A stretch of 64,000 bases of DNA from an uncultured delta proteobacterium (GTDB lineage: Bacteria; Desulfobacterota; Binatia; UBA9968). Shown in pieces: positions 1 to 64,000 of the stretch. The position numbers were made by a program, and so were the translations under genes. The notes below the pieces were generated by a model that had not been told where the DNA came from, did not search any database, and was given only the letters and a program-made list of their open reading frames with translations. Location of the stretch: positions 352,001-416,000 of the forward strand of contig CAWJZV010000030.1 of NCBI GenBank assembly GCA_963847445.1, written 5' to 3'. Each line of letters starts with the position of its first letter. Position 1 is the stretch's first letter.

Positions 1-7
1 CTTCGAT

Positions 8-553
8 TTGCCGCCGGACAAGATTGCCGAGCTGGCGCCGGCTCTTCTGTGGTTGGCATTTTTGTTTACCGGAACTTTGGGCTTAGCGCAGCTGTTTCAA
101 GCCGAACGAGACAATCATTGCTTGGACGCGTTGCTGTTGTCGCCGCTCGACCGCGGCGCGCTGTTTTTAGCCAAGACCGGTTTTAATTTCGTCCTGATGT
201 TTGTCGTCGAACTGGTGGTCATCCCGCTGTTCTGGGTTTTATTCAACTTGTCCGCCTGGAACTTGCTACCGCAACTCTTTTTGGTAACTTTACTGGGCAC
301 GGTGGGCTTTTGCGTTTTAGGCACGATTACGGCGGCGATCACGTTGCGCGCCCGGGCGCGCGAACTGCTATTGCCCCTGGTCTTGTTTCCCTTGATGATT
401 CCGGTAATCCTCGCCACCATTCGTTGCATGGAAAGCATTATGACCACTGGCGGCATGACCGCAGCCATGCCATGGCTGCGGCTGCTCACCGGCTTCGATG
501 TAATTTTTTTGACCATCGGGATTTTGATCTTTGATTGGGTGATCGAAAGCTAA
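8..553 (+). CDS. ccmB: Heme exporter protein B (CcmB), probably 5'-truncated by window edge
   Basis: Multi-TM protein with 'LFQAERDNHCLDALLLSP' and 'LLPLVLFPLMIPVIL' CcmB-type motifs; first gene of ccm operon. Confidence 0.9.
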   Translation: MPPDKIAELAPALLWLAFLFTGTLGLAQLFQAERDNHCLDALLLSPLDRGALFLAKTGFNFVLMFVVELVVIPLFWVLFNLSAWNLLPQLFLVTLLGTVGFCVLGTITAAITLRARARELLLPLVLFPLMIPVILATIRCMESIMTTGGMTAAMPWLRLLTGFDVIFLTIGILIFDWVIES

Positions 554-555
554 TC

Positions 556-1263
556 ATGGCGCAGTCCACGGCAGCGGTAAAGAAACGCAAAGGCATCCTC
601 GGCGGCTTGGCTTTGCTCGCCATCATCGCCGGACTTTGCTGGAGTTTGTTCGTAGCACCGCCCGACGCCTATCAGGGTGAAGTGCAGCGCATCATGTATC
701 TTCACCTGCCGAGCATTCTGACCGCCTATCTTTCCTATTTTCTCGTCTTCATCGGTAGCGGCATGTATCTGTGGAAGCGCGAGAAGAAAGACGACCTGCT
801 CGCCCACGCCGCCGCCGAATTGGGCGTCCTGTTTACCGCGCTGACCATCGTCGAAGGCTCGATCTGGGGCAAACCAACCTGGGGCGTCTGGTGGACTTGG
901 GATGCCCGGCTCACTTTGACGGCAATCCTGCTGCTGATTTACGCCGGTTATTTAATGCTCCGTTCGCTGATCGATGATGAGCAGCGCGCCGCCTCGGCGG
1001 CGGCGATTTTGGGCATCATCGGCTTCCTCGACATCCCGCTGATCCACATGTCGGTCTACTGGTGGCGCACGCTGCACCAGCCACCGTCGATCCTGCGGCC
1101 TGACAAAAAGCCTTGGGAAAATGTCCATCCCGCCATGCTCACCGCCCTGGCCATCAGTTTTGTCGGCTTTCTGCTGCTCTATTTCTACCTATTGTCGCTG
1201 CGCTATCGGGTCGGCGAGATGCGCCAAGAGATCAAAGCGCTGCGCCTGGAGCGAGGTGCTTGA
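556..1263 (+). CDS. ccmC: Heme exporter protein C (CcmC)
   Basis: WWD motif 'WGKPTWGVWWTWDARLT', flanking His (YLHLP, TLHQP); ATG at 556. Confidence 0.95.
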   Translation: MAQSTAAVKKRKGILGGLALLAIIAGLCWSLFVAPPDAYQGEVQRIMYLHLPSILTAYLSYFLVFIGSGMYLWKREKKDDLLAHAAAELGVLFTALTIVEGSIWGKPTWGVWWTWDARLTLTAILLLIYAGYLMLRSLIDDEQRAASAAAILGIIGFLDIPLIHMSVYWWRTLHQPPSILRPDKKPWENVHPAMLTALAISFVGFLLLYFYLLSLRYRVGEMRQEIKALRLERGA

Positions 1264-1418
1264 TGGGACCCTGGGGATTTGTTTCATTGGCGTATGGAAT
1301 TGTTTGCGCCGTCATCGTCCTGTATTGGTTAATATTGAAGCGCCGCTATCGTCAGGCCGAAGCGGAGCTCAACCGGTTGAAGTCCTCGGAGGCGGTTAAT
1401 AGCCATGACAAAGGGTAA
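1263..1418 (+). CDS. ccmD: Heme exporter protein D (CcmD), 51 aa
   Basis: ATG overlaps ccmC TGA; 'WGFVSLAYGIV' single TM helix plus basic tail, between ccmC and ccmE. Confidence 0.8.
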   Translation: MGPWGFVSLAYGIVCAVIVLYWLILKRRYRQAEAELNRLKSSEAVNSHDKG

Positions 1419-1848
1419 AAGATTCCTAATCGGCGGTGTCGTCATACTCGCCGCGCTCGCCTACATCATCTACGGTGGCATGCAGCAGGCGCTGGTGTAT
1501 TTCAAAATGCCGTCCGAGCTCCGCGCCGAAGAAAGCGCTATGAAGGGCAAGTTCGTGCGCATGGGCGGCATGGTGGTCAAAGGCTCCATGGAAAAAGATT
1601 TGCAAAATCTCACCTACAAATTCCAAATCACCGACGGCGGCACCAGCTTCCCGGTCTATTTCAAAGGCGTGCCGCCGGATCTGTTCGTTGAAGGCAAAGG
1701 CGCCGTGGTCGAAGGGCGGGTCGAAAGCGACGGCGTGTTTCACGCCACCACGATCATGGCCAAGCATGCCGAAGACTATAGTCCCCACGCCGACGGCAAA
1801 AACGCCAGCAAAAGTTTTATTCCCGCCCAGGAAGCCGGCGCCAAGTGA
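1405..1848 (+). CDS. ccmE: Heme chaperone CcmE
   Basis: N-terminal TM, 'VRMGGMV', 'PDLFVEG', heme-binding 'AKHAEDY' (HxxxY). Confidence 0.95.
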   Translation: MTKGKRFLIGGVVILAALAYIIYGGMQQALVYFKMPSELRAEESAMKGKFVRMGGMVVKGSMEKDLQNLTYKFQITDGGTSFPVYFKGVPPDLFVEGKGAVVEGRVESDGVFHATTIMAKHAEDYSPHADGKNASKSFIPAQEAGAK

Positions 1849-3839
1849 CCGCGAGTATCGGTCATAGCTCGATCGTCATCGCGTTCATCGCTGCGCTGAT
1901 CGGCATCATGAGTCCGATCGTCGCCGCGCGCTCGGCGGGAGATCGCTTTCGCATGGTGGCGGGTTACGCGATCTTGGGCCAATTCGTTTTCGTCACAGTA
2001 GCCGCTGTCGCCCTGATCTATGGTCTGATCGCCACCGACTTCTCGATCAAGTACGTCGCGTCCAATACCACCCGCGCCACGCCGGTTTACTATCGTGTCA
2101 CCGGGCTGTGGGGGGCGCTTGAAGGCTCGCTCTTGCTCTGGGAATGGATACTGATCATCTTCGCCGGCATCGTCGCTTGGGTCTACCGCCAGCGCCACCA
2201 TGAGATGATGCCCTGGGTGATCATGATCTTCTCCATCGTCTCGGCGTTCTTTCTTGGCGTCATCGGTTTCTTGTCCAACCCCTTTGAAACCATTTTTCCG
2301 ATCCCTCTCGACGGCCGCGGTTTGAACCCGCTGCTCGAAGACGCCAACATGATGACCCACCCGCCGCTGCTTTACACCGGCTTCGTCGGTCTCACGGTGC
2401 CCTTCGCCTTTGCCATGGCGGCGTTGATCGTCGGCAAGTTGGATGAAGCCTGGGTGGTCAGCACCCGCCGCTGGACGATCACCGCGTGGTTTTTTTTGAC
2501 GGCGGGCAATCTCGTCGGCGCCTGGTGGTCGTATCATGTGCTCGGCTGGGGCGGTTACTGGGCCTGGGATCCGGTGGAGAACGCCGCCTTCATGCCCTGG
2601 CTGCCGGCCACGGCATTCTTGCATTCGATCCAAGTCCAAGAGCGCCGGCGCATGCTCAAAGTGTGGAATCTGGCGCTGATCATCGTCGCCTTCAGTTTGA
2701 CCATCTTCGGCACCTTTCTCACCCGCTCGGGAATCATTTCATCGATCCACGCTTTTTCATCGGGCCCGGTGGGCGGTTTTTTTCTGGGCTTTCTCGCGTT
2801 CATCCTATTGGGTTCCTTCGGCCTGCTCGCCTACCGCGCCGATCTTTTGAAGGAACAGCCCGAGCTCGATTCCATGGTCAGCCGTGAGTCGGCCTTCTTG
2901 CTCAACAACATCGTGTTGGTCTCCGCTTTGTTCACGATCTTTCTCGGCACGATCTTTCCGCTGATCTCCGAAGCCGTCGCCGGCACTCAGGTGAGCGTTG
3001 GCGCGCCCTATTTCAACTCGGTCACCGTGCCGTTGTTTCTCGTCCTAGTATTTCTCATGGGGGTCGGACCGATGATCGCCTGGCGGCGCGCCTCCTGGGA
3101 TAATCTTAGACGGAACTTTCTCTGGCCCGCCGCGGCGTCGCTAACCTTCGGTTTGTTGCTATTTGTTTGGAAGGTGAAAGACTTTCTGCCGCTGTTGGGC
3201 TTTACCCTGCTCGCCTTCGTCGTTTCCTCGATGCTCTATGACACCGCGCTCGCGCTGCGCGCCCGCAAGCGCATTGCCGGCGAAGGCATCCTGCGCGGCC
3301 TGATTACCCTGACCCGGCGCAACCAACGGCGCTACGGCGGCCTGGTGGTCCATCTCGGCGTGGTCTTGATCATGATGGGCATCGCCGGCTCGATGACCTA
3401 CAGCAGTGAAAAAGACGCCACGCTCGCGGTCGGACAATCCCTCGATATCGGCAACTACAAGGTGCAATTCGAAGGGCTCAAGGGCTCGCAGCAGCCGACC
3501 CATTTCCGCGTCGAAGGAGTCTTTCGCGTGTTTCACAATGGCAGCGACGAAGGCATCGTTACCCCGGCGCTAAAATTCTTCCCAACCCAGCAGTCGCCCA
3601 TCGGCCGCGCCGTCCATCAGAGCAGCTTGAGCGAAGATATTTATTTAATCCTCTCCGGCTTCAGCGAAGTGAACCGCAACCAAGCCACGCTCAAAGTCCT
3701 GGTTCGCCCGCTGGTGATCTGGATGTGGATCGGCGGTTTCGTCATCGCCTTCGGCACAATCATCTGCCTGGTCCCCATGGGCACAGTGAAAGCGCAAGAA
3801 GATTGCCATGCCTACCCCACAGTTTGTCGCAATTTGTAA
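1845..3839 (+). CDS. ccmF: Cytochrome c heme lyase CcmF
   Basis: 'LGWGGYWAWDPVEN', 'GLNPLL', 'HPPLLY', 'GTFLTRSG..SIHAF'. Confidence 0.96.
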   Translation: MTASIGHSSIVIAFIAALIGIMSPIVAARSAGDRFRMVAGYAILGQFVFVTVAAVALIYGLIATDFSIKYVASNTTRATPVYYRVTGLWGALEGSLLLWEWILIIFAGIVAWVYRQRHHEMMPWVIMIFSIVSAFFLGVIGFLSNPFETIFPIPLDGRGLNPLLEDANMMTHPPLLYTGFVGLTVPFAFAMAALIVGKLDEAWVVSTRRWTITAWFFLTAGNLVGAWWSYHVLGWGGYWAWDPVENAAFMPWLPATAFLHSIQVQERRRMLKVWNLALIIVAFSLTIFGTFLTRSGIISSIHAFSSGPVGGFFLGFLAFILLGSFGLLAYRADLLKEQPELDSMVSRESAFLLNNIVLVSALFTIFLGTIFPLISEAVAGTQVSVGAPYFNSVTVPLFLVLVFLMGVGPMIAWRRASWDNLRRNFLWPAAASLTFGLLLFVWKVKDFLPLLGFTLLAFVVSSMLYDTALALRARKRIAGEGILRGLITLTRRNQRRYGGLVVHLGVVLIMMGIAGSMTYSSEKDATLAVGQSLDIGNYKVQFEGLKGSQQPTHFRVEGVFRVFHNGSDEGIVTPALKFFPTQQSPIGRAVHQSSLSEDIYLILSGFSEVNRNQATLKVLVRPLVIWMWIGGFVIAFGTIICLVPMGTVKAQEDCHAYPTVCRNL

Positions 3840-3866
3840 TCTTGAATTTGCAATGTGGAATTTGTC

Positions 3867-4433
3867 ATGCCCGTACGTCGCTTAACCATCACCCTGCTGA
3901 TCATTGCCCCGATCCTGGCGCTGTTGGCCTACGGCTTCACCCGCGACGCCAAGTACATCAAGTCGCCGCTGCTGGCCAAAGCCGCGACGCCATTCTCGGT
4001 CACCCTTTATGACGGCAGGAAGGTTACGCTGGAAGATTACCGCGGCAAGGCGCTGTTCTTAAATTTTTGGGCGTCCTGGTGTGCGCCCTGCCGCGCCGAA
4101 GCCCGTGATCTCGAAGCCGCCTGGCAAAAGATCAAAGACAAGGACATGGTCTTTCTCGGTGTCGCTTTGCAGGATCTCGACGACAACGCCAAAGCCTTTT
4201 TGCAAGAATTCAACGTCACCTATCCCAACGGCCGCGACGAGTCCGGCAAGATCGCCGTCGACTACGGCACCTGGGGCATCCCGGAAAGCTTTTTCATCGA
4301 CCCGCAGGGGCGCATTACCTATAAGCATGTCGGCGCCATCCGCGCCGCGCTGGTGCTGACCAAACTCGATGAAGCGGCCAAAGGCATCGCCAGCGCCCAG
4401 GAAGGCCGCGGCGATTATCAGGGAGTGCGCTGA
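3867..4433 (+). CDS. ccmG: TlpA/DsbE thiol-disulfide oxidoreductase (CcmG)
   Basis: 'NFWASWCAPC' thioredoxin motif, 'GIPESF', N-terminal anchor, ccm context. Confidence 0.9.
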   Translation: MPVRRLTITLLIIAPILALLAYGFTRDAKYIKSPLLAKAATPFSVTLYDGRKVTLEDYRGKALFLNFWASWCAPCRAEARDLEAAWQKIKDKDMVFLGVALQDLDDNAKAFLQEFNVTYPNGRDESGKIAVDYGTWGIPESFFIDPQGRITYKHVGAIRAALVLTKLDEAAKGIASAQEGRGDYQGVR

Positions 4434-4438
4434 CGACG

Positions 4439-6068
4439 ATGCGCTATCCTAGGTTGTTGCTGCTTTGTCGTTCTGGGTCGTGTTCTTCCAACCGCTCCAT
4501 GCGGCGTCCACCACCGACGAGATCGAAGACCGCACCCGGGAGATCTCAACCGAACTGCGCTGCGTCGTCTGTCAAAATCTTTCCGTCGCCGACTCGCCGT
4601 CGGAGATGGCCCAGCAGATGCGCGCCATCGTCCGCGAGCAAGTCCAAGCGGGCAAGAGCACCGAGCAGATCAAAGAATTCTTCGTCTCCAAATACGGCGA
4701 TTGGGTCTTGCTCAGGCCCAAAACCACCGGCGTCAGCGCGCTGCTGTGGATATTGCCCTACGTCGTACTCGTTTGCGGTATGATTGCCGCGCTATGGTTC
4801 ATTCGCCGCTGGACGACAAAAAAACCGCCCGCCGAAGTTCCCACCAGCGAAAGCCTGGCCGCAAACCAAACCCAGCGTGACTCGCTGCGGGAAGAATTCC
4901 AGCTACCGGATATCGACGACGAGACCGAGCGCGCCCAACTGCTGCGCGGGCGCGGCCATGTGCGCGACGAACTGAACGAGTTGGAGTTCGATTTTCAATC
5001 CGGCAAATTGTCGCAGGCCGATTACACGCAACTGCGACAAGAGATTGAAAGCAAAGGTGTCAGTGTGCTGCAACAGCTGAGTGTCCTGCCCGCAGCGCCG
5101 AAAGTAAAGCCGCCAGACATGAAGGCTAAAGCGCAGAAAGACACGGTCGCGCAAAGCCGTTTCAAGCGCTGGCAACTGATCGGCGGTGGCGTGTTTCTCT
5201 TGCTCTTCGGTCTCACCCTTGGCGTCATGCTGACCCAATCGATCCGCCCGCGCCAGGGAGAGGGCGACACCATGACCGGTGATTTCATGACCGGCACGAC
5301 GCCCATGAGTGGCGCGGCAGGCGCAGCCATGGCCGAAGGCAAACAAGCATTCCAACGCCAAGAATTTCCCAAGGCCATCGAGGCTTTCAAGCAAGTCCTC
5401 GATGCCGATCCGGCTCATCCCGAGGCGCATAGCTACATGGGTTTCATTCTCATGCAGGCTGGCCATGGCGACGGCGCGCTCATGGCCTTCGATAAAGCCC
5501 TTGCGCGCGCGCCCAATTTTCCCATGGCATTGTGGGGCAAAGGCATGGTGCTGTACCAGGACAAAAAAGATTTTGCCGGCGCCCGAGAGATTTTCGAGAA
5601 GCTCTTGACAATCGTGCCACCCGGCGAAGAGCGAAATGAAATCACCAAAATCTTGGCGAGATTCCGACAACCGGCGGCCCAGCCAAACCGGTTCAACCCG
5701 TCGCAGCGTCATCCGGCCAGACAATCGCCGGCACAATCACCGTCGATGCGAAAGTTGAAATCGAACATCGATCCCAACGCCGCACTATTTATCATCGCCA
5801 GACCCGCCGGCAACCCAGGCGGCCCGCCGCTAGCCGTCAAGAAAATCGACAAACCGAAGTTTCCGCTGCAATTACTCCCTCAGCCAAGAGAACGTCATGA
5901 TGCAAGGCACGCCGTTCAGCGGCAAGATCAACCTCACCGTCCGTTTAGACAAAGACGGCAACCCGACCAGCCGCGGCGCCGGCGATCTCACCGGCGAATA
6001 CAAGAAAAATCCCGCGGAGGTGGGCGTGAAGAACGTGGATATCGTGATCGATCAACTCATGCAGTAAC
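4439..6068 (+). CDS. ccmH: CcmH fused to CycH/CcmI-like TPR and C-terminal domains (frameshifted)
   Basis: 'LRCVVCQN..S' CcmH motif, TPRs, C-terminal 'LFIIARP..GPPLAVKK' and 'VRLDKDGNP' across frames; TAA at 6066-6068. Confidence 0.85.
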
Positions 6069-6144
6069 CCTGCGTGTCCCTTCGGTGAGGAATTGACCCG
6101 CTGGAAAAACACGCGACAGCTATTTCGCGGCAAGGTGGTTTGCC

Positions 6145-6693
6145 ATGGCAGAATCTGATGTGTTACTGGACGCCTTCACACGGGTTTACGAATCGCTGCA
6201 CCGCACCTTGGCTGATCTCAGCGAAGCGGAACTGATCCAAGAGCCGCATCCGCCCATCGGCTGGCTCGCCTGGCGGCTTACTCGAGTCATGGACAGCAAT
6301 GTGTCGCGGCTCTCCGGCCGGGAGCAACTTTGGATCGGCGAGGGTTGGGCCGCTCGATTCAGCATGCCGCCTTTGCCCGCCGACTTTGGCCGATCGGCCG
6401 CCCACACACGCGCGCAAGTGCGAGTCTTTCGCGCCTCGGCGAAACTGCTTCTGGCGTATCACGATGCGACCTACGCGCGAATGAAGGGGTACCTCGAAAC
6501 GCTCTCCCCCGAAGATCTCGCGCGGCAGCTTGACGAGCCCCGGTTTCAACCGTTGCCGACAGTCGCCGTGCGCCTCGTCAGCGTGCTGGAAAATGCCATG
6601 ACCAATCAAGGCCAGATCAGCTACTTGAAGGCCTATCACCGGCTCGGCGGCTGGTTTCCGCAGGAGGCTAAGGATCCCGCCAGCGTTCGTTAG
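6145..6693 (+). CDS. DinB/DUF664-like four-helix protein
   Basis: 'PIGWLAW', 'QLWIGEGWAARF', 'VRLVSVL...GQISYL' pattern. Confidence 0.7.
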   Translation: MAESDVLLDAFTRVYESLHRTLADLSEAELIQEPHPPIGWLAWRLTRVMDSNVSRLSGREQLWIGEGWAARFSMPPLPADFGRSAAHTRAQVRVFRASAKLLLAYHDATYARMKGYLETLSPEDLARQLDEPRFQPLPTVAVRLVSVLENAMTNQGQISYLKAYHRLGGWFPQEAKDPASVR

Positions 6694-6862
6694 TGCATGG
6701 AATCAACTCGATGCTTGATTAATCAATCTCCCATCCATGGCGCTAATGGATTCATTCATGGCGGACTGCTGCGCGGCTTAGATTTTTTTCGACCGCCGCC
6801 ACGGGCAATCGTTGCAACCCAAGCGCGCCAACTGGCAATTAGTCTTATTAACGGAGGAACAG

Positions 6863-7942
6863 GTGGCTAAACCGACCGTGCGCCGTCAGACCAAGTATGT
6901 GGCTTTGACCAAGGCGCAGTTTCGCGAGCGCTTCTTTGCGCGCTTCTACGACCCGGCCTTCGACGAAGTAAAGCTAGAATTGGAGAAGGTTTTCGAGAAA
7001 GCTTGGGACGGCTACATTGTCTACCGTAAGTCACCACGTAAAATACCCGCGGGTAAGGGCTTTGCCGATCCGAGATTCGCGCTGCCGATCGAGTGGCTCG
7101 ATACCCGCGCGAAGATTCTGGCGGCGGCGAAGCGCCAGAAAGATCCCAAGTCACCCTCTCGTATCCTGATCGTCAACGGCTCGACCCGCAGCGAGCACAG
7201 CTGTCCGGGTGAGGTTTCCAAAACCCGCCGCCTGGCGCAGCAGGCGCAGAAGACAATCGAATCCTTGCGCGGCTTCGAAGTCGATTTTCTCGACCTGTCG
7301 ACCCTCGCCGACGAGCCGTACAAAACTATTTTCCCGTGCAAGGCCTGTGTTTCAACGGCTATGCCGCTCTGTCATTGGCCCTGCTCCTGTTATCCCAATC
7401 ACGCCATGGGTCAGGTCAACGACTGGATGAACGAGATTTATCCGCGCTGGGTGGCCGCCCATGGCGTGATGATCCTCTGCCCAGTGCATTGGTATCAGGC
7501 ACCCGCTAGTTTGAAGCTCATGATCGATCGGCTTGTCTGCGCCGACGGCGGCAATCCCGATCCGACGACCACGAAAGGGAAAAATCCGCTATTGGCAAAG
7601 CAGCTTGAGCTCAAAGGCTGGAGCTATCCCAAGCATCTCGCCGGGCGTGCGTTCTCGGTGATCGTCCATGGCGACGCCGCCGGCCCGGAAACTCTCCGCC
7701 GCATGTTGACCGATTGGCTCACCGATATGGCAATGGTTCCCGCCGGTGCAACGGCGCTGATCGATACTTGGGTCGGCTGGTACCAACCCTACGCCACCAG
7801 TCACGACGATCTCGACAAAGATAAGGCCTTATTCGCCGAAGTGGGCAACGCCGCCTTGGCGCTCGCCAATATGATAAAACTCATGCGCACGGGAAAGTAT
7901 CATGCGCCGGACGAAAAGCTGCGTGACCCGCGGAAGAAATAA
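6863..7942 (+). CDS. Multimeric flavodoxin / NADPH-dependent FMN reductase family with Cys cluster
   Basis: GGAGG RBS before GTG 6863; 'NGSTRS', 'PCKACVSTAMPLCHWPCSC', 'PVHWYQ...LKLMIDRL'. Confidence 0.8.
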   Translation: MAKPTVRRQTKYVALTKAQFRERFFARFYDPAFDEVKLELEKVFEKAWDGYIVYRKSPRKIPAGKGFADPRFALPIEWLDTRAKILAAAKRQKDPKSPSRILIVNGSTRSEHSCPGEVSKTRRLAQQAQKTIESLRGFEVDFLDLSTLADEPYKTIFPCKACVSTAMPLCHWPCSCYPNHAMGQVNDWMNEIYPRWVAAHGVMILCPVHWYQAPASLKLMIDRLVCADGGNPDPTTTKGKNPLLAKQLELKGWSYPKHLAGRAFSVIVHGDAAGPETLRRMLTDWLTDMAMVPAGATALIDTWVGWYQPYATSHDDLDKDKALFAEVGNAALALANMIKLMRTGKYHAPDEKLRDPRKK

Positions 7943-7992
7943 ACCGCAGCGACCGAGATTGAGCGGCGCTCATGCCCAACCGGCGATTGTTT

Positions 7993-8892
7993 TCATTCAC
8001 CCCGTACCACCAGAACCGGATCGTCGGCGTGACGCACGATTTTTTCAGTGACGCTGCCGAGTATCCAGCGTTGGATGCCGGAGCGGCCATGGGTCGACAT
8101 GGCGATCACTGCGCCCGGCGCCGTCTGCGCGTAGCTGATTATTTCGTTGGCGGCTGCGCCTTCGATCGTTAGAACCGACACCGTCCGCACGCCCTCGCCA
8201 ACCAGAAAATCTTCTTTTACTTTGAGATAGGCGGCCGCTTCCCTGCGCGCATCCTCGCGCATCTCGTCGTAGTCGGGCAGGTAAGCTTCGCTGCTAACGT
8301 ACGCTCTCGCGGGAAACTCGAAAGCGCGAATCAGTGTCACCTCGACGTCAAGCGCTCGCGCCCAACGGCAAACGGTCGGCAGTATCTGCTCCGCCAGCGG
8401 CGAACCGTCCAGGGGGACGACGAGCGAATTGATGATCCGCTGCGGCGATGTCTTCGCCGCCGCCGCCCGCACCAGGAACAATGGATTGGTTGTGCCACGC
8501 AGCACCTTCTCGGCCACACTCCCCAACAACCAGCGCTTCGCCCCTGAGCGACCGTGGGTCGCCATGGCGATCAGGGTATCGCGCTCCTGACGGGTGCTTT
8601 CAAGAATGGTTTCCGCGGGTGTGCCGCGAATCATCCGGCACTCGGTCGCCGCGTGGGAGAAGCGCTTGGCGACATTTGCCAAATACTCCGCGCACTTCTT
8701 TTCCTCGGCAACGATGATGCTGTCCATCTGGCGGACTTTGTCCGGCGCCACATGGGTCGTCATCGCGCCGATATCGATGACCGACAGCAGCTCCACCGAG
8801 GTCTTGAATCCGGCAGCAAACGCCTCAACGTAGGGCAGCACCGCTTCCGCCGTTGCCGAACCGTCCAACGGCACCAGGATTTTTTTATACAT
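7993..8892 (-). CDS. Universal stress protein, tandem USP domains
   Basis: Two 'VPLDGS' starts and two 'THGRSG..RW.LGSV.EK' motifs; AGGAGG RBS. Confidence 0.92.
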   Translation of the reverse strand: MYKKILVPLDGSATAEAVLPYVEAFAAGFKTSVELLSVIDIGAMTTHVAPDKVRQMDSIIVAEEKKCAEYLANVAKRFSHAATECRMIRGTPAETILESTRQERDTLIAMATHGRSGAKRWLLGSVAEKVLRGTTNPLFLVRAAAAKTSPQRIINSLVVPLDGSPLAEQILPTVCRWARALDVEVTLIRAFEFPARAYVSSEAYLPDYDEMREDARREAAAYLKVKEDFLVGEGVRTVSVLTIEGAAANEIISYAQTAPGAVIAMSTHGRSGIQRWILGSVTEKIVRHADDPVLVVRGE

Positions 8893-9475
8893 CTTGGCCT
8901 CCTTGCCATTACCAATAGCCAAATATCGCTACGACTCCACCATGCCACCAACAGCTTTCCGATAAAAGCTCGGCTCGAATCTCAGGTCAGCGTTCCCCGC
9001 CGTAGATGCGGCGAGGAGCCGTTGCCTATAGAAATCGCGCCGGGCCGTGGTGGTCGCTTGCCGCAATCCTGGTGGCTGACTGCTGTGGCCCGGCATCTGG
9101 CCTCGACTGCGGGAAAACGAGGTAAGCAGAACAAATTCATTTCTGCGACAACGGCTGTGTACACTTGATCTGCCAGCCAATGAGCGTCCCCTTAGGAGAA
9201 TGACAGCCCGTCCGCCACCAACGCGGCTGCGCTCGACGATCTTGCCGATCACGTCCCGCCTCTTCGTATGCTCTGCCACGTCGCGTTACGACGCGATCTG
9301 CATGGCTAGGCATCAAGCTGGCGCCACGTTGAAGCAATTTTAAGAAGATCAAGTAATTCTAAGAATGGGAACGGGTTAAGGTCGCGTTCCTAAACTCTAG
9401 AGAGACTTACCGGGCAGTAACCCCATGAGTTAGCAATATCGCTCGCCAAACATGCGCTTGGCATTTACTTTGAGA

Positions 9476-9492
9476 TTGGCGCGCGGCTTGCT
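9476..9492 (+). promoter_or_regulatory. Putative sigma54 (-24/-12) promoter
   Basis: TTGGCGCGCGGCTTGCT = TGGC-N7-TTGC, about 60 bp upstream of ORF 9553 with AGGAG RBS. Confidence 0.55.
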
Positions 9493-9552
9493 TCGTTATA
9501 CCGTTGCGCAGTGAGAAACGACTAGCGACACGCAAAAGGAGATGCCCCGAAC

Positions 9553-9825
9553 ATGGCCCCGACAACCCCCTGGTCAGTAACCCCCTCAGGCAGCGAAAAA
9601 AACGGTTCGGCGAAGAAGAACTATAAGACGGTGCCGGAAAACTACAAAGTCCTATCCGACACCAAGTACCACAAGGTCGTTGCCGACCTGGAAGCCATTC
9701 TGTTGGATATCAGTACCGACGGCGTAGGCATCAACACACCGGACGGCAAGATTAGCGAGTCTTCCCTAAAGAACTGGGCCGCGTCCCTGCGAGATGCGCT
9801 GGAGACCCTGTCCAAGGCCCAGTGA
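9553..9825 (+). CDS. Hypothetical protein, 90 aa
   Basis: ORF with RBS and upstream sigma54-like motif; no family recognised. Confidence 0.55.
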   Translation: MAPTTPWSVTPSGSEKNGSAKKNYKTVPENYKVLSDTKYHKVVADLEAILLDISTDGVGINTPDGKISESSLKNWAASLRDALETLSKAQ

Positions 9826-10089
9826 ACCAGACCTCCTTCAAATATCATCGGACTCCGGATGCCCCCGCTGGTGGCTGACAGCGCGCCTCGGTGCGCGTGC
9901 ACTATCGATCCGGCGCAGAGAACCTTTCGCCGGCTAAGCAACCGGCAACACCTCGACGCTGTCCGTCTGATCCCCAACCTCCCCGATCTCCAATGCGCAT
10001 ATAGTCCGCGGCCAAGTGGCTTAGAGAAAGATCGCGCCCCGTCGGCAATCGCAGCCGCAAGCACCCCGATCCCTTAGGCGGTGATCGCT

Positions 10090-10965
10090 TCAGCAAAGCG
10101 CAACCAGCCAGCAGTATATGACCGCGGCTAGTGCAGTGGTGCCGCAGGCCCATTGGATACGCCACTCCGGTGCGCGCGGCGTAACCAACGCGCAGAGCAT
10201 TCCCAGTACGCCGCCAGCCAGGAGGCCGAAGAGATGAGCCCAGATGTCAACGCGCTGTCCATTGCTGCCGAGCATTCCGAGAAGGGCAAGAGCCGCGGCC
10301 ACCGGCAGCCAAGCGCGCCACCGGCTTATGGGGCTGCGGCGGCGCCGCGTCAGCCCGAGGCTGCCGAGCAAACCGACCGCGCCAAAAACCGCCGTCGAGG
10401 CACCGACCGAGACGTGGGGCGAGCCATGGACAAATGCGTTGGCAAGATTACCGCCCGCGCCGGCCAGCAGGACGAGAGCGCCACCGAGCCCCGCACCCAT
10501 CAAGCTGGATACGGCGCTGAGAAATAACGCAGCGGCGACGGCATTGCTCAGTACATGGGCAAAATCGGCATGGAGCGTGAGAGCGGTCACGGTGCGCCAG
10601 AGTTCACCTTGAAGTATCGGCGCAGCGTCGGCGGCACCGCGCGCAAACCAAGGCAGCGCCGCCGGCCATTGCACCGTGATGGAATAAAATATCAGGAGCG
10701 TCAGGCCGACCGCGACGCCGGCGACCAAGCTGCCCGACTCCATGGGCTCGCCTCGCTCCGCTTGTTTGCCCGGATTTTCGCGATCGTATGCCGACAGACT
10801 GGCAAGCGCTCTGGCTACCTCGGTTTCCGCCACGCTAAGAGCATAGCCGTCCGGTGTCAGCCGCAGGCGCGGCGACAGCCCTTGAGCGATGAGCACAAGC
10901 TCCCACTCCTCGGCCAAGTGGCGGTGCACTGTGACGCGCAGATTGGTTTGCGAATCTTGATTCAT
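10090..10965 (-). CDS. Rhomboid family intramembrane serine protease
   Basis: 'ELWRTVTALTLHADFAHVLSN', catalytic 'GASTAVFG', 'AHLFG'. Confidence 0.92.
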   Translation of the reverse strand: MNQDSQTNLRVTVHRHLAEEWELVLIAQGLSPRLRLTPDGYALSVAETEVARALASLSAYDRENPGKQAERGEPMESGSLVAGVAVGLTLLIFYSITVQWPAALPWFARGAADAAPILQGELWRTVTALTLHADFAHVLSNAVAAALFLSAVSSLMGAGLGGALVLLAGAGGNLANAFVHGSPHVSVGASTAVFGAVGLLGSLGLTRRRRSPISRWRAWLPVAAALALLGMLGSNGQRVDIWAHLFGLLAGGVLGMLCALVTPRAPEWRIQWACGTTALAAVIYCWLVALC

Positions 10966-11365
10966 TGACTCGATGGCAAAGTCAGCGAATTGTTCGAGTC
11001 ATCGCGGTCACCGGGTCTGCGGTGCGTACGCAGAGGCTTTTTTAGTTTATCGCGCAGCGGTGCCGAGCCACGGGCGAGCACTGGGATTTTTGTTGCAGCA
11101 CAATCGCCGTTAGCGGAAACCAGATCTCGGCTAAGCGGTTGTCCGGTTGGATTCATACTGAGGGGAAGAAAAGTCAATGAACTAAGGCCAGGCCCGAATC
11201 ATCGCAATCATGGCAATCATCGCCGATAGGCGCGAGTGGCGAAACGGCCGCGGCCGTTGGCTCACGTCACCGGGTGAAATTTGCCTGGACGGTTGGCGAT
11301 AAGGCAAACCTCGATGCTCACGGCTCTACCGCAGAACCTACCGTTTGCCTTCCATGAAAGTGCGC

Positions 11366-11635
11366 TCAATATTCCGACGGCGCCGGTTTCACAACTTTTT
11401 TTACTTCCTCAGCCGCACCGTTAGTCGCATCCCGAGCGCCCGCACCAATTGAGCGAGTGACATCCCGGGTGCCATGGCCGATCTCTCTGGTAATATCCCG
11501 AGCGCCATGACCGATTTCTTTACTCACATCGCGGGTCGTGTGGCCAATGGTTCGACCAGCTTCTTTAATTTGTCCGCAAGCCGGTAAAGCACCACAAAGA
11601 ACTAACGCTACAGTTTTAACCACAAGCTTGAACAT
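11366..11635 (-). CDS. Small lipoprotein with 11-residue repeats
   Basis: Lipobox LPAC; four IG(H/A)xxRD repeats at 11-aa spacing. Confidence 0.7.
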   Translation of the reverse strand: MFKLVVKTVALVLCGALPACGQIKEAGRTIGHTTRDVSKEIGHGARDITREIGHGTRDVTRSIGAGARDATNGAAEEVKKVVKPAPSEY

Positions 11636-11792
11636 TTTTTTCCAGACTTCTCCGCACTCCCAGCGGCGATATCAAGTATACCAGCTTTGGGGAATTGGCG
11701 AAGAGCCGGCATGACGAGATCATCAACACATAGAAACTCACTTACTGGCGAGGCTGCGAAATTCACAATTTGCCTGCAAAAGATCGAAATCG

Positions 11793-11858
11793 TGGACACT
11801 TTTTGGACACTTTACCGATTTAAGACAGGTCCAATCGCTGCAAGTAGTAGATTTAAAA
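11793..11858. mobile_element. att-like remnant at tRNA 3' end (arm-type direct repeats plus IHF-like site)
   Basis: TGGACACTTT at 11793-11802 and 11804-11813; CAAGTAGTAGATT resembles the IHF consensus; directly abuts tRNA 3' end. Confidence 0.55.
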
Positions 11859-11932
11859 TGCCCCCGGCGCGATTCGAACGCGCGGCCTCAGGATTAGGAA
11901 TCCTGCGCTCTATCCACCTGAGCTACGGGGGC
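11859..11932 (-). tRNA. tRNA-Arg(CCT)
   Basis: Reverse complement GCCCCCGTAGCTCAGGTGGATAGAGCGCAGGATT-CCT-AATCCTGAGGCCGCGCGTTCGAATCGCGCCGGGGGCA folds to a cloverleaf; CCA not encoded. Confidence 0.96.
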
Positions 11933-12057
11933 GAATGGATTTTCTTGGCGAAGCCAGTGTTGTTTTGTCGCTGGCTCGGCTATTTGTTACCATCAATGGC
12001 GAAGTCGGGTCAATCGAGGCGGCGACATTCTGGCAAGGAAGCGTGATTGCGACTTTT

Positions 12058-12333
12058 ATGAAACGAAAAACAGCGCGGCAAAGACCACAAACCAGGCTCA
12101 CGGTGATTTTTTTACCGGCAGCACTGGCAATTTTTCTAACGCTACTCCATGGCTGTGCCGTCGGACAGCGCCCGCTGTCGATCAAAATGTTCAACGCCCA
12201 GACCAACACCACGCTTAACTGTGAAGCCCGCGATCTGGGCCGGGCCGATCGCGAGATGCTCGCCGACACCGTCGAAAGCTGCGCCCGCCAGTTGGAGAGA
12301 AGCGGCTTCGCGCGCCAGAGTAGCACGCCCTGA
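12058..12333 (+). CDS. Hypothetical lipoprotein
   Basis: Basic N-terminus, hydrophobic stretch, lipobox LHGC, two further Cys. Confidence 0.6.
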   Translation: MKRKTARQRPQTRLTVIFLPAALAIFLTLLHGCAVGQRPLSIKMFNAQTNTTLNCEARDLGRADREMLADTVESCARQLERSGFARQSSTP

Positions 12334-12510
12334 AAGGCCAAGCCGGCTTGACGGCGGGAATCCTTTCCGGTTACTTTCACGTTTCGGAAATTCTCGGGTT
12401 CATGCAAGATTGCAACGGCCTCAAAATGGAATCGCGTCTGCCGTGCTGACGCGCGAAACGGGAGTCCGCTGCGGGTAGTGGTTCAGTTTAATTATTGGCC
12501 GGGCTGCAAG

Positions 12511-12604
12511 GATCGGAAAGGATTTCTCGCGTCGCTCGAAATGACAGATTCCGGTCGCTGTCATCCCGAAAGAAGAGAGGGATCTTTCCGAACTGAACCA
12601 CCAC
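12511..12604. repeat. REP/MITE-like palindromic intergenic repeat
   Basis: GATTTCTCGC..CTCGAAATGACA / TGTCATCCCGA..GGGATCT; related copies near 21890, 31460, 32428, 35008, 60512. Confidence 0.7.
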
Positions 12605-12679
12605 ATATGCAGCAGTCGAACTTGACTTTGACCCGACCGAGACATAACTTAGACCTCTAAGGTCCATCTAGGAGGAAAC

Positions 12680-13851
12680 ATGGCCAAGAGTTTTCAAGAT
12701 ATCATGGCCGAGGCGCGCAAGGAGATCCCCGAAGCGTCGCCGCAGCAAGTCAGCGAACTGTTGAAGAACAACGGCAAGTCGCCGGTTTTACTTGATGTTC
12801 GCGAGAGCGACGAGTGGCGCCAGGGTCATCTGGAGGGAGCGATTCCGCTGCCCCGCGGCTTTCTCGAAATCAAAGTCGAAACCGCGATTCCCGACAAGAA
12901 CACGCCGATCGTCGCCTATTGCGCCGGCGGCGTGCGCTCGCTTTTGGCCGCCAAAGTCATGCGCGAGATGGGCTATCAAAACGTCACTTCCATGGCCGGC
13001 GGTTACGGCGCCTGGAAGAACGGCGGCTTCAAGTGGGTGCAGGATTTTCAGTACACACCCGAGCAGCTGATCCGTTACAGCCGCCATTTTCTCCTGCCGG
13101 AAGTCGGCGAAGACGGCCAGGCTAAATTGCTCCAAGCGAAAGTTTTGATGGTCGGCGCCGGCGGCCTGGGCTCGCCTGTCAGCTTACTATCTTGCGGCGG
13201 CCGGTGTCGGCACAATCGGCATCATCGACAACGACGTCGTCGATATTTCCAACTTGCAGCGGCAAATCCTGCACGCCAACGACCGCGTCGGCATGCCCAA
13301 GGTCGAGTCGGCGAAGAAAACTCTGGAAGGTCTAAATCCGGACGTGAAGGTGATCCCGTATCAGGCCAAGCTCACGTCGGAGAACATCATGGAGATCTTG
13401 AAGGATTACGACTTGGTGATCGACGGCTGCGATAATTTTCCCGACGCGCTATCTGGTCAACGACGCTTGCGTGCTCACCGGCAAGCCCAACGTCCATGGC
13501 AGTATTTTTCAGTTCGAGGGACAGGCGACGGTTTTTTATCCGGGCAAAGGCCCCTGCTACCGCTGCTTGTATCCCGAGCCGCCTCCGGCGGAAATGGCGC
13601 CGAGCTGCGCCGAAGCCGGCGTCCTGGGCGTGCTGCCTGGATTGATCGGCGTCATCGAAGCGTTGGAAGCGGTGAAGTTAATTCTCGGCAAAGGCGACAG
13701 CTTGGTCGGCCGGCTGCTGCATTTCAACACGCTGACCATGGAGATCAACACGCTTAAGCTGCGCCGCGATCCCAACTGCCCGATGTGCGGCGACAATCCG
13801 ACGATCAAAGAGCTTATCGACTACGAGGAGTTCTGTTCCTTGCGCCACTAG
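12680..13851 (+). CDS. moeB: Rhodanese-MoeB (MoeZ-like) adenylyltransferase/sulfurtransferase (frameshifted)
   Basis: N-terminal rhodanese 'YCAGGVRS'; ThiF 'RYSRH', 'GAGGLGSP', 'NLQRQ', 'PCYRC', 'CPMCG' in three successive frames. Confidence 0.92.
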
Positions 13852-14684
13852 ACGATGGCGGTTTGTTCGAGTAGGTGGAGCGGCGGCTGTTGAAGCCGCC
13901 GCTTTTTTTTGGCGTGATCACCGGGCGGCGCTCGACTCCTGATCGTGCCTGGTTTGGCCAGACCCACGGCAATTTTGAGCGCCATGACTTCGCTTTGGTA
14001 CAACGGTCGCAGTTCACCGACCGGCAAGCGATCCCAGTTCAATCGGCCCGACCTTGATGCGAATGAGTTTCTCGACGAAGTAATTGAGCGCTTCGAACAT
14101 CCGGCGCACTTCGCGCTTCTTGCCCTCGTGAACTTCGATTTCGACCCAAGCGTTTTTGCGCAGCTTCTCGATCACCCGCACCCGCGCCGGCGCGGTCATG
14201 CCGTCTTCCAGGCGGATGCCTTTGCGCAAGATCGCGAAGTCATCTTCAGTCGGACAGGCGCTCAAGCTTCACTTGATAGAGCTTTGGAATGCCGTACCTG
14301 GGATGGGCGATGCGCATGGCCAAGCTCGCCGTCGTTGGTCAAGAGCAACAACCCCGTGGTGTTGTAGTCCAAGCGACCCACAGGAAAGACCCGCTTTTTC
14401 TCGCCCAGGCGCGCGACATACGGCGTGATGTCCGGCCGGTGCTGCGGATCGTTCAAGGTCGTGATGACGCCAGGCGGTTTGTGCAGCGCATAGTAAAGCG
14501 GCTCGGCGGCGGACTTCACCCGCTTGCCGTCGATCTTGATGCTGTCTTTGAAGGGATCGGCTTGGGAGCCCAATTTGTCGACCACGGTGCCATTGACCGT
14601 AATGCGCCCCTCGACGATCCAGCGCTCCGCCTCCCGGCGCGAAGCCAAGCCCGCCCGGGCGATAATTTTTTGCAGCCGTTCCAT
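13814..14684 (-). CDS. rluB: rRNA pseudouridine synthase RluB/RsuA family (frameshifted)
   Basis: S4 'MERLQKIIARAGLASRREAE', catalytic 'VGRLDYNTTGLLLLTNDGEL', 'EGKKREVRRM'; follows scpB. Confidence 0.9.
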
Positions 14685-14696
14685 CTGGTTTAGCGC

Positions 14697-15272
14697 TTAA
14701 CTTTCTTCGGCCTGTTCGAGCGGGATCACGTCGCGGGATATCTCCGGCAGCGAGATTTCGTCAGTCTCCTTGAGTGTCGGCAAATCGGTCAAGTCTTTGA
14801 GATTGAACAACTGTAGGAACTCCGCCGTCGTGCCATATAGAAACGGCCGTCCCGGCACATCCTTGCGCGCCACCGCGCGAATCAAATTGCGCTCCAAGAG
14901 CGTCGTAATCACGCCGTCGACATCGACGCCGCGAATCGATTCGATCTCCGCTTTGGTGATCGGCTGGCGGTAAGCGATAATCGCCAAGGTCTCCAAGGTC
15001 GCCCGGCCCATGCGCGCCGGCCGGCCGCCGAGGAGTTTTTTTACCCAATCGCCGTTGATCTTGGCGGTGCGCAGTTGATAGCCGCCGGCCACCTCAACCA
15101 ATTGCAAACCGCGGCTCGGCGCTTCGAGATCGCTTTGCAGTTCCTGAAGCAGCCCGTGAATCATCTCCTTGTCGACGCCATCGACAACTTCGGCGAATCG
15201 CTGCACGGTCAGCGGCCCATCGGCGACGAACAGCAAACTTTCCAAGATCGATTTGACTTCCTCACGCTCCAT
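14697..15272 (-). CDS. scpB: SMC-Scp complex subunit ScpB
   Basis: 'LETLAIIAYRQPITKAEIESIRGV', 'PGRPFLYGTT'. Confidence 0.96.
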   Translation of the reverse strand: MEREEVKSILESLLFVADGPLTVQRFAEVVDGVDKEMIHGLLQELQSDLEAPSRGLQLVEVAGGYQLRTAKINGDWVKKLLGGRPARMGRATLETLAIIAYRQPITKAEIESIRGVDVDGVITTLLERNLIRAVARKDVPGRPFLYGTTAEFLQLFNLKDLTDLPTLKETDEISLPEISRDVIPLEQAEES

Positions 15273-15283
15273 AGGGATCTTCC

Positions 15284-16036
15284 TCAGCCTGATCGAGCAC
15301 CACGCTGCTCAGCGACGCCGTCCATGTCGGCCGCGGCCTCGATCTTGATCGGCCCGGCCATTTCCTCCTGAAAGATACGAATCGCCCGGACCTTGACCAA
15401 CTCCAACATGGCGAGAAAGGTCACGATGATCTCCATGCGCGAACTGACCTCGGCGAAGAGCGATTCGAACAGGATCGAGCTCTGCGCCCGCAGGATATCG
15501 AGCAGATGGGTCATCTTCTCGCGCACCGTGATCTTTTCCAGCGTAACCTCGTGAAAAGTATCCTTGGGCAAGCGGTCGATAATGCGCTTCAACGCCGCCA
15601 GCAGCTCGAACACCGACACCTCGCGAAAGCCGCGCGGTCCGGCCTCTTCGGTGGGTGAAGCCGAACGGGCGAACACGTCGCGGCTCAACACCTCGCGCTG
15701 GTCGAGATCCTGCGCCGCTTCCTTGTAGCGCTGGTATTCGAGCAGACGGCGCACCAACTCATCGCGCGGGTCGAACCCTTCATCCTCATCGTCGCCGCCG
15801 TCGTCGCCCGCCGGCAGCAGCATGCGCGACTTGATGTGGATCAACGTCGAGGCCATGACCAAAAACTCTCCGGCGACATCCAGACTCAAGGTCTGCAACA
15901 GGTCGAGGGTCGCTAGATACTGCTCGGTGATGGTCGCGATCGGAATATCGGTGATGCTGACTTCGTTCTTCTTGATCAGATGCAGCAGCAGGTCGAGAGG
16001 ACCTTCGAAAATTTCCAATTCGACGCGGGTACTCAC
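15284..16036 (-). CDS. scpA: Segregation and condensation protein A
   Basis: 'FEGPLDLLLHLI', 'IKSRMLLP', 'TFLAMLELVK'. Confidence 0.96.
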   Translation of the reverse strand: MSTRVELEIFEGPLDLLLHLIKKNEVSITDIPIATITEQYLATLDLLQTLSLDVAGEFLVMASTLIHIKSRMLLPAGDDGGDDEDEGFDPRDELVRRLLEYQRYKEAAQDLDQREVLSRDVFARSASPTEEAGPRGFREVSVFELLAALKRIIDRLPKDTFHEVTLEKITVREKMTHLLDILRAQSSILFESLFAEVSSRMEIIVTFLAMLELVKVRAIRIFQEEMAGPIKIEAAADMDGVAEQRGARSG

Positions 16037-17012
16037 AGTCCCAGAGCCTCTCTGACTTCAGTCATGGTTTCGCTGGCCTTGTGCTGTGCGACGCCTGGTT
16101 GCCAGCGAGCAAAATATCTTCGACATCCTGCGGCCGCTGCTCCAACGCCGCGCGCTTCTCCGTGATCGGCGCCAACTGCGCCACTACATGTTTGATCATG
16201 ATTTTTTTACAATCGAGACAGCCGATTCCGGCCGTGCGGCAACCTTGAGACACCTCGGCGATTTCTTCCGGCGTCGAATAGATTTTATGAAATTGAAACG
16301 CCGGGCACTTCTCCGGCTCGCCGGGATCGCTGCGCCGCACCCGCGCCGGATCGGTGATCATCTTGCTCAGCTTCTGATCGATCTCCTTGGGGCTGTCCGA
16401 GAGCATTACCGCGTTACCGAAGCTCTTGCTCATCTTACGGCCGTCGAGCCCTGGCAGCTTCTGGGTTTCGGTCAGCAGAACCTCAGGCTCTGGAAAGATC
16501 GGCGTGTAAACCTGATTGAAACGACGCACGATCTCGCGGGTCAACTCCACATGGGGCGCCTGGTCGACACCTACGGGAACTTTGTTGGCCTTATACATCG
16601 TAATATCGGCCGCCTGAAGCACTGGATAGCCGAGAAATCCATAGGTCGACAGATCCTTGCCGATCAACTCCTTGATCTGATCCTTATAAGTCGGGTTACG
16701 CTCAAGCCAAGGGACCGGCACGATCATCGAATAGAGCAGATGCAGTTCGGCATGCTCCTTAACCCGCGACTGGCGAAACACCACCGCCTTGGCCGGATCG
16801 AGGCCGACGCTCAACCAATCCATGACCATCTCGATGGTGTTCTGATTGATCCCCTGCGGCGTCGCATAATCGGTCGTCAGCGCGTGCCAATCGGCAACGA
16901 AAAAGTAGCATCGATAGTCGTCTTGCAGCTTGAGCCAATTGGTCAACGCGCCAAAATAATGTCCAAGATGAAGCCGTCCGGTGGGCCGCATGCCGCTAAC
17001 GATGGTGTCCAT
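16033..17012 (-). CDS. trpS: Tryptophanyl-tRNA synthetase (frameshift near 3' end)
   Basis: 'SGMRPTGRLHLGHY', 'YPVLQAADI', 'KMSKS'. Confidence 0.96.
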
Positions 17013-17134
17013 TTCTCCTCAATTAAACATCCGCCGGCTATATGCCGGGGCGATTCTGATTACGTTGTCGCAATGGCCACTTTGTCTTTTTCGTCTTCCC
17101 GCCAAGGCGGGAATCGGTGACGGTCAGCATCCCG

Positions 17135-17854
17135 TCATACCGATGAAAAAGCATGTCCTCGCTTAAAAGTGACAAATGCAATCCTCCCCGAGAAGGACAT
17201 TAGAAAATCGCCAAATAAAGTTTCAACAAGAATTCCGTCGGTCCCGTCGATGAACCGATCGATCACGCGGGTGTATAAGAGCCCAATGAGGAGCAACATG
17301 CCAAAGCGCTCGACGCCGGCGACTTTGGACGACCAGGGCTCCGGCAACAAGCCAACCAGGACTCTGCCGCCATCCAACGGCGGTATCGGAAACATGTTAA
17401 ACACCGCCAACGAGATATTGATCAATAAACCGCCCTGGGCCATCAGCACCAGCGTGGTCAAGACGGCGGAGTTTCCTAAATCCGCCCTGCTTTGCGGCAG
17501 GAACAGCCGCCACATCAGCACGAAACCCAACGCCAGCAACAAGTTCATCACCGGTCCAGCCAAAGCGACCCATACCATGTCGCGCTTGGGATTGCGCAGG
17601 TTGTAAAAATTCACCGGCACCGGCTTGGCGTAACCGAAGACAAACGGCGAATTGACCAAGATCAACATCGCCGGCACGAGAATCGTCCCAAACAAGTCGA
17701 TATGCGCGATCGGATTGAGCGTCAGCCGGCCCAGATTTTTAGCCGTCGGATCGCCCAGCCGGTTCGCCACCCAACCGTGGGCAACCTCATGAAAAACCAC
17801 AGCTACAAGAACGGGAAACGCCCAAATGGCAATTTTCTGGATGGTGTCTTCCAA
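17135..17854 (-). CDS. Site-2 protease (peptidase M50)
   Basis: HEVAH zinc motif, 'ALAGP', 'FNMFPIPPLDGG'; probable TTG start at 17854. Confidence 0.92.
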   Translation of the reverse strand: MEDTIQKIAIWAFPVLVAVVFHEVAHGWVANRLGDPTAKNLGRLTLNPIAHIDLFGTILVPAMLILVNSPFVFGYAKPVPVNFYNLRNPKRDMVWVALAGPVMNLLLALGFVLMWRLFLPQSRADLGNSAVLTTLVLMAQGGLLINISLAVFNMFPIPPLDGGRVLVGLLPEPWSSKVAGVERFGMLLLIGLLYTRVIDRFIDGTDGILVETLFGDFLMSFSGRIAFVTFKRGHAFSSV

Positions 17855-18009
17855 TAACTTCTCGCGGCGAGATGCTGCTATAGAAATACGGTATGAAATG
17901 CGAAAACACAAGGCGAGAGCGGGCTATTCGGGGCGGTGCAACATTAGCATTGAAAGACTCACCGTCAGATTGAACATGTCGAACGAGGTCCATGCGCGCT
18001 CAGGTTGGG

Positions 18010-18404
18010 CATCTGAAACAAATCCGCCGATACGGCGAGGGCGATCCGTGGGCCGATGGACGAATGCGCCGTGTAAGTCATCGCATAGCTCTGGAACCTT
18101 TCCACGAACGTGATGCGCGGATCCTCACAGCCGACGCTGCCGTCAGACCGAAGCTCGTAATCCGCTTCCGGTTCCAGTGCAATGCCGAGCCGCTCGACGC
18201 CTGTCGGGTTGCCGGCGTCATCAAACCGAACTCGGACAATGCCATGCGCGAATAATTGCCGCGCGCGACGAGTCGCGGAAACAGGTAGAGCTTGCCATCA
18301 GGTCCACGAATGGCAGCCGGATTGAGGACACCTTCAGCCTCCAGCAAATTGCGCGGTTCCGGCTCCATCACCTGCCGCAAGCGCTGCAACTGAAAGCCGG
18401 TCAT
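18010..18404 (-). pseudogene. Glycoside hydrolase family 130-like N-terminal fragment
   Basis: '[23 protein letters not shown]', 'GCEDPRITF', 'MTYTAF..GPRIALAVS' across frames; truncated after about 130 codons. Confidence 0.7.
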
Positions 18405-18409
18405 CTCGA

Positions 18410-21349
18410 CTGCTCGATGAGTTTGTTGTCGTAAAAGTAATCTAAACAAGCAGAGGTCGCTTCGACGCCCTATTTCGTCTGAGTGCCATCTCTGACCTCG
18501 ATAATGACGGCTCCCCGCGAATGGCTTGTTTGGCGTAGGCGGCCTTGGGGCCGAGTTGGGCCACGCGATCGTTCGGTGCAGTCGCCGGAGGAAGCTGTGA
18601 AAGCGTTTGCCAAGTCGGCGCGATCGGAGCTCATGAACGCGCGCGTGGAGGATCACATCGGCGACGAGATGGAAACGGTCCAAGTCGTTCATCACCACCA
18701 TGTCGAAAGGCGTCGAGGTCGTGCCCTCCTCTTTGTAACCGCGCACATGGAGGTTTTCGTGGTTGGTGCGCCGATAGGTGAGCCGATGGATCAGCCAGGG
18801 ATAACCGTGATAGGCGAAGATGATCGGTTTGTCGGTGGTGAAGAGCACGTCGAACTCTTTATCGCTCAGTTCGTCGTCAGAGATCTTGTCCAGCTCGACG
18901 CCCGCGATGGCCAAATCGTCGGCTGAAGCGATACCGATATCTCGCGCAATCGCCGTCGCGGTGTGCGGATGGTCACCGGTAATCATCACTACGCCAATGC
19001 CGGCGGCGCGACATTTTGCCACGGCATCTTTGGCCTCCTGACGCGGCGGATCATACATTCCCGATAGACCCACGAATACGAGATCGTGCTCCACGGCCTC
19101 CGCCGTGAGGCCGGCGGGCGAAGCGTTGTCCAGGTTGCGATAGGCCGAACCGAGCACACGCAGAGCTTGCTCGGCCATCGCGGTGTTTTGCGCCACGATG
19201 TTCCGGCGGTCCTCGTCCGTCATGGGACGGACTCCGGTGCTGCTGTAAAGGTTTGCGCAACGCTCTAACAACACGTCGGGCGCGCCGTTAACGAAGGCGC
19301 GGAGCTTCCCATCCGGCATCTTGCGAACACCGTGCGGATGTTTGCGCTCGGAGTCGAGCGGTAGCTCATCAGATGCGCGAACCACGATGATCACCGCCGG
19401 ACTTTGAGTGTGGGAAAATATTGCCGCAGCAATTCCACCGCGGCCAGGGTTTCGAGCGTCGGCACGTCGCCACAGCACACCATGACGACATCGGGCTCGC
19501 CGCCCTGATCGTTGCTCGCCCAGGGCCAGATGCCGATGCCGGCGCTGCAATGCTTAATCGCGGCGTCCATGTCGAGCCACTGCGGCGCGGGTTGCTTGCC
19601 GGCGACGATGACGTTCACGCAATTGCGGCTGCGCAGGCAGTAATCCGTCACCGAAAGCAACGTGTTGGCGTCGGGCGGCAGATAGACCCGGATGATTTCC
19701 GCCTTCTTGTTGACCACATGGTCGATGAAACCGGGGTCCTGATGGCTGAAGCCGTTGTGGTCCTGGCGCCAGACATGGGACGTGAGCAAGTAATTCAGCG
19801 AGGCGATGGGGCGACGCCAGGGGATGTCGCGCGTGACCTTGAGCCACTTGGCGTGCTGATTGAACATCGAATCGACGATGTGAATGAACGCTTCGTAGCA
19901 GGAGAAAAACCCGTGACGGCCGGTGAGCAGGTAGCCTTCCAGCCAGCCTTCGCACTGATGCTCGCTCAACATCTCCATCACGCGGCCGTCCGGGGCGACG
20001 TGATCGTCGCCGGGAACTATTTCCGCCGTCGAGCAACGGTTCGTCTCTTCGAACACGCCGCCCCAGCGGTTCGAGGAGGTTTCGTCCGGGCTAAAAACGC
20101 GGAAGTTTTGCCGATTCGCTTTGATCACGTCGCGGATGAACTCGCCCTGAACGCGGGTGGCTTCGCCGTCGACGGCGCCGGGCTTTGGCACTTTCACTGC
20201 GTAGCTGCGGAAATCAGGCAGGCGCAGGTCGCGTAGCAGGAGCCCGCCGTTGGCGTGGGGATTGGCGCTCATGCGGCACTCGCCCTTCGGCGCGAGCTCT
20301 GCGAGTTCGGCGCGCAACTTGCCCGCCCGGTCGAACAACTCCTGCGGGCGGTAACTCTTCAGCCACTTCTGCAAAATCTTCACATGCCCTGGATGACTCA
20401 TGTCGCCCATCGGCACCTGGTGCGAGCGAGACGTGCCTTCGCTCGGTTTGCCATCGACCATTTTCGGGCCGGTCCAACCCTTCGGCGAGCGCAAAATAAT
20501 CATCGGCCAGCGCGGCCGTGCCTTGAACCCGTTGGTACGGGCATCGCGTTGGATGCGCCGAATGTCGGCCACGACAACGTCGAGTGTAGCGGCCATGAGT
20601 TGGTGCATCTTGATCGGGTCCTCGCCCTCGACGAAATACGGCGTGTAACCATAGCCTCGGAAAAGCGCTTCCAGTTCGTCATGGGGAATGCGCGCCAGCA
20701 CGGTGGGGCCGGCAATCTTGTAGCCGTTTAAATGCACAATCGGCAACACGGCGCCGTCGTGGACCGGATTCAAAAATTTGTTCGAGTGCCAGCTGGTGGC
20801 GAGCGGGCCGGTCTCCGCTTCGCCGTCGCCGACAACGCACGCGACCAGCAGGTTGGGATTGTCGAACGCCGCACCAAAAGCGTGCGACAGCGAATAGCCC
20901 AGTTCGCCGCCCTCGTGAATCGAACCGGGCGTCTCCGGCGCAACGTGGCTCGGAATGCCGCCGGGAAAGGAGAACTGCTTGAACAGCCGCTGCATCCCGT
21001 CTTCGTCTTGCGCGATGTTGGGATAGACTTCGCTATAGGTGCCTTCGAGGTAGGCGTTCGCCACCAACCCAGGCCCGCCGTGGCCCGGGCCAGTGATGTA
21101 GATGACGTTAAGGCCATGTTCCTTGATGACTCGGTTCAAGTGCACATAGATGAAGTTCAGCCCAGGCGTCGTGCCCCAATGGCCGAGCAAGCGCGGTTTG
21201 ATATGGGCCAGCTTGAGCGGCTGCTTCAGCAGTGGATTGTCATACAGATAAATCTGTCCGACCGAGAGGTAGTTCGCCGCGCGCCAATAGGCGTCGATCT
21301 TGCGCAGCGATTCTGCACTAAGTGTCTTTGAGTTCGTTTTGGTTTTCAT
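18410..21349 (-). CDS. xfp: Phosphoketolase (Xfp); 3' end disrupted/mosaic
   Basis: 'GHWGTTPG', 'HEGGELGY', TPP motif 'GDGEAETG', '[12 protein letters not shown]', '[13 protein letters not shown]', '[10 protein letters not shown]'. Confidence 0.92.
18870..19370 (-). pseudogene. Internal fragment of a cation-transporting P-type ATPase embedded in xfp
   Basis: 'ELPLDSERK', '[11 protein letters not shown]', 'ALRVLG.AYR', 'GMYDPPR', '[14 protein letters not shown]'. Confidence 0.85.
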
Positions 21350-21361
21350 GGCAGTATTGGT

Positions 21362-21709
21362 TCAGGATCGGATCATCGTCAGAATCATTTTGAACCGCTT
21401 GAGCGCCTTGAGCGCGTGCGGCTGGCCGGCGGGCAGGAGAATCATCTCGCCGCCCTGCAACGGATGGGACTGGCTAGCAATCACGATCTCGGCCGCGCCT
21501 TCCACCACTTGCACCAGCGCATCGAACGGGGACGTGTGCTCACTCAAGCCTTGCCCTTCGTCAAACGCGAAAATAGTCACGCTACCCGTTGGCTTCTTGA
21601 TAATTTCACGGCTGACAACGGCGCCGTCCTGGTAGTTCACCAACCCGGCGGCCGTCGTGGCTTCGGCGCCGGCAAGTCCTTTGGGCTTGGATGGGGTTTC
21701 TGGTTGCAT
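21362..21709 (-). CDS. Cupin domain protein
   Basis: 'VNYQDGAVVSRE', 'FAFDEGQGLSEHTSPFDA', 'PAGQPHAL'. Confidence 0.88.
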   Translation of the reverse strand: MQPETPSKPKGLAGAEATTAAGLVNYQDGAVVSREIIKKPTGSVTIFAFDEGQGLSEHTSPFDALVQVVEGAAEIVIASQSHPLQGGEMILLPAGQPHALKALKRFKMILTMIRS

Positions 21710-21830
21710 GATTCTCCCTTTCACTAGGTTCATTAGTTGACGGTCGCCGGCTCTTTTACCGCGGAATAGCCCCGCCTTGGCCGCTCAGCTTTCCGGCTCT
21801 TTACTTGGCTGCGTATAGCCCAGAACGTCT

Positions 21831-21995
21831 CGGATTCGGATATTCCTCGGGCCACGGATGCCAATGTCGTAAGTGACGGGCCGAGGCCGGTCATCCCGAT
21901 GAGATGCGAGGGATATCGGAAAGATTTCTCCCTCGGTCGAAATGAGCTATTTCTCTTACCTTTGCGCGCTTTTGCTTGCCTTGCGCGAAATGTTC
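21831..21995. repeat. Composite REP-like repeat cluster
   Basis: GTCATCCCGA..., AGATTTCTCCCTCGGTCGAAATGA, CTTTGCGCGCTTTTGC..TTGCGCGA; similar to 34951-35125. Confidence 0.65.
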
Positions 21996-22128
21996 CGGGT
22001 CTAGGTTCTTTGTGCTTGCATGGGCGTCTCAATGATTTCGTCCGGCGCATGACGCATTCGCCGAGCGTCTGTGCAGCGATGATGCTATACTGGTGGCACA
22101 GCACACAGAGTTTTGACCAGTCAGCGCT

Positions 22129-22824
22129 TTACACAACCGTGCCAAACAGGGCTCCTATTCCTGCCGTTATTGCCATGGCCAGTGCTCCCCAGAATGTCAC
22201 GCGCACGGTTCCGGTCAGGATGCCCGCACCGCCGGCCTGAGCCGCCAGGGCACCTAAAAGCGCGAGAAAGAATAACGAAGTTCCTGTAACAAGGGCCACG
22301 AGGCTCGTGACAGGCGCGATCACAACGACGAGTAAAGGCAGCGCGGCACCCACTGCAAACGTGCCGGCGGAAGTAAATGCCGCCTGAACAGGCCGGGCAC
22401 TGATGGTTTCTGAAATGCCGAGTTCGTCCCGGGCATGTGCGGCAAGCGCGTCCTTAGCCATTAGTTGCTCTGCGACTTGGTTTGCCAGAGTCGGATCGAG
22501 ACCCCGTTTGACGTAGATAGCGGCAAGCTCCTTCTTCTCGTTGGATTCGTTGGCAGCGAGTTCACGCCGTTCACGTCCGATGTCCGCTTGCTCGGTGTCT
22601 GACTGAGAGCTGACCGAAACATATTCACCCGCAGCCATGGACATGGCTCCGGCAACCAAACCTGCGACACCTGCCACCAGTACCGCAGTATGTGTTGCAT
22701 TTGACGCGGCCACTCCAACAACCAGACTAGCGGTTGAGACAATGCCGTCGTTGGCGCCCAGAACGGCTGCGCGGAGCCAGCCTATATGTTGTGTACGGTG
22801 CCGCTCACGATGGACTATGGGCAT
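22129..22824 (-). CDS. VIT1/CCC1 family iron/manganese transporter
   Basis: 'LRAAVLGANDGIVS', 'SMAAGEYVSVSSQ.D', 'HARDELGI'. Confidence 0.94.
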   Translation of the reverse strand: MPIVHRERHRTQHIGWLRAAVLGANDGIVSTASLVVGVAASNATHTAVLVAGVAGLVAGAMSMAAGEYVSVSSQSDTEQADIGRERRELAANESNEKKELAAIYVKRGLDPTLANQVAEQLMAKDALAAHARDELGISETISARPVQAAFTSAGTFAVGAALPLLVVVIAPVTSLVALVTGTSLFFLALLGALAAQAGGAGILTGTVRVTFWGALAMAITAGIGALFGTVV

Positions 22825-23212
22825 GCTATTTTCCTATCCATAAAATTACTGCCGGAGTGAGATACGCTCCGGTCCACCTCACTATTACTCCAATCTTACT
22901 AACAGCTTTGCTTGATTTGAAGTAGCGGAGTCATACAATGCTCTCGCCTGAAGTGAACGTTAGGCTGAGTTCATTTTTTCTGTCAGGGAGGCGAAGGTTC
23001 GTATAGATGATTGCGAAAGTCGAAAAGCTCGTCGTTTCGCGGTGACACTGAAAAAGCGATGTTCATTTTAATATTTCACCGTAATTCGAGCGATTGCGCA
23101 GTTCAATTTTGGACGGCAATCAGAATAATTTATTCTCAGGACCGGTTAATTTATCTTGGCGAGACGAACGCGACTGAATACCGATCTTCTTAGAGGCCGA
23201 GGTTAGGATTGC

Positions 23213-24133
23213 TTACCCGCTTCCCTTCTCCCGCGGATGAAACTGTTGATGCACCTTCTTCAATCTTGCGCCGTCGACGTGGGTATATATCTGCGTCGTC
23301 GAAATATCGGCGTGGCCGAGCATGGTCTGCACTGAGCGCAAGTCGGCGCCGCCTTCGAGTAGGTGCGTAGCGAAGGAGTGGCGCAGGGTGTGCGGTGTGA
23401 CTCGTTTATCGATGCCGGCGATCAGGGCGTAGCGGCGGATGAGTTTCCAGAAGCCTTGGCGGCTCAGCGGTTTGCCGGAACGGTTGATGAAGACGAACGG
23501 ACTCAATTTCCCCTTGAGCAATCGCCGCCGGCCATCGGTCATGAAGGAGTTCAACTTTTCGCGCGCGTAATTGCCGAACGGCACGGCGCGCACTTTCGAG
23601 CCCTTACCTTTGATGATGACGTAGTTGCCCTGGAAATTGACCTGCTGTGTCTGCAATCGCACCAACTCCGACACCCGCAGGCCGGTGGCGTAGAGCAATT
23701 CGAACATCGCCTGGTCACGCGCGCCCAGCGGTTCGTTGGCGTCCGGCTGGTTGAGCAGGCATTGAATGTCCGCCGCCGAGAGCGTCTGCGGCAGCTTTCT
23801 CTGTCCCGGCGTCGGCAAGAGCGCCGGCATGGGATTTTCCTTGAGCAGGTTTTCGGTTTGGAGGAAGCGCAATAGCCGGCGCAGTGTCACCACATGGCGC
23901 GCGACGCTCTTTGGACTCAGTCCCTTGGCGCGCAGCGCGCCGACGTAGGCGCGAATATGGTTCGTGTCAACTTCGCGCCAGTCGGAAACCTTTTGCCCGA
24001 TAAGAAAGCCCGACAGCCCGGCGAGATCGCGGCTGTAAGCATCGAGGGTATTTTTCGCCAGCCCCTTCTCGACGGCGAGCATCGAGAGGAACGAGTCAAT
24101 GTACGGACTCAGCGAGTCGTTCGTTGGTAACAT
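23213..24133 (-). CDS. xerD: Site-specific tyrosine recombinase XerD
   Basis: 'EKGLAKNTLDAY', 'LYATGLRVSEL', 'KGKGSK', 'TPHTLRHSFATHLL', 'LGHADISTTQIYTHV'. Confidence 0.93.
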   Translation of the reverse strand: MLPTNDSLSPYIDSFLSMLAVEKGLAKNTLDAYSRDLAGLSGFLIGQKVSDWREVDTNHIRAYVGALRAKGLSPKSVARHVVTLRRLLRFLQTENLLKENPMPALLPTPGQRKLPQTLSAADIQCLLNQPDANEPLGARDQAMFELLYATGLRVSELVRLQTQQVNFQGNYVIIKGKGSKVRAVPFGNYAREKLNSFMTDGRRRLLKGKLSPFVFINRSGKPLSRQGFWKLIRRYALIAGIDKRVTPHTLRHSFATHLLEGGADLRSVQTMLGHADISTTQIYTHVDGARLKKVHQQFHPREKGSG

Positions 24134-26818
24134 TCTCTGGCGCCAGACTTTGGAAAAGCGAGCTTCTGACTTCCTCGACCCTTTCGGCCCCGGCGATTTT
24201 CTCGCCCGAGCTCTCGGTGACGTAAAAGACATCGGCCACTTGATCGACATTGGTCGAGATCTTAGCGACATGGATCGACAGTCCCAACCGATGCAAGTTA
24301 TGAGCTATGGTAAACAGCACGCCGATCCGATCATCGGTAAAAATCTCAACGACAGAAAAATCGTCCGATACGCGGTTGTCGATATTGATAACAGTGGATA
24401 CCTTGGGCGCGCGCTTGAGCAGGTAAAGCGAAGGTTTGGCCGCTTCGACCAGGCGGACGACATCGGCTATTGCCATCCAACACATTGTCCAAGACGGTTT
24501 TGAACTTGGCCCATTTCGCATCGGCCATGACCAGTTCCGGCCGGCCGCGATGCGAGATACGGAAGACGTCGAGAATGCGCCCGTCGCTGGCGGTAAAGAT
24601 CCGCGCGTTGAGAATATCGAGGTTGAGCGAGGTCAAGACGCCGGTGATGGAGGCGAACAGTCCGGGCCGGTCCTGGGTGCAGATTATCACCGAGCTACAG
24701 TTACGTTCAGGGAAATGTTCGACATAGGAGAGCGCGCCTTTACCGCGAAACTTCTCCATCAAAGCAAAGTGCTTGGGGATCTCAGCCTCGGAGGTGGAGA
24801 GGAAATACCGGTCGGGCATGGCGTCGATAAAATCATCGACCTTGGCCTCGGGTTGCGGCAGCGCGAGCAATTGGCGCCGGACGCGGCCTTGGATGCGCTG
24901 CAAGACGGCGCGCACGTCTGCGCGCGGGAACTCGCCCTTCTCGGCTTCTTCGAGGAGGTTCAAAGTTTTTACATAGAGCTCGCCCAGGAGCGAACCCTTC
25001 CAAGGATTCCAAACATCCGGCCCCACCGCTTTGACATCGGCGAAGGTCAGGAGATAGAGCATCTTCAAGTTGTTGACGCTACCCATGGTTTTCGCGAATT
25101 CAAAAATGGTTTTCTCGTCCTCGAGGTCGCGCCGCAGGGCGGTGTGGGTCATGAGCAGATGGTGGCGCACGAGAAACTCCACCAACGCGCCATCATCGGC
25201 ATTAAGCCCCATGCGCCGGGCGATCGGGCGCACCATGTTGGCGCCGACTTCCGAATGACCGCCGCCGAAACCCTTGCCGATGTCATGGAACATCATGCCC
25301 AGGTAGAGCAGCTCGATCTTTTCCGCCTCGCGCGCCACTTGCGTCAGCAAAGGCAGCGTCGCTTCGTAGATTGCCGGCGCGCAGCCGTTCGATCTCTTGA
25401 ATCAGCATGAGAGAATGCTCATCCACCGTGTAGGTGTGATAGGCGTCGTGCAACACCATGCACAGCAAGCGGCCGAATTCCGGGATAAACGCGCCGAGCA
25501 CGCCCGAGCGATGCATTTCCAAGAGCGTCTCATAGACGGAATCTTTCCATTCGAGAATCGCGAAAAACGGCTGGTTGGCGGCCGCCGAACAGCGAAACTC
25601 CTCGTCGATCAAGTCGATATGGCCGCGCAGTAGCTCGCGGGTCTCATGGCTCAAGCGGCAGCGATATTTCTGCCCATCATCGAACAGGCGGATCAAATTA
25701 CTCGGATCGTTTTTGAGCACCTCGGGTTTGGTCAGGGTGAGTTGACCTTTCGAAATGCGCACGCCTTCGCGCAGGGTGCGGCCGAAGGCCAATTTGTCGC
25801 TGAAGCGCGGCTTGTCGCAGTCGGTGACCCGGTGCACGATCAGATCCGAAATCCGGCAAATCTGCATGGCGTGCAAGTAGTACACGCGCATAAACACTTC
25901 GACGCCGCGCAGCGTTCCCTCGCTCTGAAATCCCAAGGCCTCGCTGACTTTTTCTTGCTGCTCGAAGGTCAGCTGGTCCTGATGCTTGCCGGTGGCAAAG
26001 TGCATTTCATTGCGCACTCGCAGAAGAAAATCCTGCGATTCCTTGAGACCGACCACGTCGGCTGCGCTGATCACGCCGTGATTGACGAGACCGTCTAATT
26101 CCTTGACCTTAAGTTGTGCGCGGGCGATCCAGCGGGCGGTCTGGACATCGCGTAATCCACCCAAACCCTCTTTGACCTCGGGTTCAAGCAAATAGACCGA
26201 TCCGCCATAGGTTTTGTGACGGACAATGCTTTCATTGAGCTTCTCACGAACGAATCGGCCGATTCCCTTCTTGAGCAATTTGTTGTCGAGGGTCTTGCTG
26301 AATTCGCCAAACAGCGGAAAATCGCCGCAGAGAAAGCGCGTGTCAAGCAATGCCGTGCGAATCTTCATGTCCGATTCGCCCAAGCGCACGCAATCGGAGA
26401 TGGTGCGCGTCGCGGGCCCGACCGCCAAACCCAAATCCCACAACGTGTGCAGCAAGCGTTCGTTGAGCGCTTGGACAAACGGATTGACCCGACCGTTGTG
26501 CAAAAATATTAAATCGATGTCGGAATAAGGACTTAGTTCGCCGCGGCCATACCCCCCTTGAGCGATCAAAGCCAGCCCGCCCCCCTGGCCGCGAAAGCGC
26601 GGCAGGAGTTCAGCGCCCAAGGAGCTAAACAAATAGCGGATGATATGATCCATCACCGTCGAGTAGGCCGCTGCGACTTCCATGCCGCCGGCGCCCTGAC
26701 GATGGCGCTCGAACAAAATGCGCCGGCCACGCTCCAGATAGCTCCGGCCCAGCGCTTTGAGGTTGACTTCGACCTGACTGTCTTGAAGTAAGGCTAATGA
26801 AATAGCGACTGCGTCCAT
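24096..26818 (-). CDS. glnD: [Protein-PII] uridylyltransferase (frameshifted)
   Basis: 'GGYGRGELSPYSDIDL', 'KEGLGGLRD', 'HTYTVDEH', 'HDIGKG', two ACT domains 'DRPGLF' and 'DRIGVL'. Confidence 0.95.
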
Positions 26819-26826
26819 GATTGATA

Positions 26827-28229
26827 TTATAGCGGTTTGGCGATGGCGATCGACTGACCATATTTCTGAATGCCTTCGAACAGCGAGTTGGCCATGGCAT
26901 CTTGATTGTCCTCACGGCTCATCGCCGGTCCCTCGACGCGATGGGTGACGAAAAACATCTCCACCAAGACGCTCGGCATGCGCGCGCCGACCAGGACATA
27001 AAATAGCGCCGTCTTGACGCCGAGGTCGCGCACCTCGCCGACCGCTTTGGTCATGCCGCCGACCATCGACTGCTGCAAGCGGTGCGCTAGCGTGATCGAA
27101 TCCTCGAGTTTCATGTTCTGGGTCATGTCGCTGAGGATAAATTGCAAATCGGAGACCGGCTTGCGCGCGCCGCCGTTCTCTCGCGCCGCCAGCCGCAGCG
27201 CCGCTTCATCGCTGGTGTTGTTGAGATAATAGGTCTCGACGCCGCGCGCTTCGCCATTGGCGCTGGCGTTCGTATGCAACGAAATAAACAGATCGGCATT
27301 CTCGGCGTTGGCCCGATGGGTGCGGTCCTCCAAGGCGACGAAGCGGTCGTCATCGCGGGTCAAGACCACCTCGACGCCCATTTCATTCTTGAGCTTATGG
27401 GCGAGCTTCTTGGCGATGCTCAACACCAAGTCTTTCTCCATAATACCACCGACGCCGATGGCACCGGGATCTTTACCGCCATGGCCCGGATCGATGACGA
27501 TCTTGCGAATGCCGGTAGCGTTAGCCCAGCGGCAGCGGTCGCCTTATTGTCTCGCGAAGCACCGAGACGGGGAGATTTTTCCCCCTTGGCGGCCTCCTCC
27601 TTGACGGCTGCGCGCACCGGCGTCTGCTGCCCGTGTAAATCGATCACCAAACGATGCGGGTCGGGCAGCATGAACGCATTGTGATCGCGCAGGCTGGTTA
27701 GATCTAAGACCACGCGCACGACCTCAGCGCTGTATTGGCTGACGCGCACCTGACGCAACAGACGATCATCTACCGGCACCGGCACCGGCTCCTTTGAGTT
27801 CAGCGCCAAGCGCGCGCCGCGGATATCGACGTACATGCGCGGCGGTATGCCCTTGGCAGGATCGTCCTTGAGCCGGCGCACTTCGTATTGGGCGTCATGC
27901 GATAGCTCCAACATGACGCGGGTGAAATTTTTCCACGATAACAAACGCACGCCGGTGACTTGAACTTTATCCGCAGCGGCGGTCGACACCGTGCCTGAAG
28001 CCGCCGCGACAGCCATTGGCTTTTTGTCTTTCTCGACGGCGCGTAGCGGCGGCAGCGGTTGATTTTCTCCGCGCTTGGGCGAGCCCGATTGCGCATCGGT
28101 CGATAGCGACTGGCGCACCGCCGGAGCGCTGCGGACTTGCGCTGAAAGCTTGCTCTCAGAGCACAGCCACACTGCCGCCAATCCAACTAATCCGATGCTA
28201 ACCTGACTACCTAGCTTAATAACCATCAC
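26827..28229 (-). CDS. amiC: N-acetylmuramoyl-L-alanine amidase with AMIN domain (frameshifted)
   Basis: Signal peptide, AMIN-like 'VRVVLDL', 'IDPGHGGKDPGA', 'FISLHTNA', 'MPSVLVE'. Confidence 0.88.
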
Positions 28230-28251
28230 TATTACTCATGATTTCGGCCCA

Positions 28252-30827
<2,576 letters not shown>

Positions 30828-30832
30828 GGCGA

Positions 30833-31312
30833 TCAGGCGGAGCCGCTCCGCCCCTCGTCGAGCCGCCGTGTGGCGCGACTGGCCTTACCCGCCAAGCCGC
30901 CAAAGCGCCTGACCGCGCCATCGAGTTCGCGCACCAAGCTGCCGATACCCAGGGAAATTAAGAACTGGCGCTCCATGACATGGCGAATTTTCTGCCGGTC
31001 GCTGGTCAAGACGAATAGTTCTTCGCCGTCGGTGAGATAGCGCAGCGACTCCGGCGGCCGCGCCGCCGGGTCGGTTTGTTCCTGCAACGGCCGCAAGCAG
31101 CGACGGATCTTTTTCAGGCTAAAACCGTAGTGCGCCAGATCCTTGACCACCTTCAAGCAAACTAGATCGTGAAATGAATAAAGCCGCTTGGTGCCGCGCC
31201 CGCCGGCGAGCTTGATCGACGGCCGGAGAAAATTCTGCTCGTCCCAATATTGCAGCTGGCGCAGACTGACCCCGACAATGCGGCTAGCGGTCTTGCTATC
31301 GTAGGTATCCAA
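30833..31312 (-). CDS. MerR-family HTH protein
   Basis: '[28 protein letters not shown]'; start uncertain (TTG 31312 or ATG 31363); ends 5 bp before mutS. Confidence 0.85.
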
Positions 31313-31364
31313 GTCGATGTCCAGATGGGTCAGGGTTGAGAATGGAAACAATAATGTTTTCATC

Positions 31365-31393
31365 AAAGTAAACGCAAGGTAGCGGGAAGTCAA
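31365..31393 (-). promoter_or_regulatory. Putative sigma70 promoter for the merR-mutS operon
   Basis: TTGACT-N17-TACTTT on the minus strand. Confidence 0.5.
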
Positions 31394-31570
31394 CTAAAAG
31401 CCGCCGGCCGGCTTAGGCATTGCTGCTCTACTGAGCCAGTACAACAGCGACTCGCAAACTGTCATTTCGAGCGTAGCGAGAAATCTCGTCTTGATTGCAC
31501 ATCAGCGTTACCGATCACTGAAACCGCGTTTACTATTGAACGGGCACCGCCGATATGGTGAAGAGTAGCC

Positions 31571-32377
31571 ATGCCATTTCCCGCTAATCTGCTCGTCGGT
31601 ACTTCCAGCTGGTCGAGCAGCGACTGGCTGGGCTCATTCTATCCGGCGAACTTAAAACCCGGGCAGTTCATCGAGGCCTACGCGCGCAAATTTCCCGCGG
31701 TGGAGATCGACTCCACCTACTACAGCATCCCGCCGGCCCATGTGGTGGCGAGCTGGCGCGAAAAAACCCCGCCGGGATTTATCTTTACCGCGAAGATTCC
31801 CGGCGTGATTACCCACGAGAAGGTATTGAAAGATTGCCAGGCCGAGTTCACCAGCTTTCTCAACAACATTTCGCTTTTGGGCGACCGCTTAGGGCCGCTG
31901 CTGTTGCAGTTCCCCTATTTCAATCGCAACGCTTTTCCGTCGCGCCAGCCCTTCGACAAACTGCTCAAGCCGTTCCTGCAAAGTCTGCCGAAAGAGTTCA
32001 AGTTCGCCCTGGAGATTCGCAATAAAAACTGGATCAGCTGGGATTTTCTCGAAATGCTGCGCGAGCACCAGGTGGCCTACGCCTTGGTCGCCCAGGCCTG
32101 GATGCCGAGCATCGATACCTTGGCCAAGGCGCTCGATTTGGTCACCAGCGACTTCGCCTATGTCCGCTTCATCGGCGACCGCAAAGCCATCGAGGCGAAA
32201 ACCAAACGCTGGGACAAACTGATCGAAGATAAAACTCCGGAAATGAAAGTGTGGGTCAGCGAACTCAAGAAGATCACCGACAAGGGCGTCAAGACCTACG
32301 CATTTTTCAACAATCATTACGCCGGCTTCTCGCCCGGATCGGTCAAACAATTTGAGGATCTCTGGGAGCAGGGCTAA
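31571..32377 (+). CDS. DUF72 (YecE-like) protein
   Basis: 'VGTSSWS', 'VEIDSTYY', 'LGPLLLQFP', 'ALEIRN', 'AFFNNHYAG'. Confidence 0.92.
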   Translation: MPFPANLLVGTSSWSSSDWLGSFYPANLKPGQFIEAYARKFPAVEIDSTYYSIPPAHVVASWREKTPPGFIFTAKIPGVITHEKVLKDCQAEFTSFLNNISLLGDRLGPLLLQFPYFNRNAFPSRQPFDKLLKPFLQSLPKEFKFALEIRNKNWISWDFLEMLREHQVAYALVAQAWMPSIDTLAKALDLVTSDFAYVRFIGDRKAIEAKTKRWDKLIEDKTPEMKVWVSELKKITDKGVKTYAFFNNHYAGFSPGSVKQFEDLWEQG

Positions 32378-32671
32378 GCAGCTGTTTAGATATCGGCTTG
32401 CGACAAGGCAAAGTAGTTCAATTCGAATCATTTCGAGCGTAGCGACGAAATCTCTGCGAAATTGGCGCCTGCGGACGAGTCTTCCGAAAATAACCGGCCA
32501 TGGTCGGGTTGGTAGAAGGAAATCCCTCTATTTGATTCACCGTGGGCGCGCGTAAGATCATGATTCACTTCGTGGTGAAAGCACCATCACACTACTTGAC
32601 GCAAAATCCCCTCACGGCGTATGCTCGCTCTCGTTGGCGAATTAACTCAAGCAAATTATTTGGAGGATTCT

Positions 32672-33643
32672 ATGGCTGCTAACGAAAAAAATGCCCTGCA
32701 TCTCGCGACCCACTCGGGCTGGTATCGCTATGAACGGCGCGGCGAAAACTGGCAACAGACGGACCGCGCACTGACTTTCTGGCAAATGAGTTGTATTCAA
32801 GTTGATCCCGACAACCCCAAGCATGTCTACGCCGGCACGGAGCATTCCGGCATGTTCATTACCAAAGACGGCGGCAAGGACTGGAAGCGCGCCGAACCCA
32901 ACGTACCGATTTTGGAAATGTCGGCAATGCTCGCCTTACCTGGGAAAGTCTTGGTCGGCACCCGCCCCGCGGCCCTGTATATGGCGAAGAACGGCAGCGG
33001 CTGGCAGGAAGTTAAAGGCATTCGCCAAGGCGCCTTTGGCGGCACGTTTCCGCCCAATCCTGATTTGGCGCCGCGCACGCGCGTGCTGACCGCGGAGAAA
33101 GCTCCCGGTAACCGGCTCTATGCCGGCATCGAAGTCGGCGGCATATTGGTCAGCGATGACGACGGCGAGAGCTGGGTCAAACGCAACGACGGCCTAACCG
33201 ATCACGACCTGCACCAGATTTTATCGGCAAGCAAAAAGCCCGGCCTATTGGTGGCTGCCTGCGGCGAAGGGGTCGCGCGCAGCACCGATCGCGGCAACAA
33301 ATGGCAACCAGTCACCCCTGCCGGCGGCCGGACATACGGCAATGCCCTCGCCGAAGACGACAATGGCAATATCTATCTCGGTATCACCCAAGACCGCCCA
33401 CGCACCTGGACCCGCGCCGGACGCGCCAAGACGGCGATCTTCAAATCCCAAGACGGCGCCAACTGGGAGTTTCTAACCGACCAGATGAGCGGCGGTGTCA
33501 TGGAAATGTGCCCGAACGCCGACGGCAACGGCGTCTTGATCGCCACCGCTGACGGCGAAGTCGTCAACGTCGATTCCAATGGCAAGAGCCGCACATTGGT
33601 TAGCGGTGTGCCATGCATCAATGCGCTAGCTTTGGGAGCATAA
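32672..33643 (+). CDS. BNR/Asp-box beta-propeller protein
   Basis: Asp-boxes TKDGGKDW, SDDDGESW, STDRGNKW, SQDGANW; GGAGG RBS. Confidence 0.8.
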   Translation: MAANEKNALHLATHSGWYRYERRGENWQQTDRALTFWQMSCIQVDPDNPKHVYAGTEHSGMFITKDGGKDWKRAEPNVPILEMSAMLALPGKVLVGTRPAALYMAKNGSGWQEVKGIRQGAFGGTFPPNPDLAPRTRVLTAEKAPGNRLYAGIEVGGILVSDDDGESWVKRNDGLTDHDLHQILSASKKPGLLVAACGEGVARSTDRGNKWQPVTPAGGRTYGNALAEDDNGNIYLGITQDRPRTWTRAGRAKTAIFKSQDGANWEFLTDQMSGGVMEMCPNADGNGVLIATADGEVVNVDSNGKSRTLVSGVPCINALALGA

Positions 33644-33646
33644 AAT

Positions 33647-33720
33647 TCGTTTCGGGTTTCGGGTTTTGAGTTTCGGGTTGGGAGGGGGAACTCGAAACCC
33701 GGAACCCGTGACTCGAAACA
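33647..33720. repeat. Heptamer-based inverted repeat between convergent genes (possible terminator)
   Basis: TTTCGGG-like units followed by complementary AACTCGA/AACCCGG units. Confidence 0.6.
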
Positions 33721-33728
33721 GGTTTTGC

Positions 33729-34208
33729 TTACGCCGCCGGCAACTTCTGATACTTGCCTTTGAAAAATAACAGCGGCCGCTCGCCGTCAGCCGCGACGTT
33801 GAGGATCTCACCGACGACAATGGTATGATCGCCGCCGTCGTGGCAGGCGGTGATTTTACACTCCACCTGACCCAAGGCGCCGGCGATGAGAGCAACACCG
33901 TTGCTGCCGGCGTGCCAGTTCAAATCGGCGAATTTGTCGATCCCCTTGGTCGCGAAGCGGCGCGAGACATCTTCCTGATCTTCACTCAAAATATTCACGT
34001 TAAAACCATTGCCCGGCGCGAAGCAGCCGTAGCAAGTCGCGCCTTTATCGACACTGATGATCGCCAGCGGCGGATTGAGCGACAGCGACATGAACGCATT
34101 GGCCGTCAAGCCTTGCGGCGCACCGTCCTGGTCCCTGGCCGTAATCACGGTAACACCGGTGGCGAAGTGCCCCATGACGCGGCGCAGTTCTTGAGCTTCG
34201 ATGGCCAT
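33729..34208 (-). CDS. Flavin reductase (HpaC/RutF-like)
   Basis: 'LRRVMGHFATGVTVIT', 'SLSLNPPL', 'GGDHTIVVGE', 'PLLFFKGKY'. Confidence 0.92.
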   Translation of the reverse strand: MAIEAQELRRVMGHFATGVTVITARDQDGAPQGLTANAFMSLSLNPPLAIISVDKGATCYGCFAPGNGFNVNILSEDQEDVSRRFATKGIDKFADLNWHAGSNGVALIAGALGQVECKITACHDGGDHTIVVGEILNVAADGERPLLFFKGKYQKLPAA

Positions 34209-34341
34209 TTTTTCTCCCGGTTTAAACAAAACTTTTCCAAGTGGTAGCAGAGCCCGCCGAGGACTGTCAATCGACTGCTGTTGCGCTAGACGCGACGGCG
34301 TGAAAAGTGTTATCTACTAATTACTTGAAGGAGGATTTCGT

Positions 34342-34905
34342 ATGGCCGTACAGGAACGCAAAGCCGAAAATACTTTTGACCGCTATATCGCCGAGGTGCG
34401 CGCCGTCTGGGGCGACGGCAAGGACCCGCAGCTACCCGACAAAGTGGCTGCACTCATGGAAAAGCTGTTCGCCTCGACCAGCCCCAACGATCCCTGGATG
34501 GCCGAGATCATTCGCGACGGCAAACCATCCCGTGAACTCTATCGCGATCCCGACCATGGCTTCATTCAAATGGGCCATGTGCACAAGCAAGGCCACGGCA
34601 ACACGCCCCATGACCACGGGCCTTGCTGGGTCGTTTACGGCGCCTTCAGCGGCATCACCGAGATCACCAAATACAAACGGACTGACGACGGCTCGCAGCC
34701 GGGCAAATGCGCTCTCGAAAAAGACCGCCTCGATACGCTTACCGCCGGCGTGGTCGTCCCCTACGTCACCGGCGACATCCACTCGACCCACGCGGCTCAA
34801 GGACCAGGGGTGGTTTTCCGCTTTTTGAGCTACGACTTGGATAAGATCGACCGCAGCCGTTACAACATGGAAAAAGGCACGGTCATCCCGGTGCCGGCGC
34901 GCTAA
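34342..34905 (+). CDS. Cupin-fold, cysteine dioxygenase-like protein
   Basis: 'TPHDHG.CWVVYG' and 'GDIHST' 3-His pattern. Confidence 0.7.
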   Translation: MAVQERKAENTFDRYIAEVRAVWGDGKDPQLPDKVAALMEKLFASTSPNDPWMAEIIRDGKPSRELYRDPDHGFIQMGHVHKQGHGNTPHDHGPCWVVYGAFSGITEITKYKRTDDGSQPGKCALEKDRLDTLTAGVVVPYVTGDIHSTHAAQGPGVVFRFLSYDLDKIDRSRYNMEKGTVIPVPAR

Positions 34906-34950
34906 ACGCGGTTTTTCTGGATTACTGTGAAGAGGTAGGGAACCGGATTC

Positions 34951-35125
34951 GGAAATGGCTCTCGCAAAGGCGCGCCAAGGTAGGGGCGATTCATGAATCG
35001 CCCTTACTGTCATTTCGACCCTTGGGTGAAATCTTTCTTAGATCCCTCGTGTTCCCTCGGGATGACGGGCATCGCCCGTCACCTTTGCGGCCTTGGGGTC
35101 TTTGCGAGAGATATTCCGAGTTCCG
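34951..35125. repeat. Composite REP cluster including a GTAG-type REP
   Basis: GTAGGGGCGATTCATGAATCGCCC palindrome plus GTCATTTCGACC..GAAATCT unit. Confidence 0.7.
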
Positions 35126-35153
35126 GACAAAAGCGTAACGAAGACATTTTCCC

Positions 35154-35864
35154 ATGAGTGGCAACGAGATCCTCTTCGAGCAAATCCGCTCCAGCGGTTG
35201 CCTCTCCTATGTGCTCGGCTGCGCCCGGGAAAAAACTTGCATCGTCATCGACCCCGAGATCGACAAGGCCGACGACTACGCCAGCCTGGTAAAATTCTTC
35301 GGCTCGAAACTCGTCTACGCCATCGACACCCACACCCACGCCGACCACAACTCCGCTTGCAAGCTCATGCGCGAACGCTACGGCGTCAAGGTCGTCATGC
35401 ATCGCGCCACCGACGCCCCCTACGTCGATATCAGAGTCGAGGACGGCGAGGAAATTCACTTCGGTACGCAGAGATTAAAAGTCATCTACACCCCCGGCCA
35501 TACCGAAGACGCCATGTGCCTGCTATTCAACGACCGCATCTTCACCGGCGACACCTTGCTCATCGGCGGCTGCGGCCGCACGGATTTACCCGGCGGCAGC
35601 GCCGAGCAGCAGTGGGACAGCCTGCGCCGCTTGCAAGCGCTGGGCAATGAACTCCGCGTCTATCCGGGCCATGACTATCGCGAAGCCGTGTCGACTCTCG
35701 GCGATGAAAAGCAAAAAAACCCGCGCCTGACCATCCCGTCGCGCGACGAATTCATCCAGTTCATGACCTCGCGCCACCCTCCCCTGCCGCGCAAGATCCA
35801 AGAAGCGCTGGAGTGGAACCGCACGCCGATCTACCGGCAGCGCGGCTTGGGGGAAGGGATCTGA
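35154..35864 (+). CDS. MBL-fold persulfide dioxygenase (ETHE1/Sdo-like)
   Basis: 'THTHADH', 'TPGHT', 'FTGDTLLIGGCGRTD', 'VYPGHDY'. Confidence 0.85.
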   Translation: MSGNEILFEQIRSSGCLSYVLGCAREKTCIVIDPEIDKADDYASLVKFFGSKLVYAIDTHTHADHNSACKLMRERYGVKVVMHRATDAPYVDIRVEDGEEIHFGTQRLKVIYTPGHTEDAMCLLFNDRIFTGDTLLIGGCGRTDLPGGSAEQQWDSLRRLQALGNELRVYPGHDYREAVSTLGDEKQKNPRLTIPSRDEFIQFMTSRHPPLPRKIQEALEWNRTPIYRQRGLGEGI

Positions 35865-35987
35865 AGTATTTCAAATTACAGATTCCAAATTCCAAATCGG
35901 TTTCCTTAATCTCATTCTTACTGCTACTTGATCCCCGTTGCCTCGACTTCGCTGCATTGACTCTAGAACGTATCTCGTGTTTTGAAT

Positions 35988-37863
35988 GATGGTGTGAAAC
36001 GCGAGCCATCAAACACAGATTCGACAAATCCCGACATCCTCGAAACCCTGCGCCGTTACTGGGGCTACAACGAGCTGCGACCGCTCCAAGAACAGGCGAT
36101 CCAGGCGGAGTTGGCGCACCGCGACTCGCTGGTCGTCATGCCCACCGGCGGCGGCAAGTCGCTGTGCTACCAGATCCCCCCCGCGGTGGCGAAGCGCACG
36201 GATATTGTCATCTCGCCGTTGATCTCGCTGATGAAAGATCAGGTCGACGGTCTGCGCGAATGCGGCTATCCCGCCGCGGCCCTTTACAGCGGCATGCCGC
36301 CCCACGCCGTGCACGAGACCGAAGCGCAGTTCCTTGCCGGGCGCTACCGCTTGCTGTTCGTCGCGCCGGAGCGCTTGCTAACGCCGCATTTCATGGAGCT
36401 CGCCGAGAAGATCAAAATTCACGCCTTCGCCATCGACGAAGCGCACTGCATCAGCCATTGGGGCCACGACTTCAGACCCGAATATCGCCGTCTGGCCGAA
36501 CTGAAAAAACATTTTCCCAAGGCCAGCCTGCATGCCTACACCGCGACGGCTACAGAGAGAGTCCGCCTCGACATCGCCCAGCAGTTGAAACTGCGCAATC
36601 CCGAGCTGCTGGTCGGCACCTTCGACCGGCCCAACTTAGTCTATCGCATCGTGCCGCGGGTCGACGCCCGCGCGCAAGTTTTGGAAATTCTGCAAGCGCC
36701 ACGCCAATCAAGCGGCGATCGTCTACTGCCTGAGCCGCAACGATACCGAGTCGATGGCGTCATTTCTCCAATCCAATAAAATTCGCGCGGCCCATTATCA
36801 CGCCGGCATGGAACCCGAGCAGCGCCGGCGCACCCAGGAAGAGTTCGCGTCCGAAGCCCTCGACGTGGTCGCGGCCACCGTCGCCTTCGGCATGGGCATC
36901 GACCGCAGCGACGTCCGCTGCGTCATCCACGCTGCCATGCCGAAGTCGGTCGAGCACTATCAACAGGAAACCGGCCGCGCCGGCCGCGACGGTCTGGAAG
37001 CGGAATGCGTGCTGCTGTACTCCGCCGCCGACGTGCTGCGCTGGGACTCGCTGATCACGCGCAATGCGACGGACGCCGACTCCACTCCGGAAACCATCGC
37101 CGCCTCGCGCCAACTGCTCGATCACATGCGCCAGATCTGCAGCGGCGTGCACTGCCGTCATAAGAAGCTATCTGAATATTTTGGCCAGGCCTACCCAAAA
37201 CCCAATTGCGAGGCCTGCGATGTCTGTCTCAGCGAAGTCGAAGGTCTCGCCGACGCGACGGTGACGGCGCAAAAGATCCTTTCCTGCGTCGCCCGCGTCG
37301 GCGAACGCTTCGGCATCGCCCATATCGTCGATGTCCTGGCCGGCGCCAACACCGAGCGAGTGCGCCGCTGGGAACACGAAAAGCTCAGCACCCACGGGCT
37401 GATGAAAGACACTGACCGCAAGTCTCTGACGAACATGCTTTACCAGCTCATCGACAATGGCCTGCTCGATCGCACCGATGAAGATTATCCCGTGCTGCGC
37501 TTGAACGACGCTTCCCGCGAAGTGCTGAAAGGCCAACGCACCGTCAAACTTCTCCAGCCGAAAATCAAAGCGAAGGTGAAGAAGACCCGCTACGACGAAC
37601 AGTCCTGGCAAAATGTCGACGAAGGTTTGTTTGAATCGCTGCGAGCGTTACGCCGCAAACTCGCCGATCAACGCGGCGTGCCAGCCTACGTCCTGTTCAA
37701 CGACGCCACCCTGCGAGATATGGCGCGCACGCGGCCGAGCTCCGCAAGCGCACTGCTGAATATTCGCGGCGTCGGTGAAAAGAAGCTGGCGGATATCGGC
37801 CAGCCATTTCTTGACGTGATTTCGAATTACTGTCGGGAGAAGCGGTTGGCGTTGGATTTGTGA
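35988..37863 (+). CDS. recQ: ATP-dependent DNA helicase RecQ (frameshifted near 36700)
   Basis: 'MPTGGGKSLCYQ', 'DEAHCISHWGHDFRPEY', 'QETGRAGRDG', Zn/RQC and HRDC regions. Confidence 0.96.
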
Positions 37864-38049
37864 GTCGGCAGAGCGGCCGGCCCTGAAAAATAGGCGATAC
37901 CGTCATGATCCGAGTGAACGTGAAGAGACAGTTGTCAGCCTAGAGCGGATTCAATGCCGCGGGCGTCCATCGGGCGCCGACGCGGTGGCTCGTCGAAGCA
38001 TCGCGTAATCGATCGCAGCGAAAATGCCATTGCACGAATGGAGGGCACG

Positions 38050-39003
38050 ATGGCCCGTCTGTACATCACCTATAGCTCGAGGGATCGCGCCCTGGCGTTG
38101 CAGCTGGCCGCGCAGCTCCGTGCCTATGGCCACCAAATCGCAATTGACGTCGATTCGTTGGTGCCGGGAATCGAGTGGCGGCGGGAGCTGATGGACAAAC
38201 TGCTGCTCTGCGACGGCGTCGTGGTGCTACTGACCGCGAACGCGGTCGGCTCCCCGTTCGTGTTCTCCGAGATCGGTTCGGCGCGTGCATCGTCGCGCCG
38301 ATTCCTCATTCCAGTGATTGTCGGCGACCTGCCTATTCACCCGGTGGTTCAGGACATCTACGCCATTCGCATTCCATCGAGCTCAACACGCGAAGTTCGA
38401 AAGGCCGTCAAAAAGATCGACGAGGCGGTTAAGGCTCACCTCCGACGCTCAGCTGCCCTGCTGGGTGTTACCGTGCCCTCAGGATACGAGCACCTGAGCA
38501 CGCAAGTGCGCCGCTTCTGCGAAGACTCTCCGTTCGAGCGCAACGTCTTCGTCATGATGAAATTCCCGGACAAGACGAGCATGCCGGCACGGCATATCCG
38601 GCTCCTCAACGATGTCTGGGAGGTCATCAGCTCCCAGGCGGCCCGCCACGGCCTCGAGGCGAGACGAGCCGACCTGCAGGGCTATCACGACCAGCTTTGG
38701 GAAAACATCTGTGTGTACATCATCGGTTCCAAGTATGGGATCGCGGTCCTGGAGGACGAGGTCGCCAGCGAATTGAATCCCAACGTCGCGCTCGAGTACG
38801 GCTTCATGAAGGCTCTGGACCATCCGGTCGCTCTCATGCGCAGCAGCGGATTCAAGCACAGCCGCGCGGATTTGGCGGGCAAGCTCGCCAACACCTTCGA
38901 CATCGTCGGCGGAGTGCTGCGAAGCGCGAGTCTACGGCAAGCGGTCGGCGCGTGGTTCAAGGAGCAGGGGCTAGCGGCCCGGACGCGGGTCACGCGCCGA
39001 TAG
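38050..39003 (+). CDS. TIR domain fused to a nucleoside 2-deoxyribosyltransferase-like (TIR-like) domain
   Basis: N-term 'YITYSSRD..D..SLVPG..W..SPFVFSEIG..IPV'; C-term 'NVFVMMKF..RAD..NPNVALEYG'. Confidence 0.75.
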   Translation: MARLYITYSSRDRALALQLAAQLRAYGHQIAIDVDSLVPGIEWRRELMDKLLLCDGVVVLLTANAVGSPFVFSEIGSARASSRRFLIPVIVGDLPIHPVVQDIYAIRIPSSSTREVRKAVKKIDEAVKAHLRRSAALLGVTVPSGYEHLSTQVRRFCEDSPFERNVFVMMKFPDKTSMPARHIRLLNDVWEVISSQAARHGLEARRADLQGYHDQLWENICVYIIGSKYGIAVLEDEVASELNPNVALEYGFMKALDHPVALMRSSGFKHSRADLAGKLANTFDIVGGVLRSASLRQAVGAWFKEQGLAARTRVTRR

Positions 39004-39011
39004 TCAGGACT
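38943..39011 (+). repeat. 69-bp diverged direct repeat, copy 1 (3' end of TIR gene)
   Basis: Gapless 58/69 match to 42361-42429 by manual alignment. Confidence 0.9.
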
Positions 39012-39359
39012 TTTCAGTTGTGGACTAAGGCACTCGGCGGCGGCGCTGTTACTCCCGCAACTTTAGCCGCTAGCCAGAATCTCTGTTTTTGCCCCCTACT
39101 TTGTCACTCGTGATCTCGGTCAAATCCAGCGCCGGCGTAAGTCTATGGTCGCGCGGAGAAAATGCTCTACGTCTCAGTTCCCAGCAATTGCCAAAAGCAA
39201 GCGAACTTCTGCCGACCGGCACGCTCGTCGACGTCGAGATTTGGCCTCGGCGACGACTCAAAAATTGAGATTTCAGGAGTGAGTACTGCACCATGCACCG
39301 TAGCGTTGAGCAACCGGTAGTCTTGTACGGCATAATTACTGCTTGTTTCACATTCGTGA

Positions 39360-39782
39360 GTGAACACCAACAAAAAAATTCTTATAGTCGAAGACAATGA
39401 GGATTGCCGAGAGCTACAAGCCGTCGTCATCAGGCGTCTAGGGTATGAGGTGATTGAGGCCAACAATGGAGCTGCAGCAATAGAGGAGGCACTCGCTGAG
39501 AAACCCGACCTCATCCTGATGGACCTAAGTATGCCTAAAATGAGTGGTGAGGATGCAATCGTGCAGTTAAAAAATCTACCTTCTACAAGGGAGATACCGG
39601 TTATTATCTGTACGGCTTACGATGCCGGCCGCAGAGTAAACCGAGCCATCGTAGCCGGCGCCGTAGAAGTTTTGCACAAGCCGTTTAAATTCTCCGAGCT
39701 AGAAACCCTGCTGCGAAAGCATATACGAAGCCAGTGCAACGTCGCAATTTCCTTTTCAACCGCGTTAATCTACCACTTGTAA
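39360..39782 (+). CDS. Single-domain response regulator (DivK/CheY-like)
   Basis: 'ILIVEDN', 'PDLILMDLSMP', 'IPVIICTA', 'KPF'. Confidence 0.9.
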   Translation: MNTNKKILIVEDNEDCRELQAVVIRRLGYEVIEANNGAAAIEEALAEKPDLILMDLSMPKMSGEDAIVQLKNLPSTREIPVIICTAYDAGRRVNRAIVAGAVEVLHKPFKFSELETLLRKHIRSQCNVAISFSTALIYHL

Positions 39783-39880
39783 AATCGATTGGTGAGTCAC
39801 TCCTAATCCCGCCGCTCTTCTCGTAACGAGCCGCGAAAGTCCCCGGTTGAACCTAAGAAAAGCGGCGCGTGTCGGTGCGG

Positions 39881-40237
39881 TTACATCGGAATTCTATTGG
39901 TGTCGATAGTTGGAAAGGTTAGCATAATTCGTTGCGTTGCCTTAGATTTGAACTTGGCGGTTTGTCCCACGGCTGGAGCAGAGTTTATGTTTTTTGCCTC
40001 AGTATTGGGACACCGCTTTATTCTGTGGCACATCCTACTGATCACGGTTACGGAATTGAAGTCTGCGTAGTCCGATAGTTTTTTTCTGAAAAATATGTGA
40101 AGCGGCTGATGCTTTTCCGACCCAAAACTTACAGCAGGAGATGCCAGGAAATCTCCGACACATTCACGACACTCAGGATGGAGACAAAAGGAATAACAGT
40201 GCTCTGAAGCGGGCGTAACTGACATCACTCCAGTCAA
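39881..40237 (-). CDS. Hypothetical Cys/His-rich protein
   Basis: Perfect SD AAGGAGGT just upstream of TTG 40237; 'HCYSFCLHPECREC'. Confidence 0.45.
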   Translation of the reverse strand: MTGVMSVTPASEHCYSFCLHPECRECVGDFLASPAVSFGSEKHQPLHIFFRKKLSDYADFNSVTVISRMCHRIKRCPNTEAKNINSAPAVGQTAKFKSKATQRIMLTFPTIDTNRIPM

Positions 40238-40492
40238 CTGTTACCTCCTTCTATGCGGCCAGTTTATCTCTGTAAGTTCCTTCCGATCTGAGCGTACAGC
40301 ACGCCCCTTAACTGCTTTTCTATCCTAAAAAAATTAGCGGTAAATGCTGCTGAGTTTCCTCTTTGGACCAGCACTTGCGTTGGGCACATATAGACTTGTG
40401 CTCGGGGAGAAAACAGTCCACTCAAATATGCCGGCCAGTGAATCCGATGATTTGTTCTACGGCACTGCTCTTGCCGAAAAGGGAGTCCTACA

Positions 40493-41983
40493 TTGGAAGA
40501 GACCGAGATAATCATTGAGCGAAATGGGGAGTGCGAGAAGTCGCACAGTAGCGAAACTCGTTACCGGCGCCTGTTCGAGGCGGCCAAGGACGGCATCATT
40601 TCTTCGATGCGGATACGGGACGGATCACCGACGTCAACCCATTCCTGGAAGACCTGTTGGGTTATTCTACACCGAGTTGGTCGGCAAGGCGCTCTGGGAG
40701 ATCGGCCCGGTCCAGGACATTACCGCGAGCCAGGACGCCATGCGCAACTTGCAGAAACTGGAATACATCCGTTATGAGAATCTGCCGTTGGTCACCAAAG
40801 CCGGACAGCAAATCCAGGTGGAGTTCGTGAGCAATGTCTACCTCGTCGATCGCTGGCGCGTGATCCAATGCAACGTCCGCGACATCACCGCCCGCAAACA
40901 GGCCGAGGAGGGTCTGCGGACGGCCCATGACGAGCTGCGGCTTCGGTGACGGAACTGCAAAAGCGTGACGAGACCATGAAGTCGCTCATCCGGCTCAATG
41001 ATCTGCTGCAATCGTGCACCACCAAGGCCGAGGCCTACCGGGTGGTGGAGCTGATGGCGAACGAACTCTTCCCCGGGGACAGTGGTGGGTTAGCCATTTT
41101 GCATGCCCCGGATCAAGATTTGGAGACGGTGGCGCGGTGGGGCGACGAGACCGCGCTAGTGCCCAGTTTTTCATTGGAGGATTGTTGGGCGTTGCGGCGC
41201 GGCAAACTCCATGAGGTCATCGATCGACAGGCGGGTTTGGTGTGTAATCATTTTACCCATCAACCGGAGATCGGCTACTTGTGTGTGCCCTTGATGGTCC
41301 AAGGCGGCACGATCGGCCTGTTGTGTCTCACCGGCGCGCCGGAAAAGGTGATCGGTTCGATCACGCGCCAGCGACTGGCCGTGGCCGCGGGCGATACGAT
41401 CAAGCTGTCGTTCCATAATTTGAAACTAAGAGAGGACCTGCGCGAACAGGCCATCCACGATCCGCTGACCGGCCTGTGCAATCGGCGCTATTTGGAAGAA
41501 AGTTTATCGCGCGAGCTGTATCGAGCGGAGCGCGGCAAATCGCCGCTCAGCGTCGTGATGCTCGACCTCGACAACTTCAAGCCCTTCAATGACACCTTCG
41601 GCCACGATGCCGGCGATTCGCTGTTGCGCCAGTTGGGCCAGATGCTTCACGATAACCTGCGCAAGAGCGATATCGCGTGCCGCTATGGGGGCGATGAGTT
41701 CGTCCTGGTGCTGCCCGATTCCTCGGTGGCGGACACCGAGCGCCGCGTGGAGCAGATCCTCACTCTGGTCACAGAACTATCCTACTCAGAATGGCGCTCA
41801 GACCAGACATCACGATATCGGCCGGTATTGCTGGCGCGTCCGAGCACGGGTTCACGGCCGCTCAGATACTCCAGGCCGCGGACAGCGCCATGTATGACGC
41901 CAAGCATGCCGGGGGTGACTGTGTCGTTGTCTACCAGGCGCACAGACAGCTTGAAACAGCTGAAGGTGCCTCGCGCAACATGA
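40493..41983 (+). CDS. PAS-GAF-GGDEF diguanylate cyclase (frameshifted)
   Basis: PAS 'RYRRLFEAAKDGI..IQCNVRDIT', GAF 'DCWALRRG', 'DPLTGL', I-site RKSD, 'RYGGDEF'. Confidence 0.88.
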
Positions 41984-42019
41984 GATCCTCGAGTCGCCAA
42001 TACTGCTGAGATCCGGTCG

Positions 42020-42105
42020 GACCTCCCACTAAGTTCGATCTGGTCATCCATCACAAGGTGGCCAAGCAGGTCGGCTTGACGATTTCGCCCTATGTACTGA
42101 GATTT
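42020..42105 (+). pseudogene. C-terminal remnant of an ABC_sub_bind-type substrate-binding protein
   Basis: Translates 'PTKFDLVIHHKVAKQVGLTISPYVLR', resembling the family C-terminus PTKFELVINLKTAKQIGLTIP. Confidence 0.6.
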
Positions 42106-42360
42106 CCCATTACGAAAGTTGCCTTCGCAGCGGTTAAGACGCGGTCGGAGCACCGACTGCCGGCGCGAGCTGACGACGCTTTGAACGAACGACTAGTCAA
42201 CCCCTTGCTCGATTTGAATTTGGAGATCAGCAACAGTCGATATGCGCGCTTTTGCTGGGCTTCGATCCGCTCGCCGAGGACGAACTCGACGAAATCGACA
42301 CGGCGCTGGACAGCGAACGGACCGACAAGTCAAACGAGTCGTTTTTCAACACCGAGACAA

Positions 42361-42429
42361 GGTCGCTGCATGGTCCAAGGAGCAAGGGCTAACCGCCCGC
42401 TCGCGGCTCACGCGCCGCTAGTCAGGACT
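42361..42429 (+). repeat. 69-bp diverged direct repeat, copy 2 (orphan TIR-gene 3' end)
   Basis: Encodes VAAWSKEQGLTARSRLTRR* versus VGAWFKEQGLAARTRVTRR* in the TIR gene. Confidence 0.9.
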
Positions 42430-42653
42430 CGCGCCGTGTACTGCAGCAAATCATTATGGGAAGTCCTGCGCGGTCAACGTATCGTGCGCCTGCGGTCGAA
42501 CTCTACAGACTCAATGCTGAACGTTCCGGGTGTCGATTAACTTCGGCGGCGTTTGTATGATTTGCTAATCGGAACAGTTAAAACACCCGGTTTCGGATCC
42601 CAGCATGACGCCAGTAAAGTGAGAACGGCTGATCGGCACCCGAAACGGCAAAT

Positions 42654-43217
42654 TCATTTCAGTACTGCATCGCGCCACCGCGTTAGAAATGGAACGAGAT
42701 TCACGAACCGAGCGAGAAGCGGGTTAAGGATTTCATACAGGGTGCTCGTCAGCGGATAAGGACGGTTGGTATCGACACCCAGACTCTGGATCACTTCGAG
42801 CGTTTGCTTGGTCTGATTACTGGGCGCGCCGAGAGACCACTCAGGACTGTGCTTCCAGTGATTGGCGCCAGCGTTTATCAGTTCGGCCACGGATCGACCT
42901 GTTCCATGCTTCGGACCGAGTGCGAGAGCTTTGCGCTTGTCAATCTGGCGTCGATTCATTGCAGCTGTGGCGTACGTTTGGCATGCAACGAATCCGAATC
43001 CGGTGATATATTCAATATGATCGAAGATTCCAAACGAATCTGGATCCCAGCTTGCCTGCGCCTCTTTGTCCTGGCGTTCTAGCCTCGTATCAACAAGTGC
43101 CGCCGCAGCCTCAAGAAAAAATCCAGATCGAAGTCTAGGATCATCATCTACTTCCGCACCCTTCGCCTTCGAACAGGCAAGCTCCCCTTTTGTGCCGACT
43201 CTGTGCGTCCGACACAT
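42654..43217 (-). CDS. Hypothetical protein, possible HEPN-like (NxxxKH motif)
   Basis: ATG 2 bp after res stop; helical, 'LINAGANHWKHSPEW'. Confidence 0.55.
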   Translation of the reverse strand: MCRTHRVGTKGELACSKAKGAEVDDDPRLRSGFFLEAAAALVDTRLERQDKEAQASWDPDSFGIFDHIEYITGFGFVACQTYATAAMNRRQIDKRKALALGPKHGTGRSVAELINAGANHWKHSPEWSLGAPSNQTKQTLEVIQSLGVDTNRPYPLTSTLYEILNPLLARFVNLVPFLTRWRDAVLK

Positions 43218-43219
43218 TG

Positions 43220-45918
43220 TTATGCTTCCGCTTTGTATTCCCTGAAGCCGCCTGTCAACTCCCGGAACGTCTTTGGTTTGTATTTCTCGAAGCTCGCTTC
43301 GTCCACGTAAACGAAGTCATATTCCACGTCTGCCTGCACCCGGTTGATGTCTTCACACCATTGTCGCAACCGTCGCATCTTCAGCGGCACGTCAAGATCT
43401 TCCTGCCCCTTGGTTTCGGCAATGACAATTCGCTTATCGGATAGCTTGACCAGAAAATCCGGGTAGTAGTTGGATATATCGCCGTCCGCTTTCACGTAGT
43501 CGAGCTTGAAATGCACCGCCAGATAATTCTTGGCGTAGGACACCACATCGTCGCAGTCTTCGAGGAAGCGCGCGAAGCGCAATTCAAGAGGGCTGTCTCC
43601 AATGATGCGGTTAAAGACACTCTTCTTCGGGATCAAGTAGCCCTGATCCTTTGCGACGAAGGGGCGCGTCTGTCGCAGCTTGATTGTGTCACGAATCTCG
43701 GCGTCGCCCTTGTCCTGCACGGTCAGCGCGTTGATTGCCTTTTTAAACGTTTCGATCAGGGTCTTGGTGGCGGCCAGTTCCGACAGATTGCGGAGTGTGT
43801 TGGGGGTGTCCAGGTCCACCGGGCGGTCGAACAGCTGCTCTTGGACAAATGTTTTAACCTTGCCATAGAGCACGTCGTAACCGCTGACCAGGCGCAAGTC
43901 CTTCATCACGGTCTGTGCGAAGAAACCGATCACGCTGCTGTAATCGGCAACGCCACCAGTGTCGAGGACAATGCTATGGTTCACCACGCCGGTAATGCTG
44001 TCTTTGAAAACGATCTCCCGCTGCTCCTCCTCACTGAACTGCCGGTAGGCAACGCGTTGATTCCCCAGCGCGCCCACGTCCAGCGCTGCCAGATTCTTAT
44101 ATTCCCGGTAGATCCTCGGCGTCAGCACGGGAATTTCAATATCCAGCGCGTCGATGTCCTTCTTTTCGTTCTCCTTGTCGATCTCCACCACCAGCGGCGT
44201 CTTAGGCTGCGTGCCTTCGCCCATCGGCTTGCGCTCCAGCACCACGCCTTCCGCCTGAATCGATTCCACGAAATCCATAAAAGCATTCGTGCCGACTACG
44301 CTAACGTATTCCTCCACGTCGGGGTACATCTTGCGCAGGCCGCGCCCGAGGGTTTGTTCAGGCAGGATGTTGCTCTTGGCGGAATAGGCGCGCAGCCCGA
44401 CAATGGTGGTGACGTTGCGCACGTCCCAGTCCTCTTTGAGCACCATCACGGAAATGATCGCCTTGTAAGGGCTGTCCAAGCTGTCAATCGCGTTGGCTTG
44501 CTCGCGCAGCTTATCCAGCTCTTCTTTGCTCTTGCCTGACGTTGATTCGGAAATCTCGCCGTTGCTCTTGGTGTGGATGACCAGCACGGCGTCTTTCAGA
44601 TCGGGGTAGTGGCCTTCAAGATATTCGGCCACCTCGTCGCAATTGCGGGTATCGGCGGTCATCACGAACAGGATCGCCTTCTTGCCGAGCTTTTCGTGTT
44701 CGGTGTAGCTCTTGCGCCACTCGATTACGCCCAGGTGAATATAGTCGGCGTATTTCTCGGTGTACTTGGCGCTCTGGCGCTCCACCAGCTTGGCCCGGCT
44801 CGGAGCATCGGGCAGGACCGGATGCTTCACCACGTTTTGCTTGATAGCTTCCACCAGCGGGTAATCGGCCACGGTCTGCACGAAGATCGCGCCGTTGTTG
44901 TGTTTGGGCGTGGCGGTTACGTCTACTTGCAGAGCGAGCGCCGCCCCTTTCTGCTTCAGGCGGTTGTGAATGTCCTCGATGGACTTGAACCACGCCATGT
45001 CGGGATCGTGGATATGGTGCGCTTCGTCATTGAGCACAATCAGTTCGTCGATGTCGCGCACGATCATAGCCAAGATCGACCTTGCTGTCGGTGGTTCCGC
45101 CGGTTGGGCGCGGCCCCAGGAAATAGTCCATCGTGTTTTCGTCGTCGGCGCGTGGGGATCGACTCATCGCCGGCATAAACGCGATGAATGTTCGTCAGGA
45201 AGATATTGCCCGTGTTGCGGACGACTGCGCACTTCGTCCTGTACGTGCAACGTCAACTGAAAGTCGTCGTGCCAGTTGCGGCCATCGAAGCCGTTGTCGG
45301 GCACAGACCGGATCCTCAAAGAAGATGCGCAGGCCGTCGAAGTCCTTGCGAATGCGGTCGAGCACGATGATGTTCGGCGCGATCACGAGAAAGTTGTGGG
45401 CGAGCTTCGAATCCGGCTCATACAGTTTGTGAAAGAAGCTCCACGCCAACACCAGGCTCAGAACCTTCGTCTTGCCCGTGCCCGTCGCCATCTTCACGAC
45501 CAGGCGGCGCCAGTCTCATCGAACAGGCTCGCCTTTGACTTCACCGGAACGGAATCGAATCGCATCAGGCCGAACTTGTCCTTGAACGGCGTACGCTCCA
45601 TCAAATAGATGATCGTCTCCAACGCCTCGCGTTGGGCGAAGAAGTATGGAACTCGTGCATCAGCGAGCCGGCGTAAGCGGCCGGCGTCAAATGTGGCTCG
45701 TAAAACCACCAGCGCAACAGGCTCTTGCTCGTCGTCGGTCGCGTCTTCATAGCCGCGATCGCGCCACGCCTTTACTTCCTTTCGCAGCATGCGGCACAAG
45801 TGGCGGCATCAGCTGATCGGCCCGCTTTTCGCGCAGACGCTTCGTCGGCGGGGAACCAGCGGATCGATGGATCGAGGATCGCGTGCGGGTCGGTCGGAAA
45901 GCTGGAATGCAGGGCCAT
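43220..45918 (-). CDS. res: Type III restriction endonuclease subunit Res (5' part heavily frameshifted)
   Basis: 'KMATGTGKT', 'NDEAHH', 'TATP', 'EQTLGRGLR', nuclease 'YYPDFLV..ETKG'; ATG overlaps mod TAA. Confidence 0.9.
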
Positions 45919-48212
45919 TACTTCTTCCCTCCCAGCGACACATCCACGATCGTCATCGTGTCATTGCCGAAGATGTCCACCACCTTCACCGCGATCTTCA
46001 CGCGCTTCCGTCGCCGTCTCGCGGTAGACGCGGTCAGTTCCAGCGAGCGATCCTTCTTCGTGCGGAAGCTCTGCCATTCGTTCTCGAAGATGTAGTCGCC
46101 CGTCCATTTCTCTTCCGATCTCGCCCGGGTTCAGCGCTTCGTCCTGTCGACGCGGATGATCATTCGCGCTTGCTCTCGAAATCGAAATCGACCGACCAGT
46201 AGTCGATCCAGTCCGTCCAGGTCTTCGTCAGCTTCGCGTTGTCACGACGCCGTTCTTGTCCTTGCTCACCTTGACGATCTGGCCCTTCTCCACGACGATC
46301 TTGCTGCCCTTCTCCTTGAGCGATTCGCCGCGGCGTTGGCGATGGATCCTGCGAGTAGAACACCGAGAAATCGGTAAGCTGCACCGCCACCGTGTTCCCT
46401 TGACCAGCGGCTTCACCTCGATGGCCGCCACGTCGTGGAAGACCACCTGGTTCTTCTCGACCGCCCGCTTGTCGAACACCTCGGCCGGGATGTACTTCGG
46501 CGGAATGTCGATGCCCTTTGGCTTTCGCCTCGTCCAGCACGTTGGGGAACAGGCCCATCTCGAATTCGAAGCCGAGCAGGTCCACCTTGGTGATGCGCTT
46601 CTGCCGGCATTCGAGGATGATCTCCTCGACGAACAGCCGCGTCACCGGCAGGTTGACGGGCCCGACCACCACCATCCGCCCCGCCTTCTTGCCGTGGAAG
46701 GTGGCGAAGCCCGTCGGTCTTCTCGGCCTGGTACGCCTGGAGGATCAGATCGAGAAACGCGGCTTCCTTGGCGTCGAGTTGTTGTCGCTGTTCTTCCTCG
46801 CGCAGGTTCGGGTTCACGCCGACGAATGCTGCCGTTCGTACTTGCCCAGGTTGAGGATTTCAAAGGCGCGGTAGTCCTGGCCTTCGGCCTTCAAGTTCGC
46901 GCTGCACGCCGATCAGGCGTTTGCGCGTGGTGTGTATGGCGAACTTGCCGAGATCGCTGACGATCCACTTGCGGCCCAGCTTCTCGGCCACCGCCGCCGT
47001 CGTGCCGGAGCCGCAGAAGAAATCGGCGACGATGTCGTTTTCGTTGGAGGAAGCGCTTGATGATGCGTTCGAGGAGGGCTTCGGGTTTTTGGGTTGGATA
47101 GTCCGATGTCTTTCGTAGGCTTGTGAGTTGATCGCGTGAAATATCAGCCCAAAGGTTCTGAACGGCATGCCCTTGCAGCTTCATCGAGGTATACTCTTTA
47201 GACGTGGCTCTTCCATTGTTTGGGGAAATCAATACGCCCTTCTGCGCATCAAATTCTTCCATCTTTTCTTTCGTACCGCCCAGCCGTTCGGAGGCGGACT
47301 TATATCCCTTGTACTCATAAATCAGATTCTGGCCGCTAGTGCCGGGATTAATCGATGCTCAAGTCGTGTATCTGCGCGACCGTCTTCATCGATGTTTGTG
47401 AAACGTGCTTTCGATATACTCCTCGGTATACGGCGGATCATTGTTGATTCCAGATGAAGTCATCTGATTTTGCGTAGAAAGATAAATCGTGTCGCGAATT
47501 CATTCGATTCCTGTGCCGATCATTGCGTGCGACGCGTCCGTTTCCAAACTAATCTCGATTCGTAAAATGCTTGATCTCCAAACACTTCGTCGAGCAACCT
47601 GACGAATGTAAACCGTTACTCGCCAATCGCAATGCACATAAATACTCCCATCCTCCGCCAGCAAATCGCGCATCAGGATCAGCCGTTCGTAGATCATGGC
47701 GATGAACGAATCGGCCCCTTGCCCCAGGTGTCGCGGTAGGCGATTTCTTCGAGGATGTTGGGCTTCTTGGTGAAGGTGTCGTCGCCGATTTCGATGTCCA
47801 TGCTGAAATCGGCGCCGACGTCAAAGGGCGGATCGATGTAGATGAGCTTGAGGCCGCCCTGCTTTTCGATCTCCTCGCGCAGCGGGCCGTTCTTCAGCGA
47901 TGAGAGGATGAGCTTGTTGTCGCCCCAGATGAGCTTGTTGGTCCAGCCCTTGAGCTGGCGGCCGCGCTCGTCAAAAACGCAATCCTTGTGGATCGCCGTG
48001 TCCTCTGGCTTCTTCGCGCGCGGCTCATCGACCTGCTCGATCACCTGAAACGGCAGCACGACATTGCAGACCTCGCTGGTCTTGCCGTTCCAGACCAGCT
48101 CCACCTCGCGCTTGTCGTCGAAGAGCAGGAAGCGATACTTGTCCGGCAGCGGCTTGTCGGCCTCCAGAAAGCGGATGATCTCTTGTTGTTCTTGTTCGGT
48201 CAGTCGCGGCAT
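45918..48212 (-). CDS. mod: Type III DNA methyltransferase Mod (many frameshifts)
   Basis: 'NKLIWGDN', 'IYIDPPF', '[14 protein letters not shown]', '[10 protein letters not shown]', C-term '[12 protein letters not shown]'. Confidence 0.9.
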
Positions 48213-48276
48213 GGAATTTTTCTTCTATTCAGGCGAGGGGACGCGATAAAAATATAAAACGTTTCAATCAGACGAC

Positions 48277-49032
48277 CTAAGAGCGCGTAGTGGTTTTAGG
48301 GTCGGCTGAATTGGCGTGTTCGATTTCCAGTTCCTCCTCTTTTCTAAGCGCCTGATCGAATAGGCGATCCATTTCGAAAGTTCTTTGCTGCAACCATTCC
48401 CTGTTACGATTGTAAAGCCATGATAGAATTCTATGGATTTTTCTATAGTAGCTCTCTAGCGATGTGCCAAATGCAACCCCTCTGTCTTGGGTTTCGATAA
48501 ACTCTTTTACTGGCCGAGGCCATTTTGTCCACCGTAGCAGCAGCCGCTTGTCCAAGATAGATTGTGTGAATGTCTCTTTCCCATTCGAATGGAATATGTG
48601 ATTGAAAACGGATCGTAATGAAGGAGGTAATTGCGGAGTTCTTGTAAGATCTGTGATTGAACCGAGTCAACAAACAATTCTTTTACTTTAGCATCATATT
48701 CTGTTTTGACCCCCTTCTCATCTAGCCGGTCCCGATGCACATTGCGCGTGTGATCAACCAAAGTCATTATCGCGGCACAGTAGTTGTGCAGCAACCTTAA
48801 TACAGTTCCATTAAATACTTTTCCTTTTTCTCGTTTTTGAATAGTGAATGGCCAACCCAATAGTTCCTGATGGTGCTAATAATTTTTCGTGAAAATCCTT
48901 AGATTGCGATAATTGCCAAAAAACAAATCGACACGAATAGGTTATTCTTTTGAACTCGGACAGAAGCATCATCCCATCCGAAGACAGAAATGCCTCCCTG
49001 GCAGATTTGTACTCGTCATACGCTGAAGGCAT
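48277..49032 (-). CDS. HEPN-like protein (frameshifted), cassette-borne
   Basis: 'LRLLHNYCAAIMTLVDHTR' and R-x4-H 'LRNYLLH'; AT-rich; ATG 17 nt after attC core GTT. Confidence 0.6.
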
Positions 49033-49042
49033 ACTATTTCAG

Positions 49043-49129
49043 TCGAAACGTTGTGCTCTGGGCGGGCCAGCACGGCGGCGAACAATGGTACGACGCTCCC
49101 GGTCCGTCCGCAGCAGCAAAAGGTTAGAG
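49043..49129 (-). mobile_element. Integron attC site
   Basis: Minus strand CTCTAAC-CTTTT-GCTGCTG-CGGACGGACC...GGCCCGCC-CAGAGC-ACAAC-GTTTCGA: AAC/GTT cores, 5-nt spacers, L boxes with extrahelical G. Confidence 0.75.
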
Positions 49130-49168
49130 CGCAGTTATAGGCGGTATTGCGGTAACTCAACGTTTGCT

Positions 49169-49618
49169 TCATGGCAACTTCAATACGCCTTTGGCCCAGG
49201 CGGCCAATAAGCCAGCAGAAAGCCCGGAGAAGGAAACGACCAGAGTCGATCCGCAATACTTTCGTCTCTGTTCGTCAAGTAGAGTGCGCCCTTAGCTTTC
49301 TAAAAACGCGTCCTTCTCCGGATTGATGCTTCCAGGAGATTTAATATCCAAGCATAGTGAATTTCACCCTGCGTATTCTAATGAAGACCAAACATATGAA
49401 GCGTGGTGGCTAAAGAAAATTCACGCATTTCCTCGGCACCGCTAGGCGGCGTGTGATTAATGGTCATTCCCAGATATCCTTCCTCCAAAAGAAGTGCCAG
49501 CGGATATTGATCGAGGTGGTCTTTATGACGGTCAGCCTCCAAGTCGAATCGCCCGCGAAAGAGAAACCTCTCCGCGTTTCTCGACCTCTTTCAATATTTG
49601 TAGCGCGATACCGTTCAT
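49169..49618 (-). CDS. Hypothetical cassette gene with C-terminal TM helix (frameshifted)
   Basis: 'MNGIALQILKEVEKRGEVSL..HLDQYPLALLLEEGYLG..LSAGLLAAWAKGVLKLP*' across frames; fills the space between two attC sites. Confidence 0.55.
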
Positions 49619-49625
49619 CGATGCG

Positions 49626-49720
49626 CTCTAACGTATAGCGTTTTATCCCTCAAAGCTTGGAGGCAATCAAGTCGCGGCGATCGCGCCGAAGTCGCGCCAA
49701 GGGGATAAAACGTGTTGGAC
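49626..49720 (-). mobile_element. attC-like site
   Basis: Minus strand GTCCAAC...GTTAGAG with arms CGTTTTATCCC / GGGATAAAACG; spacer geometry atypical. Confidence 0.55.
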
Positions 49721-49797
49721 TAAACCGCGGAGCAGCTGTGCAGCGTCGGTTATGGCGGGTTTTGACACGGCGCAGCCACATCGAGTGTGGCGCCTCG

Positions 49798-50155
49798 TTA
49801 ACGATGGAACGGGCTGTGGGTGAAGGTTGAGATCGGCGCCGATAGTTTTTTCTTGATGGCGACGCTGCCATGCGGCTTCAGAGTCAGTTTTGGGCAGCGC
49901 CCGACACACCCGCGCCAGGCAGGCAGTTCGACAATCACACGAGCAAGATGCGATTGAACCTGGTTCATGAAGAATCCATACAAGGCGAGATTGACAAAGC
50001 TGATAGGTCGCACCCTGTAACATTTAAACTGTTCTGAGATACCGTAAAACGGCATCACAGCCACAGCTGCCAATGTCAAAAGTAAAGATGCGATCCTAAG
50101 ATCCTAATGACTCAACCGAACAGATCGCTAAGAAATGTGCCTTAAATCGCCTCAT
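49798..50155 (-). pseudogene. Degenerate small membrane protein gene
   Basis: Broken ORF with hydrophobic 'IASLLLTLAAVAVMPFYG', same orientation as cassettes. Confidence 0.3.
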
Positions 50156-50192
50156 TCTCGTCCTGCTAAATGGTCATTGCCATAGGGAGAAG

Positions 50193-50682
50193 TTATTTCG
50201 CGAAACCATCCCATGAAGCCGCGAGTCCAAGCAGGAACGTTCCCAAGACGTAGAATAATTTGAACAGGCGATTATGGACATCTTCCGCGAGCCATCCACG
50301 AGACGCTGACTCAACCTCAGGGCCGATCTGCCACAACGTGGCGGCAAGCAACATGAATGCCCCGAACAGTTGCAGCACCATCGTAACATACGCACTCGGC
50401 GGCCCTATATAATACTGCGCAAACCTTCCCAGAAGCACCGCAGCCAGGAGTGCGACAAACACCACGCAGAATGTGCCAATGAAACCTCGCCGCATTGCGG
50501 CGGCCTGCTTTAGATTGGCTTCTGCGAACTGCGCCTCATCGAAGGGAACTGGGTGCGTAATCTTCTTGGCCTTGTGATACTCAACAGCCAGACGATTGAA
50601 GCGTCTAGGCGCAAACAGGAACAGCAGAATGGCTTTCATGCGAAATGCGAGCACATGAAGAACGGTCTCTGACTTGCGATTC
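50193..50682 (-). CDS. Hypothetical membrane protein (about 3 TM helices)
   Basis: Intact ORF with hydrophobic helices; start uncertain. Confidence 0.6.
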
Positions 50683-50689
50683 ATACTCA

Positions 50690-50787
50690 AATTTCGCTTC
50701 CCACTTTTGCAACGCACGGCTCACATTGGACGCATGGCACCCTAAAAAACTTGCAACCTCCGACGCTTGATATCCGTGCTCCAGCAC
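50690..50787 (-). pseudogene. C-terminal HTH remnant, probably of a REP-associated/IS200-like transposase
   Basis: 'EHGYQASEVASFLGCHASNVSRALQK' HTH fragment without upstream gene body. Confidence 0.45.
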
Positions 50788-50928
50788 GGAACTTCCGGGG
50801 ACATAATACCAATTTTAATTCGCGTCCAAGCTTTTCCGGCTTCTAACAAAGTTCGCGGTCTTCGTGCCCATCACCGTTTCCCAGTTGCTTCAAACCCGAT
50901 GCAGACGGAGGTCAAGCGTCGAGTGATA

Positions 50929-51168
50929 TTACGTTCTGCTTCCAGGCCCACGGGAAGTCGGTTTATTTTCTTTGGTAATCCTGATGAGAAAACGCAGCGC
51001 TTCATTCACCGCGTCCGCCGTGGGGAACGATTCTGCAACGTCGGGCTCTAGGCGGACCACCGAGCCTCCGAAACTCTTTCGACCAGGGCCCAATCGCCGC
51101 ACCGGCAAACTTTTGAGGTCGTACTCTGGCCGCAGATCATCTTTTATGTCGGGTTTACTCTTCTTCAT
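50929..51168 (-). CDS. BrnA-like antitoxin
   Basis: 'DDLRPEYDL', 'VRLEPDVAESFPTADAVNEALR'; start overlaps toxin 3' end. Confidence 0.75.
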   Translation of the reverse strand: MKKSKPDIKDDLRPEYDLKSLPVRRLGPGRKSFGGSVVRLEPDVAESFPTADAVNEALRFLIRITKENKPTSRGPGSRT

Positions 51169-51340
51169 AGGCTTTTCTCTCCGCAGCGGTAACTTCTCTG
51201 GCGCTAATTAACCGCGTAACGTTTCCTCGTTCCGTGTACGACACAATCAATAAACGAGCCGCGACTCGCCTACGATGAGAAAACGATGTTCATCTAGCGA
51301 GTGGCCTGGATCGTAAAAGTCTACGTAGAGCGGATCGTGC
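51156..51340 (-). pseudogene. BrnT (DUF497) toxin, 5'-truncated
   Basis: 'DPGHSLDEHRFLIVGES..LLIVSYTERG..RLISARE..ERKAYEE*'; N-terminal FEWD segment absent. Confidence 0.75.
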
Positions 51341-51394
51341 GAAAATTACTAATGCGCCGACTATCACGCACTCGATGAATTCTTGTCAAACGAC

Positions 51395-51478
51395 GAAGGG
51401 CGGGTTTAAAACCCGCCCCTACGCTCGGAATTCCTCTTAGGAATCATTTTGCGCCCTTTGTGCTCTTTGTGGCTAAAT
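51395..51478. repeat. GTAG-type REP plus TTTGCG-type repeat at island boundary
   Basis: GGGCGGGTTTAAAACCCGCCCCTAC palindrome. Confidence 0.65.
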
Positions 51479-51488
51479 CATCCCGTCT

Positions 51489-54327
51489 TCACTCTTCATC
51501 CTTCTTGAAATAGTACGCCTCCGGCGCCGGTTTATACGACCGCGGCAGCCAGAGCGGCCGGCGCAGGTTGTCCGGTCCTGGGGCGGGGCGGGTTTTGAGC
51601 ATCCATTTTTTGTAGACCTCGTGGGACTTGTTGGTGTCGACGAAGACATCGCCGTACTTGTCGTCGGGGCCGGGCTTGGTGATGCGCACCTTTTGATGCC
51701 AGCAGTGCTGGCCGCTGATGAAATCGGGCTGCACCGGGAAACGTCAAGTTCTGATGCACGCCGCCGTCTTGCCAGAAGATGCGCGAGGAATCGGGATCGA
51801 CGCTCTTGAACGGCTGGATGCCGTGGATCGTCCGCATCATCCATTTGCCTTCGCCCATTTGTTTCAAGTCCACCAGTGCCGTCGACCAGCGCTCGCCGCC
51901 GGCATCTTCGGCAAGCGCCAGCGGCCGAGATGGTGCGAGCAGGCGATGACGCCGGGCTTGATCCCTTCGGTGACCCAAACCTTATCGATGAAGTAGCCGA
52001 TCTCGGTATGCACTTTCAGCAGATCGCCGGTCTTCACGTCGAAGTTCTGGGCGTCTTGGAATTCAACCACAGCGGATTGCGGTTGGAGATTTCGTACAGC
52101 CACTTGGCGTTGCCCGAGCGCGTGTGAATCAACGTCGGCAAACGAAAGGTCGGCAGCAACAACATTTCGCCGGCATTGATGTCGATATTGTCCGGATGGA
52201 CATGGCTCTTGATGTAGCCGGGGATGGCATGCTCGGGCCACTTCCAATCCTTGATGGTCTTGGAAAAGAATTCGAGCTTGCGCGACGGCGTCGGAAAACC
52301 GACCACCGCTTTGCCGTCGATCTCGACGCCCAGCACCGCGCCATTTTTGGCCACGACCTTGGTCGCGGCATCGACGGTCGAGTCGGCGAGATCGGCGCTT
52401 TTCACCGCGGCTTCGTGGACTTTGTAGACGTTGTCTTCGATCAAAAACGCGCCGTACTTGCGCATGTACTCGAGCGGCTTGAGTCCCTGCTTGGCCGCCG
52501 CTTGCGGCAACCCCGGCACGCTGTTCTCGAAGATCCAGCGATAGTAGTCGTCCACCGTCATCTTCTTGCCCGGGCTCGTAGGGCGACTCAAAATACTTAC
52601 GGATGCCGAGGCTGCCGTCGGGATCGACGCGCCAGGACAGTTCGATCCAGAATTCGTCTTCCTCCCACACCTCGCCGATGCCGGCGGCTTCATGCGCCTC
52701 GTAGGTGGTGTTGAATTTCTTGCCCTGCTTCTCCAGCGCGACGCGCAAAATCGGCTGGCGAAAGCCAATCCAGCGCGCCGCCTGGGTTTCCTGGCTCATC
52801 AAGTCATGGCGCTCGGAAGCCATGGCCCATCGGCAAGACGTAATCGGCGAACCAGGCGGTCTCGCTCCAGGTCGGCGTCAAACAAGCGTGGCGCTCGACC
52901 TTGCTTTCATCCGAAAGCATCTCGATCCAACTCATGCCGTCGGGATTGGTCCACACCGGGTTGTAGACCCGGGTGAAATACATCGCCAACTTGCCGCGCC
53001 CTTCCTTGAGAAAATGCGGCAGCAAGAAAGCTCATCTCGAAAAACGCCAGCGGAAACTCTTTGGGAATCAGCAGCTCGTTCCAGACTTTCGACGGCGGCG
53101 GCATCAGCGGCGGCGCCGGGAATGAATTTATTCGCCGCATTGGGCGCGGTGCCGCCGACCGTGCCGACGGCGCCGACTAAGACGGAGAGAAATTGCAGAG
53201 CGCGGGCGACTTGCCAGCCGCCGAGGTTGCCGGCCGCGGTGTTGCGCCAGACATGGGAAGCGAACGCCGAACCGGCCTTGGCGACCTCGTGCGCCACTTC
53301 GACGATCACGGCCGGCTCGACGCCGGCTTCCTTGGCGGCGAACTCCGGCGTGTACTGGCCATAGACTTCTTTGAGCACGGCGACGAAGCTGGAAAACTTA
53401 TGCGGCTGGTCGGGATGTTCTTCGCGCAAATAATCTTCCCAGTTGACCCAGCGGCGCAAAAATTCGCGGTCGAAGAGTTCCTCCTGCAGCAAGACATTGC
53501 ACATCGCCAGCAGCACGGCGGACTCGCTGCCCGGCCAGGTCGACATCCAGTAATCCGCCTTGGACGCGGTGTTGGAAAGCCGCGTGTCGATGACGCAGAT
53601 CTTGGTGCCGGCTTCCTTGGCTTCGATGATCCGCTGCGCATGAGGATTGAAATAGTGGCCGGTCTCCAGGTGCGAACTCAGGAGCAAAATGAAACGCGCG
53701 TTGGCGTGGTCCGGCGACGGCCGGTCGATGCCGGACCAGAAGGCGTAGCCGGCGCGGGCGCCGGCGGAGCACACGTTGGTATGGCTATTGTGGCCGTCGA
53801 TGCCCCAGGAATGAAGGATGCGCTGATGGTAGAGCAACTCATGGCCGGGGCGGCCGACATGGTACATGATCTCGTTGCGCCGCTCTTCTTGCAGCGCCTT
53901 GCGCACGCGGCCGGCGATATCGTCGAGCACTTCATCCCAACTGACGCGCTCCCACTTGCCTTCGCCGCGCTTGCCGACACGCTTCAACGGATAACGAATA
54001 CGCTCGGGATCGTTGACTTGATTGAGCGTCGCCGGCCCTTTGGCGCAGTTGCGGCCGCGGCTGCCGGGATGCTCGGGATTGCCCTCGAAGCGGCGAATCT
54101 TGTTGGTGTCTTTTTCGACCACAGCAACCAGGCCGCAAGCGGCTTCGCAATTGAAGCAAATCGTCGGGATAATCCGGCAGTGCTTCTCGACCTTGCGCGG
54201 CCACTTGCGCCGTGTCGTACTCCATCCAGTCGTCCCACTTTTCCACCGGCGGATAATTGACCAAACCGTTCGGCTCCAGTTTCAAAGCATCGGGATTTAG
54301 CGGTATCGCGCGTCAGATTCACTTCAT
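51489..54327 (-). CDS. Molybdopterin (bis-MGD) oxidoreductase catalytic subunit (frameshifted)
   Basis: 'TICFNCEAAC..GNPEHPGSRGRNCAKG', 'RIRYPLKR', 'SHTNVCS', 'TPSRKLEF', 'IHTRSGN'; no Tat motif seen. Confidence 0.9.
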
Positions 54328-54393
54328 TATGTCAAATCCTTCGTCGAATCCGACTTCTGATTTCTGACTTCTGGTTCCGACTTCTGGCTTGCA

Positions 54394-55918
54394 TCAGCTC
54401 AACGGCACAGCCTGCCCGGCTCTGATCCACAGATGTTCGTACATCCACAGACCGAATAGCGCCAGCAAGGCGGCGGCGATATTCGGTATCAGCGAACTGA
54501 TCGGCCATAGCACGAGAATAATCGGCACAAGGCTGCCGAGACCGACAACGAAGAGCCAAAACGATTTCTTCAATGGCCCGCGCAACAGGATCTCGCCGGC
54601 GCGCACGGCGTCTTCGGCGCCATGCTTCATGAACAGCTCGCCGAAGATCATCGCCAGGCTCAAACACAACGAGATCACCAACAGATGGCCGAGCCAGCTG
54701 AACAACGGCAGCGTGACACCGAGCACACTGCCGATCAGCGTCAACGTCGCCGCGCCGGCGGCGATCGCTTGAATCAACAAATGCCAAAACAAGCAGCGGA
54801 CTTTGCCAAAAATCCCGGCCGCGCGCCTGGGCGAAGAGAAAAGCCGAATAGCCTGCCGAAGCCACGGCAAAGGTCGCCGTCGCCCACACCAACAGCGGAT
54901 GGATGCCGTTGCCCGTAAGGATCAATGCCAACCAGACCGACAAGAGAATGCCGAAGATCGTCAACACGTAGCCGCCCAGAACCAACCAGGAGTTAAGGTT
55001 CGGCTTGGTCAGAATGTAAAAGAAGCGGCCGGGCTTTTTGAGATCGAGCACCAGCAGCACCATGGTCGCGGCGAGAAAAATCAACGAGACCAGCGGACTG
55101 ACCAAACTCAACACGCCGGCGTCCTGCTCGAAGCCCATGTTCAAAAACAGCGCCGACAACAGCAGCACGCCGGCGGATATCGATTTGGTCCACAGATAAG
55201 ACGCGATCTTCTTACCCCAAGGCGTCGCATGGGGCACGTCGTAGACTTCCCGCGCCGCGCCCGGAGTGGAGCGCTCGCCGTCACGCATCTTGAGAGCGTA
55301 GAGATCTTCACCGGGCGCCTTGTCGGCCCAGAAGTGGCTCTCCTGCGGCTCCATCATGGTCGGATTCAACAGATCGCCGTCGACGCCGGCATAGAAAAGT
55401 TTCGGCTTGGTGCCCTTCTCGGCTTTGCGCACGCTGACTTTTTCCATGGCGATGCGCTTGCTGATCGTGCTGTTGGCATCGTCGAGATCGCCGGAAAGAA
55501 TCGCCTGGGTCGGGCAGACAACTTCGCAGGCCGGCTTGTAGCCCATCTCGACGCGCGAAGCATCGAAGTTGCATTTGGCCGCGGTGTTGCGCTCGGGATC
55601 GATGTAAAGCGCGTCGTAGGGGCAAGCCTGCATGCAGGATTGGCAACCGATGCAGCGCTCATTGTCGAAGTCGACGATACCGTCGGGACGGCGAAACAGC
55701 GCCACCGTCGGGCAGATCTCGATGCACGGCGCGTCGTCGCAGTGATTGCAGCGCAGCACGGCAAAATGGCGCCGGGTATCGGGATAGACGCCCTTCTCGA
55801 CGTACTTGACCCAAGTGCGGTTAACGCCCAGCGGGATGTCGTGCTCCTCTTTACAGGCCACCGTACAGGCGTGGCAGCCGATGCAGCGATGCTGATCGAT
55901 GAGAAATCCGTAACGCAT
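54394..55918 (-). CDS. 4Fe-4S dicluster domain fused to NrfD/PsrC membrane anchor (frameshift near 54790)
   Basis: 'CIGCHACTVAC', 'CNHCDDAPC', 'CIGCQSCMQACPY'; NrfD 'DLKKPGRF..NLNSWL', 'RAGQAVPLS*'. Confidence 0.9.
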
Positions 55919-56034
55919 TATAAACCTTTCCGATCAACTAACTTAACTATCTATAATGATTAAAAGTTTCGACTCTGATAGCAGGAATGTTCAGGCGGGG
56001 TCAATTGAATGGCGAAAAAATCTTAGGATTATTA

Positions 56035-56260
56035 GCGCGCAAAGAACGCAAAATAGATCCTAAGCGGAGATCCGAACGTAGGGGCGTATGGCATACGCCT
56101 TCGGGTGGCGGAGTGGCGACCGCCCGGTGACAAACTTTACGCAGACGAATCAGATTCTATTGGATAGTATCGGAGGGCAACCACAGGGGGTTGCCCCTAC
56201 AAGTCCGATTCCTTTTTGCGCACTCTGCGTTTTTTGCGGCCCGCCTTCCGATTCCGAACC
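56035..56260. repeat. Composite REP cluster with GTAG-type REPs
   Basis: GTAGGGGCGTATGGCATACGCC; GGGCAACCACAGGGGGTTGCCCCTAC; flanking CGCAAAGAACGCAAAA / TTTTGCGCACTCTGCG inverted units. Confidence 0.7.
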
Positions 56261-56270
56261 TTCTGCTATT

Positions 56271-57717
56271 CTATCCACGCGTCGGAAACGCCGGCGGGAT
56301 GATTTGCTCGACGCTGCGGCCATTCCAATCGCGCGCGGACCAGGCGTCCCAGGCGCGCTTGGCGCCGGCCTCGGCTTGGGCGAACAGCTCGTCGTCGTTG
56401 ATGCGCGTCGACCGGCCGTTTTCGACCACCACTTCACCGTCAACCAGCACCGTTTCGACATCGGCGCCGCTGCCGTATTCGACCAGCGCGTTGATCGGAT
56501 CGCGCATCGGGCCGTAGCGCGTGCTGCGCAGATTGATAATCACCACGTCGGCCTTTGCGCCAACGGCAAGCCGGCCTAGATCGGCACGGCCCAACGCAGT
56601 CGCCCCGCCGATGGTGGCGGCGTTAAAAACATCGGCGGCGCGGGCGCCGGCAGCTTGGCGATCGACGAGTCGAGAGATCAACGACGCGTAGCGCATCTCG
56701 GACACGATATCGAGCGGATAAGTATCCGTGCCCAAGCCGATGCGCACGCCGGCTTCCAAGTAGCGGCCGAAGGACTCCATGGCAAACGCCATCTTGGCGC
56801 ACTTATGCGGGCAGTGGCCGACGGTGGCGCCGGACTCGGCGAGAATCTTCATCTCGTCGCCGAGCGGATAGTCGACGCGCGAGTGGCCGCCGGTGATCGC
56901 CATATGGCCCAACGTCGTGCGCGGGCCGAGGATGCCGACATCGGCGAGATACTCGGCCACCGGTTTGCGATACTTGTTGAGGATCTCCAAGAACTCGCGG
57001 AAGTTGCCGCCGGCATGAATATGCAGCGGCACGTCCAACTCTTTCGCCGCGGCCACCGACTCTTTCAACAACGACGGCTCGCAGGTTTCCGCCTGAGCCG
57101 GATTCAAAATGCCTTGCAAGCGGCCATTGTGGGCGCCGTGAAATTTCTTGATGAAGTCGACGGCGACTTTGAGTCCGGGCCGTCCTTTGTCCGGCCGTTC
57201 TTCATAGTAGTGCCGCCCCTCGGCGTCGGTGAAAATATCGTGACTGCGAAACGGCGGACTGAAAAACACCCGCCCGCCGGTCTGACCGACGATGGCGACA
57301 TAATCGTCGAGGGCGCCCGGGCCGCCGCCGGGATCGAGCACCGTCGTCGCGCCGTTGCGCAGCGCGCTGTAAAGCGCATACTTCCGTCCCAACGCCACCG
57401 CCGGCGGCGCCGGCGGTTCGACCTTTTCTTTCAACGGCGCGCCGAACACGAACCAGTTGGCGGCGAGATAATCTTTCTTCGTGACATCGGTCAGCAAATA
57501 ATCGCCGACGTTGAGCTGCGAGTGCACATGCAGGTTGATAAAACCGGGGCAGACGATCTTGCCGCTGGCGTCGATGACGCGGTCGGCCGGCTGGCGATTT
57601 ATCGGCGCCCACCGACTTGATCGAGTCGCCGTCGATCAAGACCGAACCATTGGGAATAATTTCGTGGCCGGTGCCGGACCAGCCGACGACGACCCCGCCG
57701 TCTATGCGGATACTCAT
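56271..57717 (-). CDS. Metal-dependent amidohydrolase (AtzA/TrzA/SsnA-like; frameshifted)
   Basis: 'PGFINLHVHS', 'LHIHAG', 'LGH', 'GLGTD', 'GRLAVGAKADVV', 'VLVDGEVVVENG'. Confidence 0.88.
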
Positions 57718-57744
57718 GCTGACTTCCTTCTTGAGATCTTACAT

Positions 57745-57835
57745 CCTCTCCCTCTGGGAGAGTACAGAGGTGAGGGCGCGCCGGACTCGACAATTGCCCT
57801 CGACCCTTCCCTCATCCCAAAGGGCGAGGGTAGGA
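57745..57835. repeat. CCTCTCCC..GGGAGAG REP-like palindrome pair
   Basis: CCTCTCCCTCTGGGAGAG..GTGAGGG followed by a degenerate inverted copy. Confidence 0.55.
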
Positions 57836-57858
57836 CAAGCTCAGCGACAGCAACTCGC

Positions 57859-58570
57859 ATTACGCCCGCAAGCGCCGGCGTATCGTCTTCCTTGCCGTGC
57901 AGCGCGTACCAGTAAATATTATTCATATAACGCCAGCGCCGGATGGTGGCGTCCTCGACTTGCTTGATGGCCGCGGCTTGCAGCTCCGGCGTGGTGCAAT
58001 ACTTTTCGACGATGGCGAAGCCTTTCGCACCATGGATCTCGTCGGCGTAAATATGTTCCTCGAAAAAGCGGATCTCCCGCGCGCGGCTTTATAACCGTAG
58101 TGTTGGTGCAGGGCGGGAACGATCTTCTTGCAGATATCCAAGAATTGCGATTCCAGACCGATGAACAGCCCGGCGGCGGCAACCGGCCAGGGTTTTTGGT
58201 AGACCATCATCCAGCCCCAGTTTTGCAACTGCTCGGTGCCGCCGAGCAAAATCGAGCTCTCGACGCTGTTACGATCGACGCCGCTGGCGGCGACGTAGTC
58301 TTTCAACATGTCGAGATGGCGATCGTCGGGATTCTCCTCATCGCCGAGATTTTCATACAGGTAATTCTTCACATCGCGCTCGGGAATCTGCGACGCTAGA
58401 TAGGCCAGCCAGTTCAAAAATTCGCCGACGAAGTGATAATGCTGGGTGCAGTAAAAAGCGGTCTGCTCCTTGGTCAGCTTACCCTGCGACCAGAGCTCGA
58501 AGAACGGATGGTTCTTGCTATGCTTCTTGTCGCGTGTCGCGACCAATTGATCGTGAAAAGCGTTGCTCAT
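57859..58570 (-). CDS. Heme-oxygenase-like diiron protein (PqqC/CADD/TenA fold; frameshift near 58085)
   Basis: 'HPFF..W..GKL', 'ENLGDEE..RH', 'ESQ', 'FFEEHIYADEIH'; 3' end approximate. Confidence 0.8.
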
Positions 58571-58616
58571 ATTTCACCTCTAGCGAATCCTGGCTGCAGA
58601 ATCTTCGCCGCTAATT

Positions 58617-60444
58617 TTAGCATCGGCAAAAATAACGACGCCGGCCGAATATCCGCATACGATACCCGGCCGGCGTCGACTCCGGACAATTCTTGCAGCG
58701 AACTATCCTTCGCCGCGCTCGACTATCTGACTCGACGGTCTTGAGACGGATATCCAACAGCGCCGACTGTCCGCCGGCCACCGCGCGCAGGCCGCGCTCG
58801 ACGGCTTTGCGCACTTCGCCGGGTTCTTCGACTTTCTCACCGTAGCCATCCCAGGCTTTTATCATCTGCGAATATTCCGGGCAGGGGGTGATGTGCAAGC
58901 CCGAAAAATTTCCCGATTTGACCGCCCAACCTCCTGGATAGTATTTTGGAATGCCTGATTTTTGCGATAGATAGCCCTGATTATTAAACATGATTGTCAG
59001 AAATGGCAGGTTGTGCTCCTGGGCCGCGCCAAAGGCTGCCGGTGCCGGATCGTAGTTAAACGAGCCGTCGCCGATCAAGCAGATCACCGGCCGCTTGGGA
59101 TTGGCAGCTTTGACGCCGAGGGCGGTCGCCAAGCCGGTGCCGAGGCCGCCGATGCAACCGTTGAAGAACGATCCCGGCGTCAGATTATCTAGATAACGAT
59201 GCACCGCCAAGCGGTGCGTGATCGTCTCTTCGACCACCATGGCATCCTTGGGCAGCACCTGGCTGATCTCATGGGCCACCCAGCGGGTGTCCATCGGCTT
59301 TTGACTGCCGAGAGCGATCGCTTCGTCGCGCCATTTCTTGCGCCGCGCGTCGTTGCTTGGCTTTGAGATCTTCAGCGCGGCGCGTGCGCGCCGGATCGCC
59401 CTTGGAAACTTTTTTCTTCAAGGCGCCGAGCAAATGCTCCAGCGACGACTCGATCTCGCCGGTGAGGCAAAGATCCGATTGGTAGCCATAATAGGGAATC
59501 TCGATGCGCAGCGGATTCTCATCGAGCATGGCCACCTTGGCGCCCTTCGACGGCGTGATCGACGCCGGATGCCAGGGGGCGATCACCGCCAGGCCAGAAA
59601 AATCACGTCGGCGCCCTGCACGCCTTCTTTGACGTCATAGCCGCTGTGCAGCGCATGGGTGCGCGGAATGTTGATGACGCCGGTGCTGCGGGTTTCCACC
59701 ACCGGACAGCCGAGCAGTTCGGCGATCTCGACCAAGAGATTGACGCTCTTCAGCGTCTTGCCGGCGTCTTCGGCGACGATCACCGGATGCTGTGCGCCGG
59801 CGAGCAGGTTAGCGAGATCTTCGATGCCCTGGGGATCGGCGGTGGCCAAAGGCGAACTGCCGAGATCCGACGGCACATCCTTGGTCATGGTGTCGAACAT
59901 ATATTCCATCGGCATCGACACGAACACCGGCCCGCGCGGACCGGCCATGGCCAGGCGGCAGGCGCGCTGCACGGTGGAAGGAACGATCGACTTGGTGTTG
60001 ACGCCGAAGCTCCATTTGACCGTGTGATCGACCAGCTTGGCCGGCCCGCCCATGTCGCCCAGGTGGCCCTGCCATTGACCGCCGACATCCGGTCCTTCAT
60101 CTTCGCCGAAACCGATCGACTCGCCGGCGAACACCACCATCGGCACCTGCTCGTGCAGCGCGGCGCGCATCGCCATGGTGGCGTGCAAGCGCGCCCACGG
60201 TGGTGTGAATCACCACGGCGGGCAGCTTGCCGGTCGACTTGGCATAGCCGCTGGCCATGCCGACGGCGATCTCTTCATGGCGCGTGCTGTAGTATTGCGG
60301 CATGCCTTCGACGCCCGGCTCCGCCAGCGCTTCCCATAGCGGCGACCATTCCGACCCCGGCGATGCGAAGATTTTCTCGACGCCCATTTTCCCCAGGACA
60401 CGCAGCATCGACTGCGCGCCGGTCAATCCTTTAGTTTGAATCAT
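58617..60444 (-). CDS. Thiamine pyrophosphate-dependent enzyme (ALS/benzoylformate decarboxylase-like; frameshifted)
   Basis: 'RHEEIAVGMASGY', 'PRGPVFVS', TPP motif 'GDGSFNY..MFNN'. Confidence 0.88.
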
Positions 60445-60511
60445 GCTCGACTCCTCTCAAAAATTACGGTTGTTGTTCAATCGGCACGATGCGACATTGC
60501 GCCTCATTTTC

Positions 60512-60600
60512 TATGTCATCCTCGGGCGCTGAAAGCAACGAGGAATCGCGACTCGCCGCGGGCGGCCAATCGCGATTCCTCGTTTCCCTGGAGAATGACA
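60512..60600. repeat. Long REP-like inverted repeat
   Basis: TGTCATCCTC..ACGAGGAATCGCGA..TCGCGATTCCTCGT..GAATGACA. Confidence 0.65.
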
Positions 60601-60606
60601 GTTCGA

Positions 60607-61626
60607 TTAAATGTTGTAGAAACGCTTGGCGTTATTGAGCAACAGATCCTTTTTCACGTCGAGCGAAATATCGTCGCGATTCCACAGGATCGTCGCCGAC
60701 TCCGGCCAGCTCATGTCCCAGTGCGGATAATCGGACGCGTACATGAGGGTCTTCGAGCCGATCTCCTTGGTCACGTAGCCGATCATTTTCTCTTCCGGCT
60801 CGCAGCCATAGTAGCTGTTCTCGCTGAACAGGTATTCACTGGGCTTTCTTCTTGCACAGCGGCGCCTCGACTTTGCCGCGCTTCTCCCACTCTTCGTCCA
60901 TGCGCTCGGCCCAGTACGGCAGCCAGCCGCAGCCGACTTCGAGATAGCCGATGCGCAGCTTGGGAAACATCTCCGGAATGCCGCCGAACACCATCGCCGT
61001 CAGCTGACGGAGCATCGGAAATGGATGGCCGCAGGTATGCAAGCTAATAAACTGGTCGAACACCTCGCTGCCAGGCTCGTCGCCGCCGAAGGCATGAATC
61101 GTAGACCGGCGTGTTGAGCCGCTGCGCTTCTTCGTAGAGCGGATAGTATTCCGGACTGCCGAGATTTTTGCGGTGCGCCTGGGCGACCATCATGCCGCCG
61201 CATAGACCCAACTTGGTAACGGCGCGATTGAGCTCCCTGACGCATTCGGCGGGATCGTTCACCGGCAGATTCGCCACGGCTTTCAAGACGCGGCGACGCC
61301 TTGCAGTAATCCGAGATGAAATCGTTGTAGGCGCGGCACAGCGCCACTTGGAACTTGGTATCCCGCACCCGGCCGACACCGAGGCCGCTGGTCGGAAACA
61401 TCACCGCGGTGTCGATCTGCTGCAGATCCATCGCTTCCAAACGGTCTTCGACCTTGGCGCCGGACCTGCCCAAGGTGCCGCCCAAATTGCGATCGTAATG
61501 CTCGCTCGGGATAAACGATGCTTTCTGACTGCGGTACGGCTCCGGCAAGTACTGCCTGATGTCGTTGTCGAGATCGCGCGCGTGGGCGTCCGAATCGAGA
61601 ACTTTTATCGCTTCACGTAACTCCAT
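60607..61626 (-). CDS. Amidohydrolase_2 family protein (frameshifted)
   Basis: 'DSDAH', 'CRAYNDF', 'FPKLRIGYLEVGCGWLPYW', 'YASDYPHWD'. Confidence 0.88.
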
Positions 61627-61811
61627 AAACTCCTCGTCAAATGACTTTGTCAGAAATAGCCGCACAAATTTCGTGAGACTTCCCCTTGGAACAGGGGATC
61701 GGGGATTTGAATCCATTCGCTGAGTTTCTTCCCCGTCTATGCGGAAGAAACTCGGAGGTTCGAACTCGCAAACGATAATTCACCTGCGAAACTCGCTAAC
61801 CGGACTGCGTC

Positions 61812-62955
61812 CTAACGCCGCCACGCCTGGGCAAGGACACTGGCACTTTCAGGTTGTAAAGCTTTTCGCAATTGGTGATCAGCAACTTTTCGCGCGTCTT
61901 CGGCCGTCACATCGGCCATGTCGCGCTCGATCACCGCGCGGGAATTGGGCCAGGTGGAATTCTGGTGCGGGTAGTCGTTGGACCACATGCAGTTATCCGC
62001 GCCCCACCAGGAAAACATTTTGCCGCCCACAGGTCGTTGAAGAAAGTCGCGTAAATCTGCTCGGCAAAGTATTCGCTCGGCAGCTTGCTCATCTGGACTT
62101 TTTCCGAGTGGCGATGGCGTTTGAAGCCTTTGTCGCACTGGCCCATCCAGAACGGCATCCAGCCCACTTCGTTTTCCACCGAGACGATCTTCAGCTTCGG
62201 ATGGCGTTCGAGCACACCGTGAAAGATCAATTCGAACAGCGCGTTCTCGATTTCGCGGGTCTGTTCGACGCCGATGCGGAAGCGTTTCGGGCCGTGGGCG
62301 GTCTGGCGGTTCATGCTGTCGCCGAAACCGGTAAGATGTGCAGATGCACCGGCAGATCGAGATGCCTGCCGACGCCGCCCAGAAGCGTTCATAATGCTCC
62401 GACGTGAACGGCAAGCTCGGATGGGGCACCTGCCAGATCATCGTGCCGACGATGCCTTCTTTCTTGCAGCGCTCCATTTCGGCGATGGCGTGATCGACGT
62501 TGTACATCGAGATCAACGCGATGCCGTACAAGCGGTCGGGAACTTTTTGGCAGTAATCGATGATCCAGTCGTTGTAGGCACGGAACAATGCTTCTTGCAG
62601 TCCGGCGTCCTCGACGCAGTATAAACCGAGACCCAAGCTCGGATAGAGCACTTCGGCGGCGACGCCGTCGGTGACCATGTCGGCTTGGCGTTCGAGCGGA
62701 TCCCAACCGCCGGGGCGCGCCACGGCGAAGCCCGCCTTGCGAAACTTTTCTACGATTTTCCGGCTGCTGGCCAGCCATGAACAATCCGCCGACGGCTTGA
62801 ATCTGCACCTCCGGCGAACCGAACATCCAGGCATCGCGCTTCTCGTCAAAGAACGCCTTTGGCGCACGATCCTTGAACGCGGCGGGCATTCCCTTTACCC
62901 ACAGATCCGGCACTTCGATTACATGAGAATCCGATGAGACGATTGATTGTTCCAT
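61812..62955 (-). CDS. Amidohydrolase_2 family protein (frameshifted)
   Basis: 'SSDSHVIE', 'GVAAEVLYPS', 'ERHPKLKIVSVENEVGW', 'MWSNDYPH..STWP'. Confidence 0.88.
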
Positions 62956-62972
62956 AGCCCCTCCTTTTTTTC

Positions 62973-64000
62973 CTATCTTTTAGCCCAGATTTGATCCCAA
63001 AAGCCACTCTTTTCCATATCATTTAAAAACCGCGGATCGGTCAATTCCAGTGGCTTTACCTTCTTGGCCCGCTCATCGGTCTGCGCCACTTCATCGAGAA
63101 TCGCTTGAAACGCCTCGGCCTTGAGCGCCAGGCGCGGCTCCATCGCTTTGATCTCGGCGTTATAGGCAGCTTCCATGATCGTCCGGTCGTTGATGCGCAG
63201 CTGTTTGCCGAGCACTTTGTAAACGACTTCGCGGTCGCTGTGCATGATCTTCGAAGCCTCGGCCATGGCGCGCATATATTGCGCCAGCGGCTGCGGTCTC
63301 CTGGCAATCGTCGAACGTTTGGTGACAAAGGACGTCGCGGCATAGGGGATCTTGAGATCGGGTCCATAGATGACGTAGTGGTAGCCGCGCGACAACGCTT
63401 GGACGTCCGTCGGCGGGGTCAAGCATGCCACCTCGACGCCGCCGCTCAGCAGCGCGATCAGCGATTCGGGGTCGCCGCCGGATTGCAAGAAAGTGTAATC
63501 GCGGTTGGCCTCCATGCCGTGGCGCCGCAACGCCTGAATCGTAAAGTAGTGCGAGTTGCTGCCGATGCGGCTGACCGCGATGCGTTTGCCTTTCAAATCT
63601 TCGGGCCGTTTCAAGTTGCCGCCGGCGATGATGTTCTGCGTCATGAGATTCTTGGCGCTGCCGACGTAGGCGATCTCGGTCGAGCCGCGGACGAAAGCGA
63701 TGACGTTACCGACGCCGCCGGTCATGGTCATGTCGGGATCGCCGCCGAGCAGCGCGGCGGTGACGATGCTCGATGAGGCGATGAAAACCAGGTTATGGTC
63801 GAGATTGTATTTTTTGAATAAGCCGGCATCTTCGGCGATCCAAGGCAGCGCCTGCGCCATCACCCGGGCTGAGTAGATGGTGGTGAATTTCTCCGCGGCG
63901 CGGGAGTTCGCCGGCATGAACGTCACAATCCGAGAATTAAGCTTAAAAGCGCACGCCGGCATCACTTCTTGCTCCACAACTGATCCATAAAACCGCTCTT
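62973..64000 (-). CDS. ABC transporter substrate-binding protein, NMT1/THI5/SsuA-like (5' end at or beyond window edge)
   Basis: 'WIAEDAGLFKKYNLD', 'ALLGGD', 'DLKGKRIAVSRIGS', 'DPRFLNDMEKSGF'. Confidence 0.88.
   Translation of the reverse strand, partial: ERFYGSVVEQEVMPACAFKLNSRIVTFMPANSRAAEKFTTIYSARVMAQALPWIAEDAGLFKKYNLDHNLVFIASSSIVTAALLGGDPDMTMTGGVGNVIAFVRGSTEIAYVGSAKNLMTQNIIAGGNLKRPEDLKGKRIAVSRIGSNSHYFTIQALRRHGMEANRDYTFLQSGGDPESLIALLSGGVEVACLTPPTDVQALSRGYHYVIYGPDLKIPYAATSFVTKRSTIARRPQPLAQYMRAMAEASKIMHSDREVVYKVLGKQLRINDRTIMEAAYNAEIKAMEPRLALKAEAFQAILDEVAQTDERAKKVKPLELTDPRFLNDMEKSGFWDQIWAKR

Follow-up and report, generated by a model that had tools for sequence, protein, structure and literature searches.

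A 64,000-nucleotide stretch of genomic DNA from an uncultured delta proteobacterium (hereafter the window) carries an intact gene on its forward strand (38050..39003) for a 317-residue protein (P0001), in which an N-terminal TIR_2 domain is joined by a helical linker to an uncatalogued C-terminal domain of the TIR/NDT superfamily (hereafter C-dom). This tandem TIR and C-dom gene is a real, conserved yet rare bacterial gene: at E<=1e-3 a single search recovered 152 homologues, of which more than 100 have the same length and architecture, and dN/dS values of 0.06-0.13 indicate purifying selection on both domains, which together argue against a chance reading frame. Our preferred reading, to which we assign a probability of about 0.5, is that it encodes a single-gene, anti-phage abortive-infection N-glycosidase, with C-dom as the effector and the TIR domain as its trigger. 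C-dom would then be the conserved catalytic unit, an N-glycosidase using Glu249 on the helix following strand 3, and its substrate would most likely be NAD+, hydrolysed in the manner of its distant relatives, the TIR domains of CAP12 and PycTIR. The TIR_2 domain would constitute a variable trigger that senses infection or drives oligomerisation, and it may turn over NAD+ as well; once activated, the protein would use up NAD+ or a related nucleotide and so abort phage infection, with no need for a partner gene. We infer catalysis, substrate, direction of triggering and the defence role from comparative evidence.

Gene anatomy and fold of the two domains

The reading frame runs uninterrupted from the ATG at 38050 to the stop codon at 39001-39003, as the preliminary description had claimed, and a Shine-Dalgarno-like GGAGGG (38040..38045, forward strand) lies 4 nt upstream of the ATG. 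The homologues are collinear with the protein from its first Met and begin with MARL or MARI; therefore 38050 is the real start, and the alternative ATG at 37954, which would open a longer frame, was rejected. The GC content of the gene (62 %) is the same as that of its core neighbours, the composition profile dropping only in the variable region downstream, and a scan for promoters and terminators around the gene returned nothing useful.

The N-terminal domain (residues 5-110; 38062..38379, forward strand) belongs to TIR_2 (PF13676) by profile score (E 2.7e-16; 60.6 bits against a curated cut-off of 28). It retains an acidic residue, the putative catalytic E74 of FVFSEIG (codon GAG, 38269..38271, forward strand), at the acid of the S-x-[WFY]-x-x-x-[ED] motif on helix C, which we take to be the TIR catalytic position; both the TIR domain and its Glu thus agree with what had been proposed from the sequence. 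Across 97 full-length family members this column holds Glu in 26 and Asp in 71, S68 is Ser in 96, and G76 is near-invariant. Given that the acid is Asp rather than Glu in most members, the earlier portrayal of the protein as a dual nucleotide-cleaving enzyme is not established. Matches of this half to PADLOC TIR models are weak (best 1.7e-6) and include a weak similarity to ThsB, and the NCBIfam ThcB4 model reaches 29.1 bits against a cut-off of 220. The sole PF10137 line in the protein (12.7 bits) also falls on this TIR domain and not on C-dom. The linker is a long helix (residues 113-137; 38386..38460, forward strand; DSSP on a structural model).

C-dom (residues 139-312; 38464..38985, forward strand) was characterised with an AlphaFold model, VIA-align and hhalign. 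In a Foldseek search the two-domain model matched nothing but two-lobed Rossmann proteins such as GlmS isomerase and EngA, at rmsd above 12-20, an uninformative result; C-dom was therefore folded alone. The resulting model (pLDDT 93.5, pTM 0.89) is a flavodoxin-like alpha/beta domain in which a strand (91-96 in the model) is followed by a helix (106-117) bearing NPNVALEYG, the motif that contains the invariant E249 (codon 38794..38796, forward strand). In VIA-align the best scores were obtained with MilB (Z 12.5), the SfSTING TIR domain (Z 12.0), NDTs (Z 10.9-11.8), Rcl (Z 10.9) and many further TIR domains (Z 10-11.3), the matches to MilB, NDTs and TIRs (Z 10-12.5) extending across 121-134 residues at rmsd 2.8-3.1; the SLOG/LOG folds scored below both TIR and NDT (Z 8.2-9.3). 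Foldseek with the single domain again recovered the NDT and TIR families (E about 1e-3), including the SpbK TIR filament structure. On the model, C-dom falls within the NDT/TIR (TIR-DrHyd-SLOG) fold class in the sense outlined in PMC9503650, so that the second flavodoxin-like, NDT/TIR-like domain with an NPNVxxExG motif, as earlier described, is upheld.

The window C-dom reaches no Pfam threshold and has no Pfam family of its own: Nuc_deoxyrib_tr (PF05014) aligns with residues 227-266, across the Glu motif, below its cut-off (E 0.0031; 18.1 against 28.8 bits), and Pfam searches of this domain yielded no match to PF10137 (cut-off 24.7 bits) or DUF4062. Aligned by hhalign with 19 true PF10137 domains, the C-dom alignment A2 scored 83.5 %, not above 95 %, over 113 columns (E 8.4e-6), with NPNVALEYG placed on RQNVIFELG and Glu upon Glu, the latter being invariant in the PF10137 domains. 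This match supports a relation at the level of the superfamily and not membership in the family. Within a set of 29 C-dom sequences, nine match PF10137 and eight PF05014 at E<=0.01, and one relative (P0197) clears the PF10137 cut-off itself (29.9 against 24.7 bits). Comparing the A2 profile with PDB sequences turned up no credible match (best PUF60, E 0.068), and a homodimer prediction from two copies with alignment A1 scored 0.00, a value that speaks neither for nor against self-association.

Conservation and domain exchanges

C-dom is better conserved than the TIR domain (mean pairwise identity 59 % against 48 %). E249 is Glu in all 97 full-length members, and the Glu of NPNVxxExG is missing from a single one of the 133 representatives that cover the motif (Lys in P0113); its retention throughout fits an enzyme and not a decayed sensor. 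The pocket residues RAD, N219, E235-D236, NPN and R272-A-D274 are kept in 97/97 or nearly so, and the domain bears additional invariant motifs, namely FVMMKF, RAD, LWEN, LED and R-A-D.

The domain follows many N-terminal modules. Of the 150 best representative clusters, about 120 match through C-dom alone. In various relatives it occupies the C-terminal position behind REC (P0142, P0192, P0196), TPR, Zn-ribbon, HEAT, AbiJ_NTD3, trypsin and CHAT modules, and P0222 combines CHAT, C-dom and a STALD/SLOG domain. In P0225 and P0119 it follows the N-terminal domain of the PADLOC candidate PDC-S35 (P0225, E 1.8e-9), and the PDC-S35 profiles themselves end in a region that matches the PF10137 domain of a protein at locus L046 (E 1.4e-17). 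Conversely, the same TIR module, 40-49 % identical to that of the window protein, is followed in P0261 by a true PF10137 domain (74.6 bits) and in P0166 by two hydrophobic stretches picked out by eye that are probably membrane-spanning. A word-index search yielded no fused form above 555 aa, a weak result given that another listing does contain a few proteins of 571-654 aa.

These exchanges suggest that C-dom would be the effector and the TIR domain its trigger: the REC, TPR, Zn-ribbon and AbiJ_NTD3 partners are sensing or regulatory modules, leaving the output position to C-dom. The preliminary description had suggested a signalling or sensing domain and an effector; such a split is retained here, with an orientation opposite to one of the options it offered. 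No obvious non-enzymatic sensor domain is seen in the window protein, which counts against the preferred reading.

TIR-STING and TIR-SAVED carry their effector at the N-terminus and their sensor at the C-terminus. The CHAT, trypsin and TIR modules that precede C-dom are of effector type, and this TIR-STING-like layout would make C-dom the sensor. The roles could thus be reversed, with the TIR domain as NADase effector and C-dom as a non-catalytic or slow nucleotide sensor comparable to the SLOG domain of ThsA or to STING in TIR-STING, its ligand being a signal that comes in trans from a different system, from the TIR domain of the same protein (a fused, self-contained Thoeris-like unit) or from the phage. 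We regard this as unlikely, even if several observations accord with it: P0222 couples C-dom to both CHAT and STALD/SLOG, the near-invariance of the pocket is what a specific ligand would demand, the SLOG/LOG folds still reach the Z scores given above, and 16 TIR_2 matches in the genome could supply signals. Inactive versions of the TIR-DrHyd-SLOG class are nucleotide sensors according to PMC9503650. Sensors of the class usually lose the Glu, which is absent here from only one of the 133 representatives. The Asp that predominates at the TIR acid and the sensing or regulatory REC, TPR, Zn-ribbon and AbiJ_NTD3 partners likewise speak against the reversal, as do the PF10137 domains, which are the closest sequence relatives of C-dom and are effector NADase domains, and for which C-dom substitutes both behind the PDC-S35 N-terminal domain and behind the same TIR module.

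Genomic surroundings and phyletic spread

In the window the gene follows recQ, without a small ORF that has homologues, and the recQ adjacency is stable in three sister genomes; recQ was rejected as a partner, this adjacency being limited to the three syntenic genomes. A 69-nt direct repeat has its first copy (38943..39011, forward strand) across the 3' end of the gene, taking in the final 61 nt and a further 8 nt past it; its second copy (42361..42429, forward strand; 84 % identical) is a relic 3' end of the gene. The repeats bound a 3.4-kb insert, present in sister genome L001 and missing from sister genome L002, that encodes a response regulator and a PAS/GAF-GGDEF diguanylate cyclase (40515-41983). 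A response regulator adjoins the gene in the window, L001 and L003. The two insert genes were rejected as partners on account of the absence of the insert from L002 and their own lack of conservation at other loci. The earlier statement that neither a cyclase nor a partner lies nearby accordingly has to be amended for this GGDEF protein; it holds for partners, as no neighbour family conserved beyond the three syntenic sister genomes was found among the homologous loci compared, and no CD-NTase or Pycsar cyclase occurs within about 10 kb on either side. Located 4-9 kb downstream is a type III restriction-modification system, its Res and Mod genes in several frame-shifted pieces (43220..48212, reverse strand; PADLOC REase_III 5.8e-20, MTase_III 2e-26 and 1.2e-23).

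C-dom is patchily distributed, with copies detected in 3 of 61 related genomes and, across the phylum, in 2 of 401, and an 81 %-identical copy in an Alphaproteobacteria MAG has unrelated surroundings. At E<=1e-6, PADLOC recognised 14 of 62 neighbour proteins, spread over 9 of 19 metagenome C-dom loci, among them Csx1, DrmMI, LmuB, PifA, PDC-S05, S11, S15 and S31, against none of 53 ordinary window ORFs, a control drawn from one genome only. The copy at L020 adjoins GmrSD/HEC-06, those at L007 and L010 adjoin a CHAT protein and a TIR effector, and the L010 copy also lies beside a PIN/Phd pair. For the full TIR and C-dom form, neighbours of defence type are seen in only about 4 of 13 contexts (window, L007, L010, L059); the copies at L003, L004, L005, L006, L008, L053, L057, L058 and L063 have housekeeping or regulatory genes around them. 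In Rhodocyclaceae (L012-L014) C-dom and a glycosyltransferase form a conserved pair.

Ten small enterobacterial plasmids encode a C-dom protein, with copies in Citrobacter, Salmonella and Klebsiella. These plasmids are small and non-mobilizable, and C-dom is their near-sole cargo, adjoining a small HTH protein; the two records examined annotate only three and six genes, the C-dom gene included. One of these plasmid homologues (L049) is 312 aa long. Neither a tblastn search of 50,697 phage records nor a scan of IMG/VR viral contigs recovered a member or relative of the family, which therefore shows no prophage-moron signal. Taken together, the patchiness, the defence neighbours of the family, its carriage on plasmids and the nearby type III restriction-modification system give indirect support to a plausible defence role of the gene.

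The same contexts bear on a non-immune role, in which the protein would be an accessory nucleotide-metabolic or signalling enzyme (an NDT-, DNPH1- or MilB-like salvage or clean-up enzyme, or a regulatory output) and the TIR domain an assembly module only. Metabolic enzymes, namely MilB, NDT and DNPH1, are among the top fold matches (Z 10.9-12.5), nine of the roughly 13 contexts of the full-length form are housekeeping or regulatory, and the REC fusions, the adjoining response regulators, the glycosyltransferase pairing and the stable recQ adjacency could all be accommodated by such a role. It is nonetheless improbable in our view: a metabolic function predicts co-occurrence with a pathway, none of which was seen, and the distribution is very patchy; the TIR_2 fusion, an N-terminal domain in common with PDC-S35, and such partners as CHAT, AbiJ and trypsin point to conflict systems; defence genes are enriched beside family members relative to the control; and the response regulator of the window sits in the insertion missing from L002.

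As MilB, DNPH1 and the NDTs score as high as the TIR domains in the model-based comparisons, the substrate of C-dom could be a nucleotide other than NAD+. The more specific proposal that C-dom represents an unrecognised family of conflict effectors acting on a nucleotide or deoxynucleotide and not on NAD+, for example as an NMP, dNMP or ATP N-glycosidase in the manner of MilB and DNPH1, and switched on in this protein by a product of its own TIR domain, we consider a long shot; if such switching, in cis or in trans, were to hold, the protein would be a one-polypeptide, Thoeris-like unit of signal and effector. The least probable reading, a toxin of a TA-like or addiction module that is restrained by an unrecognised small neighbour or its own TIR domain and has no anti-phage role, draws on the plasmids with their adjoining HTH protein and on the PIN/Phd pair beside L010, and is opposed by the lack of a small partner ORF conserved across loci and by the window gene, which follows recQ with no such ORF. 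TA and abortive-infection roles overlap, making the toxin reading hard to separate from the abortive-infection reading.

Relationship to known systems

Enzymes of the TIR class have a central part in the immunity of bacteria, plants and animals, and every new branch has until now brought new chemistry or a new mode of activation. C-dom, a large and well-conserved branch, lacks a Pfam or PADLOC model of its own, can stand in the place of a known NADase effector domain and is often located in defence islands. Should it be an active effector, a family of immune genes is currently overlooked by annotation pipelines. The tandem layout of TIR and TIR-like domains would also offer a compact model for the control of one TIR-class domain by another.

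In agreement with the earlier proposal, the architecture corresponds to no system in PADLOC-DB 2.0.0, which has no model covering the window protein or C-dom, the TIR half of the protein being only weakly matched; in a PADLOC run on 70 relatives and related proteins C-dom gave only marginal PDC-S35 matches, the stronger ones belonging to partner domains or to the PF10137 protein of L046. In the literature searched, a scope outside which the supplementary TIR cluster tables of 10.64898/2025.12.03.692087 fall, the architecture is undescribed. To call it a new defence system is too strong, as defences that consist of one gene for a TIR or TIR-like NADase are already known. PDC-S35, for its part, has only the status of a single-gene phage-defence candidate in PADLOC, and no paper naming it was found; its N-terminal domain is common to P0225 and P0119, and the window protein has no PDC-S35 match.

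The NDT superfamily (PF05014, clan Nribosyltransf), which includes the NDTs, DNPH1/Rcl and the CMP N-glycosidases MilB/BcmB, provides the best structural scores with C-dom. The window gene differs from its members in the fusion to a TIR domain, in lying outside any salvage or antibiotic-biosynthesis context and in a PF05014 score below the cut-off.

With ThsB of Thoeris the window protein shares a bacterial TIR_2 domain of weak ThsB/ThcB4 similarity, and P0166, with its TIR module and two hydrophobic stretches, recalls the types that pair a TIR with a membrane effector in 10.64898/2025.12.03.692087; that survey explicitly left stand-alone TIR proteins aside. Unlike Thoeris, the window gene has no conserved adjacent effector gene, and its neighbours are heterogeneous.

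SpbK of B. subtilis and Swarozyc (DUF4062) follow the same plan of one gene, a TIR-class catalytic domain and an accessory module, with no partner operon. SpbK has a non-TIR sensor for the phage portal as its accessory part. The Swarozyc/DUF4062 preprint reports a single-gene TIR-like NADase defence in which the catalytic Glu is conserved and NAD+ is depleted upon infection; here too the accessory part is a non-TIR, portal-binding sensor. The window protein departs from both in that a second TIR domain is its sole accessory part.

The closest sequence relatives of C-dom are the TIR domains of CAP12 (TIR-STING) and PycTIR (PF10137, clan STIR), with which its NV-x-x-E-x-G helix after strand 3 is aligned, and P0261, with TIR_2 followed by a true PF10137 domain, represents a sister architecture. 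In contrast to these domains, the window C-dom has no PF10137 match and carries its extra invariant motifs; and, whereas the CAP12 and PycTIR effectors operate in CBASS and Pycsar, the window protein has neither a STING nor a cNMP-binding domain and no adjacent CD-NTase or Pycsar cyclase.

The gene, its start and its surroundings

The gene occupies positions 38050-39003 of the window on the forward strand as an intact ORF of 317 codons, in which a TIR_2 domain (residues 5-110; Pfam E 2.7e-16, 60.6 bits against a cut-off of 28) is followed by a second domain (residues 139-312), hereafter C-dom. A GGAGGG motif can be read in the sequence 4 nt ahead of the ATG, and since all homologues begin at MARL or MARI, this start is preferred over that of a longer frame which is also open from 37954. 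At a threshold of E<=1e-3, a single search recovered 152 homologues; over 100 of these have lengths of 312-335 aa, align collinearly with the query along 96-100 % of its length and are 40-97 % identical to it. Comparison of the window gene with its orthologues in two sister genomes (L001 and L002) and a further orthologue (L003) gave dN/dS values of 0.06-0.13, similar in both halves. The gene is real and under selection. Together with the Pfam match and the fold model, these observations bear out the preliminary description of an intact ORF joining a TIR domain to a second flavodoxin-like domain, and both motifs quoted there, FVFSEIG (with E74) and NPNVALEYG (with E249), are present. Among 97 full-length members, mean pairwise identity is 59 % in the C-dom versus 48 % in the TIR half, and the acidic position represented by E74 is occupied by Glu in 26 and by Asp in 71. 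PADLOC and NCBIfam recognise the TIR half alone, and weakly (Aga-TIR 1.7e-6; ThsB 0.003; ThcB4 29 bits against an NCBIfam cut-off of 220).

Directly upstream lies recQ (35982-37863), which is split by a frameshift in the window and intact in L002 (627 aa), preceded by ordinary genes encoding an MBL-fold protein, a flavin reductase, a BNR protein and a DUF72 protein. Downstream, a 3.4-kb segment carries a single-domain response regulator and a PAS/GAF-GGDEF cyclase (GGDEF gene 40515-41983, frameshift-split; intact in L001, 540 aa), and is bracketed by a 69-nt direct repeat (38943-39011 and 42361-42429, 84 % identical) whose copies correspond to the gene's own 3' end. L001 shares this segment and L002 lacks it, and hence its two genes were rejected as partners. 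The earlier statement that no cyclase is nearby accordingly holds for a partner cyclase, but not literally, given the GGDEF gene in the segment that L002 lacks. In sequence, the distal repeat copy is more similar to the end of the L002 gene than the proximal copy is, and the segment, which contains no integrase, has the appearance of an insertion that supplied a replacement 3' end of its own. Beyond it lie type III Res and Mod genes (43220-48212, frameshift-split; PADLOC 5.8e-20, 2e-26 and 1.2e-23) and, directly downstream of Res on the same (reverse) strand, a 187-aa ORF (42654-43217) with no Pfam or PADLOC match. L001 and L002 have other sequence in place of this ORF and the Res/Mod genes, indicating that the gene borders a variable region. 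The frameshifts in recQ, the GGDEF gene and res/mod reflect either indel errors in the assembly or recent pseudogene formation.

A divergent branch of the TIR/NDT class

The C-dom, folded alone from a 29-sequence alignment, gave a confident model (pLDDT 93.5, pTM 0.89) of alternating strands and helices, with NPNVALEYG beginning the helix that follows strand 3. Across 48,161 PDB representatives, a scan independent of Foldseek placed MilB first (Z 12.5; rmsd 3.0 over 134 aligned residues), followed by the SfSTING TIR domain (12.0), 7M5H and three nucleoside 2'-deoxyribosyltransferases (NDTs; 10.9-11.8), Rcl/DNPH1 (10.9), the TIR domains of Hydra TRR-2, TIRAP, SARM1, the IL-1R family, RPS4 and MyD88 (9.9-11.3), and LOG/SLOG proteins (8.2-9.3). 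As rows within one Z unit count as ties, the fold is of the TIR/NDT class, with no choice between TIR and NDT. Foldseek returned the same families at E of about 1e-3, in agreement with the NDT/TIR-like character originally proposed for this domain. The SpbK structure, that of a single-gene TIR NADase defence, is among these Foldseek matches.

At the sequence level, the Pfam NDT family PF05014 matches residues 227-266 below threshold (18.1 against 28.8 bits). At E<=0.01, PF10137, the CAP12/PycTIR TIR domain, is matched by 9 of the 29 C-dom sequences and PF05014 by 8, and one relative (P0197) exceeds the PF10137 cut-off with 29.9 bits. A profile-profile comparison with PF10137, for which genomes of the same class supplied 19 true domains, gave 83.5 % probability (E 8.4e-6, 113 columns), placing NPNVALEYGF on RQNVIFELGY and, later, RAD-x-x-G on PSD-x-x-G. 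All 97 members retain E249, the NPN triplet, E235-D236, N219, R272 and D274, and the residues of the RAD motif at 206-208 are each conserved in 95-96 of them. The Glu corresponding to E249 is lost in 1 of 133 representatives covering its motif. Taken together, the fold scores, family matches and profile alignment place the C-dom in the TIR/NDT class as a divergent and uncatalogued branch, whose nearest sequence family appears to be the CAP12/PycTIR TIR domain.

Modular architectures and phyletic distribution

An exhaustive profile-free search yielded 3,923 representative clusters at E<=1e-3, of which 810 pass E<=1e-10. When the best 150 were counted, about 121 matched the C-dom alone, 25 the TIR half alone and 4 both. 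The C-dom is preceded by at least 90 residues and followed by fewer than 90 in 79 of 138 matching representatives. Pfam searches of 59 of these left most without an annotated N-terminal partner; the remainder have REC (3 proteins), TPR (2), and, in one protein each, a double zinc ribbon, an Fe-hydrogenase-like domain with Fer4, HEAT, Trypsin_2, AbiJ_NTD3, and CHAT, the last with a STALD/SLOG domain after the C-dom. A recurrent N-terminal domain of about 170 residues and of no known family, with DWAFA and HRWP motifs, precedes the C-dom in proteins of Bacteroidota, Chloroflexota and Clostridium (L016, L017, L019, L020, L071 and others), which adjoin GmrSD, Csx1, or a Metallophos and HATPase_c_3 pair.

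The TIR module of the window recurs at 40-49 % identity in two further architectures. In P0261 it is followed by a true PF10137 domain (74.6 bits), and in P0166 (49 % identity over residues 1-137) by a C-terminus with two long hydrophobic stretches, as judged by eye; the latter is possibly a TIR and membrane-effector protein. The slot behind this module is occupied by effector-type modules. In P0225, the N-terminal domain (E 1.8e-9) of PDC-S35, a single-gene phage-defence candidate of PADLOC, precedes a C-dom. The PDC-S35 profiles, in turn, align at their C-terminal end with the PF10137 domain of a protein encoded in the window's genome (E 1.4e-17). As the PDC-S35 N-terminal domain and the window's TIR module each precede either domain, the C-dom and PF10137 are interchangeable in two architectures. 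The gene for that PF10137 protein belongs to a pair of adjacent same-strand genes (L046, G000:C30:235098-238460) on the same contig, about 154 kb upstream. The first encodes 329 aa with a true PF10137 domain (101 bits) and a C-terminal half of no known family (PADLOC: TIR effector 1.5e-45, PycTIR 4e-36, PDC-S35 1e-17), and the second a TIR_2 protein with an FGE-sulfatase-like domain, so that there the TIR_2 and PF10137 pairing is divided between two genes.

A single C-dom and 16 TIR_2 matches are present in the genome of the window, a 7.19-Mb assembly with 91.8 % completeness and 6.9 % contamination. Among 61 related genomes the C-dom is found in three, namely this one and 2 of 30 congeneric species, with none among 30 genomes from other genera of the order; across the phylum it is present in at least 2 of 401 sampled genomes (8 candidates scored per genome). 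The 20 species-representative loci are labelled as delta-, Alpha- and Betaproteobacteria, Acidobacteriota, Bacteroidota, Chloroflexota, Actinomycetota and Clostridium, and an Alphaproteobacteria-labelled MAG carries an 81 % identical copy in an unrelated context. Such a distribution fits an accessory gene that spreads horizontally. A C-dom protein of about 300-312 aa is encoded on ten small enterobacterial plasmids (3.6-13.6 kb), and its gene is one of three and one of six annotated genes in the two records inspected. On small non-mobilizable plasmids of Citrobacter freundii, Salmonella and Klebsiella (loci L049, NZ_OW967268.1, 1648-2586, and L050, CP052530.1, 1067-1972), a hypothetical protein of 301-312 aa has a C-dom as its C-terminal half (30 % identity, E 6e-17) and an N-terminal half matched by neither Pfam nor PADLOC. 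Searches of phage records and IMG/VR turned up no copy.

A candidate effector family

When ORFs of the window and of the 20 genome loci were compared all against all, the only neighbour families common to loci beyond the syntenic sister genomes were generic REC domains and a glycosyltransferase confined to three loci of Rhodocyclaceae; this supports the absence of a partner gene, already suspected, as far as conserved neighbours go. At these three loci (L012-L014: Rhodocyclaceae, Azoarcus, Zoogloeaceae; about 8700-10783), the C-dom protein has a C-terminal extension of about 100 residues, helical by guess, and its gene overlaps the stop of the GT4 glycosyltransferase (a weak 'GT4-conflict' match), the pair being kept in all three genomes.

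At 9 of the 19 metagenome loci with usable flanks, PADLOC matched 14 of 62 neighbour proteins at E<=1e-6. These include a Csx1 CARF-HEPN protein (1.7e-101), a DrmMI/type IIG R-M protein (E = 0), PifA-like, RmrA/CapP-like, BrxP/SspD-like, LmuB, mad2 and ThsC-like proteins, methyltransferases, and the candidates PDC-S05, S11, S15 and S31. None of 53 ordinary window ORFs was matched, a contrast which is indicative, this being a crude one-genome control and not a statistic. The Clostridium copy adjoins GmrSD/HEC-06 (1.5e-157), and the L009 and L017 copies adjoin transposases. The form combining TIR and C-dom has defence-type neighbours only in the window, at L007 (a CHAT protein), at L010 (a TIR effector and a PIN/Phd pair) and at L059 (PDC-S15 adjacent); none were seen for it at L003, L004, L005, L006, L008, L053, L057, L058 or L063.

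Mainly on the strength of the domain swaps, namely the interchange with PF10137 and the effector-type modules in the C-terminal slot, the C-dom may be read as the effector and the TIR half as the trigger. The protein has two TIR-class domains, each with its acidic residue, and no obvious non-enzymatic sensor; the polar pocket of the second domain is deeply conserved. The C-dom would be a putative N-glycosidase using E249, most likely an NADase by analogy with PF10137 domains. TIR-class enzymes generally require oligomerisation for activity, according to the Swarozyc/DUF4062 preprint, and on this ground the TIR_2 half probably serves for sensing or for regulated assembly. Once activated, the protein would deplete NAD+ or a nucleotide and abort infection. 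Of the preliminary description, the observation stands, and its interpretation in part: the domains and the lack of a conserved partner hold, and defence is a candidate reading. On comparative evidence the family is a credible and testable candidate effector family.

Single-gene TIR-like NADase defence is already represented by Swarozyc/DUF4062, as that preprint describes, and a large survey of TIR signalling (10.64898/2025.12.03.692087) states that stand-alone TIR proteins were explicitly set aside. Neither the C-dom nor its tandem with TIR_2 is described in any paper found or has a PADLOC model, although preprint supplements may list such clusters. Single-gene TIR and TIR-like NADase defences are a known kind, within which the C-dom and its tandem with TIR_2 appear to be undescribed as far as the literature and PADLOC were searched.
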